A stretch of 64,000 nucleotides of DNA from Botryllus schlosseri (lineage: Eukaryota): assembly GCA_051294905.1 (NCBI GenBank), contig CM119371.1, positions 21,640,001 through 21,704,000 on the forward strand. The letters are read 5' to 3'. Below are positions 1 through 64,000 of the stretch, in pieces. Under the pieces are notes generated by a model. That model searched no databases. It was not told the origin of the DNA and saw only the letters and a list, made by a program, of their open reading frames with translations. The position numbers and the translations under genes are program-made. How positions within the stretch are numbered: position 1 is the stretch's first letter; the number at the start of each line of letters is the position of its first letter.

Positions 1-2127
1 AGGGATTTAAACAGATTTAAAAGAAAAACCAAAAAGGCAAAGTATGACGCAACAATCAAAATCACAAACCATGAAATTCGCATTGTACCAATGGCAACAA
101 TAACAAACTATGAAGTATACGGACATACGGTACTATAGTAGCAGCACAATTTGTAAATAAACAATTACACGCACGGAACAACACGCACTGATGAGAAATT
201 TGTAGGTTATAGAGGAAATCTTTTTGTCTGCATAAAATAGGTTTGCTCAACTGAATAATAGTAGACTCCAACACTTTTAAATGAAACACAGACCTACCAC
301 GCGCAATGACAGTGAACATATTGTCATCATAGTGCTGTGCACAGGCAAGGTTTTCACTCAGATGCTGACCAATTGACGAAGCATATGCTTGGTAATCATC
401 ATAGCAGTCTGTTTTTGCAGCCAATTTGCACTGACGTGCGAGCTCCGTGCGATCATTTGCGCAAGTTTTTGACCGAATCAATTTTGGGATATGCTGCTTA
501 ATACGCTCAAACAATCTTTGAGATGTACGTCCTACATACCTACTATCACAGTGGCACTTGTATTGGTAAACAACATTACTTGCATCAAAGGCAGGAAGTA
601 CATCTTTTCGAGAGTTGGGTAACAAGGGTTTCGTCGTGTACACTACATGCGTGTTAACGCTGTAATAGCAACGGTGAACAGCCGATTTAATAAGCTTTTC
701 CAAACGGCTAGACACGTTACCTAGCCAAGGTAGGTGCAAAAATGCCGGGCATTTTTTGGGTCATATTTTGGAGCTGTATCCGATTTTTTCAATACCCTAG
801 AGATGGAGCATTTTAATATGTGGTCCGGATAGCCATTTTTGGAGAGAATCAAGTGGATATCATCCAATTCGCGTGACAGTTTTTCTGGTGAGCAGAGACG
901 CAAGGCGCGATTAACGAGCGATGAAATGAGGTTTAATTTACGCCGCTTCGGGCAAAATGAATCCCAACGAATATAATGACCAGTGAAAGTAGGTTTTCTG
1001 TACACCGACGTTAAAAACGTTTGTCCTGATCTCTCTACTAAGACTTCTAAAAAGGGAAGGGCAGCATCAGTTTCCTTTTCCACGGTAAATTGTAGAGCTG
1101 GATGGAGACAGTTCAATTTTTCGAAGAAATTATTACACTCTCGCTCATTTTTAAAGGCAACAAAGGTGTCATCGACATATCTAAAATAGAGGAGAGGTTT
1201 TGCGACGTTTTCAAACAATTTCTTTTCATGGTATCCCACGAATATATCGGCCAAACTAGGTCCCAACGGTGAACCCATCGCAACACCATTGCATTGGCGG
1301 AACATCGTGTCATTGAAGCTGAATTCAACGCTACTAGTAGCAGTCTGCAACAATTCAAGAAATATTTTACGCGGTAGTTTCGGAGGTTCAAGCGTGCCAT
1401 CATAAAGCGCGTCTGCGCAGATTTCAAAAGTTTCCGACAATGGTACGTTGGTAAAAAGACTTTTCACATCAAATGAGCTAAGAAATACATTGGACGGATT
1501 TAATTTGGCGCATTTTAATTCGTCTACAAACGTGAACGAGTCGCGAACACAGTGGTGCGTATACAAGGTTCGAACTGGCTCAATGACGGTATTAAGCCAT
1601 TTGGCTAAATTATGTTGTGCCGATCCACACATAAACAATATGGGGCGAAGAGGAACGTTCTCTTTATGTGTTTTCGGCAAACCGTACATACGCGGCCGTT
1701 GCGATCCCGTTGGGCGTAGGGACTCGTACAGATTTGCAGGAAGTACTCCATCCTTCTTCAGTTTGAGAAGGCGACGCTGCAGCTTCATTTCTAACTTGCG
1801 CGTGTTGTCGTTCACATCAGCAGGACCCAGGTTGGTGAACTTGGACGAATCATGGAGAACAGATTCCTTTTTCATGTTGTAATCTGCCCGGTTCAAAATC
1901 ACAACTCCAGAGCCTTTGTCAGGTTTTGTGATGACAATTTTTTCATTTGAACGTAAATATTTGATGGTTTTAAGACAATCCTTGTTCATCAGAAAATCAC
2001 CGGCGTCAGCTGGGGTGCCACAATACGCATGTGCAAGATCACTGATTTTTGCTTTCATTGCGGAAAAACATTCCGGAGATACTGGTTTATGGTGTTGTAA
2101 TTGACCAATTAATACCTCGAAATCGGC
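1..2127 (-). mobile_element. Penelope-like retroelement (Penelope/Poseidon type), 5'-truncated left arm; 3' end lies outside the window
   Basis: ORFs 721-2058 and 62-739 encode PLE RT (TKPDKGSGVVIL, GVAMGSPLGP, YFRYVDDTF) and a C-terminal GIY-YIG (VVYQYKCHCDSRYVGRTSQRLFERIKQH). The frame continues to ~2127 (ADFEVLIGQLQHHKP). Confidence 0.95.
62..2058 (-). pseudogene. PLE RT + GIY-YIG endonuclease ORF with a 1-nt frameshift near 755
   Basis: Relative to the plus copy (KYGPEKCPAFLHLPWLG), one base is missing, which splits the ORF in two. Confidence 0.9.
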
Positions 2128-3683
2128 GTGTTCGCGACTCGTTCACGTTTGTAGACGAATTAAAATGCGCCAAATTAAATCCGTCCAATGTATTTCTTAG
2201 CTCATTTGATGTGAAAAGTCTTTTTACCAACGTACCATTGTCGGAAACTTTTGAAATCTGCGCAGACGCGCTTTATGATGGCACGCTTGAACCTCCGAAA
2301 CTACCGCGTAAAATATTTCTTGAATTGTTGCAAACTGCTACTAGTAGCGTTGAATTCAGCTTCAATGACACGATGTTCCGCCAATACAATGGTGTTGCGA
2401 TGGGTTCACCGTTGGGACCTAGTTTGCCCGATATATTCGTGGGATACCATGAAAAGAAATTGTTTGAAAACGTCGCAAAACCTCTCCTCTATTTTAGATA
2501 TGTCGATGACACCTTTGTTGCCTTTAAAAATGAGCGAGAGTGTAATAATTTCTTCGAAAAATTGAACTGTCTCCGTCCAGCTCTACAATTTACCGTGGAA
2601 AAGGAAACTGATGCTGCCCTTCCCTTTTTAGACGTCTTATTGGAGAGATCAGGACAAACGTTTTTAACGTCGGTGTACAGAAAACCTACTTTCACTGGTC
2701 ATTATATTCGTTGGGATTCATTTTGCCCGAAGCGGCGTAAATTAAACCTCATTTCATCGCTCGTTAATCGCGCCTTGCGTCTCTGCTCACCAGAAAAACT
2801 GTCACGCGAATTGGATGATATCCACTTGATTCTCTCCAAAAATGGCTATCCGGACCACATATTAAAATGCTCCATCTCTAGGGTATTGAAAAAATCGGAT
2901 ACAGCTCCAAAATATGGCCCAGAAAAATGCCCGGCATTTTTGCACCTACCTTGGCTAGGTAACGAGTCTAGCCGTTTTGAAAAGCTTATTAAATCGGCTG
3001 TTCACCGTTGCTATTACAGCGTTAATACGCATGTAGTGTACACGACGAAACCCTTGTTACCCAACTCTCGAAAAGATGTACTTCCTGCCTTTGATGCAAG
3101 TAATGTTGTTTACCAATACAAGTGCCACTGTGATATTAGGTATGTAGGACGTACATCTCAAAGATTGTTTGAGCGTATTAAGCAGCATATCCCAAAATTG
3201 ATTCGGTCAAAAACTTGCGCAAATGATCGCACGGAGCTCGCACGTCAGTGCAAATTGGCTGCAAAAACAGACTGCTATGATGATTACCAAGCATATGCTT
3301 CGTCAATTGGTCAGCATCTGAGTGAAAACCTTGCCTGTGCACAGCACTATGATGACAATATGTTCACTGTCATTGCGCGTGGTAGGTCTGTGTTTCATTT
3401 AAAAGCAGTGGTGGCTTTTGGGGTAGGCGAGGTAGGCGGTCGCCTAGGGCCCCCCTGGTTGATTTACGCGCTTTCGAGGCCCCCCTCCTCGGTTTACGCG
3501 CTTTTTCCAACTATATTTCCGGTTTACGCGCTTTTTTTCAAGTATTACCATTTTCTGAATAACCGCGGAATCCTTGTATCCATAAAGAATATGGTATTGT
3601 ACCGTAATGACAGGTCAATCATCAAATCTCATTTTTTAGTAATCATTTTACGAATAACCACAGAAATCCATGCGCCAATTTAG
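2049..3683 (+). pseudogene. Chimeric ORF: truncated PLE RT/GIY-YIG reading through into the hAT terminus
   Basis: The protein matches the minus copy up to ...RSVFHLK, then switches to TIR-derived sequence at 3406. Confidence 0.85.
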
Positions 3684-4520
3684 AATATGGTACCATAAGC
3701 AGTAGTCGATCATTAAATTTCTGCGCTAGTTGCAAGAGCTCACTTTGATTTGATGATCTCTATCTATTTTGCCATTAGCTAAAAGGCCCCCCTCCTACGT
3801 TTACGCAAATGTTATCATTTTGCAAATAACTGTGAAAATACATGTACCCATGTAGTATGTAATACCGCACACAGAAGTCAATCATTAAATTACTGCACCT
3901 GCTAAAAACTTACTTTGATTTTATGAGGGGGGCCCCTTCTTCATTTACGCGATTTTTGGTTATCATTTTACGAATAACCGTAAAAATACATGTACCCATG
4001 TAGCATATGGTACCGTAAACAGTAGTCGATCATTGAATTTCTGCATCCGCTTAAAGAGCTTACTTCGATTTTATGAGCCCCCCCCCCTACATTTATGCGA
4101 ATTTTAGTTATCATTTTGCGAATAACCGTGAAAATGTATGTACCGATGTAGAATATGGTACCGTAAACCGTCGATCATTAAATTTCTGCATCTGCTAAAA
4201 GAGCTTACTTTGATTTTATGAGCCCCCCCTTATATTTATGCGAATTTTAGTTGTCATTTTACGAGTAACCGTGAAAATATATGTACCCATGTAGAATATG
4301 GTACCTAAACAGTAGTCGATCATTAAATTTCTGCACCTGCTAATAGAGCTTACTTTGATTTTATGAGCCCCCCCCCTCCATTTATGCCAATTTTAGTTTA
4401 TCATTTTGCGAATAACTGTGAAAATACATGTAGGCCTACCCATGTAGAATATTGTCTTGTAAACGGTGTTCGATAATTGAATTTCTGTGCTTGTTAAAAG
4501 AGCCTACTTCGATTTTATGT
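3540..4520. repeat. Tandem repeat, ~147-bp unit, about 6-7 copies, inside the hAT
   Basis: ttatcattttRcgaataac recurs near 3640, 3811, 3960, 4108, 4250 and 4398. Confidence 0.9.
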
Positions 4521-6357
4521 TAATGAGGTCATATTGTAACATGGAATGAATTATTATTGAGTATATATTTCCTAGTGGCAGCAGTGTATATTTCAGTGCA
4601 TCAAAATTTTCCAGTATAAGTTTGTGAGATTCTACTTGCTAGCTCTTGATGCCAGCTTTCATATGATACCGTATGTTAATTGATAATGAACCGTGTCCAC
4701 ACTGAGCCTGAATATCCAAAATATCAAAGGAAATAGTCATTTGAAAGCCAATGAAAGCATAGGCTATTATAGCCTATATATTGTTGTTTACTGAGCCATT
4801 CTCTTGACTCAACATATAAGTTGTGAATTGGGCCTTTTCTGAATGGAAATCCATTCTCAGGGTTGTCATGATGGTAAATTTGTTCATTTCTTGTCTGCGG
4901 ATTAGCAGCGTATTTTCAAAGCTTTACCATGCTCAATGTGCACCCGGTACAGTCAGTCAGAAAGTGTTTATGGTGTTGTCAGAAAGTGTTTTTTTTTTAT
5001 CACAGGTGGATGTCTTTTAATTGGTGGTGTACTATAGATAGATATGCAATACCTCTAGCATGCAGGAAAGTTTCTAGCGGCCTGATGCCTGATATTTTAT
5101 GCCTCAGAAATCTATGTCGATACTTGAAAGGTTTGAATGGCTATCATCGAGAAAGGTGTACGAAAGGCTACATATATTCAATTTGTTGTGACGTTGATAA
5201 TTTAATGTGATGTCACAGAAAAAGACCAAAATGTGACCAAACAATTAGCAATGGAATCAATTTCAGCAGGGCAGAGGAAAGAATTAAATGATCACAAGGC
5301 AAGTTTTTGCAACTATTTTTACTGCTTCTGGCAGCTTCCTAAATACTCGGAAGTTATGTATTATGGTGTTTTAAGCTGTTTCGAGGAATCTTATATTGCG
5401 ACTTTTCTTCATTTTTTCAAGCAACTTCTTGCAGCTTTTCGATTTTTCATTTAACTCACTTTTTACTGGAAATATTTGGTACTTTATGTAAATAGATCGC
5501 TTGATTATCATCACTGTCGTTTAAATTTGAGGTCATTTCTCAGTTGACATACATTCAGGCTAGACCGCCGTAAATTATATTAGCCTACTACTGGGTCGAT
5601 TTTTTCAGGCTATTGATTTTGTTGAAGGCACCAACACTGAGTTTTGCGACAGTGCCTTGGATATGCATCGATTCGAGTATCTCATACCTTAATAATGTCA
5701 AGAAACTTATCCATAAATGTACTTTTTTAGTGTAACTTTAGTGAAAAATAAATGAAAAATAAATGCAACTTTTTACTTCAACTTTTATGAAAAATATGTG
5801 CAACTTTCCACGGATTTGACTGCAACCAAAATTTGCCCTAAGATCAGGTGTTGCATAAGACAATTTTGACCATTACACTCTTGAAATGGGCTACCAGTTC
5901 AATATAAATGTGACTCGGTAAACAGCATATTTAGTAAGGCGCACTCGTCAGTTGACAACCGTACCTTTCATTAGCTACGATGAGTTTGGTATCACTCGGT
6001 TATATGTTATGTTGTAATTGGTAGCATCAGTATCTCCTAATTACTGCAGTCAAGTATCTGTTACAATGCCGCGAGTACATGCTAAATGTAAGTCAGGATC
6101 TCAGAAAAGGAAGTGGTTCAGATTTGGAAAGAAAGTGACAATGCAAATTTTGAACTGCGACACAAATATTTAACCATCTATTTCAGCTCAGGAATGTTCT
6201 GCACAAATTGAGGATGATGCTGTTTTTCCACCAACTATATTGCCTTGTAGACTTGAATGATGTAACAGTGCTTTCAAATACGTATATTGTATTTGATTGT
6301 ATTGGTCTTTTTTTTTGTCTTTGGCGTTTTAGGTTTAATCCAACCAGGCAAGTTCTT

Positions 6358-6679
6358 ACAGACAAAAATTTTTTTTCTATAACTTACAATTTTTTCATTA
6401 GTGCGTGTTGTTTCGTGTGTGTAGCTGTTTATTTACAAATTGCGCTGCTACTATAGTACCGTATGTCCGTATACTTCAAAGTTTGTTGTTGTTGTCATTG
6501 TTACAATGCGAATATCATGGTTTGTGATTTTGATTGTTGCGTCATACTTTGCCGTTTTGATTTTGCTTTCAAATCTATTTAAATCCCTTAGGTGTGCAGT
6601 TAACTCTTGAAGAGAGGCACCCAAAAATTATCCGAGTTCAATAAATATTATATTACAATGGATGTTGTATTGAAAGCTA
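6358..6679 (+). mobile_element. Diverged solo 3' end (pLTR) of a related PLE
   Basis: Collinear with 9930-10249 but with many substitutions. Confidence 0.85.
6602..6638 (+). ncRNA. Degenerate minimal hammerhead ribozyme in the PLE pLTR
   Basis: aactc-TTGAAGA-gaggcaccc-AAAA-attat-CC-gagtt; GAAA and the UH site are mutated. Confidence 0.55.
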
Positions 6680-8376
6680 TATTCTTATAGATCATGGAAC
6701 TAGCTCTTCACAGGTGATACCAGTACTGATGTGTTCCTGTGGTATTACTGGTGTTGTACCACATTGCCGCACATTTTGCTTTTATGCCTTATCATGTAAC
6801 AAAATCTTCTTTGTAGCAAAAAGATAGGCCCAATCCAGCACCTGGCTGAAACCTTGACGTGGTGTGCTGGCTTATTACTAATGTCAGCCGACAGCTTTCT
6901 GGATTTATGTGGTATATTTGGCGTGCAGTTGCCTTGTTATACTATTATGTCATGCTACATCCCATAATTCTTCTACATAGGTGGGTCTGGGCACGCGCTG
7001 TAGTTCACTTGAGTCACTTGTTTTCGAATATACCAAGTCGTTTATTGTACTGTGGCATGACATTATAATTATTTTATATGCTGAAAGTCTAAGAAAAATC
7101 TCGTAATACAACCATCTAATAAAGAGAAGGTCATAAACTATAGGATATCAAAGGATGGATATATCTTCGGCCTAAAAAGATTTAAAAGAGGAATGCTAAG
7201 AATGATTAAAAGAAAAACTGAGGTGTATAAATGCAAATTTTGTAGAATAAAAGACGAGACAGTGGAGCACGTTTTCGCTAACTGCAGAGTAACAAGAGGA
7301 GTACTGAAGAATATAGAAAAGGCCCTCCAATTGGGGCATACGAACAGAGAAGTGATACTTCACAATAAGCTGAATGAAGACAGTGTAAAATTGACGCTGA
7401 TATCGATATTCAAGCGTACGGTGCTGCGATATAAACAGCACCTAGACATATCGAACGCATACCTGTCAGACGAAAAAGCGTGGAGGAAGAACACGGCGGA
7501 AGTCATCCTGATGAAAATTTTGCAGAGAATCAAACTGCAAAAAGAAAGTCTCATAAATCAGAGCATAAAAAACTGGACGAAAAAAATTCAAACATTCTTA
7601 TCCGAAGAAAGAAGAAACGATGGGGCAGAAAACGACAATAACGACGATGACGAAAGAAGGAAAGACTAAAGACGAAAGTAAGGATGATGAATACCAACGG
7701 ACGAAGGATGATGGACGAAACGGAAAAGAACGCGGCGAAATATGAATGTGTATGTGAGAGTCACTGGCGTAGCAGCATGTGCTGCCGCCCCTGGCTCTCT
7801 TGAAAATGCCGCCCCCCTAGGTAGACCGCATCAAATTTCGACATAGATTGATGTTCAAGTAATCTTGTCAATAGGAATAATTACAAATAATATGCCGCTT
7901 CTCAGCCTCACCGTCTCGACGTTAATGACGCCAAAAATAATAAGAACAAGAAATAGCGAACGAATGTATTGTACAAATAGAAAATCAATGGCCGCCTCAA
8001 AGCAAAAGCAGCGATAATATCCTCAAATTCAAGTTTTTGAACGTAGTCTCTTTCTATAGACAGAATGGATGGAGCTGATAGCCGATCATTATTCATGATA
8101 GAACTAAATATATAAGACTTAATCAGTTTGAGCTTTGAGAAGCTCCTCACACAGCTCGCAGTTGAAACACCAATGTTCAGATAAAGTTTCAGACACGAGC
8201 ATAAATACGGTGTCGAACCAAGTAGCTTTGCATTAAACAACCACTGTAAAACATCAAACGTTGTTGCACTACGATCAAACGTGGTTTCACTGCTCCGCAC
8301 CAGCCTCTTAACCCTGTTAAAATCTCAAGTTGAACAACTTCATATGATTATAACTTAATTTGTGTTCGTCCTAGAG

Positions 8377-8698
8377 CAGTGGTTCGCAACTTTTTTTTAG
8401 ACACGCCTCCCTTTAGGATAGTGAAAAATTCCGCGCCCTCGTACCGTCATATTACAAGATCCAACCGGGATGCTAGCAACCCTAACAGATTGTTTGATGG
8501 CATGGAAGGTTATGACTGTTGATGAGAGAATTCAAAAATAAGAAACTGGGTCTATATATAGAGAAACACGCGTGAATTGCAGGTAAATCGCGCATAGCGC
8601 GAAAAAAATTCATTTGACCGATTCATCGCGCCCCCTTAAGATGCTTTCAAGCCTCCCCCCCCCCAACGGGGGCGCGCGCCCCAGGTTGAGAACCCCTG
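8377..8698. mobile_element. hAT-Charlie-type MITE
   Basis: TIR cagtggttcgcaac/gttgagaacccctg; TSD tcctagag (8369-8376, 8699-8706); same family as 40997-41297. Confidence 0.88.
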
Positions 8699-9237
8699 TC
8701 CTAGAGGCCTCATATTGGTTTGTACGAAAAGCTAGCAATCTTCTGCTTTATATGATCCCTAATTCGAGGTATAAGGCATGACAATTTTCGCAGCTAACTC
8801 CAAATAGTCCACCTCGTCGTCATAAGTGCTTCTAAAAGCGCTGGTGAATAAATTGTGACTTTCGCTTTGCAGCAGCGCGTGGGAATTCAAAAATCCAAAT
8901 ATATCATTTAAGTGGTGAATGCCGGTAAACCTAGTTTCAGCTTGAAGTTTAAATCTGTCCTATGCTTGAAACATGCATCGTCTAAATTTTTCAACAACAC
9001 TGAGGCCAGCATCTTTTGTTAGTTCGCCAGACATTCTCCTTTTTCTGCGAACTCTCCGAACAATCGGCCGTGACGGCTATTTCGGAGTGATTCCATCGCC
9101 ATGTTAACATATTAATTCGTGTTTTCGGAATCAGCGCGACACTAGCTTTCGATTGAGACCTGTTTGATTAAATTTTAGCTGACGGGACGCCAGCTATAGG
9201 ACTACCAAGCACTCTTATTTTAGCCGGCTGTCTACAC

Positions 9238-9450
9238 GCCGCGCGAGATAGTGTAATGGTGATTGGTGATGCGTCCGGCTTCTTGATCGGTAGGTTGTGG
9301 GCCCGATCCCCGGCCGGGTCAGACCGAAGACTCGAAAACTGGTATCCGCGGTTATCCCGCTAGACGCCCAGCAATCACGGAGGAGAAAAAAAAACGGGGT
9401 GCAGACTAGATGACCTTACTATAAAGTCCTTATCGCATCTCCGTCTTCAA
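9238..9450 (+). mobile_element. Degenerate tRNA-derived SINE
   Basis: A-box-like tagtgtaatgg and B-box-like gcccgatccc, followed by a central domain gggtcagaccgaagactcgaaaactggtat. Confidence 0.55.
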
Positions 9451-10172
9451 ACCATCACGATGATGCAGGCATCTCTCTCACTGTGCAGCCTCATTTTGCC
9501 GCCCCCTTGGAGCCTGCGGCCCCTGGCGCAGAGCCAGAACCGCCAGGTGGCTGCTACGCCACTGGTGAGAGTGTGTGCATTGTGTTTGCATATTTCATGT
9601 GTGTGAATGAGAGTGCGCGCGATAAAATATAAATGGAAATTATATGTATTGAAATTATTAAAGCAATAAATATGTTGGCGGACAGCCAAAAGAAAAAAAA
9701 ATGAAAGTTTCAACATGATGTACAGACAAAGCACTACCAGAACAGTGTATACGTGGTGTAGAACAATGAAGGTATCGATAAGCGCTAGTGAGGGGGGTCC
9801 AGAAGTTTCGATAATATAGATAAGGAGGGCCCCCCCGGAAGTTTCGCCTAGGGCCCCCCCAATCGTAAGGCCACCACTGTTTAAAAGTGTTGGAGTCTAC
9901 TATTATTCAGTTGAGCAAACCTATTTTATGCAGACAAAAAGATTTCCTCTATAACCAACAAATTTCTCATTAGTGCGTGTTGTTCCGTGCGTGTAATTGT
10001 TTATTTACAAATTGTGCTGCTACTATAGTACCGTATGTCCGTATACTTCATAGTTTGTTATTGTTGCCATTGGTACAATGCGAATTTCATGGTTTGTGAT
10101 TTTGATTGTTGCGTCATACTTTGCCTTTTTGGTTTTTCTTTTAAATCTGTTTAAATCCCTTTAGTGTGCCGA

Positions 10173-10211
10173 TAACTCTTGAAAAGAGGCACCCGAAAAG
10201 TCTTCGAGTTA
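10173..10211 (+). ncRNA. Minimal type I hammerhead ribozyme (U3-A8 variant) at the PLE 3' end
   Basis: Stem I taactc/gagtta; core TTGAAAA (10179-85); G-aggcacc-C; GAAA (10195-98); near-palindromic stem III aagtctt; cleavage predicted after C10205; AATAAA follows. Confidence 0.8.
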
Positions 10212-11374
10212 ATAAATATTATTCTACAATGGATATTGTATTGATAACTTAGCATTGATGATCAGTAATTTCCGTGACCCAATCTTGGTCTAAATGAATT
10301 ATGTTTGGCTAGGTGAGAACGAGAATGTTATGCTCATTATATAAGAATTTTCCCCTAAAATATCGTAGGATAAAGCCATACAATGAAACAAAGAATAATT
10401 CGAAACGAGGTGGACGATTCTATATAAATGGAACACCCAAATTGACGGAAAAATACATTAAAAAATAGGATGCAAGCTAAATGAAACAGAAAATACATAT
10501 ACATGAAAAGCTAGAAGCAATGAAGGACGTCGCCGTATCAAAATTGCGATCCTTTAATCTCAAAACGGCAGCAACTTGCAACCGGTAAGTATGGATTTGA
10601 ATAATAAATTTTGTTGTTGATATGTTGAGATAGACCTGAATAATTCGACTGACACTCATCAGTAGGGCGATTTTTTTTTGACATGTCAAAAAATGTCAAA
10701 ATTAGGTCAAAATTGTAGCGTTAGGTCAAAATTTGTCAAAATTGTTCACAAAGTCAAACATTTTTTAACCTCTGAATTTCGTTTGTATCGTAGATTTTGC
10801 GCTGTCGGTGAACTTATCACTTGATATTTTACAGCTTGTAGTCTACTTTATAAGCCTGCAGTTGTAAACGACCCATCGTCTGCTCATTGTGAATCATAAA
10901 CGATCATATGAAACAAATAGTGACATGGTTTTATGGTCAACGTACCGCAAACCGCAATATCCTAACTGAAGCAAGACTGCTTGGACATTGCATGATTCTT
11001 ATATCAAGAAGCGCAAGCTGAAAAATTGTGATATAGACAACATTGTCAGAATGAAGCAACACGGTGTGTCACCAGCAGTGGTACACACAACTTCAGTGTT
11101 GTCAGCCAACAACCACTGCTGTTTAACGTTCTTTCTCCATTCTTGGCAAGCTACCCAGTAAGGACAAACACTTTCTACCCGAGAATATAGGAAAGTAAGC
11201 TATCTTTCGTTCGTTGTACTACAACAAATTTCAATTATTTCCACCATAATACGTAATGTAACTACTGGAATTCTTCATAGGGCCAGATTTCGTTAAAATA
11301 CTAGTTTCTTCATGGGCTTCTTGAAGGTACGGAACTTCAATATACAATTGAATAGTATATTCACATTGAAATGA

Positions 11375-11408
11375 ACGCGAATATTTTCGGCTGACACACG
11401 TCAGGGGT
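11375..11408 (-). ncRNA. Hammerhead ribozyme copy with a core mutation
   Basis: Minus strand reads accc-CTGACGT-gtgtcagcc-GAAA-atat-TC-gcgt. Confidence 0.65.
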
Positions 11409-11525
11409 AATCGTCAGCAACTAGTAGAGAATTGGAAAGAACATGGTATATCAACAATCGTATCACAAAATATGACGTGTTGATATAACATGTTCTTCCC
11501 AATTCTCTACTAGTTGCTGACGATT

Positions 11526-11559
11526 ACCCCTGACGAGTGTCAGCCGAAAATATTCGGGT
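11526..11559 (+). ncRNA. Minimal type I hammerhead ribozyme, intact core
   Basis: accc-CTGACGA-G-tgtcagc-C-GAAA-atat-TC-gggt; palindromic stem III aatatt; cleavage predicted after C11555. Confidence 0.88.
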
Positions 11560-12410
11560 TCATTTCGATATGAATATATACTATTCAATAGTTTTTTCAT
11601 GTAAAAATTTGCCAGTTTTTGTGCCCAAAACGTTTTTTCAGGCCAATCTACTTTGTAAGGACAGACAGTTTCAACCAGAAATGAAGATAAGTAGTACAAT
11701 TTTGACATTATGTGCGAAAACACCTAATTTGCATACGTAAGGCCAAAATTTGGTCAAATTTCGGTTTTTTAGGTCAAAAAATGTCAAAATTTAGATTTTT
11801 TAGGTCAAAATCTTCCCTTTTTTAGGTAAAAAAAAAATCGCCCTACTCATCAGGGTTAATCATCAGCAACTAATGGAACATTCAAAAGAATATTGTATAC
11901 CAAATGTATGTCGGAAAATATCTATAAGTTCCCGAAAAGCTGTGAAATTCACATGACATTCCATCGCCGGCCACAGAGCCGCATGGCCGTTTGAAATGCG
12001 GTCATTTCACCTGTTGTTTTAATTCTCCTGTCAGTACTGAACACCATGACCTAGTACCTGGAAGAAACAATTAGGGCATCAAAGAAACAATAAAATGGGG
12101 AAAATCCTCTATAAATTCCATAAAAGCTAAAAGCTGTTAAATTCACATAACATTCTGCGGCCAGCCACAGCCCAGCTCGCTGTGGCCGTTACTCATCCGT
12201 TCTGATAACTTTTTTTTTCAACCATAGGGTAGAGTTGCAACCGACTGCATAGCTAGTTATATTGTATGGAGCTGAATAGTTGCGATTTCAATACTGATGG
12301 GCTGATGAATTCGCTCAACACTTGCATAAGCGCCTTTGCATTCTGTCGATGAAAACACGACATGTAGGCTTCAGCCGTTTCCTTCACAATGAAGCAGTCA
12401 TGCTGTAAAA

Positions 12411-13114
12411 CAGGGCCGGCCAACCCGTGGCCCGCGGGCCATATGTGGCCCGCGAGAAGGTTTTGAGTGGCCCGCGAGGAAATTTCCGAAATTTCTAATA
12501 TCAAAAATGAATTGCACAGATTGTGAGCTTGTGAGGCCAACCAAAAATTTGATTAGTCTGGCCGCAACACTTGAGATGTGATGACTAAAATATCTGTTCC
12601 GACGTATTGGCAGATCCATGAGCCAGTCACATATTGATAGATCTTCGTACAGTACAATAAAGCAGAATAATTTGTGATAGATTTATTAAAAGTAAAACTT
12701 TTCTACACGCTTCGCGCAACATGTTATCACTCGATTTCTTGCTTTTAATATTGTTGCCCCTTTGTGAAAATGAAAGAACGCCTAATGCATTCGCGATTAC
12801 GAGACAGAGTGTCGTTCAACATATGCAATTTGCGTTTGCACTCGCAGAAAGACCGTCGACTATGGAACCTAGGCACAACATATTGGCGCATGTTGGCCGA
12901 AACTTTCGATATCCATATGTCCAGATGCCAATAGCGAATGGCCCAGTCCTAGCAAACTGAGTCCAGCGATATAAGCAGGCCCGCAATATAGTCAGGTGAC
13001 AATATTATTGACCTGTGAACTTCAAAAAGATTTCGCGCTTCGCGCGGCTAGTGGCCCGCGCAACAGTTCGTCAATCGAATGTGGCCCTTTGGCTGAAAAG
13101 GTTGGCCAGCCCTG
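12411..13114. mobile_element. hAT-Charlie-type MITE
   Basis: TIR cagggcYggccaacc; TSD ctgtaaaa (12403-10, 13115-22); second copy at 45930-46651. Confidence 0.92.
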
Positions 13115-13528
13115 CTGTAAAAGCTTCTGTGAAGCAGGTGTTGTTTGTTCATCATGTATTTCGTACCTCAACATGTCCTGAATTAATCTTAAATCATCAC
13201 CTGCCAAACTACTAACAATGCGCACTCAGAATCCCCGCCGGTAGCAGACTTCTTGAACACCTGATCAGCAAGCTGCTGCTGCCGTGGTCATTGAAGCATA
13301 GCCGATTAGCCAATCAAGAGCCGTGGTTATTTGATTACTAGTCTTCTCGCCGTTCTATGGTCAGTGGCACGCCCATTCTTGAGCAGCTACTTTCAAATGC
13401 TTTGACCGAAATCTTAACGACTTTCCTGTAAGCTTCTTTCAGGCTAATTGTTTTTTTTTTTATCAATAATCTATAGAATGAGACACAATCACGGAGACTT
13501 TTTGAGATTTTCCAAATTTTGGACAACC

Positions 13529-14150
13529 CTAATATACAATCAATTGCGCGTCATCTGAAATATTTGTCGTTTCATCAAGCTGTATGCCATAGGCAGTGGC
13601 ATTCTTAAGCTTTACAATTACAACTAGTTGTTTCAGCAGATCCTGAGAAATATCATCGCTTCTCCGTTTAACTGTAGCGTCTGATAATGGAACGGCTCTT
13701 ACTTTCCTGAGAGCTTTTTCACCTCCATGCAAATGGTCAGCTGCGATTTCAAGACAAGGAAGAACTGCGGACTCCAACTCTGTGAATGGCCGCTTTTTTT
13801 CAGTAGAACATGAGTCATTTTAAGGGAAACGATCGCTAATTCTTTTTTCACTTATTTTACTTCGTTTTCAAAGCAAGAAACTTGCTTCTGTTGATGACGC
13901 AGAGATACCTCAAAAAATGCATTTGATTTGTTTTGGTGACTAGGATGTTGTGTTTTTAAATGTTTGTTTAGATGCACCGAACCAGGTTACTATTACTAAG
14001 GACGACAGGACAAAACAAACAGCGTGCTGACGGATAAGGGTTCAGCATTTCTTCTTTTGTGCGATAAAATCCATACCTGATGTAATCATCATTCCATTTG
14101 CGTTTCTTGACGGCACCGGACATTTTCTTTCGAATGGTTTTCGTTGAATC
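13529..14150 (-). pseudogene. hAT Buster/Charlie (ZBED5/SCAND3/FAM200-like) transposase fragment
   Basis: VPLSDATVKRRSDDISQDL..YGIQLDETTNISDDAQLIVY; upstream KRKWNDDYIRYGF and a BED-finger-like CLFC..HLKTQHP. Confidence 0.85.
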
Positions 14151-16709
14151 AGATCTCTGCTGCTGTAAGTTGCTGGTGATACTTTCAGGACACTGTTCTG
14201 CATTTTTCTCAGTATATGTTTCACCAACATTGCCTGGCTTGCGTGATTAAATAGAATTATCATTTTCACTTACGCTGGGCTTCGTGAAGAACTTACGTAT
14301 GTCCATGTTTATTTAAATTGGGGCAAACAACCACGTGAACACGGCAACCGCTGTAATCTATTTCAAATTTACCAATATAGTTAAGTACACGCCTAAAGGA
14401 TGACAATACCTGGATCACACAATATTACTCGTGTTGGAGAACTGACGTTATAAAACGTCCACATTCACACGCTATGATAAAATTTCAGCGAGTTCCGCTG
14501 CGCTGTTATTTCGCGAGTTCGAGATCTCCGGGTAATACGCAACGTATTCACTATTCGCCAATGCCCTGGCCAGGCATTAGCGGTTGTCAATCACTCCATT
14601 TCGCGAACGAATAAGTACACCACCTCCGCGACGACGAATTATTTTCACGAATCAAAATTTACGAGTCTGATCTGCAATTCTAGCAACTTCAGATGATTCA
14701 GATATTTCCCATCTATTGATATCTCGACCCTTGACACACCTATTCTGATCTCTATGTTTTATTAATAGCTCAAATCAAGTACGGGACTCAGAATCTATTT
14801 GCAGCCAGTTAGGCCGCCCGCCACGCAAATTGAAATTTATTTCGTGTCAGCCCAAAAACAGCATGACATTACGAACGATGAGAGAGTAGGTAAAGCTACC
14901 TGCTGCAGAAGCGTTAATTCAGACCAGCGAAGATAGCAGGCACACAAGCCTACTGCGTATCAGGCCTGCCCCACACAAAGTCGATAGTAGCACACGGGCT
15001 GCAAGAGATGTCAGTAACCTCAGATCGCATGTCGCTATACACTGTCGTTTGTCGCTAATTTGCACCACTAATAACAAAATGCTATATTGCAAATGTATGG
15101 CGAAATATTGGACATAAAATCGGCGTTTTAAAACAATAGGATTTCGATCTCAACAAGGAAGCTGCTTCGACCCTGGCTGGCTACGTCAGTTCATTTATGT
15201 GCATTGCAGTATTTATTAACGTCGGGAAGGAAGCACCGATTCAAGAAGTCTGAGCTGTCGCGGCGGTTTCCCCAAGAATCACTAAAAGACAAATCTCTAG
15301 CTAGCTGAACCAGACATGGGGTAATCGCGATTAGTAATCGTAATCGATTACGACGATTACAGCATTTTGAAGTAATCGTAATCGCAATCGATTACATTCG
15401 AAAAAAATCCGAAGTAATCGTAATCGTAATCGACTACTTCCCGTATCTAATCGATTTTTCTGTGAAAGAACGATTACTTTTTGTTTGTACAAGGACTATG
15501 ACATAAACTGAATGTTCGTGAACAAGAATGAGATAATATACCACGTTAGCGATAGCACAAACGTCTGTTTTCAAACGTCACTACTCATTATTACGTCAGA
15601 AGTATCAGCTCAGCTCGTCATTGCGTAAGAAGTATCCACACATAGTAAACAGACATGCGACGGACATTGTAGTGTGATTGTATGAACACCCCCGTGGTGT
15701 ATATCAGGTTATCAATGCACTACAGAAGCCCCTACCGCGCAGCAGGATATTGATCACCACTCTGCCTATAGTTTCAAATAGTAACTTATGTATTGATGTT
15801 TGGTTGTGCTTATAGTTAAACGCAGTTTACCGTTGCTACTTGGCGAGCAGGAGGCCTACGTAATACGCACGTGCACCTGACGAAGATTCGGAATTTTGTA
15901 CTCGTCGAATAAAACATTGCAGTTTCCACAACGAAGCATTACAAATAAACAGCTGCTGATATATATCATAACCGAGTCGTGCTTAGCCGTTTCTCGTAAC
16001 AGCAGCTCCCAGTATATGTATTAAGTTGAAGGCAGAATTTTTATGTTCACTCTTATTCTCATATAACTACTTGAAAAGGGCGTCAATCGTTATTTCACAG
16101 CTGGTTACTAAGCATTTGGACCTGCCGCCATAACGATCCGCTTATATAGCCTGACATGTTAGCGTGGGTTGTAGCTAGAATCAGAACCAAAACAGCAATT
16201 CGTCCCCCAGTCCGACCGTTGGTCAATTTTCAAAACTGAATTTCGTCAATAATATTGGTAATTGCATTATATTATTATTCATTTATAACCATTCTCAGCC
16301 CCGAGTGTCAGATTTACCTGTAGATCTGAGGCACGTAATTCATTAATCTAGTATCTGGTATGATGTCATAATTACTTTATTGTATGTTGTTAACTCGCGA
16401 CCTCCAGTCTGTTGTATAATCAAAAGATATTGTATTCGCCCAAACGTAGCAGACTAAAAGAATATCTTTCGTGAGACGCACACACAAATTGTCATGGCTT
16501 TATTCCTTCAAGTATGCGCCGGGTGGCATTTGTATTGTGGGCCCAGATTGGAAGGACAGGAGTTATTAGTCACGCCCACCCTTTTGGTGTGTTGTGGGAT
16601 CGTGGCGGGGTAATGACCGGCTCCGAAATGCCTGTTCCCATAAAATAGCCTGTGCATTTTTTTCTTGGGGGGAAGAGGTAGGCATTTCAAACCCAGCTAT
16701 CTACTGGAG

Positions 16710-17180
16710 CAGGGGTCACCAACCGTTTTGAAACAAAAAGCTACTTCTTGTATAGTGTGTACTGATTATTGCGACGACCGACGGGTTACCACTTACTCCC
16801 GCCGTTTATTCGTGTTCAGTTGGATTTCTTCACTTAGAGTTCACCTAGGCCGGGTTTCCGTCCCTTACCAAGAACAAAAAACGCTCACTCGCCGGGACTC
16901 ACACCAACTCCTTCGGGCTCAGTTGCGTTGCTGCAGTGCGCGCCGAAGTGCCAATCTTCGCGTCGAAACTCGGGAATATTAACTATAGATTCCAGCTGAG
17001 CCGCCGCGTGGGCGAAGACGAGCAATTTCCCGAGCGACTGCGTTCGTATGTTTCTTGGGGTCGGCCGCCCCATGTTCAACTGCTGCTCATATGAAACCAG
17101 CTTCAACTTTCAAATCTCTCATTTGGATAGTTGCTACAGCGACCGCGGGCGACTCATTTGGTCCGCGTTGGGGACCCATG
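16710..17180. mobile_element. hAT-Charlie-type MITE with a GC-richer internal insert
   Basis: caggggtcaccaac/gttggggacccatg; TSD tactggag/tactagag (7/8). Confidence 0.7.
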
Positions 17181-17392
17181 TACTAGAGACATTTGAATCG
17201 CAAAGCTCGAAGAACATATTCAAGAATAAATTCAATTCTCGAAAATACTCTATAATTTATGTTGGTTTACGAAATACTTTTGATTCCCCTTCGAGCACGC
17301 TCCCCACCCTATTAAGGAATTCGGGGTGCGGCAGGTAAAGACCTGGCAATCATGCAAACCCCCTATAAAGTTGGGCAATTGGTATATTATGA

Positions 17393-20300
17393 CCCAGCAA
17401 ACACATAATTGCCTAGGGCTATCCAAGCAGTGTCCGAGTGTCCCAGTGTCCGGTTGGACAGACGTGGGCTAATACTTGGCTATCCACGTTGGAAAATGTC
17501 CGGTTCGGATATCCTAGGACATACATACAGAAAATCATTTCGGATAGTCCACTAAAAGTCCCAATTCAATTTCCAATGGATATCATAATCTGACAGTGTG
17601 CGGATATTTCCATGTTGTATCAGCTAAAAAGTCAACCACTCAAGTTCTTGCTGATAAGGGCACATATTTCATCCTTTCAAAATGTTCCAAGAGTACAGTT
17701 CGAAAGAAAATCGCACGTTTACACATCGATATTCGGGATAGTCCACTGAAAGCGCGAATCAGAATTCCAATGGATATCATATTCGGACAGTGTGAGGATA
17801 GCTCCATTTTGTTTCAGCTATAAAGTCAACCTCTCATTAACTCCCGACGCTGATATGCACAAATTGCACACATTCAGTATTTCAAAATATTTCAATAGAA
17901 TTTGAAGGAAAATCGTCACTGGACGTGATTCTTCATAGCGACGTCACGTAACCGGATTATGCATGCTGGCATTGAACGGTCAATATTCACTGTCGGGCCT
18001 ACATTTCAAGCTTTTAAACATTGCCATTTCTGTGCCCTTTTAGCTGTCGTGTTACTGTTTGTTCCTGCGGTGAACATTCGCAATTCCGAAAGATGTTACG
18101 AACTTTTCGCGTGCGTCATGCCGTGAGATGTTTAGCGTTTTTCTCTTGAATGCGTTCAATGGGTCGGCAGAAATGGCGACTGCGCACAGTGAATCTGACT
18201 TGATCGCCATATAATTTACAGGGATTATATGCTGGTATATTGAATAGTTAATGGTATACTCTATTATCGACTTCGATAATGGTACATTCTCTTTCGTACT
18301 TTTATTTCGAGCATGTAATAAACTTTACAATTTGACAATTACAATTTTTGTACCTCATAATGTTTTACCGATGTTATATAGCTAAGTGATGTTACCCCAC
18401 TGAATACCACTCAACGATTGACGAGCTTTCCTCGTGCGTCGCGCCATGCCTGAAGTGAATGAGATCATTAGCCTTTTTCATCCATATGCGCAGTGGCGCA
18501 TTGCGCAGCGAGCCCAGTTCACGTGATTCAAATTTTCGTCTGGGAAGTTTGAACCGTGATTCTTTGAAGTGAATTGTTGTCAGCGGCGAGAAGCATTTTC
18601 GACATTTGCTGTGTGCCACTTAGCTCGGTGATTACCTAACCATAACCACTGGTTGTAGCAGTGTAGTCAGTCAATGATAATGATACGGTTATAGTCAGAA
18701 GTGGCGTATGTGCACAACGAAAATGCGCTTGGTTATTGAATCCCTATATAGTATTAAAGAGCTATTATGACGGATGTTCGGTATAGGTAGGTAGGTAGGT
18801 TTAGAGTTGATACTGTTATAGTACGTCCTTTTATTGTAACCAAACCTGATTTCTTGATCAACATAAGGTAAGAGTCACTGTTTTGTGGTACAGAAACACT
18901 TGACTGACCGCAAGCTATCAGAATTTTTGAATTAGACCCGTAACCCAAATTGAGTGATAGACATCCCTACTCAAGAGTCGTGGTTGCTGGTATTTCAATC
19001 ATGATATTAATGCTTGGCTTCCAAATTGTATTATTGAAGTACCGATATTCAATTCTACCCAGCCCTATATATATATGGTTTGAGTACTATATTGCAATAC
19101 TAACTTGGATAGCTCGGGATCGGATGCGGGGAAAAGACGACGGATACGAAGATCTACGAAATATGATTCCGATTCAAGGTCTGATTCGGGTGGTCACGAG
19201 AAGATTCAAAGAAAACGCACATGTTCCACTGATACCAGTGATACTGATCTTGCTGAAGCTGAGGCGAAACAGTTCGAAAAGAAATCTCAGCATCTTGAAG
19301 AAAAATGAAGGAAGAAATCTGCCAGTAATGTCGTGATTTTACGGACAGTGCATCACCAATTTACCAAATGCAGGTTAGAGCTTAATTCCTCCATGTCGTA
19401 TCAAAACGGCAAGAAATCTGCAGTTATGACCGTTTGATTTGTAAAAAATTATTTAACTCTTAAATATAGTCTAGAAAGCTGAGCTGGGTACCGTATGTAA
19501 GTTATGAATTATTTGAAATTTTTTATGCTCAGCTCATGCAATGATGACTGTAGAAACTTCCAATTTGATAACTCAACATTAATGTTAGAGCAGGCGACCA
19601 GAACAAACAATTTAATTACACGGGTCTCAATCGAAAGCTACTTTCGCACTGACTCCGAAAAATGAAATTAAAATCTGGTCCGGGCACTGGAACGGCCCGG
19701 AAATCGCCCTCGAAGGGTCAAAGTCGGTATTGTTTCTATCAATGGTAATGTCGGTAGACAATGACCGTTCAATGTCTCGTACTGATTGTGACATCATTGG
19801 GCGCCCTGGCGAAGTCGCTTGCCGTGTTCCCCGTGATTCTCAGACTCAGAGTATAGCGCGTCGTATCAATCGCTGTAGCGCGAATAAGTCGTAATGTGAA
19901 TAGTTTGTGTATTTTATGCGTCGTCGCGCATTCAAAAATATGGATAAATATAAATTATAGCACAAAAGCCTGAACATATATACCATATCGTAGAATAAGT
20001 AGCCTACAGATGATAGCAGACGAAAAAGCACGCATCCGAGGCCTACGATACGAATATTGTAGGCCTCGCCTGGCGCATCTAATCAGTAATTCACCAACTT
20101 GAACACAGCACAATGGGTCGGAACCTAGTCTGACAACACGACAAATGCATGTCGAAATCCCGGGTTACAATTTATTGGGGCGTTTCAAGCATTAGTTTGT
20201 CGCCGCCTAGGAAGCTGCGTATTCAATTATTTGCGTGTGTATCGGTTAATGGTAAATTGTTGGCATTTACGCGATATCACGGACTTGCTCATTGACAGCG

Positions 20301-22852
20301 CTGATGTCGTATCGAAATGACTAGACAATAGAGATATACGAAAATTTGAAATCGCAGACGGCGGGCGTTTCAGCAGATTGAATGGGGTGCCACCCCGTAA
20401 CTCGGCGCCTATGACCATGATCATACTCATATATTTACCTATGTGTCAGTTTTTTTTTTCATTTTCGTGGTCGTTAATATTAGTGTGAAAAGTAGTTTAT
20501 TTGCAAAGTATATCACCATTATTTGAACGTGTCTATTAGCTATTTCAATGAAGTCTACTAATTTCCAGCTAATCCGTGTCATATCTTTTATTCGTCAACT
20601 GGCGATGTCTTCATCCAAACTCTACCATAGGCCCCTGTAAAGATGGAAATGAGTGAGAAAAAGCATCCCTACATCTTAGGCATTTTTGATCATGTCGGAG
20701 TGGTGAAATTTTCCACCGTAAATACTATTATTTGAAAAATGATGGAAATTTCTAATTGGATGACCTCAGCATCTGCGAATTGAAATGAGTCAAATTTTTT
20801 GTGCAAGGTATTTTAGGTAACCTAATGATTTGCCAGCTAAGCCAATCAAATTTGAAAAAAGTTTTTTTTTAACACCCCTAGTGTCCACTGTTCAATAATG
20901 ATCATAAATTTTAATATTCATGATTTGTGAGTTTATGCATAGTATGCTGTAATTTGTCAGTGTTTGAATGAATTTTGCAAGGCGTTCGGAATTGGTAGCA
21001 TTTTGAAGGATCGTTTCATGTTCGCTTGTAATGATTTTCTTGCTAATTATTTTAGGACAAGAATGCAGAACAAGTCCATATCCTGTCTCAGTCTTACGCA
21101 GACAAGGAAGAGGATGCAGTATAAAGTCATTTCCCTCATACCAGCTTTTCACCTCGTTGCAAGTTGAACCTGTATGAAGATTGAAGATATTTCCAGCTAG
21201 AGAGATTGTTGGTTGCAAGTGTGCATTGCTTGCTGTGGAATTTTTTACAAGTTACAGTTGAATCTGCTGATTATTATTTTCATCCGCTCTAGACACGGTA
21301 TATACGATCAAAAAGGGGTGAAAGTGAGTCATCCTTGCTGCTCAAGTAAAGGTGGATCTGAAATTGTGACTACTTGAGTACTTTCCAAAAGTAGAACGAG
21401 TCGCACACTTGCAGGTTACTGCAGTTGGTAGAGGCCGCTTTCAAAATTGCAGTATGTACGCGAAAAATATATAATGGCACTCCAATTATAGTGCGATTTC
21501 TAAATTGCATTCATTATTTACTACATTATAGGGGCTATCTAACTGGTTATGTCTGAAGAGTAAGTAGTAAGTAGAAGTAGTAAAAAAACATACAGTACAA
21601 GTAGGCGAAACCTGAGTAGAAGTGCTTTGTTTGTTCTACTGCACCTTGCTCAATGTGTGACAGATCTGCGCATAGAGGATGTCGTAACGAGCAATTGACC
21701 AGAATAAAACATCCTATTTTTTTTGTATCTCTATTCGTATTACCTCTTCACCTTCAAAACTTGCCATCTTGATTCTTAAATATCAACGTCGGATATTTCC
21801 CTAGTGTGCAACGGTGCATGTCTTTTTACTGTCATTGAAGAACTTCAACCTGCCACTTTGAATTTTTCTTCCTATGGTATTCTCATCTAGTGAACGTAAT
21901 TTTGCAACTTGATTTGACAGTTGTTGCTTCGACTCGATGCTGTGCTTTTTTAACTGCACTGCAATTTTGAATGTATCGCTATGTCTTGTTGGCATAATGA
22001 TTTTCAAAACTTGCCAACCTCTGTGTTTTTCTGATACATTTGTGTATGTGCATGTGTAATGCAGTGCGTGTCTTGTTTTATTCTCATAGGCAGAATTCTA
22101 GGTAATTGCTCCGACCTATCATAATTTTTCAACACTTGTCCGTGTGTCGTATTCTCTAATCCTTCCAGTGTGCATGCTTCTTGACCTTGATTGATTGACA
22201 ATTGTTGCTTTGACTCAATGCTGTGCTTTACTTTGCTGCAGTTTTTATTATTGCCTATAATGATTTTCAAAACTTGCCAACCTCTTGTATTTCTGATAAG
22301 TTGTGTATGTGTGGTATTCTGTAATCCTCCCAGTGTACATACTTCGTAGTCATCCTATTTTTAGCCTTCGGATTGATTAATTGATCGACTGCTTGTGATA
22401 TTTTTGAGTCCACCTGTTGCTTTATTGTATGTCTTGAACTAGAGTGAGTGATTGATTTTGACGTGATTTACAGCCGTTGTTAATTTTATTCGTTGCTGCT
22501 TAGTTTTTATTGTTGACAATTTGATAATATAAGCTTTTTGCCTGAAAATCAATCTTGTGTAAGTGTATTTGTGCGTCGCCTAACCTGTGGTAAGGAAATA
22601 TGCAGGTCCAGGAGCTAGCTAGTATTCAGAGGGTTGATCAGTGGATAGTCTATGGATATCGGTCCCAACCGGACTTTGTCCCTACAGTGGCCAGGAAGTG
22701 ACTCAGAAATGACTTGATGGATGGTCAGTGGTCACCCACTGGATAACACCAGGAGTCGACACGCTCAGTGCAACCGGATGGCACTAGGGTGAATCTGGGC
22801 CAAATGACAAGTTATCCGACGGATATCCGCTTGCCGTAATGTGTTTGCTGGG
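17393..22852. mobile_element. CACTA/EnSpm-type element (CCCAG terminus), 5.5 kb
   Basis: TIR cccagcaaacacat; 2-bp TSD GA; ggata/tatcc subterminal repeats; the empty site is visible in the sister hAT end near 30090-30130. Confidence 0.85.
21755..22340. repeat. Diverged tandem repeat, ~255-bp unit
   Basis: caaaacttgcca recurs near 21755, 22005 and 22268 with shared downstream sequence. Confidence 0.7.
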
Positions 22853-23320
22853 GACTTAATAAGAAAATGACGCATGATGTATGAAGAGAGTTGATATCTC
22901 ATTAAGCCTTTTCATCGCAATCCTTGTATTGTCTTCCAATATATCATTTAAGATTATAGTCCTAAGAAGCAAAACAAATGTAATCGTGAGTAATCGTGAT
23001 TACTTTTCCAATGTAATCGTAATCGTAATCGACTACTTCCTGATTTTGCTGTAATCGTAATCGTAATCGTAATCGCGTGATTCTGAAGTAATCGTAATCG
23101 CAATCGATTACATTCCTGAAGTAATCACCCCATGTCTGAGCTGAACACATGTTTACTACATCCTTTCCAACGCCGAACGGAACCATTGGTCAATTGCAGA
23201 CGGCTAAATGAATGGGAGAAATATTTGCTTATGACATCACAATCTAGCGGTGCTCAGTTTTACACTTGAGATAAACATCGCACCATATTGCTCATTAACC
23301 TGTGCGTCAACCTGTAATGA

Positions 23321-23695
23321 TATGGGGAAGCGAGTGGCGCAGTTGGTTACGCACTGCAGTCACGACAACAATGGATGTGGTTTCGAATCCCGGTTCTGAC
23401 CAACATCTACGTGTCGGAGGTTTCTCCTCATCGCCGATCCCACTACTACGGTAGTGCGTTGAAAAGCCCAGGACGACAGTGAGCCGTGCTACAAGTCGGC
23501 AGCTGAGACAACGGTGGGGGCGCGTGGTAGTGAGGGTGACCGAAGATTGACTGGGAGAAGAGAATGAAAGCCGTTCCCAAGATTACGAAAGGCAAAGACA
23601 CTATGAACATTATCACAATTCATGTCGTGGCAGCACATAGCTTGAAATAAGCGATAAGCGCCACTGTGTTGTACCAATAATAATAATAATTATAA
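23321..23695 (+). mobile_element. tRNA-derived SINE with (AAT)n tail
   Basis: A box gtggcgcagttgg; B box gtttcgaatccc; 12-bp TSD aacctgtaatga (23309-20, 23696-707). Confidence 0.85.
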
Positions 23696-24455
23696 AACCT
23701 GTAATGACGCCTTTGTGATAGCTCATTGTAATTCGATCTGGTACACCCCTGTACGCCCCATCCGAGTGGTACACCCTTTGTAAATCGACAACCCCGGTTG
23801 AAGAGCACTGTTGTAAAGCACATCTGGTCCCCCATGCCTCGCTGAGTGCGTTTTGTGAATAGCATGTATTTGACCATTTGAATTATCTACTTGTATGGTT
23901 GAATGATTGTAATCATATTTTCATTTGTGTTACATGTATTGAAATTGGTAACGAACGAACAAACATTCTGAAGCAAAATAGCTAGAAAAGCGGGAAGACG
24001 GGTGGGAAGCAGTTTATCTTTTCGTTTGAACCAAGTGCTTGCGTGATGGAGATGCGAAGAAACTGCAAGGCTATCTAGTCGGCACCATCATTTGATTTCT
24101 ATACGAAACGTCAGTGCATATAGTGCGCCGAGCAGAGTAGCTTTAGCAGACAGTTTTAATATCAAGTCGCTGGTCCGACCGAGGAATATGTACGACGTAT
24201 TAACATGCTGTAGCGCTGCCATCCGAAGGATTCAGCAAGAGCAACTTGTGTTTCGATGGTAGTTTACAAAGGCACCTTCCTAAAGTGAATTTGGAATGTT
24301 CAGAGGAAATTAAATTCGCTTCTACAAAGAACACACAATAAAGATAAATAGGTGTATTGCAGTTGTAATTTAAAACCTAGCCCATAATTATACTAAATAA
24401 CATTGAAGTTAAACGAATAACTGACGGTAAAAACGTGCGGTATTAATGGAAGCCG

Positions 24456-25311
24456 ACTTAACGAGATCTGCCAGAGTTCATTTTCTGTTTTCCAAGTGGA
24501 GATGCTAGCTATCGCTATTTCCCCATCGTGGATAATCAATAATGGCAGTAGAATTGATAGATTCCACAATCGCCACCCCGAACCGCACACCGAGCAGAAC
24601 GTTCAATAAGATTTTTTTCTCTCTTCCTGGAGTTGGTAGGGATGATGACCGACGTTGCCTTCTCCTGGGTTCCAGGACATAGTGGCATTCCCGGCAATGA
24701 GGTTGCAGATGAACTCGCACGTTCCACCGCCTCTTTCGCATTTGACAGTCAGGGAATACTTATACCTATAGAGATGTCAAGAACGAACTACGAAAATACG
24801 TCCGGATTTAGTGGCAGATCGAGTACCGTTCAACAGAGACGGGAAACCATTACAAACGTTTCCACCAAACGGTACAAACAACGTTTCCTTCGATGCACAG
24901 ATCGAGTTTGTATGAAACGATAATATTCCGTCTCCGGTCCGGCCATTGTTGCCTAAAAGGGCATTTATTTAAAATAGGCTGCATCGACACGCCTTTGTTT
25001 GACTTATGCCTCGTACCCGAAAATGTGGATCACTTCCTCCTCGCATGCCCAAAATACGATTGGTACCGAGCATATGTGATTGATTTCTGCTTGAACTTGA
25101 AAGTTGAGTTCACCACATATAACCTTCTCGTACGACCAGAACTTCCCTCGCCTCTCGTCGAGTTCGTCCTGGCCAGCACTGTTTTGATTTGAACAAATTT
25201 TCTTTCAGGTACACGATTTGCGACAGGTAATACGACATTTCTGTCGTGGCGCACCGGACCGATAAGGTGACTAGCGCCACAATGTCCCATTTTCAAAATT
25301 AATGATAATAA
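24456..25311 (+). mobile_element. 5'-truncated I/Nimb-type LINE (RNase H + C-terminal Zn finger)
   Basis: WVPGHSGIPGNEVADELA; FRLRSGH..ENVDHFLLACPKYD; TAA-rich tail; 15-bp TSD tattaatggaagccg (24441-55, 25312-26). Confidence 0.88.
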
Positions 25312-25814
25312 TATTAATGGAAGCCGTCTACAAATCTAGCCGTTTAGTGCGTAGTGCAATGGCAAACAAGGAATATATCTACCCGAGTAGTCAAAATGAA
25401 TGAAAAGACCGAATTTTGATCCAACAAGATGTGAGAAAATAACGAACTGGCCGGCAATGAAGAATTGTTGTGGCCGGCCATGAACCTGGTTTCTCGTGGC
25501 CGACCATGAGATATATGTGGCCAGAAGTGGCCACGGAAATGCTGAGACCCCTACCGAGTCTATTTGCGATGTGCTACATCTTCGCCTTTGCTAATTGTTA
25601 TTAGTTTCCTTTGTCCTTAATCCCAATTGTTATCAGTCCACTCTCAAATATTTGGGAGTCAATTCGTAAATTCAATTTGTATATTGACTGCCGTCAACAC
25701 GTCCTAGTCGCATATTACTTTTACACCCGGTATTGGCCACCCCTTTACAGAAGAATCTATATTGGGATCAGCTAAACACGGTGAGCTACTTGCAGAAAAA
25801 CTGCATCTTCTTAA

Positions 25815-26844
25815 CCCTAGAATGCATACACGGAGAAACTTACGCTAATGCATAACAGCGGTCATTTTGACCCGTATTGCTATTACATGCAATTGTACTA
25901 TAAGGATATGGAATATTTTTTTCTTGTGCCTTCCTAAGATCTTCCGTTAGTGTAATGATGATATATCTAGAGTTTTTGCTGCATTTTAATTGAACAACCG
26001 GCGACAAACAGTATCAAGAAGTCGGTGATAAAATGAAAGAAAAGTCCAGGTAATACTACAAAAACCAGCCTGATTCATTCACTGTACTTATTTCCTGTGA
26101 TCATAAGCACACTGTATTCTGGGCATATGGGTCTGCAACATTTGGAGAAACATTTTGCAAGTTTCTTATTCTTTGCGTTTGGAGATAAATAAGGAACACC
26201 GCTTTCTCTTCTGCAACGTGTTTGCTGTTTGCAGGGATGAACTTCAACAAGTTACGTCACACTAACTACAGCTTCTTTTGCGGCTCTGTGGTGTTTTATT
26301 GTTTGTCTTTTCATCATTTGGGGCAAAATGAGGCAGTTACAAAGATACGAATGAAACCTCGTTGCTTTGAACCTGGTCCACTCTAATAATCAGGTTATAC
26401 TTGTGTGAATATGGATTATACTTGTCTGATTATGGTATATGCATATAGACCTGCGATGCCGAGCAGATTGTAAATAAGAACTAGATGCCATCGGCAGGAT
26501 TGTCGTTTGCAGGTATATGTTTGAACCATTGGGTCAATCAAGTCAACAATCTTTGTCTGGTTATAAAATCTGATAATCTCAGGCCTCTTTTTTCCAGGTA
26601 TTTTTCTATTTCAATTTGCTGTGGGTCAAAATGACCCCTGTTATGCATTCTTGGGATATTTAGTGAAAAATGCATTTTTCCTGTCAAAGGTAATATTTTA
26701 CAGAACAACTTTTTCCTCATCATGTATAGGTATAAAAGACTAACAAAGCCAAGAAATTTCAGGACTCAATTCCCAATATGTGTTCAGCGGTCATGATGAA
26801 TAGCCACGTCTGGGTCATTTTGACCCCTGTTATGCATTCTAGGG
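25815..26844 (-). mobile_element. piggyBac deletion derivative
   Basis: TTAA TSD; TIR ccctagaatgcata; subterminal ggtcattttgaccc; Cys-rich C-terminal remnant (KRKRC..CSKCCRPICPEYS) near 26110-26220. Confidence 0.92.
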
Positions 26845-27414
26845 TTAAAGCTTGATATTTTTGGGATGCCGACGTCGTTTTCTAAGCGTCTTGGTCTTGG
26901 TTACGCTGGGCCATTGCACGTCCAGGCAATATGCTCATTCATATAAGCAAATTCTTCCTCCATGGAATGATATTCACAACGCCGAAGTAGTGAATTGGAC
27001 ACAGGAGAATAGCTTACTTTTAACAACAACAACAATATGTGTAAACTGAAATCAATTTCAACATTTCAAAATGCATTACTTAGCGTTCTTCCAAATTTCA
27101 AATCAGGTCACGGGCCGCAAAATATGACCTCGCGGGGAGCATGCGGCCTGCGGGATGCATGTTGGTGACCCCTGTTGTATAAGCCAAGGTGATTGTCTGA
27201 TTAAAAGACTACTCAAGTCATTCCGGCCCATCATATCGTCTGATTTTATATTAAAATATTAAAATTATGATGATGCCGTCGGTGCTGTCTTGCATGGAGC
27301 CTATGTATAGTCATGTATAATCCGCAATATAGTGGATACTATTGGACCGCGTGCGACCCAAGTTGAGTTTGTCCCCCCTGGTTTAGTCACTTTAGTGATC
27401 GACTCGATCTAGGT

Positions 27415-28774
27415 CACTGGTTTCCAACTTTTTTCCACCCACGTACCAATACCAGGTTTTATGCAGTGCTCGGGTACCACACCTAAAAAAGTTACGCGTG
27501 CAAAAGGCAGTCAAAAATCGTTATCGGTATTGTCGCAACACAGTCTGGGGCGCTAATCGCCTTTTCCAGGCTATGTCGCCACGACAAGAATTTATTGTAA
27601 TATACATTTCTTTGAGTTCGTAATCTTTGGTGACGGCCTTTTCATTCTTGCTTCCAGTCAATTTCAGGCTCTCTCGCTTCCATTCCAATTTTTATCCTCT
27701 CTCTGCCCATGTAATCGAATTTTCAGGTGGAGTTGGGCGAGGTGTGTTGGAAAAGGTAGGATTTGTAAATATTATAATAAAACATCTTGTCAAGAACGAA
27801 ATAGCACTTCGTCAGACCACACAAAAGATCTGGGATCTTCGGCTACCATATAGCGTGATAAACCTACCCCCATCACCTTGTGAGCTTTTGCAACGAAATC
27901 AGTTATATTGCTTAGAGGGCCAGTCCCACGCGCGTAAATTTTCGAAAATTCATGATAAAATCGGTGAATAAGATTGGCAATTGCATGTATATTGTGATCA
28001 AGTTCTCGTCCTCTTCGTTCACGTAATCAGATTTACCGGTAGAGCTGTGTGGGGTGTCTTGGAAACTGTAGGGCCCGTTGGTATGCCTCCTTAACATGAT
28101 GTTATTTCGTGACTTCCTGTCTGCTATATAAAAAATAAAGAATCGCCATGATATGTAGGCTACGAAACTAAAAGACGCACACGATTTCAAATTGGAATTT
28201 CTTCACTGACATATAATTTTTTCCTGCGGGATGGTATTTGTCTAGTGAGGTTCAGATTGGCAAGACAATATTTGGTATAGGCCTATATAACAAAGTTTCC
28301 GTCAGCATTAGGGTAGTCCATTTTAGCCAAGGTATTCTCGCTGCCGATCGTTCTGGCACACTTCTTGGAGTTGCATGTTACATGATATACTTTATATGTC
28401 TTGGTGCGTCTTGGCGCGGTAATGGCCAACGCCGATATGCCCATTCCTATAAATCTTACGTAGTTTTTCTTGGGGGAAGAGTACCCCCAAATTAAGATAA
28501 TTGGCAATTTAAAATCTCGCGTAGCGCAAAAAAATTGTGAAAAAGTTGCATGAATTTTCAAAAAATACCCTATAATTTATGCTAATTCACGAAATAATTT
28601 TGGGCCCCCCAATCGTGGGGTTTAGGGTGCGGCAGGTACGGGCCTGACCTTACCACGTATACGACGGCTTCAAAAATCTCAAAATCAACCTCAGCTCAAC
28701 TATAGTCAGTCCCGTCAGAATCTACCCGTGTACCACCTGGCAGACCTTCGCGTACCACAGGTTTGGAAACACTA
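27415..28774. mobile_element. Old hAT-Charlie-type MITE
   Basis: cactggtttccaac/gtttggaaacacta; cgtaccac subterminal repeats; degenerate TSD atctaggt/ctctagat. Confidence 0.65.
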
Positions 28775-29842
28775 CTCTAGATCCTCATTCAGGGTTGTAA
28801 GAAGGGTTGCGCACAATGATGTGAGCACTCGAATCTGAATCGAGTAATAATTCTAGTGATTCGAGTCACGTAGTAAAATGCGATTTTTTTGATTACTGGA
28901 GATGCACGCTCCTCGCAGTATGGTAAAAATACCAAAGTACCTTCAATTCAATTTGATGGCGAACAGACTTCATATACCTGTGGGCGCCTAAAAAGGTACG
29001 TATTCGAACTTTGATATCTTGAATAATGTTATAACTTAATGACGAGTGATATTCGAATGTTTGAATCGAGGGATAATGCATGATTTAAAACTCATGTATT
29101 CGATTTTCCCCGGCCGTAGTTGTAAATAAGTTACAAAGTTCGAAATCCAATCCGACTTTTAAGTCGAGTTACAAAATAATCACGACTCGAGTTGAGTCAT
29201 GCGTTCAGTTATTGCACCCTGTCTTCATTTCCTTTAGAAAGTATACAGTTTTGCTTTTCTGAATTGTACATTGCACTGCATTTGTGATTACTTTAACACA
29301 TAAACATCGCATTTCGAATGTCACAGTTGCCTGTTCTAATTGGTTTTGGTAATTGGTGTAAGAGCAAACAGTTGCATCTACACATTTCATCTATAGCATA
29401 TACGCTAGTCTTGTAACATGCCTGATGTATTAGTCGGACTGCTATAGGCGGGGATCTGGGAACAGTTTGGCCCTAGCCCCCTCGACAAGGACTGGATATG
29501 ACCATGCAACCACCGTTTCACAATGTTGATTTCACATGACTTTTACTCGAAACGAAGCAGTCAACACAATGACGTGGAATGGGACTCGAGTCACAACACT
29601 GTGATGCGGACCCAAGATTCAGTCGTTTCAACATTTCCCATTTTGAATGCGATTTGTTTTATGAACTTATGCATCTGATAACATGTTTGTCGTCGCTAAG
29701 ACCCTTGAAGTTCTTGAATCGAGTAGGGAGGAGTATAGACAAAATCTAAATATTAGCTTCAAGCTTTTTCGCAACACCCAAGCAAGTGCAAAATACTGAT
29801 CGGATCAACGAACATAGAATAGTATCGCGAAGAGGTTCTAAC

Positions 29843-30330
29843 CAGACATGGGGTGATTACTTCATGAATGTAATCGATTGCGATTACGATTACTTCTGAA
29901 TGACGCGATTACGATTACGATTACAGCAAAATCAGGAAGTAGTCGATTACGATTACGATTACATTGGAAAAGTAATCACGATTACTCACGATTACATTTA
30001 TTTTGCATCTTAGAAGTTATATTGGAAGACAATATATGGATTGCGCTGAAAGGCCTGATGAGATAACAAACTTTCTTTAATAAAGATGCGTCATTTTCTT
30101 GTTACGTCATAATGTACCAATTGCCCATTTTTATGAAGGACGATTTATCGCACCCAACGATTTATATTCTTGCCTAATCCCTGACTGCCGCACCCCAAAT
30201 TTCCCAATTGGGGGGAACGAGCACGAACGGTACTCAAAAGTATTTCGTAAACCAACATAACTTATAGAGTATTTTAGAGAGATTTTATTAAGTTGAAAAT
30301 TCTTTCTAGATAGCTTGATTTTGAAATGCA
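29843..30330 (-). mobile_element. Right end of the (GTAATC)n hAT family, inverted and truncated
   Basis: Reverse complement of 22853-23138 joined to 17190-17392. Confidence 0.85.
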
Positions 30331-30526
30331 TACATGTCCCCTCCAAGAAAGAAAGCATACATAAGTTATAGTAGGGTAGCATTTAAAACAAATAGTTGTT
30401 TAAAACACTCTGTTTGAAACATATAGGTAGGTAGGTAGGTATGAGGGGGGTAGTGGGGCTTAGCTACTCGGCTTTTTGCCCCAGGACGATATCTGGTGAT
30501 AAATACTCCCGTACTATCTGAAGGAA

Positions 30527-33500
30527 TTACAATTCTTTATATATCTCTGCCACTTGAAATGGTGAATTCGATGACCGGCCATATAGTATGTGCGTCTGTG
30601 AGTAGGGACCGGGCGTTAGGGGTACTCTGTTTTGGTCAGCAGTCTGAATTAGATCGATCCTGGCACGGTCATATTTAGGGCAATGGAGGAGGAAATGCTC
30701 GACGGTTTCTTTGATCCCGCATGCATCACAAAGGCCATTTTGATGACATTTAATTCTGTGTAGATGACCGTTCAGCCTAGAGTGACCAGTCTGCAGTCTA
30801 ATTAGGATTCCAGATTCCCTGCGTGACAAATCTATAATTGGGTTAATGTCCCTGATATCTCCAATAATTTTTCTATATTGCGAGTCGTCGTCATGGGCAT
30901 TCATGTGGTCGATCCACTTTTTCCGACATATATCGGCAATGTGGGATTTCATTTCCTTCATAGTAATTTTTTGCTGAAGGTTTGGATCTCGCACGAGTGG
31001 CATCAGTGCTGCTCTTCGTGCGATTTCGTCGGCTTTTTCGTTGCCGCGGATACCTTTATGGCCAGGGATCCAGGCCAAAACAATTTCTATCCCTAGTGCA
31101 TGTAAATCCGATCCTAGGAGGAGGATATCGGCCATGAGTTCATTGTCCGGAGAGCAATTTCGAATCGCCACCAGACTACTCTGGCTGTCCGACAAAATAG
31201 CCACACGGCTTTCAGGCGTACCATTGCGTTTGACCCATTCTAAACTATTCCGAATGGCGTTCAATTCTGTCGAGAGTACGGATAAGTGACCGTCGAGGGT
31301 GTAGCTGTAACAGTCGTCTCTGTTCTCAACGAAGAAACATGAACCACAGCCCGATGCGTTTTTCGAGCCATCGGTGTAAATTCTGGTGCTCCCCACATAA
31401 TGCTCGTGTATGTATTCTTCGGTGATTTGTTTTGCAAAAGTGGGATGGATATCTCTGGATATTAACGTAGCTAGGCGTAAGTCTACGCCGATCTTGGGCT
31501 GTGACCATGGTGGCAACGGAGGCTGTTCGTAATTTTGGACGATTGGGTCTTCAAACATGTCCGGTCCTGTTAACATGTTGAAGGTTCGGAATGAGTCGTT
31601 GCCGGGAAAAATTTCGTGCCATGAGCCAGTTATTAAGTCTTTGTGGGGGTGGTTCACATTTGCCATTATCCTGACACGAAAGTTGAGACAGAGTTGCAAG
31701 TGTCGCAACCATATGGGAGGCTCCCCATTTGAATGTTGCAATGCGTGTATTGGCGTAGGCTACTCCTCATACCTCCGCAACAAATGCGAAGCGCTTTATT
31801 CTGAATTTTCTGTATTTTATCAATGACGTATTTTGGGGAGAGTAGGTATGCTTCGGAACCATAGTCGATTATTGATCGTATGGTAGATCTGTATAGCGTC
31901 AATAAGCTCGATCTCGAGGCGCCCCAAGATGTCCCTGATAGAAGACGTAACAGGTTCATCCGTTTACTACATCTCTCAGTCACTGCGCGAGCGTGACTCC
32001 GATAGTTCAATCGATAATCGAATAGGATTCCCAGGTACTTGAATTCCTTTACGACTGGCAAAATGGGATTGCCCAGACTAAGACGAATCGTGGGGACTTT
32101 GCGGCACCTCGTAAAAACTATGGCTGCAGATTTGGATATATTGATTTTGAAACCCCATTGCTCGGACCATTTCCTGATTGTATCGAGAGAATCCTGAATA
32201 TCTTTCTGTACATTGTTTATGACCAAATTAGAATCCCATATGCAGACATCGTCGGCAAACAAATTGATGTTCGTTTTAATTTTGTCAGGAAGGTCGTCCA
32301 TCATTATTGAGAAAGGAAGAGGACTAATAACACTTCCCTGCACGATTCCATTCGCAAGTTCATGCACGTCCGATAATGTGTTGCCAATGCGAACTTGGAA
32401 CGTCCTATGTGCCATGAAAGAGTGTAAACCAATGGAGAATATTACCTCCAAGACCGAGACGTTGAAGCTTGAGAATGACTCCGTTTCTCCATACCATGTT
32501 GTATGCCTTTTCTATATCTAAGAAAACTGCTATGGCATACCGCTTGGTCCAAATGGCTTTATATACATGGTCATGTAACGCGAGAATACAGTCGTTTGTG
32601 GACCTATGTCGACGAAACCCACTCTGATGGTGGTTCAACAAATTGTTTTCAGTGAGCCACCATTCTAAACGATTTGCAACCATCCGCTCCATTGTTTTAC
32701 ACATGTTGCTGGTGAGTGAGATAGGACGATACGAGGATGTCTTGGTTTCATCTTTACCTTGCTTAAGTATGGGCACAACAATTGAATGCTGCCACGATTC
32801 GGGACAAGAGCCAACTGCCCAAATGTTATTGATGGCTGTTATCATGACCAACTGACTTTCCTCGTCCAGGTGCTGCAGCATCTGATAGCAGATTCTGTCC
32901 GCTCCCGGAGAAGTGCTTTTGCGGTTATTTATTGCACGTTTCATTTCTACCATATTGAATGGCGCGTTCACTCAGAGTGTTTGGGTATTATTTTCAACAG
33001 GGGGCAACGAAAGATTGGTTTCCATTAAAGTTCGCCGGTGTAGGAATAGACAATCTAAATTATTGTTGCTGCTGATTTCAGCAAAACTATTTGCGAGAGC
33101 ATTGTCCTTGCTGTCAGTCAGATGGTTGTCAAGATGATTGAGTACACGGATCTGGTTCCAGGATCTGCTGCAACCGTTAATCGATCGCACGACACGCCAC
33201 ACTTGGCACAACTTAGAATTGTGATCAAGAGAACTACAGAAGTTATCCCAGTAGGACTTTTTGGCTGAAAGTATGATTTTTCTAGCGTCTGCTCGCCTCT
33301 GTTTAAAGACTAAGATATCTTCCATTCTGAAGGATCGCTTCAATTTGCAGAAGGCCGCCCGTTTCCGGCGAACCGCCCTGGAGCAACTCTCGTTCCACCA
33401 TGGGACAGAACTCTTTCCTTCGATAGGTTTCGTGAGGGGTATGCTTTCGGTCGCGGCTTTGATTATCGAGTTGCTGATCTTTTCTATAGTAATCTCGTCT

Positions 33501-36289
33501 AGATTTTTAAAGTATTGCGAACATAGCTTTTGAAAGACGTTCCAGTTGGCTTTCTTGAAGGACCAAGATCGGTAATGGAAATCATCCCCTTGACTGGATA
33601 ACTGCAAGTCGTTCATAACAACAAAATGGTCGCTCCCCAATAGTTCGTCCGTCACCGAGGTAACAATCTTCGGGGCGATATCTCTGGATGCAATGCATAG
33701 GTCTAAAAGTGAAGTCCGTGTGATACTCGGTACGGAAATATCAATACGTGTTGGCATTGTTGTATTGATAACAACCAAGTCATTATCGTCTATTATTGAG
33801 TGAAGATGACGACCATTCGTATTGATGGCGCCCAGGGTTGTAACCAAGTCACATGGTTCCGAGTCACGAGTCAATCTTACTTTTGTGATTTTGACTCGAG
33901 TCAAGTCGAGTCATTTTCAATACCTCACCGAGTCGAGTCCGAGTCCAAGTCACCGTTTAAGGGGTCAAGTCCGAGTCATAGTGTTATGACTCGAGTCCGA
34001 GTCCAAGTCACAGTATTCAAGTCGTGTTCAACTTATGTTTTCAATCCTGCTTGGGTGATATCGGATTCCTTGCTTGACAAATATGCTTATTTTGTCCCTA
34101 TCAGAGTCTTTTGGCACATGTTTATTTAGGCATATAATGAAAACTTCCTGGCCTCATTTACCGATGCCACAGATAGACGAGACAGGCCGCCAATATGATA
34201 ACTTTACTAATTGTAGAACTTTAAATCAAATATCTGTCTTGTCAGTCTGATAACTCACAAATACAAGCATTTAGTTTTGGTTACGAGCACAACGACAACA
34301 GCTCACAAACAGCTTATAGACAACCAACGAATTCACTTCTACATATTATATGATAGAGAACCTACGAATTCACGTCTAGATACCAGCTGATAGAGAATCA
34401 AAAGATCACGTTTATGTAGACTGTAGATGTACAGTTTTTTTTCACATTATCAGGTGGTTGACTAAAAAAAGTTCAACTTTCCTGCTCAGCTCCCGAAATA
34501 GCCGCTGGAGCGTTACTTCAGTGCTGATTTAAATGAGGCCACTTCTTAAAATTGTTAGATTGCCTAAAAGAACTTACATTTGGCTCAATTCTAACCAGTA
34601 AAAAGCATTGCTATGACAGAAAATTTTGGACGAATTACAAATAGAGACTTTCGAATTTTACGGGCTACCTCATGATATTGTTAGATTGTGTAAAAATATG
34701 ATTCATAGCAAATTTGGCTCAATTCCAACTAGAAGAAGCGAGGTTATTAGAGTGGAATATTTTAGATATGAAAAAATAGTCGGCTTACTACTAGTATGTC
34801 ATTATATTATATGAAAGAATTTCTCACTAAAAATACTTCATTTATTTTCAAACCCAAAATTTCCTCCTCTCATATCATTGATTCTACTTTTTAAAATGAA
34901 GCCATATTCAGTGTTGTTTTTATGCAACATAACAATTTTATCAAGTAGCCACCCAGTAGGATAAAAAAGAAGTTATTTTGAACTCCGTATTGTACAAACA
35001 CCACAAAACATTAGCCATTCATTATTACTCACGTGGACAATGCACATACCTAACAAAACGTCAAATGGACTGTGTGTTTTCACAGACAGCAGATAAAATC
35101 ATTGAGTTACACTTCAAAAATACTAGTGGAAAGGAGGTCCTCAGATATGATAAAGTGGCATGGCCTTAGAATAAATCCACATCTACTGAATACACCTTCC
35201 ACTGGTGCACTAGATGCAGGAATGGACAAGCAGTTTCGAACCACACCGCAGAGCATTGGATAGTCATTCTTTCTAGTCGCCCAAAAATGCAAAGAATCAG
35301 CGCCTTCAAATCTTCACATGAACTTACAGGGATATCCCTGACGAGCTTATCAGTATCTTCCAAGTAGGCCTACTTGACCATCTGAGTCATTTCATTGGCT
35401 GTAATCGAACTTTGCTTCGATTTTTTGCTTGTATAATTAAAAAGTCTTGTGTACTTTTATTGCAGAGGATCTATTACCTCTTTATCGCTGGATGATTTTG
35501 TTCAATGCACTGCTACTATGTACCATTGTCTGTTGTTTTTACGGCGACATATCTGATATCAGACGAGTGCAACGAGAGCATTGGTAACAAATAGCGATGT
35601 CGGCAGAATTCGTCAGATGCGTTGATCTAACCATTAGCATTCGCAAATTTCTTCATCTTCCAATCATATAAAATAAGTCGAGTCAATGACTTGTGTCGAG
35701 TCATACGTAATGACTCGAGTACAAGTCGAGTCAATTCAAATATTGACTCGAGTCAAGTCGAGTCATTTCCCCATTTAAAGAAAATGACTCGAGTCAAGTC
35801 GAGTCACAAAAAATCGTGACTCGAGTCTGACTCGACTCGAGTCATGACTCGAGTCATTACAACCCTGATGGCGCCACTGCTCCATATTGGATGGTGAGAA
35901 TTGAAGTCACCCAAAAGGATCGTTCTCGAGTTGCACTGCGCAAAGCATCGCTCGAAGAGAGCGTGTGAAATTGCTTGATTCGGTGGGATGTACACGTTCA
36001 TTATTTTCAAATCGTGCAATTTGATAATATGGGCCTCTATAGGATAAATGTTGTCTACGGGGACTTCGAAGAAAGACAGGTCTTGTCTGGCAAAGATACA
36101 GACACCACCTCCGTGCTGTCGCGATTTTTTATAATAAATTTGTAATTCGCAATTCTGGGCGTGTACTTATCGATCAAGTGCGTTTCCTGCAGAGCAATGA
36201 TGTCGGGCATTTTGTCAAGATTTTCCAAGTAGGCCTAATATTTCAATTCGTGGATTTTCCGGTATATCCCTCTACAGTTCCATTGCATG
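30527..36289 (-). pseudogene. LINE ORF2 (EN-RT-RNase H), frameshifted and split by a hAT
   Basis: ORF pieces 35804-36019, 32972-33904, 32405-32971, 31666-32451 and 30527-31741. Confidence 0.9.
33833..35867 (-). mobile_element. hAT deletion derivative with GACTCGAGTC subterminal repeats
   Basis: TIR cagggttgtaa; TSD atggcgcc (33825-32, 35868-75); dimerization domain FWATRKNDYPML..SIPASSAPVEGVFS (35107-35292). Confidence 0.93.
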
Positions 36290-36480
36290 ATTCTTATCGG
36301 CATTGTGTTCCGTTACTCGATACATTGGAGTCAGTAATAGATAAACTATTGTGAGTTGCCATGGCGCTCGGGTTGGTAATAGAGGCAATAGATGGTGTCG
36401 TCAAGGTGGAGCCATGTGGCTCAAACCGTTGCACGTCAGAGATGGAGATGACCGGTTCTACATTCGAAACTATGGTAGGC

Positions 36481-37314
36481 CTATTTGGTGTAGTTATTCT
36501 CCGCAAATGAAAGCAGGGTATTTTTGATCACTTCTGCAATGAAGGTGAAGAAGGATTCGGTTGGGATCGTTATGTTACCATTGATTTGGGCAAGGCATGT
36601 AGAGCTCTGTGATTTACTGTGCATGGGGATGGCGTTCAATTCCGCAACGGGCTTCGACGCTCGTTCTGTAGGTGTATGCGCCTCTGTGTTCAGACGTACA
36701 GAGCTTCCTGATCGTGTCTGAGCAACTACCGCTTCTTTAGAAGCGGTGTTCTGTTCTTCCAATTTACGCACGTCCCAATAATTAAACTTATCATTAGCCA
36801 TAATAGATTGAATTCGCGCCTCTTTCTTAAACCGGGAGCATCCCGCATATCCCGCGGAGTGGGATAAGCCACAATTGACACATTGTTGTTCATTATTACA
36901 ATTGTCGTATGTATGTCTGTTTCCACATTTCGTACATCTCTGTGCGTTCCTGCAATACTTAGCTTTGTGCCCGAAACGGTTACAATTGAAACACCGAGTG
37001 GGTGGCGGATTATAGACCCTGGTCCGGAATCGAAGAAAACCTATTTGCACCACAGTTGGTAGAGTGGGAGACGCAAAAAATAAGAGAACAGAGGTACTCT
37101 TCGTTAGGCCTTTAACACCACGATACGGAAAGCGACGCACGAACGTGACACGAGAGTTTTCAAGAGCTTCAAGTATTTCCTGGTCGGATAGATCGATAGG
37201 AACATCCGATATGACGCCCCGACTTTCCAATGGTTTACTACGATATAGCTCTGCCTTGATTTCTATTTTAATTTTCCCCTCACCAAGATCGGTGCACGCC
37301 AAGAGTTTCGTCAC
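36481..37314 (-). CDS. LINE ORF1 (gag-like nucleic-acid-binding protein), N-terminally truncated
   Basis: YNPPPTRCFNCNRFGHKAKYC..RCTKCGNRH..CVNCGLSH. Confidence 0.88.
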   Translation of the reverse strand: MTKLLACTDLGEGKIKIEIKAELYRSKPLESRGVISDVPIDLSDQEILEALENSRVTFVRRFPYRGVKGLTKSTSVLLFFASPTLPTVVQIGFLRFRTRVYNPPPTRCFNCNRFGHKAKYCRNAQRCTKCGNRHTYDNCNNEQQCVNCGLSHSAGYAGCSRFKKEARIQSIMANDKFNYWDVRKLEEQNTASKEAVVAQTRSGSSVRLNTEAHTPTERASKPVAELNAIPMHSKSQSSTCLAQINGNITIPTESFFTFIAEVIKNTLLSFAENNYTK

Positions 37315-37519
37315 CTGATTTGAGTTAGAACAAACTACACAAAGGTTTCCCGAGGGAAGGACCTTAAAAGAGGACGTATGGTAAGCCTACCATATATTGA
37401 TATTCCATATGAGCGTTTGGCATACTAAAATCAAGTTTGACGAAAATATTCCATTGCGGTCTGCTAACTAAATGTTGAGATAGGAATTTGGGTATCAGTG
37501 GACAAAGTTCCATCTAAAT

Positions 37520-38291
37520 CAGTGGTTCCCAACGTGGGCGATATCGCCCCCCAGGGGGCGATTTGTCGGTCCAGGGGGGCGAAAATAGCCAAGGGGGCGA
37601 TAGGGGGGCGAAAACGGAAGAAGGGGGCGATAGAGGGGCGATGGCGCGTTGAAATGGCTGTGTTGGCGTCCATGACCGTAGCTGCCACACCCAAACCACC
37701 AATTGGGATGGGGGTCCAAGCTCGAAGGGGCCCACAATTTCTTCGTGAATTAACATTAATTATAGGCAACTTTTCAAAAAAATTTCCCGCTGCGCGCCAT
37801 TTCGTGGTCACGTGTTTCTAGCTTATTGGATACCCTTCCTCCAAGAAATAATGCGCATGAGTTGTAAAAATGGTCATCTCGGCGTCAGCCAGTATCACAC
37901 CATGACGCACCAAGACATATGAAGTTTCAGGTCATGTAACATGCGACTCCGAGAAGTGTGCTAGAACGAGAAAACCTTGGCGGGTGCAGAAGTTTGCTTT
38001 ATCGCCCTATGGAGGGGGGGCTATACCAGCGTACAGGGGAGGGGGCTGACGAAGTGCTGTTACGGTCTTTTTGAATCAAGCCGGAGAAATCAACTTTTTT
38101 GTTAGTCAACCCAAATTTAGCTGGGAAAGTTTATTTTCGAAGTCGAGCCGAAAAGTTGACCTTTTTTCTTAGTCGACTCGCCGTTGATTTCAGTCTGTAT
38201 GCCCATTTTTCGGTTCCCAATATTTGGGGGGCGATGATCGGTGTGGAGTTTGAAAAGGGGGCGATGAGTCGAAAAAGGTTGGGAACCACTG
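37520..38291. mobile_element. hAT-Charlie-type MITE
   Basis: TIR cagtggttcccaac; TSD atctaaat (37512-19, 38292-99); ggggcga repeats. Confidence 0.93.
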
Positions 38292-39913
38292 ATCTAAATG
38301 ATTGAAATCGTTTTTCTTCTCCATTCATACAGATATCAGTTACATAAAGATTCAAAAAACATGACCATTGCGAATCGCAGCCAACTATAACCGAACATAT
38401 TTTCGGTAGTCGAAGCAGCGCAAGACAAGTTGTTCCAGGCAGCAGATTAGCAACCCAAATAAATCAAAGCATTGTTGTATGATCTTATCGTTTGCGAAAG
38501 CCTGCCTATCAGAATTGTCGAAACACACGGATTCAAGAAATTTCTACAAATTTTAGCCCCTGGACATAAGCCATTGTGTCGAGGGTCGGTAAGAAACAAT
38601 TACACGTCACAGCCCAGGATGTAAAGAGCAGCATTACGAAGAAATTGTAAAGCTCCACATCTGTAAGTGCTACCGTTGACATCTGGCCAGATAGAAAAAT
38701 GAGGTCCTTCCTAGGAGTCACGGCGCACGTTTTGAACCCATATAAAATGAGTCTCGACTTTTATACGTTGGCCTGTGACCGATTTCGTGGGAGGCATGCT
38801 GGGGAAAATATTGCAGCAGCCTTTGAGAAGATATTAGTCGAATTCCGCATAAAATACAAATTAGAATATGTCATTACTAAAAATGCTGCCAATATGAAGA
38901 AAGCTTTTTCAGTTCATTTTGCCCAGGGTGACAATGATTGCGGTTCGCAGGTTTCTCTTGAGAATGCAACTATGTGGGAGACTCCGGAAGATCATGAGCA
39001 AATTCTTGGTGAAATATCTGAAACGGTAAAGCATGGTTGCTTTGCTTGTTTTGCGCACAGCCTCCAACTATGTATAAAAGACGGGTTGGAGCGTGGAACT
39101 TCAATGCGACCAGCGTTGTCAAAACTGTCAGCTTCATCTAATTTGTTGCATTCAAGCACAATATTAAAAGAGGATTTCGAATCGAAATTTGGAGAAAGTC
39201 CATCGCTACATCAAACAAAACTAGATGGAACTCCATGCTGTTTGAAGTACAAAGTAGCCTATTTGTGCCCTAGATCATACACAGCTAAGTGAAGTATGCC
39301 AAAGTGTGGGTCACCCTGAAATGATATTCTCGGCACCTGAGTGGTCACAATTGAAAGAATTTATCAATATTTTGGATCCCTTCACTATTGCCAGAGATCT
39401 CACTCAGGGAAAATATACACCCACTATCAATTGTGTCGTAGCCACCCGGCTCTCACTCTACAACCATGCAAATGGGCACATCCTCACTGTCAATTACTTG
39501 CGCGCATTAGTTGAAACATTGAAGAATTCTCTTTTAAAGCGTTTTGCAGGAGAGTTTGAAAATGTGAACATGATCACAACTGATGAGTCTTTGGATAGGC
39601 CTATCGGTAATCCCGAACCGCTTGGTGAAACCATTTACCTCACATCATGCGTGCTCGATCCGAAATTTGCTTTCAATTGGCCCATCCACCTGCGGAACGT
39701 GTATTCAGTAGAGGTGGATTTATTATAAGGCCATGCCGCTCTAATATATCTGAGGATCTCCTTTCCACTTTGGTATCTTTGAAGTGTAACTCATCATTGA
39801 TTTGATCTGCTGTCTGTTAAAACACACCATACCCTCTGTTCATTTGACGTTTTGTTAGGTATGTGCATTGTGCACATGGGTAATAATGAATAGCTATTGC
39901 TGCGTGATGTTTG

Positions 39914-40408
39914 TGCAATGGGGCTGTTAAAAATAACTTATTTTTTTATTTTACTGGGTAGCTACTTGATAAAATTGTTCGTTTAATAGAAAGAACATTG
40001 AATCTGGCTCAATTCTACAAAGTAGAATCAATGATATGAGAGGAGAAAATTTTTGATTTGAAAATAAGTGGAGTATTTTTAGTGAGAAATTCTTTATCAT
40101 AATATAATTACATACTAGTAGTAAGGCGACTATTTTTTCATATCCAAAACATTCTGCTCTGATATCTTCATTTCTTCGAGTTGGAATTGAGCCAAATTTG
40201 CTCTGAATCATATTTTCACACAATGTAACAATATCATGAGATAGCCGGTATAGCTCGAAAATCTCTATTTGCAATTATTCCAAAATTTTCTTTCATAGCA
40301 TTGCTTTCTACTGGTTAGAATTGAGCCAAATTTGATTTTTTTAGGCAATCACACAATTTTGAAGTAGCCGGAAAATTTGAAAAAATGTTTATGAACAGCC
40401 CCATTGTA
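39914..40408. mobile_element. Small TIR element with caatggggctgtt ends (possibly Transib/Chapaev-like)
   Basis: tgcaatggggctgtt/aacagccccattgta; internal ttgagccaaattt repeats; related pieces at ~34540-34995 and ~53070-53352. No clear TSD. Confidence 0.5.
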
Positions 40409-40996
40409 CAGTTATTTCTCAAGTGCCGTCACTGCGATGTAGTCTGTAATACAATTGGGAAAAACTTCTTATAGTAATATCAAAAAGAATTGTCACTGCG
40501 CAATGCACATAGCTGCATGCACGCTTTTACAGCATGCTGGCCTGGTGTAAATACCTCTACATAAACATGCATCTGTTGATTCTCTATCAGCTGGTATCTT
40601 GGCGTGAATTCGTTGGTTCTCCATCAGATAGTATGTAGACGTGAATTCGTTGGTTCTCTATCAGCTATATGTGAGCTGTCGTCAATGTGCTCATAATAAA
40701 AACTGAATGCTTGTATTGGTGATGTATCAGACTGGCAAAGCAGATATTTGATTTTAAATTCTAAGATTAGTAAAGTTATCTGTATCATCAGTAAATGAAG
40801 CCAGGACCTGTCCGTTATCTGCCTAAATAAACACGTGCCAAGACTCTTGATAGGGACAAAATGAGCATGTTTGGCAAGAAAGGAATTCGATATCACCCGA
40901 GCAGGATTGAAAACATGAGTTGGAACATGACTTCAACACTGTGACTTGGACTCGACTATACTCATAACACTATGACTCGGACTTAACCCTTTAAAC

Positions 40997-41297
40997 CAGT
41001 GGTTCTCAACCTTGGAAGCGCGCCCCTCTTGGGGGACGTGAAAGCTTCTAGCGTAGAAGCGGTCAAATACAAACATTTTTCGTGCTCTGCGCGATTTACC
41101 TCCAATTCACGCGTGTTTCTCTATATATAGACAGATTTTCATATTTTTGAATTCTCTCATTAACAGTCATAACCTTCCATGTCATCAAACAATCTGTTGG
41201 GATAGCTAGCATCCCCGTTGGATTTTGTGATACGACGGCGCGAAAATTTTCACTGTCATAAAGTGGGACGTGACTGAAAAGAGGTTGAGAAACAGTG
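40997..41297. mobile_element. hAT-Charlie-type MITE
   Basis: TSD ctttaaac (40989-96, 41298-305); interior is the reverse complement of 8377-8698. Confidence 0.88.
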
Positions 41298-44200
41298 CTT
41301 TAAACGGTGACTAGGAGTCGACTCGGTGATGAATTGAAAATGAATCGAGTCAAAACCACAAAAGTAAGATTGAATCGTGACTCGGAACCATGTGACTTGA
41401 TTCAAAGATAGTGGTTCCAAACGTGGGGGTTGTTTGCCTTTATTCTGGCATTTGCGAAGATGTTGTGCGTAGTCAGCTTCCAAAATAACCTGTGAATAAG
41501 TCTGGGCAAAGGTGCTGATTTCTTTTAGTAATCATACCTCATTTTGAAATCCACTAGTGGGCGCTAAAAGTATCCGGAATTCTGGTCACAAAAATATGGT
41601 AACCCTATTATCGACATCATGCAAGAGGGTGCATCATGATTCATGACATCGTAAAACTGTTGGGTTATAATATTGCAGCTATAGTGGACATTTGACGTGT
41701 TACAATTTTTTGTAGAATATTTTAAAATCTACTCAAGATTGATTTGATATCAGAGTATTTGATCGGTGTTGCCTAATCCGGATTTTGATATTGTCGTGAT
41801 AAGTAGGCTATTGTTACTGTCATTGCCAAAGTCAAATTAAATCAGCGTTGGATTTTGCGAAAGCCGATTCCCATAAAATCGCGCGTAGCGCGAATACTAT
41901 TTCCCAGTAGAATAAATTGGCGAAGAAAATAGTTCAAAGCATATATAGACCTAATTCCGCAATTCATCTCGTACCCCATGATGTGCTGCTTCGTACCACG
42001 AAGATGTGTACGGACCCTGGTTAAGAACCCTGGAATAGAAATCTCCAATCGCCGGAGAATTCATTGGTGTTAAAGCTGTGGAGCGCAGTCTACTTTACCC
42101 TACTCACCATCGATAATAACATGGATAAAGAGAACAAACAACACCTAGCATATAACCAGCTATAGGTCGCAGGGGTCAAAGAATGCCAATGGTTGTGCAC
42201 TTCAAAATTACTCAAGTCCATTGAGATAAAACGGACTCAGGTGAAGAGTTGCGGCATTATGCTTGGAATCACTCAGAACCCCTACTATAGGTTTGCCATA
42301 CATCCGGAATTTACCGGACATGTCCGGAATTTCACTTTCAAAACTGCGTCCGGGAGGAATTTATAAAATATGCCAAAATGTCCGGAATTTTGAAGTAAGG
42401 TCATAATTATTTTTCTAAATGAACATAAACAATACTATTGTGGGCAAATTTATGCCCACGATATAGTATCACATATATTGGTTTTAATATGGGGACCACC
42501 ACCCTCGCCAAACTGCGATCACAAAAAAAATAACATTCAGTCACAAAAATAGGTCTAATGGTTATCACAATTACAAGATTACAGTATAGGCTATTCATAG
42601 AATCGGTGTAGGCCGTTTGGACATTCTTGCATTTTCGCAGTCATCATCATCCACCAGTACTACCACTGATCATGTGAGCGGAGAGATGATCAAATTATAT
42701 AGTAATATATGAAAGAACCGATATTATTGACATAATTCACTTAAATCATTTAACGACCAGATGCAAATATAGTAAGCCCCAGAAGTTGCATCGATTACGA
42801 TGGGCTCAAGATTAGTGTTTATTCGGGCGGGTTCCGAGTCGCAAGTCCATCTCTCATTTTAACGTTTGACTCACCTCAACTCGAGTGATTTTTATTTAAT
42901 CCTCCGTCAATCCGAAATCGAGTAATTTTACGAAAGGGCGCACCAAACCAAATCACAATTTGCAGTCACGAATCATCGTGGGACAAGTTTTATCATCACG
43001 AACTAGAAACGTGACGTAATAGCTGATATTCTACCGCATGGTAGTGAAGTGATAGCGAAGTTTGTGGAGATTTCAGTGATTTTTATAGAAGTTTTAGGGT
43101 GAACTTCAAGTTGTTAAATCTAAAAAAGATATATGTCACCTAAATATACTATCATATACTTGAAATTTTAAAATGCCGTATCGGACCGCATGCTGCCCTC
43201 GGGATGCGTGTTTGAGACCTCTATCGTAGAGTGACAGTGGAAGTGAACGAGACCAGTTTCATGGTTTCGGAAGGCACAGGTATAGTGTTTGGTATTAATG
43301 AGCTTTCCTGAAGTATGTGATAATCTCTGTTCAATTTGCTTGGCAAGTGTTGCTCGCCAAACTCAGAACGAAGACGCTGACGACAGCATTATTGTGAGTG
43401 ACCACGGTGGTAGGAGTTGATGAAATTTATAGATACATACTGATATCAGAAATATGACTTGAGTACCAAGAATTAGTGCCGAGTTGTCATATAGTTGAGT
43501 CCTCTCGTTATGGGGATATGCTCTAGGAAAGTGTCCTACTTGTATCTTATTCTTCTAAGCAAGCAACCTAACACAAAGCGGTTACAGCAATTACTTTCTT
43601 GATTCCAGGGTCTCCCACAACATCTGTTAGCAGAGGACGATATAGGCAAAGAATGTCTAAACATAAGAGAAAACGTATGCTTCATTTTTTTGTTTTGCTA
43701 TTGAGGCAAAAACGAAAGCATGTTCTTACTACTCATTAGGATCTGGAAGTTTTGAAGATTGACTGTTGAGCCATGTTGAGCCATATTGAAGAATATGGGA
43801 AGATTAGCCACGAAGAACTAATTGCTCTACAGCAAGAAAGCCAGGCGAAGCCGAGAAATGATGATGCAGTTGATGTTAACTATTGGCCGACTGGCAGATT
43901 CAATGCAAAAATGAGGATGACTGTTTTGATGCCATGTGGAGTTTCTACAGAATTGAAAATGGTCGCATTTCCGCCATCTTTGCAAAAATGACTTGACGTT
44001 TCAGAAATGCGGATTTACTCGTGACTCATAGCAAAATATATACGAGTCAATTTCAAGTCATGAGGTGGGTACTTGGTGTCGATCAAAATCGCTATACTTT
44101 ACAAATGTTCGGATTGTTCCCGATACGCTGGTCTGACTTGTGATGGTTACAAATCACAAATCGCATTCATTCAATGATTTTGCGTTTTACTCGACCTCCC

Positions 44201-44843
44201 TTGTTAAATCGCAAAAAATACACGCACCGCTTACAGCGTACGTTGTAGCAGTAGTAAATTAATATAATAACAGGGTGTCTATCTCTGTTCTATAGAATTC
44301 TAATATAGTTGACAATTTTTATATTATCCTACTAGTCAGGCATTGGCGCAGGCTTAAATTGAGGGGTTTCGTTTGCTATTCTCTATTTTTACGGATAATT
44401 ATAAAGACTTGAGGACGTCGTTTAGCAGTATTCGGGAGTCAAATAACGCCTTTCAGCATGTATATTTTCTAACTTTGTATTTATCCCTCGGCTCATAATA
44501 AATGGCGACCTAAATCTGAATATTAACCAGCTACAAAATGCCATGACTTATTCCTTCTCCGAAAAGACAACTTGCCTCAAATCGAGTCACCTCCAAAATT
44601 GATTTGACTTGACTCGAGTCACTTTCAAAAATCACTCGAGTAAAAATGAGCGATGACTTATGACTCGAAGGTCACAACACTGCTACCTGCGCTCTATGAG
44701 TCTACATTCAGTATGATCTGACGTAAACGGTCGCCTATACAATATCTGCAAATGACTTTATCGTCTTAAACAATTACCAGAACAAAAAGAAATCAAGGCA
44801 TCCAACGAGAGAGAGTCGCTGGCAAATTTGTCAAGGGAGTTCA

Positions 44844-45520
44844 TCACAAATGAGGTCTTATACTACGCCTTAGCGGAAGATTTGTGACAATGTGTTCGGT
44901 CAGCACAAGTCGGACTTCCGTTGCATTAGGTAGCTGTGGAGAGGGTGAGGCCACATCAGCAACTTGGTGTGGATTTGACATCATGTGGGACGAAATGCAA
45001 TTACTGCTTGTCCACCCAGCACTGATAGGGGTATGGGAGCGCTCAAAAATATTGTTTAGAACGCAACATGTTGGAATGATTTGGGGAGCCAGGTCTATTC
45101 TTGTATCAATTTTCTTGCCAATGATACGCCAGCGTTCTTTTAACTTTCCGAATGCATTTTCCACCATTATCCTGATACTGCTCTGGTACGCATGAAAAGA
45201 TCTTTCAGCTAGAGCCAAATTTCAGCTAGTTTAGGGTTTTGGAAGCCACGGCAGTAGGGGATAAGCAGCGTCTCCTAGAATCAGCAATTGAGCCTCCACG
45301 TTGTTTATTCGCACTGGAGCCTGAGAAAAGGAACAACAATTGCGCTACAGAGATCAATATGACAAAAATAGCATGATACGTACACTTGGTGACAAGTTCA
45401 TACTTTCATATATACGCGCGTTTGTGAAAATGAAGGCGTCGTGACAACTTCCAGGCATGGTTACATTAATATCCCAGAAACTGTAATGCTCGCGTTTCAA
45501 TATCACATCGTTTAAGAATC
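44844..45520 (-). pseudogene. PIF/Harbinger (HARBI1-like) DDE transposase remnant with an intron at 45321-45383
   Basis: WDINVTMPGSCHDAFIF | ILGDAAYPLLPWL..VENAFGKLKERWR..CCVLNN; GT-AG phase-0 intron. Confidence 0.88.
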
Positions 45521-45929
45521 CAATTTTCAATGAACTTACCAGTAATTATCATCAACAACAGCTTGCAATACAATAGACTCTCCTCCTTTTTTATATTGAT
45601 AGTCTCGTTTGATATTTGCTGGAGCTGTGATTTGGATATGGCTTCAGTCAATGCAACCGATAACCTGCAAAATGACAGCGTCAATGAGCACTTCAACTTA
45701 TGAATACATAGTGCTACAGTTATACTCGTAAATATAAATACCAACACCGAGAAAACCGTTACCAAATACCCAACTATTCTGATTTGGTAGATATGTGAGC
45801 TCGGTCGGTAGAACGGGGGATAGTCAACCTGATTCAACACCTCTTCCTTTTCTACGTACTTCAATACTCTGTTCAACCGCTAGCGGGATATCGATCGACT
45901 GGTTCAAAAATCACCCTGACACTCTACCT

Positions 45930-46651
45930 CAGGGCCGGCCAACCCGTGGCCCGCGGGTCACATGTGGCCCGCGAGAAGGTTTTGAGTGGCCCGCGAGGTA
46001 ATTTCCGAAATTTCTAATATCAAAAATGGATTGCACAGATTGTGAACTTGCAAGGCCAACCAAAAATTTGATTAGTTTCGCCGCAACACTTGAGATGTGA
46101 TGACAAAAATATCAGTTCCGACGCATTGACAGATTCATCAGCCAGTCCCATATTGGTATATCTTCGTACACTACAATAAAGCAGAATAATTTGAGATGGA
46201 TTTATCAAAAGTAAAAATTTTCTACAAGCTTAGCGCAACATGTTGTCACTCGATTCCTTATTTTTAATATTGTTGCCCTTTTTGTGAAAATGGAAGAACG
46301 CCTAATGTATCAGATTGAGTCTAACTATGTTCGCGATTACGAGACAAAGTGTCGTTCAACATATGCGACCTTGCGTTTGCGCTCGCAGTAAGACCGTTAA
46401 CTATGAAACCTAGGCACGGAATGATTGACGCATTTTGGTCGCAGCTTTCGATATCGATATGTCAATGCGCCGAATAGCCCAGTCCTCGCAAACTTAGCCA
46501 AGCGATATACGGCAGGCCCGCAATATAGTCAAGTTACAATATTATTGACCTATGAAATTCATAAAATTTTCGCGCTTAGCGCGGTAAGTGGCCCGCGCAA
46601 TATTTTGTCAATCGAATGTGGCCCTTTGGCTGAAAAGGTTGGCCAGCCCTG
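45930..46651. mobile_element. hAT MITE, second copy of 12411-13114
   Basis: Collinear along its full length; TIRs intact; TSD poorly conserved. Confidence 0.88.
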
Positions 46652-47027
46652 CTATAGGAGAACGGTATATTACTAGAGTTGGTTTAGGCTATTTAGATGC
46701 TTTAATGGTCAAAGTTATTGGCTCTAAACCTGGGGGTTGTTTGTCTTTATTCTGGGATTCGAGAAGATGTTGAACGTAATCAGCTTCCAAAATAGGTCGT
46801 AAGTCTGAGCAGGGCCACAAACATTTTCGAATTAGAAATGGAGTCGCGACCATGAATGGTTGAACACCACCGGATGTGCAACCTGATGGTGTAGATCTGC
46901 ATTTAGGCTCATAAATAGTCTTTTATCCGTGTGACATAACGTAACTTTACGATGTATAATTCGGTTCCCTGTATTTTCAAAGTTATCATCCTCCACCAGC
47001 TTCCCCGCTAACTACGATCATGTGGGC

Positions 47028-48345
47028 GAGAGAGAGAGAGAGAGAGAGATTTATTGATTTGTCCAACCGTAAAGAAAACATCATTTGCACATGAAACAAC
47101 AATAAATGAACTTAACGGTTATAGGACAGAGTGAGACCGATATGACTCTGGGTAGGGTCAATATAACACAGAGCGAATGTTTGTAGATGTTATAGTTGTA
47201 TAATCTGACTCCAGAAGGTTGCGTTTACAATTCGCTGCGTGTTCCCTTGCGTTCGACGGACCGGCGTAACCACGCCGTGCGGCCTTGTTGGCTGACGTAC
47301 CACGAAGCCTGTCTAGTGCACACGTATTCGATGGACCACACTGACGAATATATTTTGTTTCTGTCTCCACGACTTGTAACTTTATTGAATCACGTACGGC
47401 AATGTAACGGACTTCCGAATCAGCGAATAATGAATGAATGAATGAATGAATGAATATCTCTACGTAGTATTACCTATACCTATCTCTCATAGCCACGAGA
47501 GAGTACATGCACCAAACATCGTAACATTTCATATTTTGTTATCTACGTTCACACGACAAAATATACGACTCACAAAGGTCTTATTGGGTCTCAGTTCAGA
47601 GAATTACGCAAGGTTTACCAAGTCCTTATTGAATATTATTAAAATAGTGTTATACCAATGTATTTCGTTAAAGTCAACTAGTCAGATCACACCCTGCATT
47701 AACAAATACAGATATTGTGTCATAAATTTGGATGCATTGGTTGGGATCAATCAATTCAGCTCAGCATAAAAATAAAATACTAATGAAACTACAAATTTGG
47801 TGTGAGACAAGCGGATCATTGGTGATGGGGGATGAGGTGACTGAATAATTCCTTTTTGAAGGAGAGGTATAGGAGGTCCCGTATTGATGAGGGTGTAGCA
47901 TTCCATATGACAGGACCGGCATAGTCAATCGATTTCTTTGTGAGGTTACTGGTGGGTCGATGAAAATAGATGTTGCCCTGGGAAGAAAATCTGGTATTGT
48001 TTGAGTGAACAGTTTGAGCAAGGACGAATAAATCATTAATCACAGGAGGCAATTCATTTGAAAAATATTGATGCATAAATTTAGCTACTTCAAATGTAAA
48101 AATATCGTCAAATTTTGGAATTTTGTATTTGCGGTAGTACTGGGATAATCCTGTTCGATGGGGCAAGCCAGCCATCAAACGCATGACTCGGTTTTGCAGG
48201 GTACGGATTTTAGAACAATGTGAAGTACAAGCATTCCCCCATACAAATATGGCATGATGTAGATACGAGTAAAAAAGCGAAAAGTATATTGTCCCAAGCA
48301 CAGATCTAGGAACTATGTGCTTGAGTTTTGTCATTACACCTACAC
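47028..48345 (-). mobile_element. CR1/L2-type LINE 3' fragment with (TC)n tail
   Basis: ORF 47816-48361 (IYFSLFYSYLHHAIFVWG..LQNRVMRLM; ..YAGPVIWN); AATAAA then (TC)n on the minus strand. Confidence 0.8.
47160..47455 (+). mobile_element. Short retroelement 3' end with (GAAT)n tail nested in the LINE 3' UTR
   Basis: GC-richer segment ending in (GAAT)6; opposite orientation to the host LINE. Confidence 0.45.
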
Positions 48346-48622
48346 ACCTACACCTACGCACCTACGGAGAAATGATCAAAGTTTTATAGTGATATATAAA
48401 ATTTATTTACCAGATGCATATAGAAATCAGATGTTTATTTGGACGGGAAGGGCTGACAAAAATGGTGTTTCGATCCTGGTTACAATACACAACCACATAA
48501 ATGCACCGATCTAACATTATAGTGGCTCCTGATCCGGATCGTCACCCCCTATCCTATGGCGGATAGGATAGGCAAAGCTTCGCTAGTGTGACGTCATATT
48601 GACATACAAAGTGTGCCATAAC

Positions 48623-49627
48623 TAGGGCCATTTAAAGTCATTGAAGTCATATTTTTTTCTATGCATCAGTAAGTCGTGAAATCAATTTTAACGCAAAAAC
48701 CGCATCCATATGGGGTATATTAAGAAAGTTATAAAGTCATATAAAGTCATATTTTCCTGGTTAGGTCATATTTGAGTTATAAAGTCATATTGTTTTATAC
48801 TTTAAATAAAAAGTGCCAATTGAAGCAATTAGCCTACGCACTAAGAAAGTAAGGCAATTTCTGATTGAACGAAGGCAAACTGTAAGGTTAGCCTAGATAA
48901 CGCCTACGAGGTCACACATTGCATTATGAGGTCACACATTGCATTGTGTTGCTACACAATCTGTTTTACTTCTGTGCACTGAAGTGGGACGTCATTTGAA
49001 GTTCAGAGACTTCCACAAGTGAAAGAAATAGTCAACGCATGGGAAGCTGAAGGAGTTATTGTTAAGAGCGTCAAAGATTCAGTGAACGATCCAAAATTGA
49101 CGTGACAGAAATATGCTTCCACTACAACAATATTTCAAACTTGATACTGAAAATGTAACGTACACTATCAAAGAGGCTCATGCTGATCTAAATGCCCTCG
49201 AATTCGGAAAAGATCCGCTTGAGCTCAAAAATTGCATTAAGAAGCGATTGGACAAAAACGATGTGAAACAAATTATGGAGCTACAAAGACAAGACATTTC
49301 ACCAGCGCTGTATGCAAAACTGCAAAGTGTCAACCAACATCAGCGTCTGTGGAGCGGTCATTTTCCTTACTAAAGTCAGTTTTACGTCCAAATCGTAACT
49401 TTAAAGACTCCAACATTCCACACTACATGAAACTACTACAAAAGTGGTTTAAAATAAAAATGGATGCGTATTACTGTTACGTTGTTCATGTTTTACTCGT
49501 CAGTTCCATGAGTGACGTTGGTTACATGTAAAAATACATGATTTTCGCATAAAGTCATATAAAGTCATATTTTCCCAAAAATTAAGTCATATAATTGATT
49601 TTTTAAGGTCATATAAAAATGGCCCTA
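48623..49627 (+). mobile_element. hAT deletion derivative (CGGBP1-like transposase remnant)
   Basis: TIR tagggccattt; TSD gccataac/gccagaac; aagtcata repeats; CQPTSASVERSFSLLKSVLRPNRNF. Confidence 0.85.
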
Positions 49628-50899
49628 GCCAGAACTCATTTTTAAATCCGCCATTGGGCGCTAAATAGTGTCCGGAATTTGCTTCTTACAAATATGGTAA
49701 CTAGGGATGGCGTTCACGTTCGCGTTCTGTGTGTGAACCTCGGAAATTTAGAGGTTCGCGTTCACAACAGAACCTTGGTAGGTTCTGCACTGTAAACCTT
49801 TTTGGTAAATTGTAATTTGCGCTTTATTATAGGATCTTTGGTTCAAACTTATTGCATTTTAACTGCAGGTCACTCCATGCATGGCGCTGGTAGCATAAAA
49901 ATTCAAAACTAAACGAGCATGAACCTTGACAATCTTAAAAGTTTTACTTGCTTTTTTCATACAAAAACTTTCTCGAAATATCCAGCTTTCCGTTTGTGAA
50001 TATTTAGTTACTCTCTGCTGTGAGCTTGACCCGCAATCACACAACATCACTAGCGATATACGTAGTCAGCGAATGGTGCTTATGCAACCAATCAATGACA
50101 TTGATATCGTATTCTGATGTAAAAATCGAGCGGGCGTACGGGGTCAATCTTGACTTCATATCTTTACTTTATCATTAAAACCAAATCCGTGCGATTAAGG
50201 TGCTGGCTACTGAGGTATGACTTGTTTGCGGTATCGGTAGCGAGTATAGAAACCCGTTTTACACTATGCACAATATCAATGTAGCAACACTCAGACTCCG
50301 AAGTCCGGACACATTGTCCGGTCTGACTAAGACCGTTAAGGCGTAAGCTTATATTCCCTAGTAAGTCCTCGTCGAAATTGTTGGCAAAGCGACGGAATGT
50401 ATTGATTTTATGCGATTATTATATCCTTTGATTACCGTGGTTGATACATTTAGCGACGTTTAGAACGCCAATATGTACTTCTGCAATGTGAAATTATGTG
50501 GCCCGAGTCTTCGCTAGGTATCGTGTACAGTAATATACACTGTTAGAAAAATTTTAGTAAATTTACTTCAAATTGCGAGGCAGCAGTTTTACTTACCCTG
50601 GTAACGTTAAATACTAAAAATTAGTAATTTTTTTACTATAATTTTAGTAAATTTTCTGACTCAGGATAAGCAGCATTTCTACTCACTCTTGTAACCTTGA
50701 TACTAAAAATCAGTAATATTTTTACTCTTTCTAGTAAATTACTAGTAAAGCTAGCACTGAATTCACAGTCCTGTCTAGTGTCAATCAATGTATTGATTGA
50801 CTTAATGCTATATGCATGGCGGTTTTCTAACACTTCGCGCCCTGGCAATACGCACAACTCCATGGAAATGATTGAATCAAATGTTGCAGCATGAAAGCA

Positions 50900-53640
50900 T
50901 TTATTTTCATGTTCTATTGGTGGTCGCAGGAGGTCGGTGAGTTTCATCACCTTTGGATGAACTCTAAGTGTCTTTCTCTTTCTTGAACACTTCGCGCCTA
51001 CGTCGGAAATCTCGGCGAAGACTCTGTAATATATGAAATATATCTTATAACATAACTGGGGGCTGGCCATCAACAAGAGCGAATTTGCTTCAGACAAAAC
51101 TATATTGCTGTATTAACACAGTTCAGTAGCCTATTCACTATGGGCTACCAGTACCCCATATGTTAACATTTTCGTGTTAAATTGTGATTGTTATAAGCAA
51201 GCAGAGCACCACAATAGTTAATTGTTATTGTCAATGTGTTGCAGAGCTCTGATTGTTTAAAATATTGCAGATGTCAGATTTTTCAGGGCGATTTTAAGGC
51301 ATTTCTAGTGCCCATACCGCATTTTAATTTCTATTTTGGAAATCACCGTTACACTAGCTTTTCATTAGGGCCGGATTCATTAATATTTTGCGCCCCAGTT
51401 GCCAGCTGTGAGATCACCAATAAAGGTGCCTTTGCACTGCCCAGCAGTGAACGCAAGCAGCTGAGCCGAGCGAAGAAACATAATCAGTCATTGCCATTAC
51501 GGGTTGACATTTGATAGTCTAACTCTCACTCAGCTTACCTTTACATAAACTCCAACGTGGCTGTTAGTTCGCTCGGGTATTCCAGGTTGAAAACATAGAA
51601 TGTGACGAACAGATACGCCAAAGCAACGTAGAAGGAGTCCGTGGTGAATATCATTGATCTTTCGGCAGTTACCACAAACTCCTTCACATTGTAGTTCGAT
51701 GAGCCTGAAAATGAACAAAAGTTGTAAAGTAGTCAGCGCTGCTACTCAACTAGATGTATGGCTACTGTCATAAATTTATACTCAATTACGAGTAGAAGAA
51801 GCATAAAAATCCAACCACTCGAGTGTAGTGCTAGTAGGCACTTCAAAAGAGCCAGGCATCAATATAAGGTTAATTATCCTCTCAGGATCCATGACTAACA
51901 CAAAAATGCATTGTTAGTATGCAGCACATCTAACGCCATTGGCTAGGTTATGAAATAGAGACTGTGCAGACAACCAGAGGCGCTGGTCAGTAATCAAGTA
52001 TATCTATATCTATTATTTTGGCATACTCAAGTAGGTTTGCCAATGTTGCCTACTTGAGCTACTTATATTCTAGTGGTTGTGGCATTTGACTACTTCCACT
52101 TGTACGAAACAGTGATGGGCAGAACTACTGACTTTCAAGTGTTCAGATTTTGTAAAGTAGGTATGGGAAGTTTTTCATATTCACAACTACGGCATAACTA
52201 TTGACAAGATAGTGAGTACCTGTGACTGTCTTATCAGTGGTACCAACTTGCTCGCACTCCCTATCTCTACACCACGCACACCCGCGGAGGTAACAAATTT
52301 CCAGCGAAACCAAAAATTAGACGATTTTTACATTCATATCAAACCGACTTGTGCAATACAAAACCGGACACATTTTCATAATCGAGACTTATGCCGCTAT
52401 TCTGTGCATGTCACTTACTGACAATAGCAGGGGTGGGCAATCATTTTTACACTACAAACTGGTTTCAACATGCAATGATTTAATACTTAATTCAATTTGA
52501 GGCTCAAATCATTATGCCCGACCTAAGTCCATGAGATTCGCACGATGACTTTATACTTGCAATAAATTCAGTAACAGTCAGTTAGTCATCAGTGTGAACG
52601 TGACCCATACTTTATATACATAAATACTTACCGATTGTAATCAAGAATGGGTGGTTCGGCGTATCTGCCATTAAATCTTGAGCAATTTCCTGAAAACAGA
52701 TATGCATGTGTGAGCAATGATTCCAATATCATTTTTGTGTAGTGAAAGTCTTTACCGGAGGACAGGCAACAACAAGATTATTAAACAAAGTTATTACACC
52801 AACAATAGAACAGAACTACATTGGAAACATTCACAAAATAGGTTTTGGGGCTAATATAATACTAACCATTCTTTTGAACAATTGAGGATGCCAAGAGAGG
52901 AAGCATATGATTCTGATTTCGTTATCTCCGATATAGTTGAAAGTCTTGACAGTGTTTCTGTACTTTCTGCGCCGTCATTTTTTAATGTCCTGTGAAGAGT
53001 ACAATTAGCATTTATTTAAAATGAGAGAAAAGATAACAGGTATCACGTTGATATAATTGTCTTTGAAAAATTTTTCTACTGCAGTAACTTTGCTTCTAGT
53101 GGTTGGAATTGAGCCAAATTTAGTATGCATCATCTCTACTGACAGCCTAACAATTTTATGGGGTGGACAGAAAATTTTTGAAATTTTTATTTTTTAATGA
53201 TAATTTCAAAACTTTCTACTACAAGAATCACGCTTCTACCGGTTAGGATTGAGCCAAAAATGGTGTGAAGCATTTTTTTAACCAACCCAACAATTTTATC
53301 AAGTAGCCAGTGAAATCTGAAGGAATTTCATTTTTTGAACAGCCCTATAGTGTGTAGCCTATTTATGAGATTACAAAAAAATCTTGCTTACTTTTGAATG
53401 CGAGGCCAGTTATTGTCCATCTTGCAAATTAAGAATTGCTTGGAATTTCCTGTCCCAGTGAGAATACCATAATGTTGAAACATGAACTCAACTTCAAAGA
53501 GAAAGGGCCACATTTCTCAGATTGTTGATACTGCAGCAGGTTGATTGATTGTCTTTCTTTGGAATGGATACGGTATGTAGTTTACATTAGCATTCTCACT
53601 TTCTCTCTGTCTGGAACTGCCTTTCTGCTTTCTTCGATAA
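50900..53640 (-). pseudogene. Multi-exon SAMD3-like accessory gene of the EnSpm element
   Basis: Exons ~53392-53640, ~52868-52989, 52632-52689, 51539-51704 and 51023 downward; GT-AG borders; FVTFYVFNLEYP..LEFM*R, RVFAEI..VHPKVMKL. Confidence 0.75.
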
Positions 53641-53658
53641 GACATTTCTGGTCAGCGC

Positions 53659-54160
53659 TCAGTGAGATGTACTGGTAAGTTCTGTATTTTCTTGCTCCAT
53701 GATTGAGGCTTTAACCTGTTTTACAATCTCGTCACAATGGGAAGCTAATAGCTTACGCAGCTCAGCCATGATGTCTTGCACTGTAGTTGAAGGAATGAGG
53801 TTTTTGTACTCCATCCTCATTGCAAACATAATGCTCGGGTTATCATTCCTAAATTTCTCTTCCTGAGCGTTGTCGCTCGTTACATCGGCAGCAGACAACA
53901 GATCCTGGGCGATTGAACTCTGGCTTGTACTAGCAGTATTATGGTTAGTTGGCTGAATCACATTGGTCTGATCCGAAACGGTATGATATCGGCTAACATG
54001 ACTGGAAAATGACGATATCACGTCATACCTCTTGGAACAGTGCAGATAAGGACACTTGACGAATAATCCGCTTCCAATATGGCTTTTCAGGTGACAAAAG
54101 ATATCTGATGTTGAAGAAAGTTCCATACCGCAGATGACCACCGGGCATTTCAAATCTACT
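53659..54160 (-). pseudogene. N-terminal double C2H2 zinc-finger region of an EnSpm transposase-like ORF
   Basis: CPVVIC..HLKSH and CPYLHC..HVSRYH, followed by MEYKNLIPSTTVQDI. Confidence 0.75.
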
Positions 54161-55627
54161 ACCATTTCTTTAGTTAGACACCAACACAGCTTCCTCCTAA
54201 ATCCGAGATTTCGCCTGACATGCGACGGCAACACCTACAGACCTACATCCTAGCACGTGAATCAGTAACTTGTCACGACCTGGTGAACACAAATTCTTGG
54301 ATTGTTACGTAACTATGCCGAATTTCATTCCTGGGTGATTTGGCGCGATTCTGAGTTCTGATGCTCTGCCGATAATAATTGGATTTTCAAATTCGGTGTG
54401 ACAATAGCAATCGAATAATACCAATTACTATAAATTCTGAGCCGTTGATGATGAATTACGGTATCATCACAGCTGAGGCTTGGCCTATATGTATACCTCA
54501 GATCTCCTTTTACGCTTTATTTTTGAAGAATAAATACGCAAATTTCGTGGTTCGCAAATCTCATGGTCTGAAAATGATCAATATTTAGTCATTCAGGAGG
54601 ATTGATACACAGTACCAATAATCCGTATCATAGTAATAATTGACGGGTTGACTAAAAACGATAGTAAATTATGTTACTACAGCAATTCGTATTTGTTTTA
54701 CTAATTAATAGGTGTAAATTTACTAATTTTTCTAACAGTGTAGGCTATCACTTCATTGAATACAGGGTTAGAATTAGCAATATGACGTCACGTCACGTCA
54801 TGAGGTTCACGTTCGTGTTCACACAGAACCTTTCAAAAAGGTTCGCGTTCACACGAACCTGAACCTTTCAGAGGTTCACACCATCCCTGCCGACAAGGCT
54901 ACGAAAAAGTCCGAGATTACAGCGATTGCCGCCGGGGGTTAGAGCAAGAAACAGATGTGTTAATCGCCATGAGTAAGCGGATCGCATTCCAGGAGTTTCT
55001 TTACTTGTCTAGAGTTATTAGCGCCAGAGATAAGCACTAAGCAGATCACCAGAGGTAAGCATACGAATGGATTCCGAACTACCAACAAGATGAAATATTG
55101 CACTGTTTACTGCGGTGGGAAGATATTACCTAATCGACCTTTCTGTACCGGCCACCAAAATCTTCAAACTATTTCTATCGGTATACGACACACCACTTGT
55201 TGCATTTTCAACACTATTGGGCGGCGGGTGGCGCATGTTCTCTGGCAGTAATCTTATCAACTATACTGCAACTTTCAGCGCGATCGCAAATATCATCGTC
55301 TTCCGGTTGGATCTGCTTCCTAACAGAAGGCTAATCCGACCCAAACATTTTAACCCCGAAGGGAACGGTGTATCCGTTTAAACAATTCGTTTGAACGCCA
55401 TGTAACGCCAAAAGGCAACGACCTTCTTCTATATATACGAAAACCGTCGGCGACTTACTACACTAGGCGACATTTTTCAACTTTTATCTAACAATCATTC
55501 GGCTTTACTTAATTTGACCATGGAGATTCCGAATTTGCAGTCAGAATTCCCCATTAAGTCACACCTTTTTCGAAAAATTGAATGGGAATCTTACTGGGAC
55601 TCTAGTCCCCCATTACAGCTCAAAAGC

Positions 55628-55792
55628 CGACATGGGGTAATCGTGTTTAGTAATCGTAATCAATTACGACGATTACTGCATTTTCTAGTAATCGTATTCG
55701 CAATCGATTACATTTGAAAAATTTGCGAAGTAATCGTGATCGTAATCGATTGGATTGTATTTTCAATCTATTATTTCGTAAAAATGCGATTA
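55628..55792 (+). mobile_element. Left end of another (GTAATC)n hAT copy
   Basis: Matches 15311-15480. Confidence 0.8.
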
Positions 55793-56973
55793 CTCTACTG
55801 CAGAGGTTCTCAACTTCCCCTGTATAACGGGCCGCATTATAACAGCGAAAAACGCTGCAGGCCGTAGAACATTATTGCCATGTATTTATGGGCTACTATT
55901 TAATTTAGGCTACTGTATACTATTTACCAGTCGTATACGGGCATTTAGTACACTTTTAAGCATTCTCAGGCATGGACAGCGTTCGTAAATTTGCGGTTGC
56001 TGTTTTTTGCGAGAATAGGTGTCATCCGGCATTGGTCCGGTATATGCACCTTTAAATTATCCCTTCCACCATATAACCGAACTGCATGTTTAAATGCGTC
56101 AGCGAGAAAGTTTAAAATTACGGTAACTTTTTCGTGACAGAGGCCATATCACTTTGAGCTCTCAGTGGTATGAGAAGAAGTCAGGCGTTCGGGATCATTT
56201 CTGAGCAAACCAATCAACCCTTCTTCTTTCCTTACATGGCGGAAGCCATGCACCAATAGTTACAGAAGTCAGCTTGGTCAAGTTGATGATTTACGCTGTT
56301 CCCCTCCCCACGTTTGGCCTGCCAGCATTGCCTCTGCAAATATGTCCACTCTGATAGAATGCAACCAGATAATTATAGCTATGCAAGTTCTGAAGTCGGT
56401 GGATTTGTCCAATTTTTGGTGGCTAAAGTGACTCTATACGCGGCAACGTGTTTCAGAACCTGCGATAAAGGATCGAATGACATTATTGTTTTTGTTACTC
56501 TCCTGGTCATGGTGGAATCAGATAACAGATAACAGATAAATTTGTCCGATGATGTTTTACATGCTGCTAAGATTTGGAAACAGCGAATATTCGCACAGTA
56601 TATTAAAGTTTTATTGAAATAACACCTTTTCTAGCATATTTCTTGGGTTTCGCGATATACCAAGCAATTTTGAACGATGCATCTGTTCCATCGTCGGCAA
56701 CTTTAACAACGTCTCTAAATATGGATTTCCGGCTTGACACCTAGCTGGTAACGTTTTCTAAGATCAGGCAATATGTAGCCTATAACTATACAGAAGAAAC
56801 TGCGGTGATATCATTTTAAGCTACTACGCTTCGTTACGACAAATGTTCTTCGACAAATATAACACATCGGTTTTCCATTTATATCTGAGAAAGCAGATTG
56901 ATTTTTCCATGCAGAGCTACGTTACAAACCCAGTTTTCGCTGTTTAATTTCCCGTTCCTCGATCTTGTTTCTG

Positions 56974-59675
56974 CATAGGTGTATGGGAGAAAAAACTTTT
57001 GGGGATGCGAATTTTTTTTGCCCAAATAGACGGTGAGCGACAAAAGTAGTTATAAAGCACCTAATAGTGTAAATGACGCGGTGGGAAGAACTTTACCCAT
57101 ATTTAGGACAAACTGCAATACAGTCAAAGCAAGATAACCCATCACTGAAGCGAAATCCAAAATTATTTCAAGGCTCGGATATTTATGGGCAGTCAGTATC
57201 ACCAATTCAAAAAAAGTATTTGTCTCAGCCACTGCCATGATGCATACCAAATAGACTTACATCAATGATGTGCTCAATATTGACGATAGGTAAAATACCG
57301 CCATGTTGATAAGTTGTGCTTGACCCATAGTCTATCTGAGATGTTTTTTAGTCTTTTCAACTTCGAAAGTGCACTTTCAGAACCGCAGTCAGAATTTTTC
57401 CATCGTTGTAAGATGAGTCTTGCACTTTGCATGATTAACCAATTTATGAGGCATCCTCCAATGCGAATACTTGCATCCATCATTTGATTTGTTGAATTTC
57501 AGGCATGGACAGCGTTTCATAGTCTTGTCATTTTTGTTACAAGTTATCCAGGGATGAGTTTTGAAGACTTGAGATTTCGTTTAGAAGAGTTGGATTGAAA
57601 TCTCCTGTTTCTCATCGCCATAGGCTATTTCTTTGGATTGTAGCATTGTAAAATTTGTCGATGCATGTCGGTTGATGTCCGAAAACTTTCTCTTTTGATG
57701 ATTATCCATTGGATTACCTGGGTAAAATTCAAAACCTTTACCGACTTTTTAGTAGATACACTATTATTTACTATTTCTCAAGTTAGCGAGCAACTGATCT
57801 CCACTTACATGGTGGAGAATACCGTATACCTGATAGGCGAAAACTACAAGAACTAGTTTATATACTGCTTATCATCAAAGCTAACATAATTTCATGCAAA
57901 ATCCCGATTGAAAGAGACATACAGCTAACCTGCTTTCTGTATAAATTTTGAATCCAACAAATTCCCGACATCGCGACACTTCTTATTCCCCCTCAACCAA
58001 CACACCCTCAGCTAACACAAAAGACAATGACATTTTTCATTGCAATTCGGCATAAATAAAGTGGCAGAGATAGGTATGACATGAGCCAACAAACCAAACA
58101 TACATTCTGTTGGATTAGTGTGCGATGAACCATAGCTGCAATAATGCCTGTGATATTAGATTGCCTTTTCCAAGATATGATTCAAGTTTAACGATATGAT
58201 ATCATTTTTACCTTATGCAGAAATTGTCCCTTGGTTTATGCGACGTCAGTCGTGTTCATCTCATATCCGGATTGATAGACTGAACATGTTCGTTCACCTA
58301 TGACCTCTAATGTTTTGTTCCAACCCAGTGACCACTACTGACGAGTCTACTACGTCCAGCTTGTCGTGTTATTTTTGGCGATGACCAAAACTCGTTGATG
58401 AGCAATAAGAAATTTAGCATCCTGAAAGCTGCATACTTAGGAAATCCATGAATTTAACTTCCTTCACATTTTTAAACTTATTGCTTTGCAAGAAAATGTA
58501 GGTACAGTTATTGTTTCAAAGAAAAATGCAGGTTACGTACCGTACCGGTAACGTTTTCTATTAGTACGTTGGGCTGACCGAATCTAGAAGTTATTCTAAT
58601 AAAGAATTAGATTGCAAGTCTGGTGTCAATCATTATTATCTCATAACAGGTTTTATGATTTAGAAATATGAATATCTTATGCCATAGAAGAAGAAGCGTA
58701 AAATATCGACTTTACGGCCATAAGAAGATGGAAGATTTGGTGCAGATGGTCCATCGACGGCCATAATATGCTGAAACTAAGATCTAAGTAAGTGGAAAAG
58801 ATGTCTGAAGAGGGGAACGCCATCCATTCGAGTTCCGGGCTAATCTGATGGAGGATTGCCGAATGTCCATAGGTGACATAGTGGACAGTGATACGGTCAT
58901 AATATGCTGAAACCAGGATCATAAGTATGTAGAAAAACATTTCTAAGGAGAGGAAAGGCCAACCATGCATGTTCCAGGCTAATTTGACAGAAGATTGCCC
59001 AATGTCCATTGATGACATAGCGGACAGTGATACGGTCATAATATCCGGTATGTAGAAACCAGGATCATGAATATGTGGAAAACATTTCTAAAGAGACGAA
59101 AGGCCAACCATGCGCGTTCCAGGCTAATTTGACAGAAGATTGGCCAATCTCCATCGATGACATAGCGGACTGTCATACGGTCATAATATGTAGAAACCAA
59201 GATCATAAATATGTGGAAACCATTTCTGAAGATCTGGGAAACCCAACTATGCGAGTTCCAAGCTAATCTGGGGGAAGATTGCCCAATGTCCATCAATTAC
59301 ATAGCGGATATGCGGATACGGTCATAATATGCTGAAACCTCAATCAAAATATGTGGATAATGGAAATTTTGATGCTCGCTTCATACGCTTGTCATGGTGC
59401 CGTTAACTCCATAAAGGGCATACGAAAAGTCCTCGAATTAATAACATATACTGCAATGAATGTATTGCCTTGAAAAAATATACCTGTTACTATAAATATA
59501 TACCTACTCCACGTATATTGTACAATTTTCTGTCAATGCTAATGTAATATAGTAATGAAGCAGATTAGAGTATTCTTTTGAAGTTATAGTGAAACTAAAA
59601 TAATCAATTTGCCAAAAATTCCAAACATTTGGGGATGCGGCCGCATTCGTCGCATACCCCTCCCATACGCTGGTG
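56974..59675 (-). mobile_element. Nested hAT (Tip100-like) derivative
   Basis: Imperfect TIR ca..gYgtatgggag; TSD tgtttctg (56966-73, 59676-83); SESALSKLKRLK dimerization remnant near 57370. Confidence 0.82.
58740..59345. repeat. Tandem repeat, ~140-bp unit, about 4.5 copies
   Basis: ggtcataatat..gaaacc recurs near 58760, 58895, 59034, 59179 and 59320. Confidence 0.88.
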
Positions 59676-61414
59676 TGTTTCTGTACAAGCCATTCGCGGT
59701 GTAAAAGTGTACTACACTACAGCGGGATTCTCTTGGAACAAGAGTACAGCGGAATACCGATTCAATACAATAACAATCAACTCGAGCAAATATCAAGAAA
59801 CTAGAACACAACAACGAATGAGTTAATTGTCAATGATGATTACAAATACAATTAATATGTAACAATACAGTGCCTGTAGTAATTGCGTTCGTGATGAAAG
59901 ACGTCGCGGTAAGCAAAATAACCGCCTGCGGGCCGCGGGTTGAGAACCCCTGCTCTACTGATTGATAGGAAGTTGCGAACGCGAGTCGGAAATACAATTG
60001 CGCTATGATGTTGGTACATATCAATTGTCGTAACGTCTGCACCGTTAAGTGTTAACAAGGTATCAGTATTATTGCGTCATATCCATGAACTCGCAAATTC
60101 TCTCAATCACTCAATCGCTCCATCGTCAATCATCACGTCGTAGCCTACTTGTGACATCGAGCGGTAGATAAATAAGTATGACAGAGAAGTGCGACGCTCT
60201 GCCTCATTTTGAGTCACCTACCACTGGAGCCGCTGGTTCTCTAAAAGTGAAGTGTAAGCAAAAGCACTGCTCCGCTTGTATTTCCTCTTACGGTACGACG
60301 ATGTCGGATTTAGTAGCGCATATGAATGTAGTGAGATTGGCTAAGGATGTTATTATAGTTGCTAGACTTCAAATGCGCCCTCATTACGCGATGCTAATTA
60401 ATCGAATGAGATGAATAGCATTAATGGCGACCGATCAATTAGCGTCAACAGATGCCAATACTACGTATACAAGTGTTAGACGTGATATCCATTGACCGTT
60501 TCATTACATTCATCGACTAAGCTCGGCACCTGCACACCTCGTGGTGGTAGGTTTGGTTAAAGGTTCTGATTTGTATCATCTCTTGAGAAGTTGGTTAATT
60601 TTGGATGTCACGCGTGGCATCAATATGTAGAACAGTAGGCTGCCTGTGCGACCTTTTTGACAAGTAGGCCAGGATTGCGGGACGCACATAGGCTACATTA
60701 GGTGTAGAAAAGTAGCGCCAAGCACGAAAATATTATTCTCAGGTGATAGAGAAGTTGTGTCGAAAATGTTCGTGTGCTGTTTCAGCATATGCATATCTTG
60801 GTGTTTTTTGGCTCGGTTCCTAATCCACCATAACTTTCTCAATTGCATCACACCAATCGAAATCGACATTTATTCGCATGCCTCATTTGGCCTGCGGTGC
60901 GCGGACACACAATGTAGACCAGGGGTGGGCAACATACGGCCCGCGAGCCGGATCCGGCCAGCGACCGGATCAATTTGTGTATTGACTCGACTTTCACTCG
61001 AGTCAATAGGCCTGTTTACATGTCTGACTCGACTTGAACTTTAAGCGGTCTTCGTTGACGTAAAGCGACTTCTCCGAGCTGACTCGCAAAATTGCCCTGC
61101 TTACATGTTCCTTCGTTGAGTTGTATTGTGGACGACCAGGTTTCGCTGTTACCTCTTAATACAATATGTGTTAGTAGTATGTATGGTGATGGATAGTTGG
61201 AAATAGGCAATGTACCATGGAAGAGTGTTTCGTCCCATTCTGAGACGTTTCTTATCCTCAAAATGGACGAGGACGTACTGATAATATTGATATTTGAGGG
61301 GTAAAATGACTATATTCATACGATGATTACAGACCAGGGAAAACAACAAAATTAGCTAGCTTTTTCGACATCAGCAAATGTGGGTCATGGAGTGATCACT
61401 GTTTTGCCATAGAG

Positions 61415-62188
61415 CGGGGGTGGGCAATTATTTTTCTCCGCGGACCAATTGAGTAACAGAATATTCGTTGGTGGGCCGATTCAAAATGTTTAGTAATGTT
61501 CTCCAGCGTATTAATTTTATTTCCAACATGAGGCGGTACTGTTTGTCAACGTTTCTTAGCCGCCGTGCCTTTTAGCAGCACACTACGCAGAGTTGCATGT
61601 GCGCCCAAACGTTTTTGTCAACGTCTTGATGTATCGTGACGCGGCAACGGCCGACGCCGAAATAATAATCATGCTGATCTCAATAAATTAAGCGTTTTTT
61701 CGGGTAGAGGGGTACCCATATTAATATCAAGACACCCAACCGCGCTAAATCGCGCGAATCGCGAAGAAATTGGAATAAGTTTTATACATCTGAAAAATAC
61801 TCTAAAATTTTGGTTAGTTTACGAAATAAATTTGGGCATCTTCAAGTTAGGGCCCCCTCAAATTGGGGGTTTGAGCTCTGTGTTTAGTTCTCCATACCGT
61901 CTTTGAATTTCAGCTTTCTGCTTTGTTTTTCTGACATGCCCGTTCATCCTTTATGGATGATGATGTCTCATAGTATAAACGAGGTTTGAACTAAATTATG
62001 GAAACAATGACTTCTTGTGACTGCGTATTCGCTTCAAAGTAAACCAATTTCCGTTCCGCTTCAGTGTATACAGCCTATGGTTTTATTCCACGCAACAACA
62101 TTCAAAAGTAGGCTTTATGGGCCGCAAGCCGCGGAGTATAGCATCGCGGGCCGCATTTGGCCCGCTGGTCGCACTTTGCCCAGGTCTG
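61415..62188. mobile_element. Old hAT-Charlie-type MITE
   Basis: cgggggtgggcaa/ttgcccaggtctg; TSD ccatagag/ctctagag (6/8). Confidence 0.65.
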
Positions 62189-62331
62189 CTCTAGAGCTTA
62201 GAGGGCATATGATACTAAAGGATGAATATACCTGTCAATCGGGCAACCGGGCCAGAATTAGTCAATATGTCCTTAAGTGCTATAGGCAGGAATAAGCTAT
62301 AATGCGTGTATATGAGTCATACCATCTAATA

Positions 62332-63412
62332 CAGTGGTCGGGAACCTATGGCTCGCGAGCCATATATGGCTCTTTTGGGTAAAGATATGGCTCTTTGCCA
62401 AAATTCATTTTTGTACTGAATTGATCAATATTGCAGCGACTTGTTGGTAAATATTCATCACGGCTAGAATAATTATTCTCGTGGCAGTATAACCATGTCT
62501 TTGAAAGGTAAAGACAATGCCGTCTTCAGGTTTAGGGGCTCGGCTCGGACCCCTTCTTTTCAAAATCATCAAATTTAAGTTACTGCCACGCTGGCGGCCA
62601 ATATCACTCGCGAATTCTATGTACTCGACTCGGAATTTTGAATTGTGCGATACGTTGATTAATCAAAGAGCATATTAAGCAGACATGGCGACACCCATTT
62701 CAAAACGCAGTTTTCAAATACACATTGTCTTCCTGATCTACGGCGCAAAATGAACTGTTGTGGATGTGAAATTCACAATTACAAACTCGAATTACAAACA
62801 ACGCCATAGCATCCACGTTCTTGATTGGTAAGTTTAGCTCTGTGTAGTACCGGCGATAAAATGTATTGGTGTAGCGTAACGTTATATTACCGCCGAATAC
62901 TTTGATAACTGAGAAGTCGATTAGTACCGTATTTAGATTTTCGGAATCAGTGTGACAGTCACATTCGATTGATATCGGTTATAATAAATTCTTACGATGA
63001 ATTGCATTATCAATGTTGAGGCTTGGCCCGTCTGTGCTTTACCACTCGTTTCGAGCTTGATTTTCGAACAATAAATACCAGTTTTTACAGAGAAAATATG
63101 GCGCACACGAAGAATTCCAATATACAATTGAATAGTATTTTCATATCGAAATAAACCCGAATATTTTCGGCTGACACTCGTCAGGTTTCGAGTTTATTTC
63201 AATATGAATATACTATTCAATTGTATATTGAAGTTCTGTACATCCAAGAAGCTCTATGAAGAATTCCATGTAGTGAGTTCGAATTAGTGCTAGACGTCAT
63301 GAATTTTCAATTGTGACGTAACGGTTGATTGACATGTATGGCTCTTTGGGAGTTGAGATGGAAAAAATAGGGCCAATATGGCTCTTCGGACAAAAAAGGT
63401 TCCCGACCACTG
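62332..63412. mobile_element. hAT-Charlie-type MITE containing a hammerhead palindrome
   Basis: Perfect 16-bp TIR cagtggtcgggaacct; TSD atctaata (62324-31, 63413-20); atatggctc repeats. Confidence 0.93.
63153..63187 (-). ncRNA. Hammerhead ribozyme core, same family as 11526; stem I disturbed by the inversion junction
   Basis: Minus strand reads aaac-CTGACGA-gtgtcagcc-GAAA-atat-TC-gggttt. Confidence 0.75.
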
Positions 63413-63579
63413 ATCTAATACAAGAAAATTCACTGTCAACCCACGGAGACCTAGAGAGAACTCTGTTTTTTAGAAATTTTTGTACATCATATGAAATCAT
63501 CATTTCAGTCAATAATCTGATTCTTGCGGGGTCGGGCTACATAATATGATACTACAAACTACCCACTAAATGACGGACC

Positions 63580-64000
63580 TGCCGGGGCTCATGCCTCATT
63601 ATAACAGCAAACAGACTGCGGGGCGCATAACATTATCACCATGTATTTGTTGGAAATATTAAATACACTGTATTCACCAGTCGTATACGGACGTTTATTA
63701 CGTGCCTTGCATTCTAAAGCACTAGTGAACAGCGTTCATAAGTTTGCAGTTACTGTTTTCTGTGTGAATTTAGTCATCTTCCAGTGGCACAAGTCAGCAT
63801 TGTCAAGTTAATGTTTTGGGCGGGCCCCCGGAAAAAGCTCCGCATTGCAGAAAAACTGTCCCCGCACACATTTGTGCTGAATTTCCTCTGCAACTGTGTC
63901 CACTCTGAGAAAATTCAGTCAGATTATTCGATATGCAATATCTGTTTGCGAGTCGGTGGACCAATGCTATAAGGCGAGAGTAGCCTATACGACTGACACA
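63580..64000. mobile_element. Fragment related to the left part of the 55801-59952 hAT
   Basis: Shares cattataacagc..ccagtcgtatacgg..tgtccactctga with 55835-56400. Confidence 0.7.

What the first reader, a model, noticed from the sequence alone, without database searches (positions are those of the whole stretch)
10166..11559. Two unrelated hammerhead families share a predicted loop-II / 5'-flank pseudoknot
Seen: both ribozymes have stem II reduced to one G-C pair closing a 7-nt loop. In family B the loop tgtcagc (11538-44) is complementary to gctgacg (11516-22), 3 nt upstream of stem I. In the PLE family ggcac (10188-92) is complementary to gtgcc (10166-70), 2 nt upstream of stem I. The sequences differ completely but geometry and complementarity match, which resembles covariation. 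Inference: Watson-Crick pairing replaces the usual loop-loop tertiary contact and stabilises these minimal ribozymes.
Basis: partly seen in the sequence, partly recalled or inferred. Interest (0 to 1): 0.75.

Follow-up and report, generated by a model that had tools for sequence, protein, structure and literature searches.

The report
Pseudoknotted hammerhead ribozymes in Penelope elements
A group of related jumping genes in this genome carries thousands of small self-cutting RNA motifs whose second stem is replaced by a six-base-pair knot; paired mutations show the knot is under selection, the knot type is already known from a solved ribozyme structure, and it had not been noted in such jumping genes in the papers I could read.

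Summary
The pairing is real and supported by covariation. Both motifs are type I hammerheads at the 3' end of Penelope-like retroelements (RT plus GIY-YIG). Stem II is one G10.1-C11.1 pair; loop nt 2-7 pair with a 6-nt strand ending 8 nt before core position 3. Sister subfamilies change both partners together (97 of 100 listed copies Watson-Crick at two free pairs); relatives in metagenome contigs keep the helix. The families are not unrelated: their endonucleases are 47-55% identical and fall in one clade. The fold type is known: the pseudoknot (PK) hammerhead, crystallised as PDB 8YDC, has the same single pair and knot. What differs: no conserved helix IV or A-rich triplex linker, the knot strand joins helix I almost directly, and stem III is the tiny palindromic dimer type. 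Reviews say Penelope hammerheads lack tertiary contacts, and the published search pattern (stem II at least 3 bp) would miss these. Phage contigs hold similar motifs. Cleavage is untested; two key papers were unreadable. The scan noted this knotted stem before, elsewhere in this genome (e1-7786987). Verdict: new variant of a known kind.

The parts
9880..10244 (+). 5'-truncated Penelope-like element, family A: end of the GIY-YIG ORF (stop 9971-9973), 3' UTR, hammerhead A and a 39-nt tail past the predicted cleavage site
   Evidence: Translation and BLAST ends (34 of 48 hits end at 10244); homologous ORF in L049
10165..10171 (+). Knot strand of A: 10166-70 pair with 10188-92; U10165.C10193 mismatch; G10171 opposite loop nt 1 (A10187)
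   Evidence: subfamily variants
10173..10211 (+). Hammerhead A core: stem I 6 bp, UUGAAAA (U3-A8), G10186-C10194, GAAA, near-palindromic AAGUCUU, predicted cleavage between 10205 and 10206
   Evidence: U3-A8 variant described in PMC4209133
11516..11522 (+). Knot strand of B: 11516-21 pair with 11539-44; G11522.U11538 cap
11526..11559 (+). Hammerhead B core: stem I 4 bp, CUGACGA, G11537-C11545, GAAA, palindrome AAUAUU, predicted cleavage between 11555 and 11556
11359..11426 (-). Inverted second copy of B with the knot intact but A9 changed to U and a stem I mismatch; left arm of a 101-nt inverted repeat (11356-11456 / 11478-11578)
10634..11872 (-). Third, decayed B-like copy, split at its core by the DNA transposon below (pieces about 10634-10662 and 11846-11872)
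   Evidence: read; repeats D3, I2, I5
10663..11845 (.). Multi-copy non-autonomous DNA transposon (terminal inverted repeats, 8-bp duplication CTCATCAG at 10655-62 and 11846-53; hAT-like by that length, label from recall) that carries the inverted B pair
   Evidence: I3; 40 of 40 scored candidates match at 91% or more

Best explanation
These are type I hammerhead ribozymes of one clade of Penelope-like retroelements, folded like the PK hammerhead but without its helix IV. Shown by sequence comparison: conserved core with C3-G8/U3-A8 covariation; covarying stem I; one G10.1-C11.1 pair; a covarying 6-bp helix between loop nt 2-7 and the strand just 5' of helix I; a self-complementary stub as stem III; position after the ORF stop and, in a tandem full-length element, 19 nt before the next start codon. 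Inferred: the 6-bp helix stacks on G10.1-C11.1 in place of helix II, the conserved G at -8 caps it opposite loop nt 1 (as the G:A cap in the crystal structure), and the strand crosses almost directly into the top of a 6-8 bp helix I, holding helices I and II side by side. Inferred from the literature on such stubs: cleavage needs two copies to pair through stem III, and processes tandem element transcripts in a minority of molecules, since genomic copies run 33-39 nt past the cleavage site and so derive from uncut template.
For: Free-pair test: pattern leaving two pairs open has 552 matches (0 control); in the 100 listed rows 42 AA/TT, 30 GG/CC, 25 GA/TC, 2 G.U, 1 mismatch (tallied by hand). 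Two multi-copy sister subfamilies differ at only 2 of 34 positions, and these are pair partners (B5/B5b). On 22 representatives 93.9% of cells pair, 6 of 6 pairs change on both sides, score 0.614 against 0.165 shuffled (0 of 500 reach it), slid registers 23-36%. Metagenome loci found by the protein alone: 33 motif matches in 30 of 80 loci, 26 with 6 of 6 pairs, 6 with 5, 1 with 4, from about three distinct families. Decaying copies do not compensate: 2 of 100 listed rows restore the outer pair. Stem I is 6-8 bp in most intact families and stem III is palindromic. Structure precedent: PMC11300833. Mutant precedent for a 1-bp stem II with a 6-bp knot in a type II hammerhead: PMC3088659. Full-length 2778-bp element with intact ORF and a motif at both ends: L324.
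Against: No cleavage assay. RNA reads of 4 runs cover the repeats on both strands but show no pile-up of ends (random-fragment and single-cell libraries, weak test). The commonest A subfamily has a broken outer pair (87 of 100 listed rows). One 4-copy subfamily (A5) breaks two inner pairs, along with its cleavage site. A variant lacking the whole flank recurs. Pair 3 is U-A in 21 of 22 rows and pair 6 C-G in 19 of 22, so covariation rests mainly on pairs 1, 2, 4, 5. The 22 representatives were hand-picked, three because they showed compensation, and row M3 is misaligned in A3. Nested energy folding of monomers gives non-hammerhead hairpins for most representatives. Many B copies may have spread as cargo of a DNA transposon, so copy number is not selection.
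Confidence: 0.72

Rival explanations
1. The helix is real and selected but belongs to an inactive alternative hairpin (flank paired with loop, enclosing the core) that keeps the ribozyme off so that uncut RNA can be reverse-transcribed.
For: Minimum-energy folds of B3, B5, B6, B7, s2, A2 and M3 show this hairpin, often extended by pairing of the stem I 5' strand with G8-A9-G10.1. Genomic copies extend past the cleavage site. In an anole PLE, hammerhead cleavage was not needed for insertion in vitro (PMC11167929, passages).
Against: The helix stops exactly at C11.1 and leaves G10.1-C11.1 free (the base at -15 cannot pair with C11.1 in 20 of 22 representatives); register is fixed; stem I covaries as well; phage hammerheads with long stable stem III have the same loop-flank pairing (17 of 23), and the crystallised form with this knot is fast. 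The folding program cannot form pseudoknots.
Confidence: 0.12
2. The knot is mainly a recognition or initiation structure for the element's own protein (reverse transcription start about 35 nt downstream, or translation of the ORF), and cleavage is secondary or vestigial in these families.
For: Slow-type cores and sites persist as family consensus: U3.G8 in metagenome family M1, U at position 17 in B5b and M1. Insertion ends cluster 33-39 nt downstream. The anole PLE hammerhead needed protein to cleave.
Against: The catalytic core is kept across families whose ORFs are about 50% identical, with C3-G8/U3-A8 covariation; this does not exclude both roles.
Confidence: 0.12
3. The matched changes come from a mutational process (template switching between short inverted repeats) and not from selection on RNA structure.
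For: A few single decayed B1 copies carry matched changes (two rows; s2).
Against: 98 of 100 listed copies mutated at the outer pair are uncompensated; most copies mutated at loop nt 2 are uncompensated (by eye); arms are 6 nt and 23 nt apart start to start; the same geometry occurs in phage hammerheads.
Confidence: 0.04

Closest known systems
Pseudoknot-containing (PK) hammerhead ribozyme (found by Weinberg et al. 2015, not readable here; structure PDB 8YDC, Zhan et al. 2024, PMC11300833)
   Same: Type I order; single G10.1-C11.1 pair closing a short loop; loop paired over about 6 bp with a strand 5' of helix I; a G opposite the first loop base and tolerance of a non-standard pair at the other end; standard core.
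   Different: No conserved helix IV around the knot strand and no AUAAAA linker (8 nt lie between knot and N3, most of them in helix I); loop of 7 nt against 6 in the crystal construct; stem III a palindromic stub instead of a stable helix; found in retroelements of a eukaryote.
[quoted passage not shown] 2017, not readable here)
   Same: Position in the repeat at the element's 3' end and before the ORF; type I; palindromic stem III stub; U3-A8 variant; thousands of dispersed copies in many families; inverted-repeat arrangement.
   Different: All 56 published representatives have helix II of 3 bp or more, most with an extra base after A9, and the descriptor demands 3-7 bp. Two reviews state that PLE hammerheads lack the characteristic tertiary contacts.
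[quoted passage not shown] 2011, PMC3088659)
   Same: Watson-Crick helix joins the sequence after G10.1 to the stem I side; 6 bp; shown there by mutants to be needed for fast cleavage.
   Different: The tested example is type II and from a metagenome; repetitive type I motifs were excluded from the stem-length analysis.
Uncatalogued phage type I hammerheads seen here (IMG/VR loci)
   Same: One-pair stem II, 7-nt loop, 5-6 bp with a 5' strand; six loci (L407, L375, L386, L360, L353, L387) have the same short spacer of 7-9 nt.
   Different: Long stem III (monomer type); another group (L377, L409, L355, L341, L408) has helix IV and an A-rich linker like the crystallised form.

Membership tests
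Hammerhead ribozyme, type I | Core CUGANGA ... GAAA ... UH with N3-N8 pair | tested here: met
   B has the standard core; A has the U3-A8 covariant; both cleavage triplets UUC
Hammerhead ribozyme, type I | Stems I, II and III around the core, open at stem I | tested here: met
   Stem I 4-8 bp and covarying; stem II one pair; stem III a stub
Hammerhead ribozyme, type I | Match to an Rfam hammerhead model | tested here: not met
   0 matches at gathering in the window; no hammerhead family at E up to 10 in 10000-12000 or E up to 1 in 17 loci
Hammerhead ribozyme, type I | Site-specific self-cleavage | not testable with these tools
   RNA reads show no end pile-up, which these libraries are poorly suited to show
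PK hammerhead (8YDC type) | Single G10.1-C11.1 pair closing the loop | tested here: met
   Seen at 10186/10194 and 11537/11545; 9085 matches against 24 control for the pattern that demands it
PK hammerhead (8YDC type) | About 6-bp pseudoknot between that loop and a strand 5' of helix I | tested here: met
PK hammerhead (8YDC type) | Helix IV (5 bp) enclosing the knot strand | tested here: not met
   4-5 possible pairs in B1, B2, B2b and s2 only; at most 2 contiguous pairs in the other 18 of 22
PK hammerhead (8YDC type) | A-rich linker forming a minor-groove triplex between helix IV and helix I | tested here: not met
   Only 0-4 unpaired nt between knot strand and helix I
Minimal PLE hammerhead (Cervera 2014) | Lies in the terminal repeat of an RT plus GIY-YIG element | tested here: met
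   109-209 nt after the ORF stop in L011, L063, L086, L049; at both ends of L324; weak RVT_1 and GIY-YIG hits below Pfam cut-offs, RT domains on homologues
Minimal PLE hammerhead (Cervera 2014) | Absent or palindromic stem III suited to dimer formation | tested here: met
   AAUAUU in B, AAGUCUU in A, AAGCUU in most others; dimer cleavage itself not testable
Minimal PLE hammerhead (Cervera 2014) | Conventional helix II of 3 bp or more | tested here: not met
   One pair only; published descriptor needs 3-7 bp

The most novel reading that the evidence does not exclude
A whole clade of Penelope-like elements uses the smallest natural form of the PK hammerhead (about 50 nt, no helix IV). It is a fast ribozyme held in check only by the need to dimerise, it has been invisible to the standard search patterns, and its cut leaves an uncapped 5' end 19 nt before the ORF start codon that serves translation of the element. 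Some elements now listed as having only a hammerhead 'core' would then carry overlooked knots of this kind.
Probability: 0.2. Interest if true: 0.72.

Novelty: new variant of a known kind. Interest (0 to 1): 0.48.

Why it matters
Hammerheads of Penelope-like elements are described as lacking tertiary contacts, slow in vitro and of unknown role. A covariation-supported pseudoknot in one clade gives a direct test: constructs must include about 15 nt upstream of the core, and compensatory mutants are already supplied by natural subfamilies. It also shows that search patterns needing a 3-bp stem II miss about ten thousand motifs in this one genome, and it offers a shorter scaffold than the crystallised PK hammerhead.

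Tried and rejected
Rfam found no hammerhead (the miRNA hits only reflect the inverted repeat). Non-circular permutation (type SGC, PMC10085705) was considered because B's flank repeats CUGACGA, and rejected: block order is ordinary type I and other subfamilies lack the repeat. A conserved helix IV was tested and not found. A first viral scan (80 of 113 stretches listed) gave 4 of 80 with stem I of 3 bp or more and no convincing motif; a narrower one gave 5 loci, none folding as type I. Protein-based scans of viral and prokaryotic contigs found no relative. Sequencing runs: no RNA holder listed; four raw-read RNA runs laid on 9890-11470 showed no place where many molecules begin or end; no conclusion drawn. 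Pattern hits at L101, L103, L104, L105, L304, L305 have no stem I or knot and belong to other repeats; they, and singles with truncated or decayed flanks, were left out of alignment A3. Motif search in the supplement of PMC8557442 gave no copy of this subfamily among the places shown. The last literature search was too loose to be informative. The whole genome could not be scanned by script, so genome-wide figures are pattern counts and only the first 100 rows of each were seen.

Full report
Observation. Motif A (10165-10211) has the core UUGAAAA, a U3-A8 version of the hammerhead core; motif B (11516-11559) has CUGACGA. In both, one G-C pair closes a 7-nt loop before GAAA, stem III is a self-complementary stub, and the cleavage triplet is UUC. 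Counted from core position 3 the complementary strand lies in the same place in both: six bases ending 8 nt upstream, against loop nt 2-7. B has six Watson-Crick pairs and a further G.U; A has five and a U.C mismatch at the pair nearest the core. Rfam does not detect either motif.

Abundance. The genome (495.5 Mb, 219 contigs, unnamed) has 9085 matches to CTGANGAG-N7-CGAAA against 24 for the reversed pattern and 1375 against 64 for a U3-A8 pattern. Only the first 100 rows of each search are listed, and the genome could not be scanned by script. A covariance model found six matches in the window, among them an inverted copy of B and three decayed copies.

What carries them. Upstream of A the window encodes the last 30 residues of an ORF that in other loci is a reverse transcriptase with a C-terminal GIY-YIG region (the Pfam hits are below cut-off; 642 homologues at E up to 0.001, most of the 120 listed with RT domains). 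B-type motifs follow the same kind of ORF (L011, L063, L086). L324 is a 2778-bp unit with an intact ORF and a motif at each end; the start codon lies 19 nt after the predicted cut. A-type insertions end at 10244 in 34 of 48 BLAST hits, 39 nt past the cut; B-type ends cluster at 11588-11594 (48 of 155 hits), matching the 30-40 bp tail described for PLEs (PMC8557442, passages). So these are Penelope-like elements, and the inserted copies derive from RNA that was not cut at the 3' motif (inference). The window's B pair itself sits inside a multi-copy DNA transposon, and L015 holds the same arrangement.

Related, not unrelated. Over about 200 C-terminal residues the A-linked ORF is 47-55% identical to B-linked ORFs. 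In a tree of 11 rows the nine knot-bearing elements group apart from two distant elements (29-39% identity) whose hammerheads have an ordinary long helix II, and A1 groups with B5b and the metagenome families (98/99) and not with B1 or B2 (only two outgroup rows, midpoint root). The RNA alignment shows intermediates. The shared geometry is inherited.

Covariation. The least biased test left two pairs free in the search pattern: 552 matches, 0 control; of the 100 listed rows 97 are Watson-Crick at both free pairs in three combinations (42, 30, 25), 2 have a G.U and 1 a mismatch (hand tally; these rows are copies of a few subfamilies, not independent events). Subfamilies B5 and B5b differ at 2 of 34 positions, which are partners of pair 4; B6 and B7 differ at 3, two of them partners of pair 5. 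On 22 hand-picked representatives 93.9% of cells pair, all six pairs change on both sides, the score is 0.614 against 0.165 in shuffles (0 of 500), and slid registers pair at 23-36%. Caveats: three singles were chosen because they showed compensation, subfamilies that break pairs were included, row M3 is misaligned, and the shuffle ignores kinship. Independent support comes from metagenome loci fetched by protein alone: 33 motif matches in 30 of 80 loci, 26 with six pairs, 6 with five, 1 with four (best spacer chosen among 5-14; 29 at 8, two at 11, one each at 7 and 6), representing about three families because most contigs repeat one. As a control, decayed copies mutated at the outer pair are compensated in only 2 of 100 listed rows.

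Against. The commonest A subfamily keeps a U.C mismatch at the outer pair (87 of 100 listed rows). Subfamily A5 breaks two inner pairs and its cleavage site. A flank-less deletion variant recurs. Nested folding prefers inactive hairpins for most monomers. RNA reads cover the repeats on both strands without end pile-ups, which shows neither cleavage nor its absence.

Mechanism. Best reading (0.72): the 6-bp helix stacks on G10.1-C11.1 in place of helix II; a G at -8, present in most families, faces loop nt 1; the strand then passes over 0-4 unpaired bases into helix I, which is 6-8 bp in most intact families. In B1 and B2 helix I is 4 bp, but the four linker bases can pair with the bases just 5' of the knot strand (4-5 pairs, with matched changes between B1 and B2), which would make the knot a loop-loop kiss on top of an 8-bp composite helix; this rests on two families. 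The stem III stub points to cleavage as a dimer, as proposed for PLE hammerheads (PMC4209133; PMC6765202 passages). Rivals are an off-switch hairpin (0.12), a protein recognition role (0.12) and a mutational artefact (0.04).

Comparison with what is known. The PK hammerhead (PMC11300833; abstract, parts 1-2 of 5 and passages read) has the same single pair, a 6-bp knot capped by A:A and G:A pairs that replaces helix II, and cleaves at 16 per minute in the authors' buffer. It also has a 5-bp helix IV and an AUAAAA triplex linker, which these motifs lack, so they work like it but are not filed as members. Perreault 2011 (PMC3088659; passages, section 6 and the garbled text of Fig. S4) reports knots between stems I and II in about 40% of hammerheads of all three types and mutant tests on a type II ribozyme with a 1-bp stem II. 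Cervera 2014 (parts 1-2 of 4 and the whole supplement text) describes PLE motifs with helix II of 3 bp or more and the U3-A8 variant; its descriptor cannot match these. PMC6155905 and PMC7761336 (passages) say PLE hammerheads lack the characteristic tertiary contacts. PMC13725137 (passages) reports viral type I motifs with 1-2 bp helix II, slow cleavage and no clear loop contacts. PMC11167929 (passages) found a PLE hammerhead that needs protein and is dispensable for insertion in vitro. PMC12192606, PMC7936874, PMC10085705 and bioRxiv 10.64898/2026.07.22.740005 were seen as passages or single sections. Some have helix IV, others the short spacer seen here.

Novelty. Searches for hammerhead with Penelope and pseudoknot (14 papers, 13 listed, 6 of them opened), with helix II, tertiary and dimer, with pLTR and stem II, with one or single base pair (no papers) and for pseudoknot-containing hammerhead showed no report of this knot in PLEs. 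Lunse 2017 and Weinberg 2015, the two papers most likely to contain it, could not be read, nor could their supplements or those of the preprint. Verdict: a real, selected RNA helix; new variant of a known kind; interest 0.48.

Noticed in passing
window 10663-11845: Multi-copy non-autonomous DNA transposon with 8-bp target duplication, inserted into the core of a decayed B-like hammerhead and carrying an inverted pair of B motifs as cargo.
   Followed up: partly
L232 2644, L225, L235 and related metagenome loci: A whole family has the core UUGAAGA, giving a U3.G8 wobble, and U at position 17, yet keeps knot, stem I and palindrome.
   Followed up: no
L407, L375, L386, L360, L353, L387 (phage contigs): Type I hammerheads with a long stem III, 1-bp stem II and a knot strand 7-9 nt before the core, without helix IV: monomer-type counterparts of the motif studied here.
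   Followed up: partly
L377, L409, L355, L341, L408 (phage contigs): Natural PK hammerheads with helix IV and an A-rich linker, 7-nt loop.
   Followed up: partly
L103 1-311 (also L101, L104, L105): A different multi-copy repeat with a tRNA-like box upstream and a hairpin-rich body that resembles a twister-type motif (resemblance from recall); no Rfam match at E up to 1.
   Followed up: partly
G000:C1:22034516-22040105 (L324 holds one unit): Head-to-tail copies of a 2778-bp Penelope-like element with an intact ORF; likely a young family and the best source for tests.
   Followed up: partly
window 10164-10165: Family A1 is the one abundant family with G at -15, which could pair with C11.1, and is also the one with a broken outer knot pair; possibly a trade-off that protects G10.1-C11.1.
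   Followed up: partly
window 6585-6652 (+), 59388-59453 (+), 63139-63193 (-): Three further decayed copies of the motif in the window.
   Followed up: no
window 3811-4519 and 58757-59357: Tandem repeats with periods of about 148 and 139 bp.
   Followed up: no

Follow-up and report, generated by a model that had tools for sequence, protein, structure and literature searches.

The palindrome at positions 11315..11589 of the window, a stretch of 64,000 nucleotides (64 kb) of the Botryllus schlosseri genome, is in all probability (roughly 0.88) a defunct pair of 5'-truncated Penelope-like element (PLE) ends, inserted head to head and carried in a non-autonomous hAT-like DNA transposon. A preliminary description of this DNA had read it as a short non-autonomous element mobilised in trans, a reading abandoned here: what the copies represent is the truncated ends of a PLE that, at full length, is coding. 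For annotation, such palindromes should be filed as PLE stumps and hAT cargo, and not as a new class of ribozyme elements.

Structure of the locus and of its relatives in the window

The inverted arms, at 11356-11456 and 11478-11578, were 101 nt long, 94% complementary and separated by a spacer of 21 nt, and each contained an outward-facing CTGACGA..GAAA..TC motif. The outward-facing arms with an intact plus-arm motif that had been described, with a length of ~110 bp, are thus real. In the plus arm the motif was complete (core 11530-11536, GAAA 11546-11549, C17 at 11555); in the mutated minus-arm copy (11374..11418, minus strand) the core was CTGACGT, with A9 lost, and GCG replaced the GGG that follows the cut site in the plus arm. 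Computed folding of RNA of positions 11309-11589 gave a single long hairpin at -177.4 kcal/mol, where shuffled sequences averaged -57.0 (z -26.7). The loose motif was matched 11 times in the window versus 6.2 expected, and 11 of 100 shuffles reached 11 matches; this count is within chance. What supports the motif is the repeat family and not its frequency in the window.

Insertion 3' ends of the family were grouped in two clusters ~37 nt apart, at positions 5369-5384 (a) or 5402-5417 (b) of the reference, locus L077, with which the arms are colinear in sister copies of the double insertion. The minus arm (~11315-11478; reference 5115-5412, minus) has an outward b-type end, with a 'tail', and the plus arm (~11480-11589; reference 5240-5376, plus) has an a-type end without tail, 20 nt into the PLE ORF. 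These first 20 nt of the ORF are at 11570..11589 on the plus strand, with the ATG at 11570-11572, and end at the a-type insertion end. The pair is enclosed by a 12-bp target-site duplication, AGTTTCTTCATG at 11303..11314 and AGTTTTTTCATG at 11590..11601; in the family alignment, AGTTTTTTCATG flanks the PLE dimer on both sides.

The dimer lies within the hAT-like element, 10663..11845 (1183 bp), which has termini TAGGGCGATTTTTTTTT in inverted orientation, subterminal GTCAAAA-type repeats and an 8-bp target-site duplication, CTCATCAG, at 10655..10662 and 11846..11853. This element splits an older, diverged PLE end on the minus strand within its CUGAUGAG core, leaving a 3' piece at 10595..10662 and a 5' piece at 11854..11921, the latter sharing 78% identity with the younger arm across 59 nt. 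A second, independent head-to-head stump is located at 63120..63257, between 11-bp duplications (63109-63119 and 63258-63268, GAAGAATTCCA). Its minus arm (63120-63185) breaks off at the first core base and has an a-type end, and its plus arm (63186-63257) begins near the cut site and has a b-type end with tail and an ATG at 63204; residues 1-22 of P0002 were matched at 63204-63269 by tblastn. Both recurrences of the family reported earlier were thereby recovered, one inverted again and the other older and split. The likeness to the inverted PLE that opens the window was also borne out, tblastn placing a second PLE family there, head to head, at 191-2127 (minus) and 2130-3410 (plus). The PLE at 1-10249 had no DNA similarity to the arm and belongs to a different family, with a protein identity of 50-62%. 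An RT ORF was absent from all three window places, as had been stated, but at other places in the genome the family does have one.

Parent element, insertion ends and the hAT-like carrier

The window arms come from the terminal region of an autonomous PLE that is abundant in the genome and has an RT and GIY-YIG-like ORF; the proposed link to PLEs was right. They are colinear with the last ~300 nt of full coding PLE units and the first 20-60 nt of the ORF. Tandem units of 2692 bp, 99.9% identical, were found at L077, with 848-aa ORFs starting with MNILFNC. RVT_1 was matched in this ORF (E 7.8e-9, 36 bits, cut-off 29.6), and the RT motifs FRQIDGLAMGSPLGP and YRRYVDDTF were present. A VVYEY...YVGRT...RINQH motif is visible in the C-terminal region, where the VVYEYRCHCDCGYVGRT segment was matched to Pfam GIY-YIG with E 0.022 and 15.5 bits, under the cut-off of 22.6. 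The L062 protein as query gave 3050 candidates, and the 133 of them that were scored included open frames of up to 863 aa, arrays at 2692-bp spacing and many inverted neighbours. The 5' part of the arm as query gave 1695 candidates. Across 30 loci the 3' ends were common and the 5' ends were scattered over more than 1 kb (reference 3946 to 5259).

Solo copies had 11 a-type ends, nine b-type ends and one of neither type. The 17 independent head-to-head pairs, counted without L035 and without the first pair of L051, both complex, comprised 15 a+b, two b+b and no a+a. Target duplications were of 11-12 bp at head-to-head pairs and of 9-12 bp at the six insertions where they were read. Among the matches listed, neighbouring motifs up to 3.1 kb apart were oriented (-,+) in 25 cases, (+,-) in none and on the same strand in four, three of which were spaced by the PLE unit length (2544-2778 bp).

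Truncation, target duplications and a one-sided tail are published PLE behaviour: Craig 2021 (PMC8557442) describes 5' truncation, an adjoining inverted copy and, at one of the ends, a tail of 30-40 bp. The family shares with canonical EN+ PLEs (Evgen'ev & Arkhipova; Craig et al. 2021; Frangieh et al. 2024) the tandem units forming pLTRs (here of 2692 bp and 99.9% identity), the heavy 5' truncation with an abutting inverted 5'-truncated copy, the 30-40-bp tail at one end and the hammerhead-type motif in the pLTR beside the ORF start. As to the palindrome nothing substantial differs, except that the window copy was later moved by a DNA transposon. Frangieh 2024 (PMC11167929) describes PLE protein cutting and extending both target strands in vitro, the PLE tail being defined by two start sites of RT that are internal. 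Modelled on that work, the PLE endonuclease would nick both target strands ~11-12 bp apart, and each nicked 3' end would prime reverse transcription inside the ORF start, at start site a or b, whose distance of ~37 nt would account for the 'tail'. Both cDNAs would stop early and then be joined 5' end to 5' end. The 15 of 17 pairs whose two ends use different RT start sites provide a clean genomic count for this in vitro result.

Positions 11478-11600 as query gave 1116 first-look candidates in the 495-Mb genome; 40 were scored and 29 other loci were fetched. An inverted partner arm was present in 25 of these 29 loci, and in 21 of them the same junction (reference 5115-5412 minus, 5240-5376 plus) was inside the hAT-like element. 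Both termini of this element were present in 19 of 30 loci, with the window copy counted, and 18 of these 19 had a perfect 8-bp duplication at unrelated flanking sites. Position 2 of the duplications was T and positions 4-5 were AT in 18/18, and position 7 was A in 17/18. The identical junction, together with separate 8-bp duplications at different sites, indicates that the hAT-like element spread the dimer round the genome. The flagged dimer is hence cargo of this transposon, and its present place is not the original insertion site; ~142 bp are missing at the centre of the window copy (spacer of 21 nt versus 163). A check of genome copies had been proposed in the preliminary description, and it confirmed the frequent inversion; as to a non-coding family it gave the opposite, with an RT ORF in full units of the same family and 21/29 copies as hAT cargo.

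The assignment as hAT-like was made on the target duplication and the termini. YARNG is the terminal form of hAT elements. The element agrees with this superfamily in its 8-bp duplication fitting nTnnnnAn, its short terminal inverted repeats starting with TAGGG and its short subterminal repeats, and differs in that its 1183 bp lack a transposase gene.

Other origins of the palindrome were considered. A short non-coding PLE-dependent retrozyme, amplifying as such and prone to palindromes, would fit the absence of an RT ORF at the three window copies, the PLE type of the motif and a 2026 preprint (10.64898/2026.07.22.740005), which holds that animal retrozymes originated from PLE pLTRs. Animal (non-LTR) retrozymes (Cervera & de la Pena 2020, PMC7229834; 10.64898/2026.07.22.740005) are likewise short ORF-less DNA, and their hammerhead-like motif is of type I and related to PLE pLTRs, but they are direct tandem repeats giving unit-length circular RNAs. 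Direct tandem repeats of an ORF-less unit with same-strand hammerheads were not found here, the arms being inverted; compared with the retrozymes of PMC7229834, the window family has no fixed 5' end, contains the start of an ORF and would give no unit-length product. Against a retrozyme are also the continuous rather than discrete 5' ends, the 20-60 nt of coding sequence in the arms, the single, duplex-locked sense motif per transcript, the spread of 21 of 29 sampled copies as hAT cargo and read ends that are not piled up at the cut site. The preliminary description had itself named truncated ends of a coding PLE as the contrary case, and this is what was found, with scattered 5' ends and 2692-bp units with an 848-aa ORF; a retrozyme is very improbable. 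Less probable still is a DNA transposon of foldback or MITE type, with long terminal inverted repeats that are PLE-derived by chance: it would explain long inverted arms and direct duplications at the flanks, but the ends are unequal, with a one-sided tail in 15 of 17 dimers, centres and arm lengths vary between copies, duplications vary from 9 to 12 bp, and solo 5'-truncated copies have identical 3' ends.

Slightly more credible than these two, and still improbable, is the formation of the head-to-head arrangement after a simple insertion, by a DNA-level event (template switching, hairpin repair) and not by reverse transcription. The insertion reaction itself is known here from its products alone, and the 142-bp loss at the centre of the window copy shows later DNA change; however, target duplications enclose the whole pair and not one arm, the a+b asymmetry of the ends fits two priming events, and PLE protein extends both strands in vitro (PMC11167929).

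The hammerhead-like motif and its predicted pseudoknot

What each arm carries as its motif is a hammerhead-like element belonging to the PLE itself. The conserved boxes CUGANGA and GAAA and the U-H at the site were present, the plus arm being intact, and the predicted cut is 14 nt upstream of the ATG of the PLE ORF. A 65-nt block was invariant across PLE subfamilies, with flanks ~10% divergent, and a scan of the PLE unit gave one sense-strand hammerhead-like site and no other. Genome-wide, the motif patterns were counted 1473 and 1500 times, versus 76 and 14 for reversed controls. Rfam hammerhead models gave no match at gathering score across the whole window, and with E allowed up to 10 neither the surroundings of the locus nor a full PLE unit gave one; the scan with these models, suggested earlier, thus did not recover the motif, while its hammerhead-like nature stands. 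Around the locus, the Rfam scan gave miRNA-type hairpin matches alone, caused by the palindrome.

A canonical stem II was rejected for both CUGACGA boxes: A9 and G12 are just 9 nt apart, which rules out the hairpin, and it cannot be drawn. The motif is instead predicted, from its sequence, to be a pseudoknot-type hammerhead with a helix in place of stem II. In the plus arm it extends over 11516..11560 (plus strand) and would consist of the upstream pseudoknot strand P5' (11516-11521), a linker (11522-11524), the 5' strand of stem I (11525-11529), CUGACGA (11530-11536), G10.1 (11537), a linker (11538), P3' (11539-11544), C11.1 (11545), GAAA (11546-11549), the palindrome AAUAUU (11549-11554), C17 (11555), after which the cut is predicted, and the 3' strand of stem I (11556-11560). 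The G10.1-C11.1 pair would close a 7-nt loop, six nucleotides of which would pair with the strand 5' of stem I across a 3-nt joint; stem III, a short palindrome, would need a second molecule.

Covariation was assessed in 44 sequence-cluster representatives of several PLE families, all from this one genome. The long-range helix, between the 6 nt from G10.1 to C11.1 and the strand 5' of stem I, was paired in 68.2% of cells, with a covariation of 0.428 against 0.199 +/- 0.030 in shuffles (0/500 reached it) and 0.058-0.153 in slid controls; since the families are related and share one genome, the shuffle controls are inflated. All six pairs change on both sides, one of them being GC in 9, AU in 8, CG in 4 and UA in 4. 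A local 3-bp helix had a covariation of 0.060 versus 0.103 in shuffles, and 29/44 cells were unpaired at each of two pairs. Stem I was fully paired (5/5) in 10 of the 44 representatives; in shuffles this number was 3.8 on average and 9 at most. The C3-G8 or U3-A8 and the G10.1-C11.1 pairs were set by the search patterns and do not count as evidence. In some clusters the long-range helix is broken; in the GGGAAACCC family it is paired at 4/6, and a local 3-bp hairpin could form. The minimum-energy fold of the monomer was four small hairpins, and not a hammerhead (z -1.5). The GCCCAGA(C/A)C motif family (L111-L115, L117), also considered, fits no hammerhead form, its complement being 36 nt upstream with no U-H site.

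Zhan et al. 2024 (PMC11300833; PDB 8YDC) credit the discovery of the pseudoknot hammerhead to Weinberg et al. 2015. There, as predicted for the PLE motif, a loop closed by G10.1-C11.1 forms a 6-bp pseudoknot that replaces stem II, the partner strand is 5' of stem I via 3 nt, and the order of parts is identical. The 3-nt joint is AUA in that structure and mostly G-N-U in these PLEs. That structure further differs in that its partner strand is the loop of a helix IV, contacted by the linker; in all PLE families just 3 nt lie between the pseudoknot strand and stem I, which leaves no room for a helix IV. In addition, the PLE motif has a short palindrome where a full stem III would be, and it resides in an animal retrotransposon.

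The minimal PLE hammerheads described by Cervera & de la Pena 2014 (PMC4209133) share the pLTR location, the short stem I (4-5 bp), a palindromic stem III from which dimeric action is implied, the G10.1-C11.1 pair and the U3-A8 variant of the core, which was found in whole families of this genome; motif pairs on opposite strands, 100-700 bp apart, are also recorded there. Those hammerheads have a long local stem II (6-8 bp) and an unpaired base after A9, whereas the window motif has 9 nt between A9 and G12 and would make the stem with an upstream strand. A pseudoknot form for PLEs was not found described in the literature examined.

It is put forward tentatively, at a little under even odds, that hammerheads of several PLE families here may be minimal pseudoknot hammerheads with a single-G-C stem II, no helix IV and an intermolecular stem III. 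Somewhat doubtful, by comparison, is that the CUGANGA and GAAA boxes are not a ribozyme and that the conserved pseudoknot is a protein-binding or reverse-transcription signal of PLE RNA. RNA reads without a cleavage signal and the absent Rfam match would agree with such a signal, as would two published points: hammerhead mutants leave in vitro insertion unaffected (Frangieh 2024, PMC11167929), and some PLE clades have the core without fitting stems (Craig 2021, PMC8557442). Against it, the placement of the boxes, the U-H cut dinucleotide, stem I, stem P and the palindrome of stem III is exactly that of the solved pseudoknot hammerhead (PMC11300833), and the U3-A8 core in print (PMC4209133) occurs in whole families here. 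If such pseudoknot hammerheads cleave, a pistol-like pseudoknot fold would be placed in eukaryotic retrotransposons, and the PLE 'HHR core' sequences unfit for published stem-loop descriptors (Craig 2021, PMC8557442) would have a structural answer. The motif merits a bench test, with covariation across families backing a pseudoknot for stem II and thousands of copies in the genome.

RNA evidence around the predicted cut

RNA runs X24 and X22 listed no pile-up of read ends at the predicted cut, and read depth was flat across it (X24, 441/470 then 431/485). For a PLE hammerhead active in vitro, Frangieh 2024 (PMC11167929) reports no ends at the site either. No RNA record was listed for L077:4900-5600. 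No circular-type joints were detected in X24 and X22, libraries not designed to show circles. Reads were on both strands, and 98% (X24) and 70% (X22) of those aligned continued into unlike sequence, indicating that they come mostly from stumps inside other transcripts. A head-to-head transcript contains one sense and one antisense motif, so that neither the release of a unit nor a hammerhead dimer is possible. In the fold computation such a transcript formed a 120-bp duplex, in which the motif of the palindrome would be locked.

Inverted arms and their carrier

Self-comparison of the window revealed an inverted repeat of 101 nt with 94% complementarity (11356-11456 and 11478-11578), its arms separated by 21 nt. 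The arms are halves of a head-to-head pair of Penelope-like element (PLE) end pieces, here called the dimer (11315-11589). Both carry an outward-pointing CTGACGA…GAAA…TC motif. In the plus arm it is intact and would be cut after C11555; in the minus arm A9 is gone and stem I is altered. This agrees with the preliminary description, as does the inverted recurrence that it placed near 63118-63260, located by sequence similarity at 63120-63257 and likewise head to head. A further recurrence, reported at 10633-10662/11846-11870, corresponds by similarity to an older split copy of a PLE end (10595-10662 and 11854-11921). In the window, the loose motif pattern by itself did not exceed chance (11 matches vs 6.2 expected; 11/100 shuffles reach 11), and the Rfam scan that had been suggested gave no hammerhead at the gathering score, nor at E values up to 10.

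A search of the 495-Mb genome with the 123-nt plus arm (11478-11600), proposed earlier for counting copies, yielded 1116 first-look candidates; most of the copies sampled spread as cargo of a hAT-like element. In the alignment of fetched loci, conservation reached far beyond the arms and dropped exactly after …ATCGCCCTA. Both termini (TAGGGCGATTTT… and its inverse) were present about 1315 bp apart in 19 of the 30 loci, window copy counted. Perfect 8-bp duplications at unrelated sites flanked 18 of these 19; position 2 was T and positions 4-5 were AT in 18/18, and position 7 was A in 17/18. Termini and duplications mark the carrier as a non-autonomous hAT-like element, located in the window at 10663-11845 and flanked on both sides by CTCATCAG. 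Its subterminal regions (10670-10745 and 11740-11835) are dense in short repeats of the GGTCAAAA / TGTCAAAA type, which may be transposase binding sites. The element was inserted at 10655-10662, where the older PLE stump has its CUGAUGAG core in reverse complement; since this target matches the element's nTnATnAn preference, the landing in that core is probably a coincidence of sequence.

Within the carrier, a separate 12-bp duplication flanks the dimer (11303-11314 and 11590-11601). The family alignment shows it too, which indicates a single progenitor insertion followed by spread at the DNA level. The dimer junction was identical in 21 of the 29 other loci. The inter-arm gap was 163 nt in most of the 29, vs 21 nt in the window copy, which later lost about 142 bp at the dimer centre.

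Origin of the arms in a coding PLE

The region directly upstream of the arm had 1695 candidates in the genome. Among 30 loci the 3' ends coincided, 5' ends were spread over more than 1 kb, and longer copies extended into an ORF bearing RT motifs. The corresponding protein gave 3050 candidates, of which the 133 scored included open frames of up to 863 aa, arrays at 2692-bp spacing and many inverted neighbours. At locus L077, tandem 2692-bp units share 99.9% identity and carry 848-aa ORFs. There the motif lies past the stop codon of one unit, with the predicted cut 14 nt upstream of the next unit's ATG, so that the arms include the first 20-60 nt of coding sequence; positions 63204-63269 of the window were matched by residues 1-22 of the PLE protein query (P0002). 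The arms are thus the end of an autonomous PLE.

Insertions ended at one of two sites about 37 nt apart, in L077 coordinates 5369-5384 (type a, tailless) or 5402-5417 (type b, with a tail of that length). Solo copies comprised 11 of type a, 9 of type b and 1 of neither, and the 17 independent head-to-head pairs, a count omitting two complex loci, were a+b (15) or b+b (2), never a+a. Target duplications of 9-12 bp surrounded whole pairs or solo copies. Eight loci lacking hAT termini had one sharp side and ragged starts on the other. By manual count in two genome motif listings, neighbouring motifs up to 3.1 kb apart were arranged (-,+) in 25 cases, (+,-) in none and on the same strand in 4. Truncation, end types, duplications and inverted pairing are already published PLE behaviour: Craig 2021 (PMC8557442) describes 5' truncation, an adjoining inverted copy and, at one end, a tail of 30-40 bp; opposite-strand motif pairs 100-700 bp apart are noted by Cervera and de la Pena 2014 (PMC4209133); and in Frangieh 2024 (PMC11167929) a PLE protein cuts and extends both target strands, with reverse transcription beginning at two internal sites bounding the tail.

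The preliminary description had interpreted 11347-11589 as a short, hammerhead-bearing non-autonomous element, a retrozyme mobilised by a PLE. This reading was rejected: the copies form a truncation continuum instead of a discrete short unit, the units are inverted, and most sampled copies moved as DNA. They are truncated ends of a full-length coding PLE, the very outcome that the description had set against its own proposal. The palindrome is an ordinary PLE insertion product, borne by a hAT-like element. As its units are inverted, one transcript carries one sense and one antisense motif, and a transcript through the pair folds to a 120-bp duplex (-177 kcal/mol, z -26.7 against shuffles).

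Bulk (X24) and single-cell (X22) RNA reads cover positions 5236-5414 of L077 on both strands, at depths of hundreds and over a thousand, respectively, falling to about 1-3 past the tail. Of the aligned material, 98% (X24) and 70% (X22) continues into unlike sequence, and depth is flat over the predicted cut, with no pile-up among the ends listed in either run. The reads therefore derive mostly from stumps within other transcripts and say little on the ribozyme; PLE stumps are transcribed mainly as passengers, which would give long double-stranded hairpins. Frangieh 2024 (PMC11167929) likewise saw no ends of this kind for a PLE hammerhead whose cleavage in vitro requires its protein.

A predicted pseudoknot form of the hammerhead

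With only 9 nt from A9 to G12, the motif does not allow a canonical hammerhead, and the best fold of the monomer consists of four small hairpins. The 65-nt motif block is invariant across PLE subfamilies, with flanks differing by about 10%. In a second PLE family of the window (50-62% protein identity to the main one), the equivalent position holds a U3-A8 core form, a variant published in PMC4209133. There, stem I shows compensatory changes, as does the pairing of the 6 nt after G10.1-N with a 6-nt strand immediately upstream of stem I. At this spacing, the two core forms occur 1473 and 1500 times in the genome, in several families, vs 76 and 14 for the reversed controls.

For covariation, 186 motif instances from the retrieved loci were grouped into 44 clusters at 88% identity, each represented by its commonest sequence with none dropped, and aligned gap-free through column 53. 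The long-range helix was paired in 68.2% of cells, with both-sided changes in 6/6 pairs and a covariation score of 0.428 vs 0.199 ± 0.030 in shuffles (0/500 reach 0.428) and 0.058-0.153 in slid controls. Stem I was fully paired in 10/44 representatives (shuffled mean 3.8), and the local 3-bp stem II had no covariation support among the 44. The C3-G8 and G10.1-C11.1 pairs, imposed by the search patterns, were excluded as evidence.

The predicted parts are, in order, an upstream strand, a 3-nt linker, stem I, the core, G10.1, a loop making the 6-bp pseudoknot, C11.1 and GAAA. They are arranged like those of the pseudoknot hammerhead solved in Zhan 2024 (PMC11300833), which has a helix IV; the PLE motif leaves no room for one. 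Stem III consists of a short palindrome (AAUAUU, AAGCUU or AAGUCUU), a trait shared with the minimal hammerheads of PLEs, for which action as dimers has been proposed. A candidate PLE hammerhead of pseudoknot form is predicted, backed by covariation within one genome, and is the part that deserves follow-up.

Other repeats

The second PLE family lies head to head within 1-10249, with a minus copy (191-2127), a plus copy (2130-3410) and a further 3' end (9839-10249; U3-A8 motif 10179-10198, ATG 10230). Bases 1-281 repeat 9880-10160 in inverted orientation at 99% identity, and tandem repeats of about 150 bp (3633-4519; 68-82% identity by self-comparison) directly follow the truncated plus copy. 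A separate UUGAAAA-GCCCAGA(C/A)C-GAAA repeat family at six loci (L111-L115 and L117 on G000 C1, e.g. 16114900-16115500) is preceded, some 36 nt upstream, by a perfect complement of 7 nt (UCUGGGC), with a hairpin between; considered as a hammerhead, it was rejected, having no U-H site and matching none of the forms tried. RNase H and RVT_1 domains are encoded by ORFs of another, non-PLE retroelement at 30527-33904 on the minus strand, and a 190-bp direct repeat (94% identity) is found at 12411-12600 and 45930-46119.
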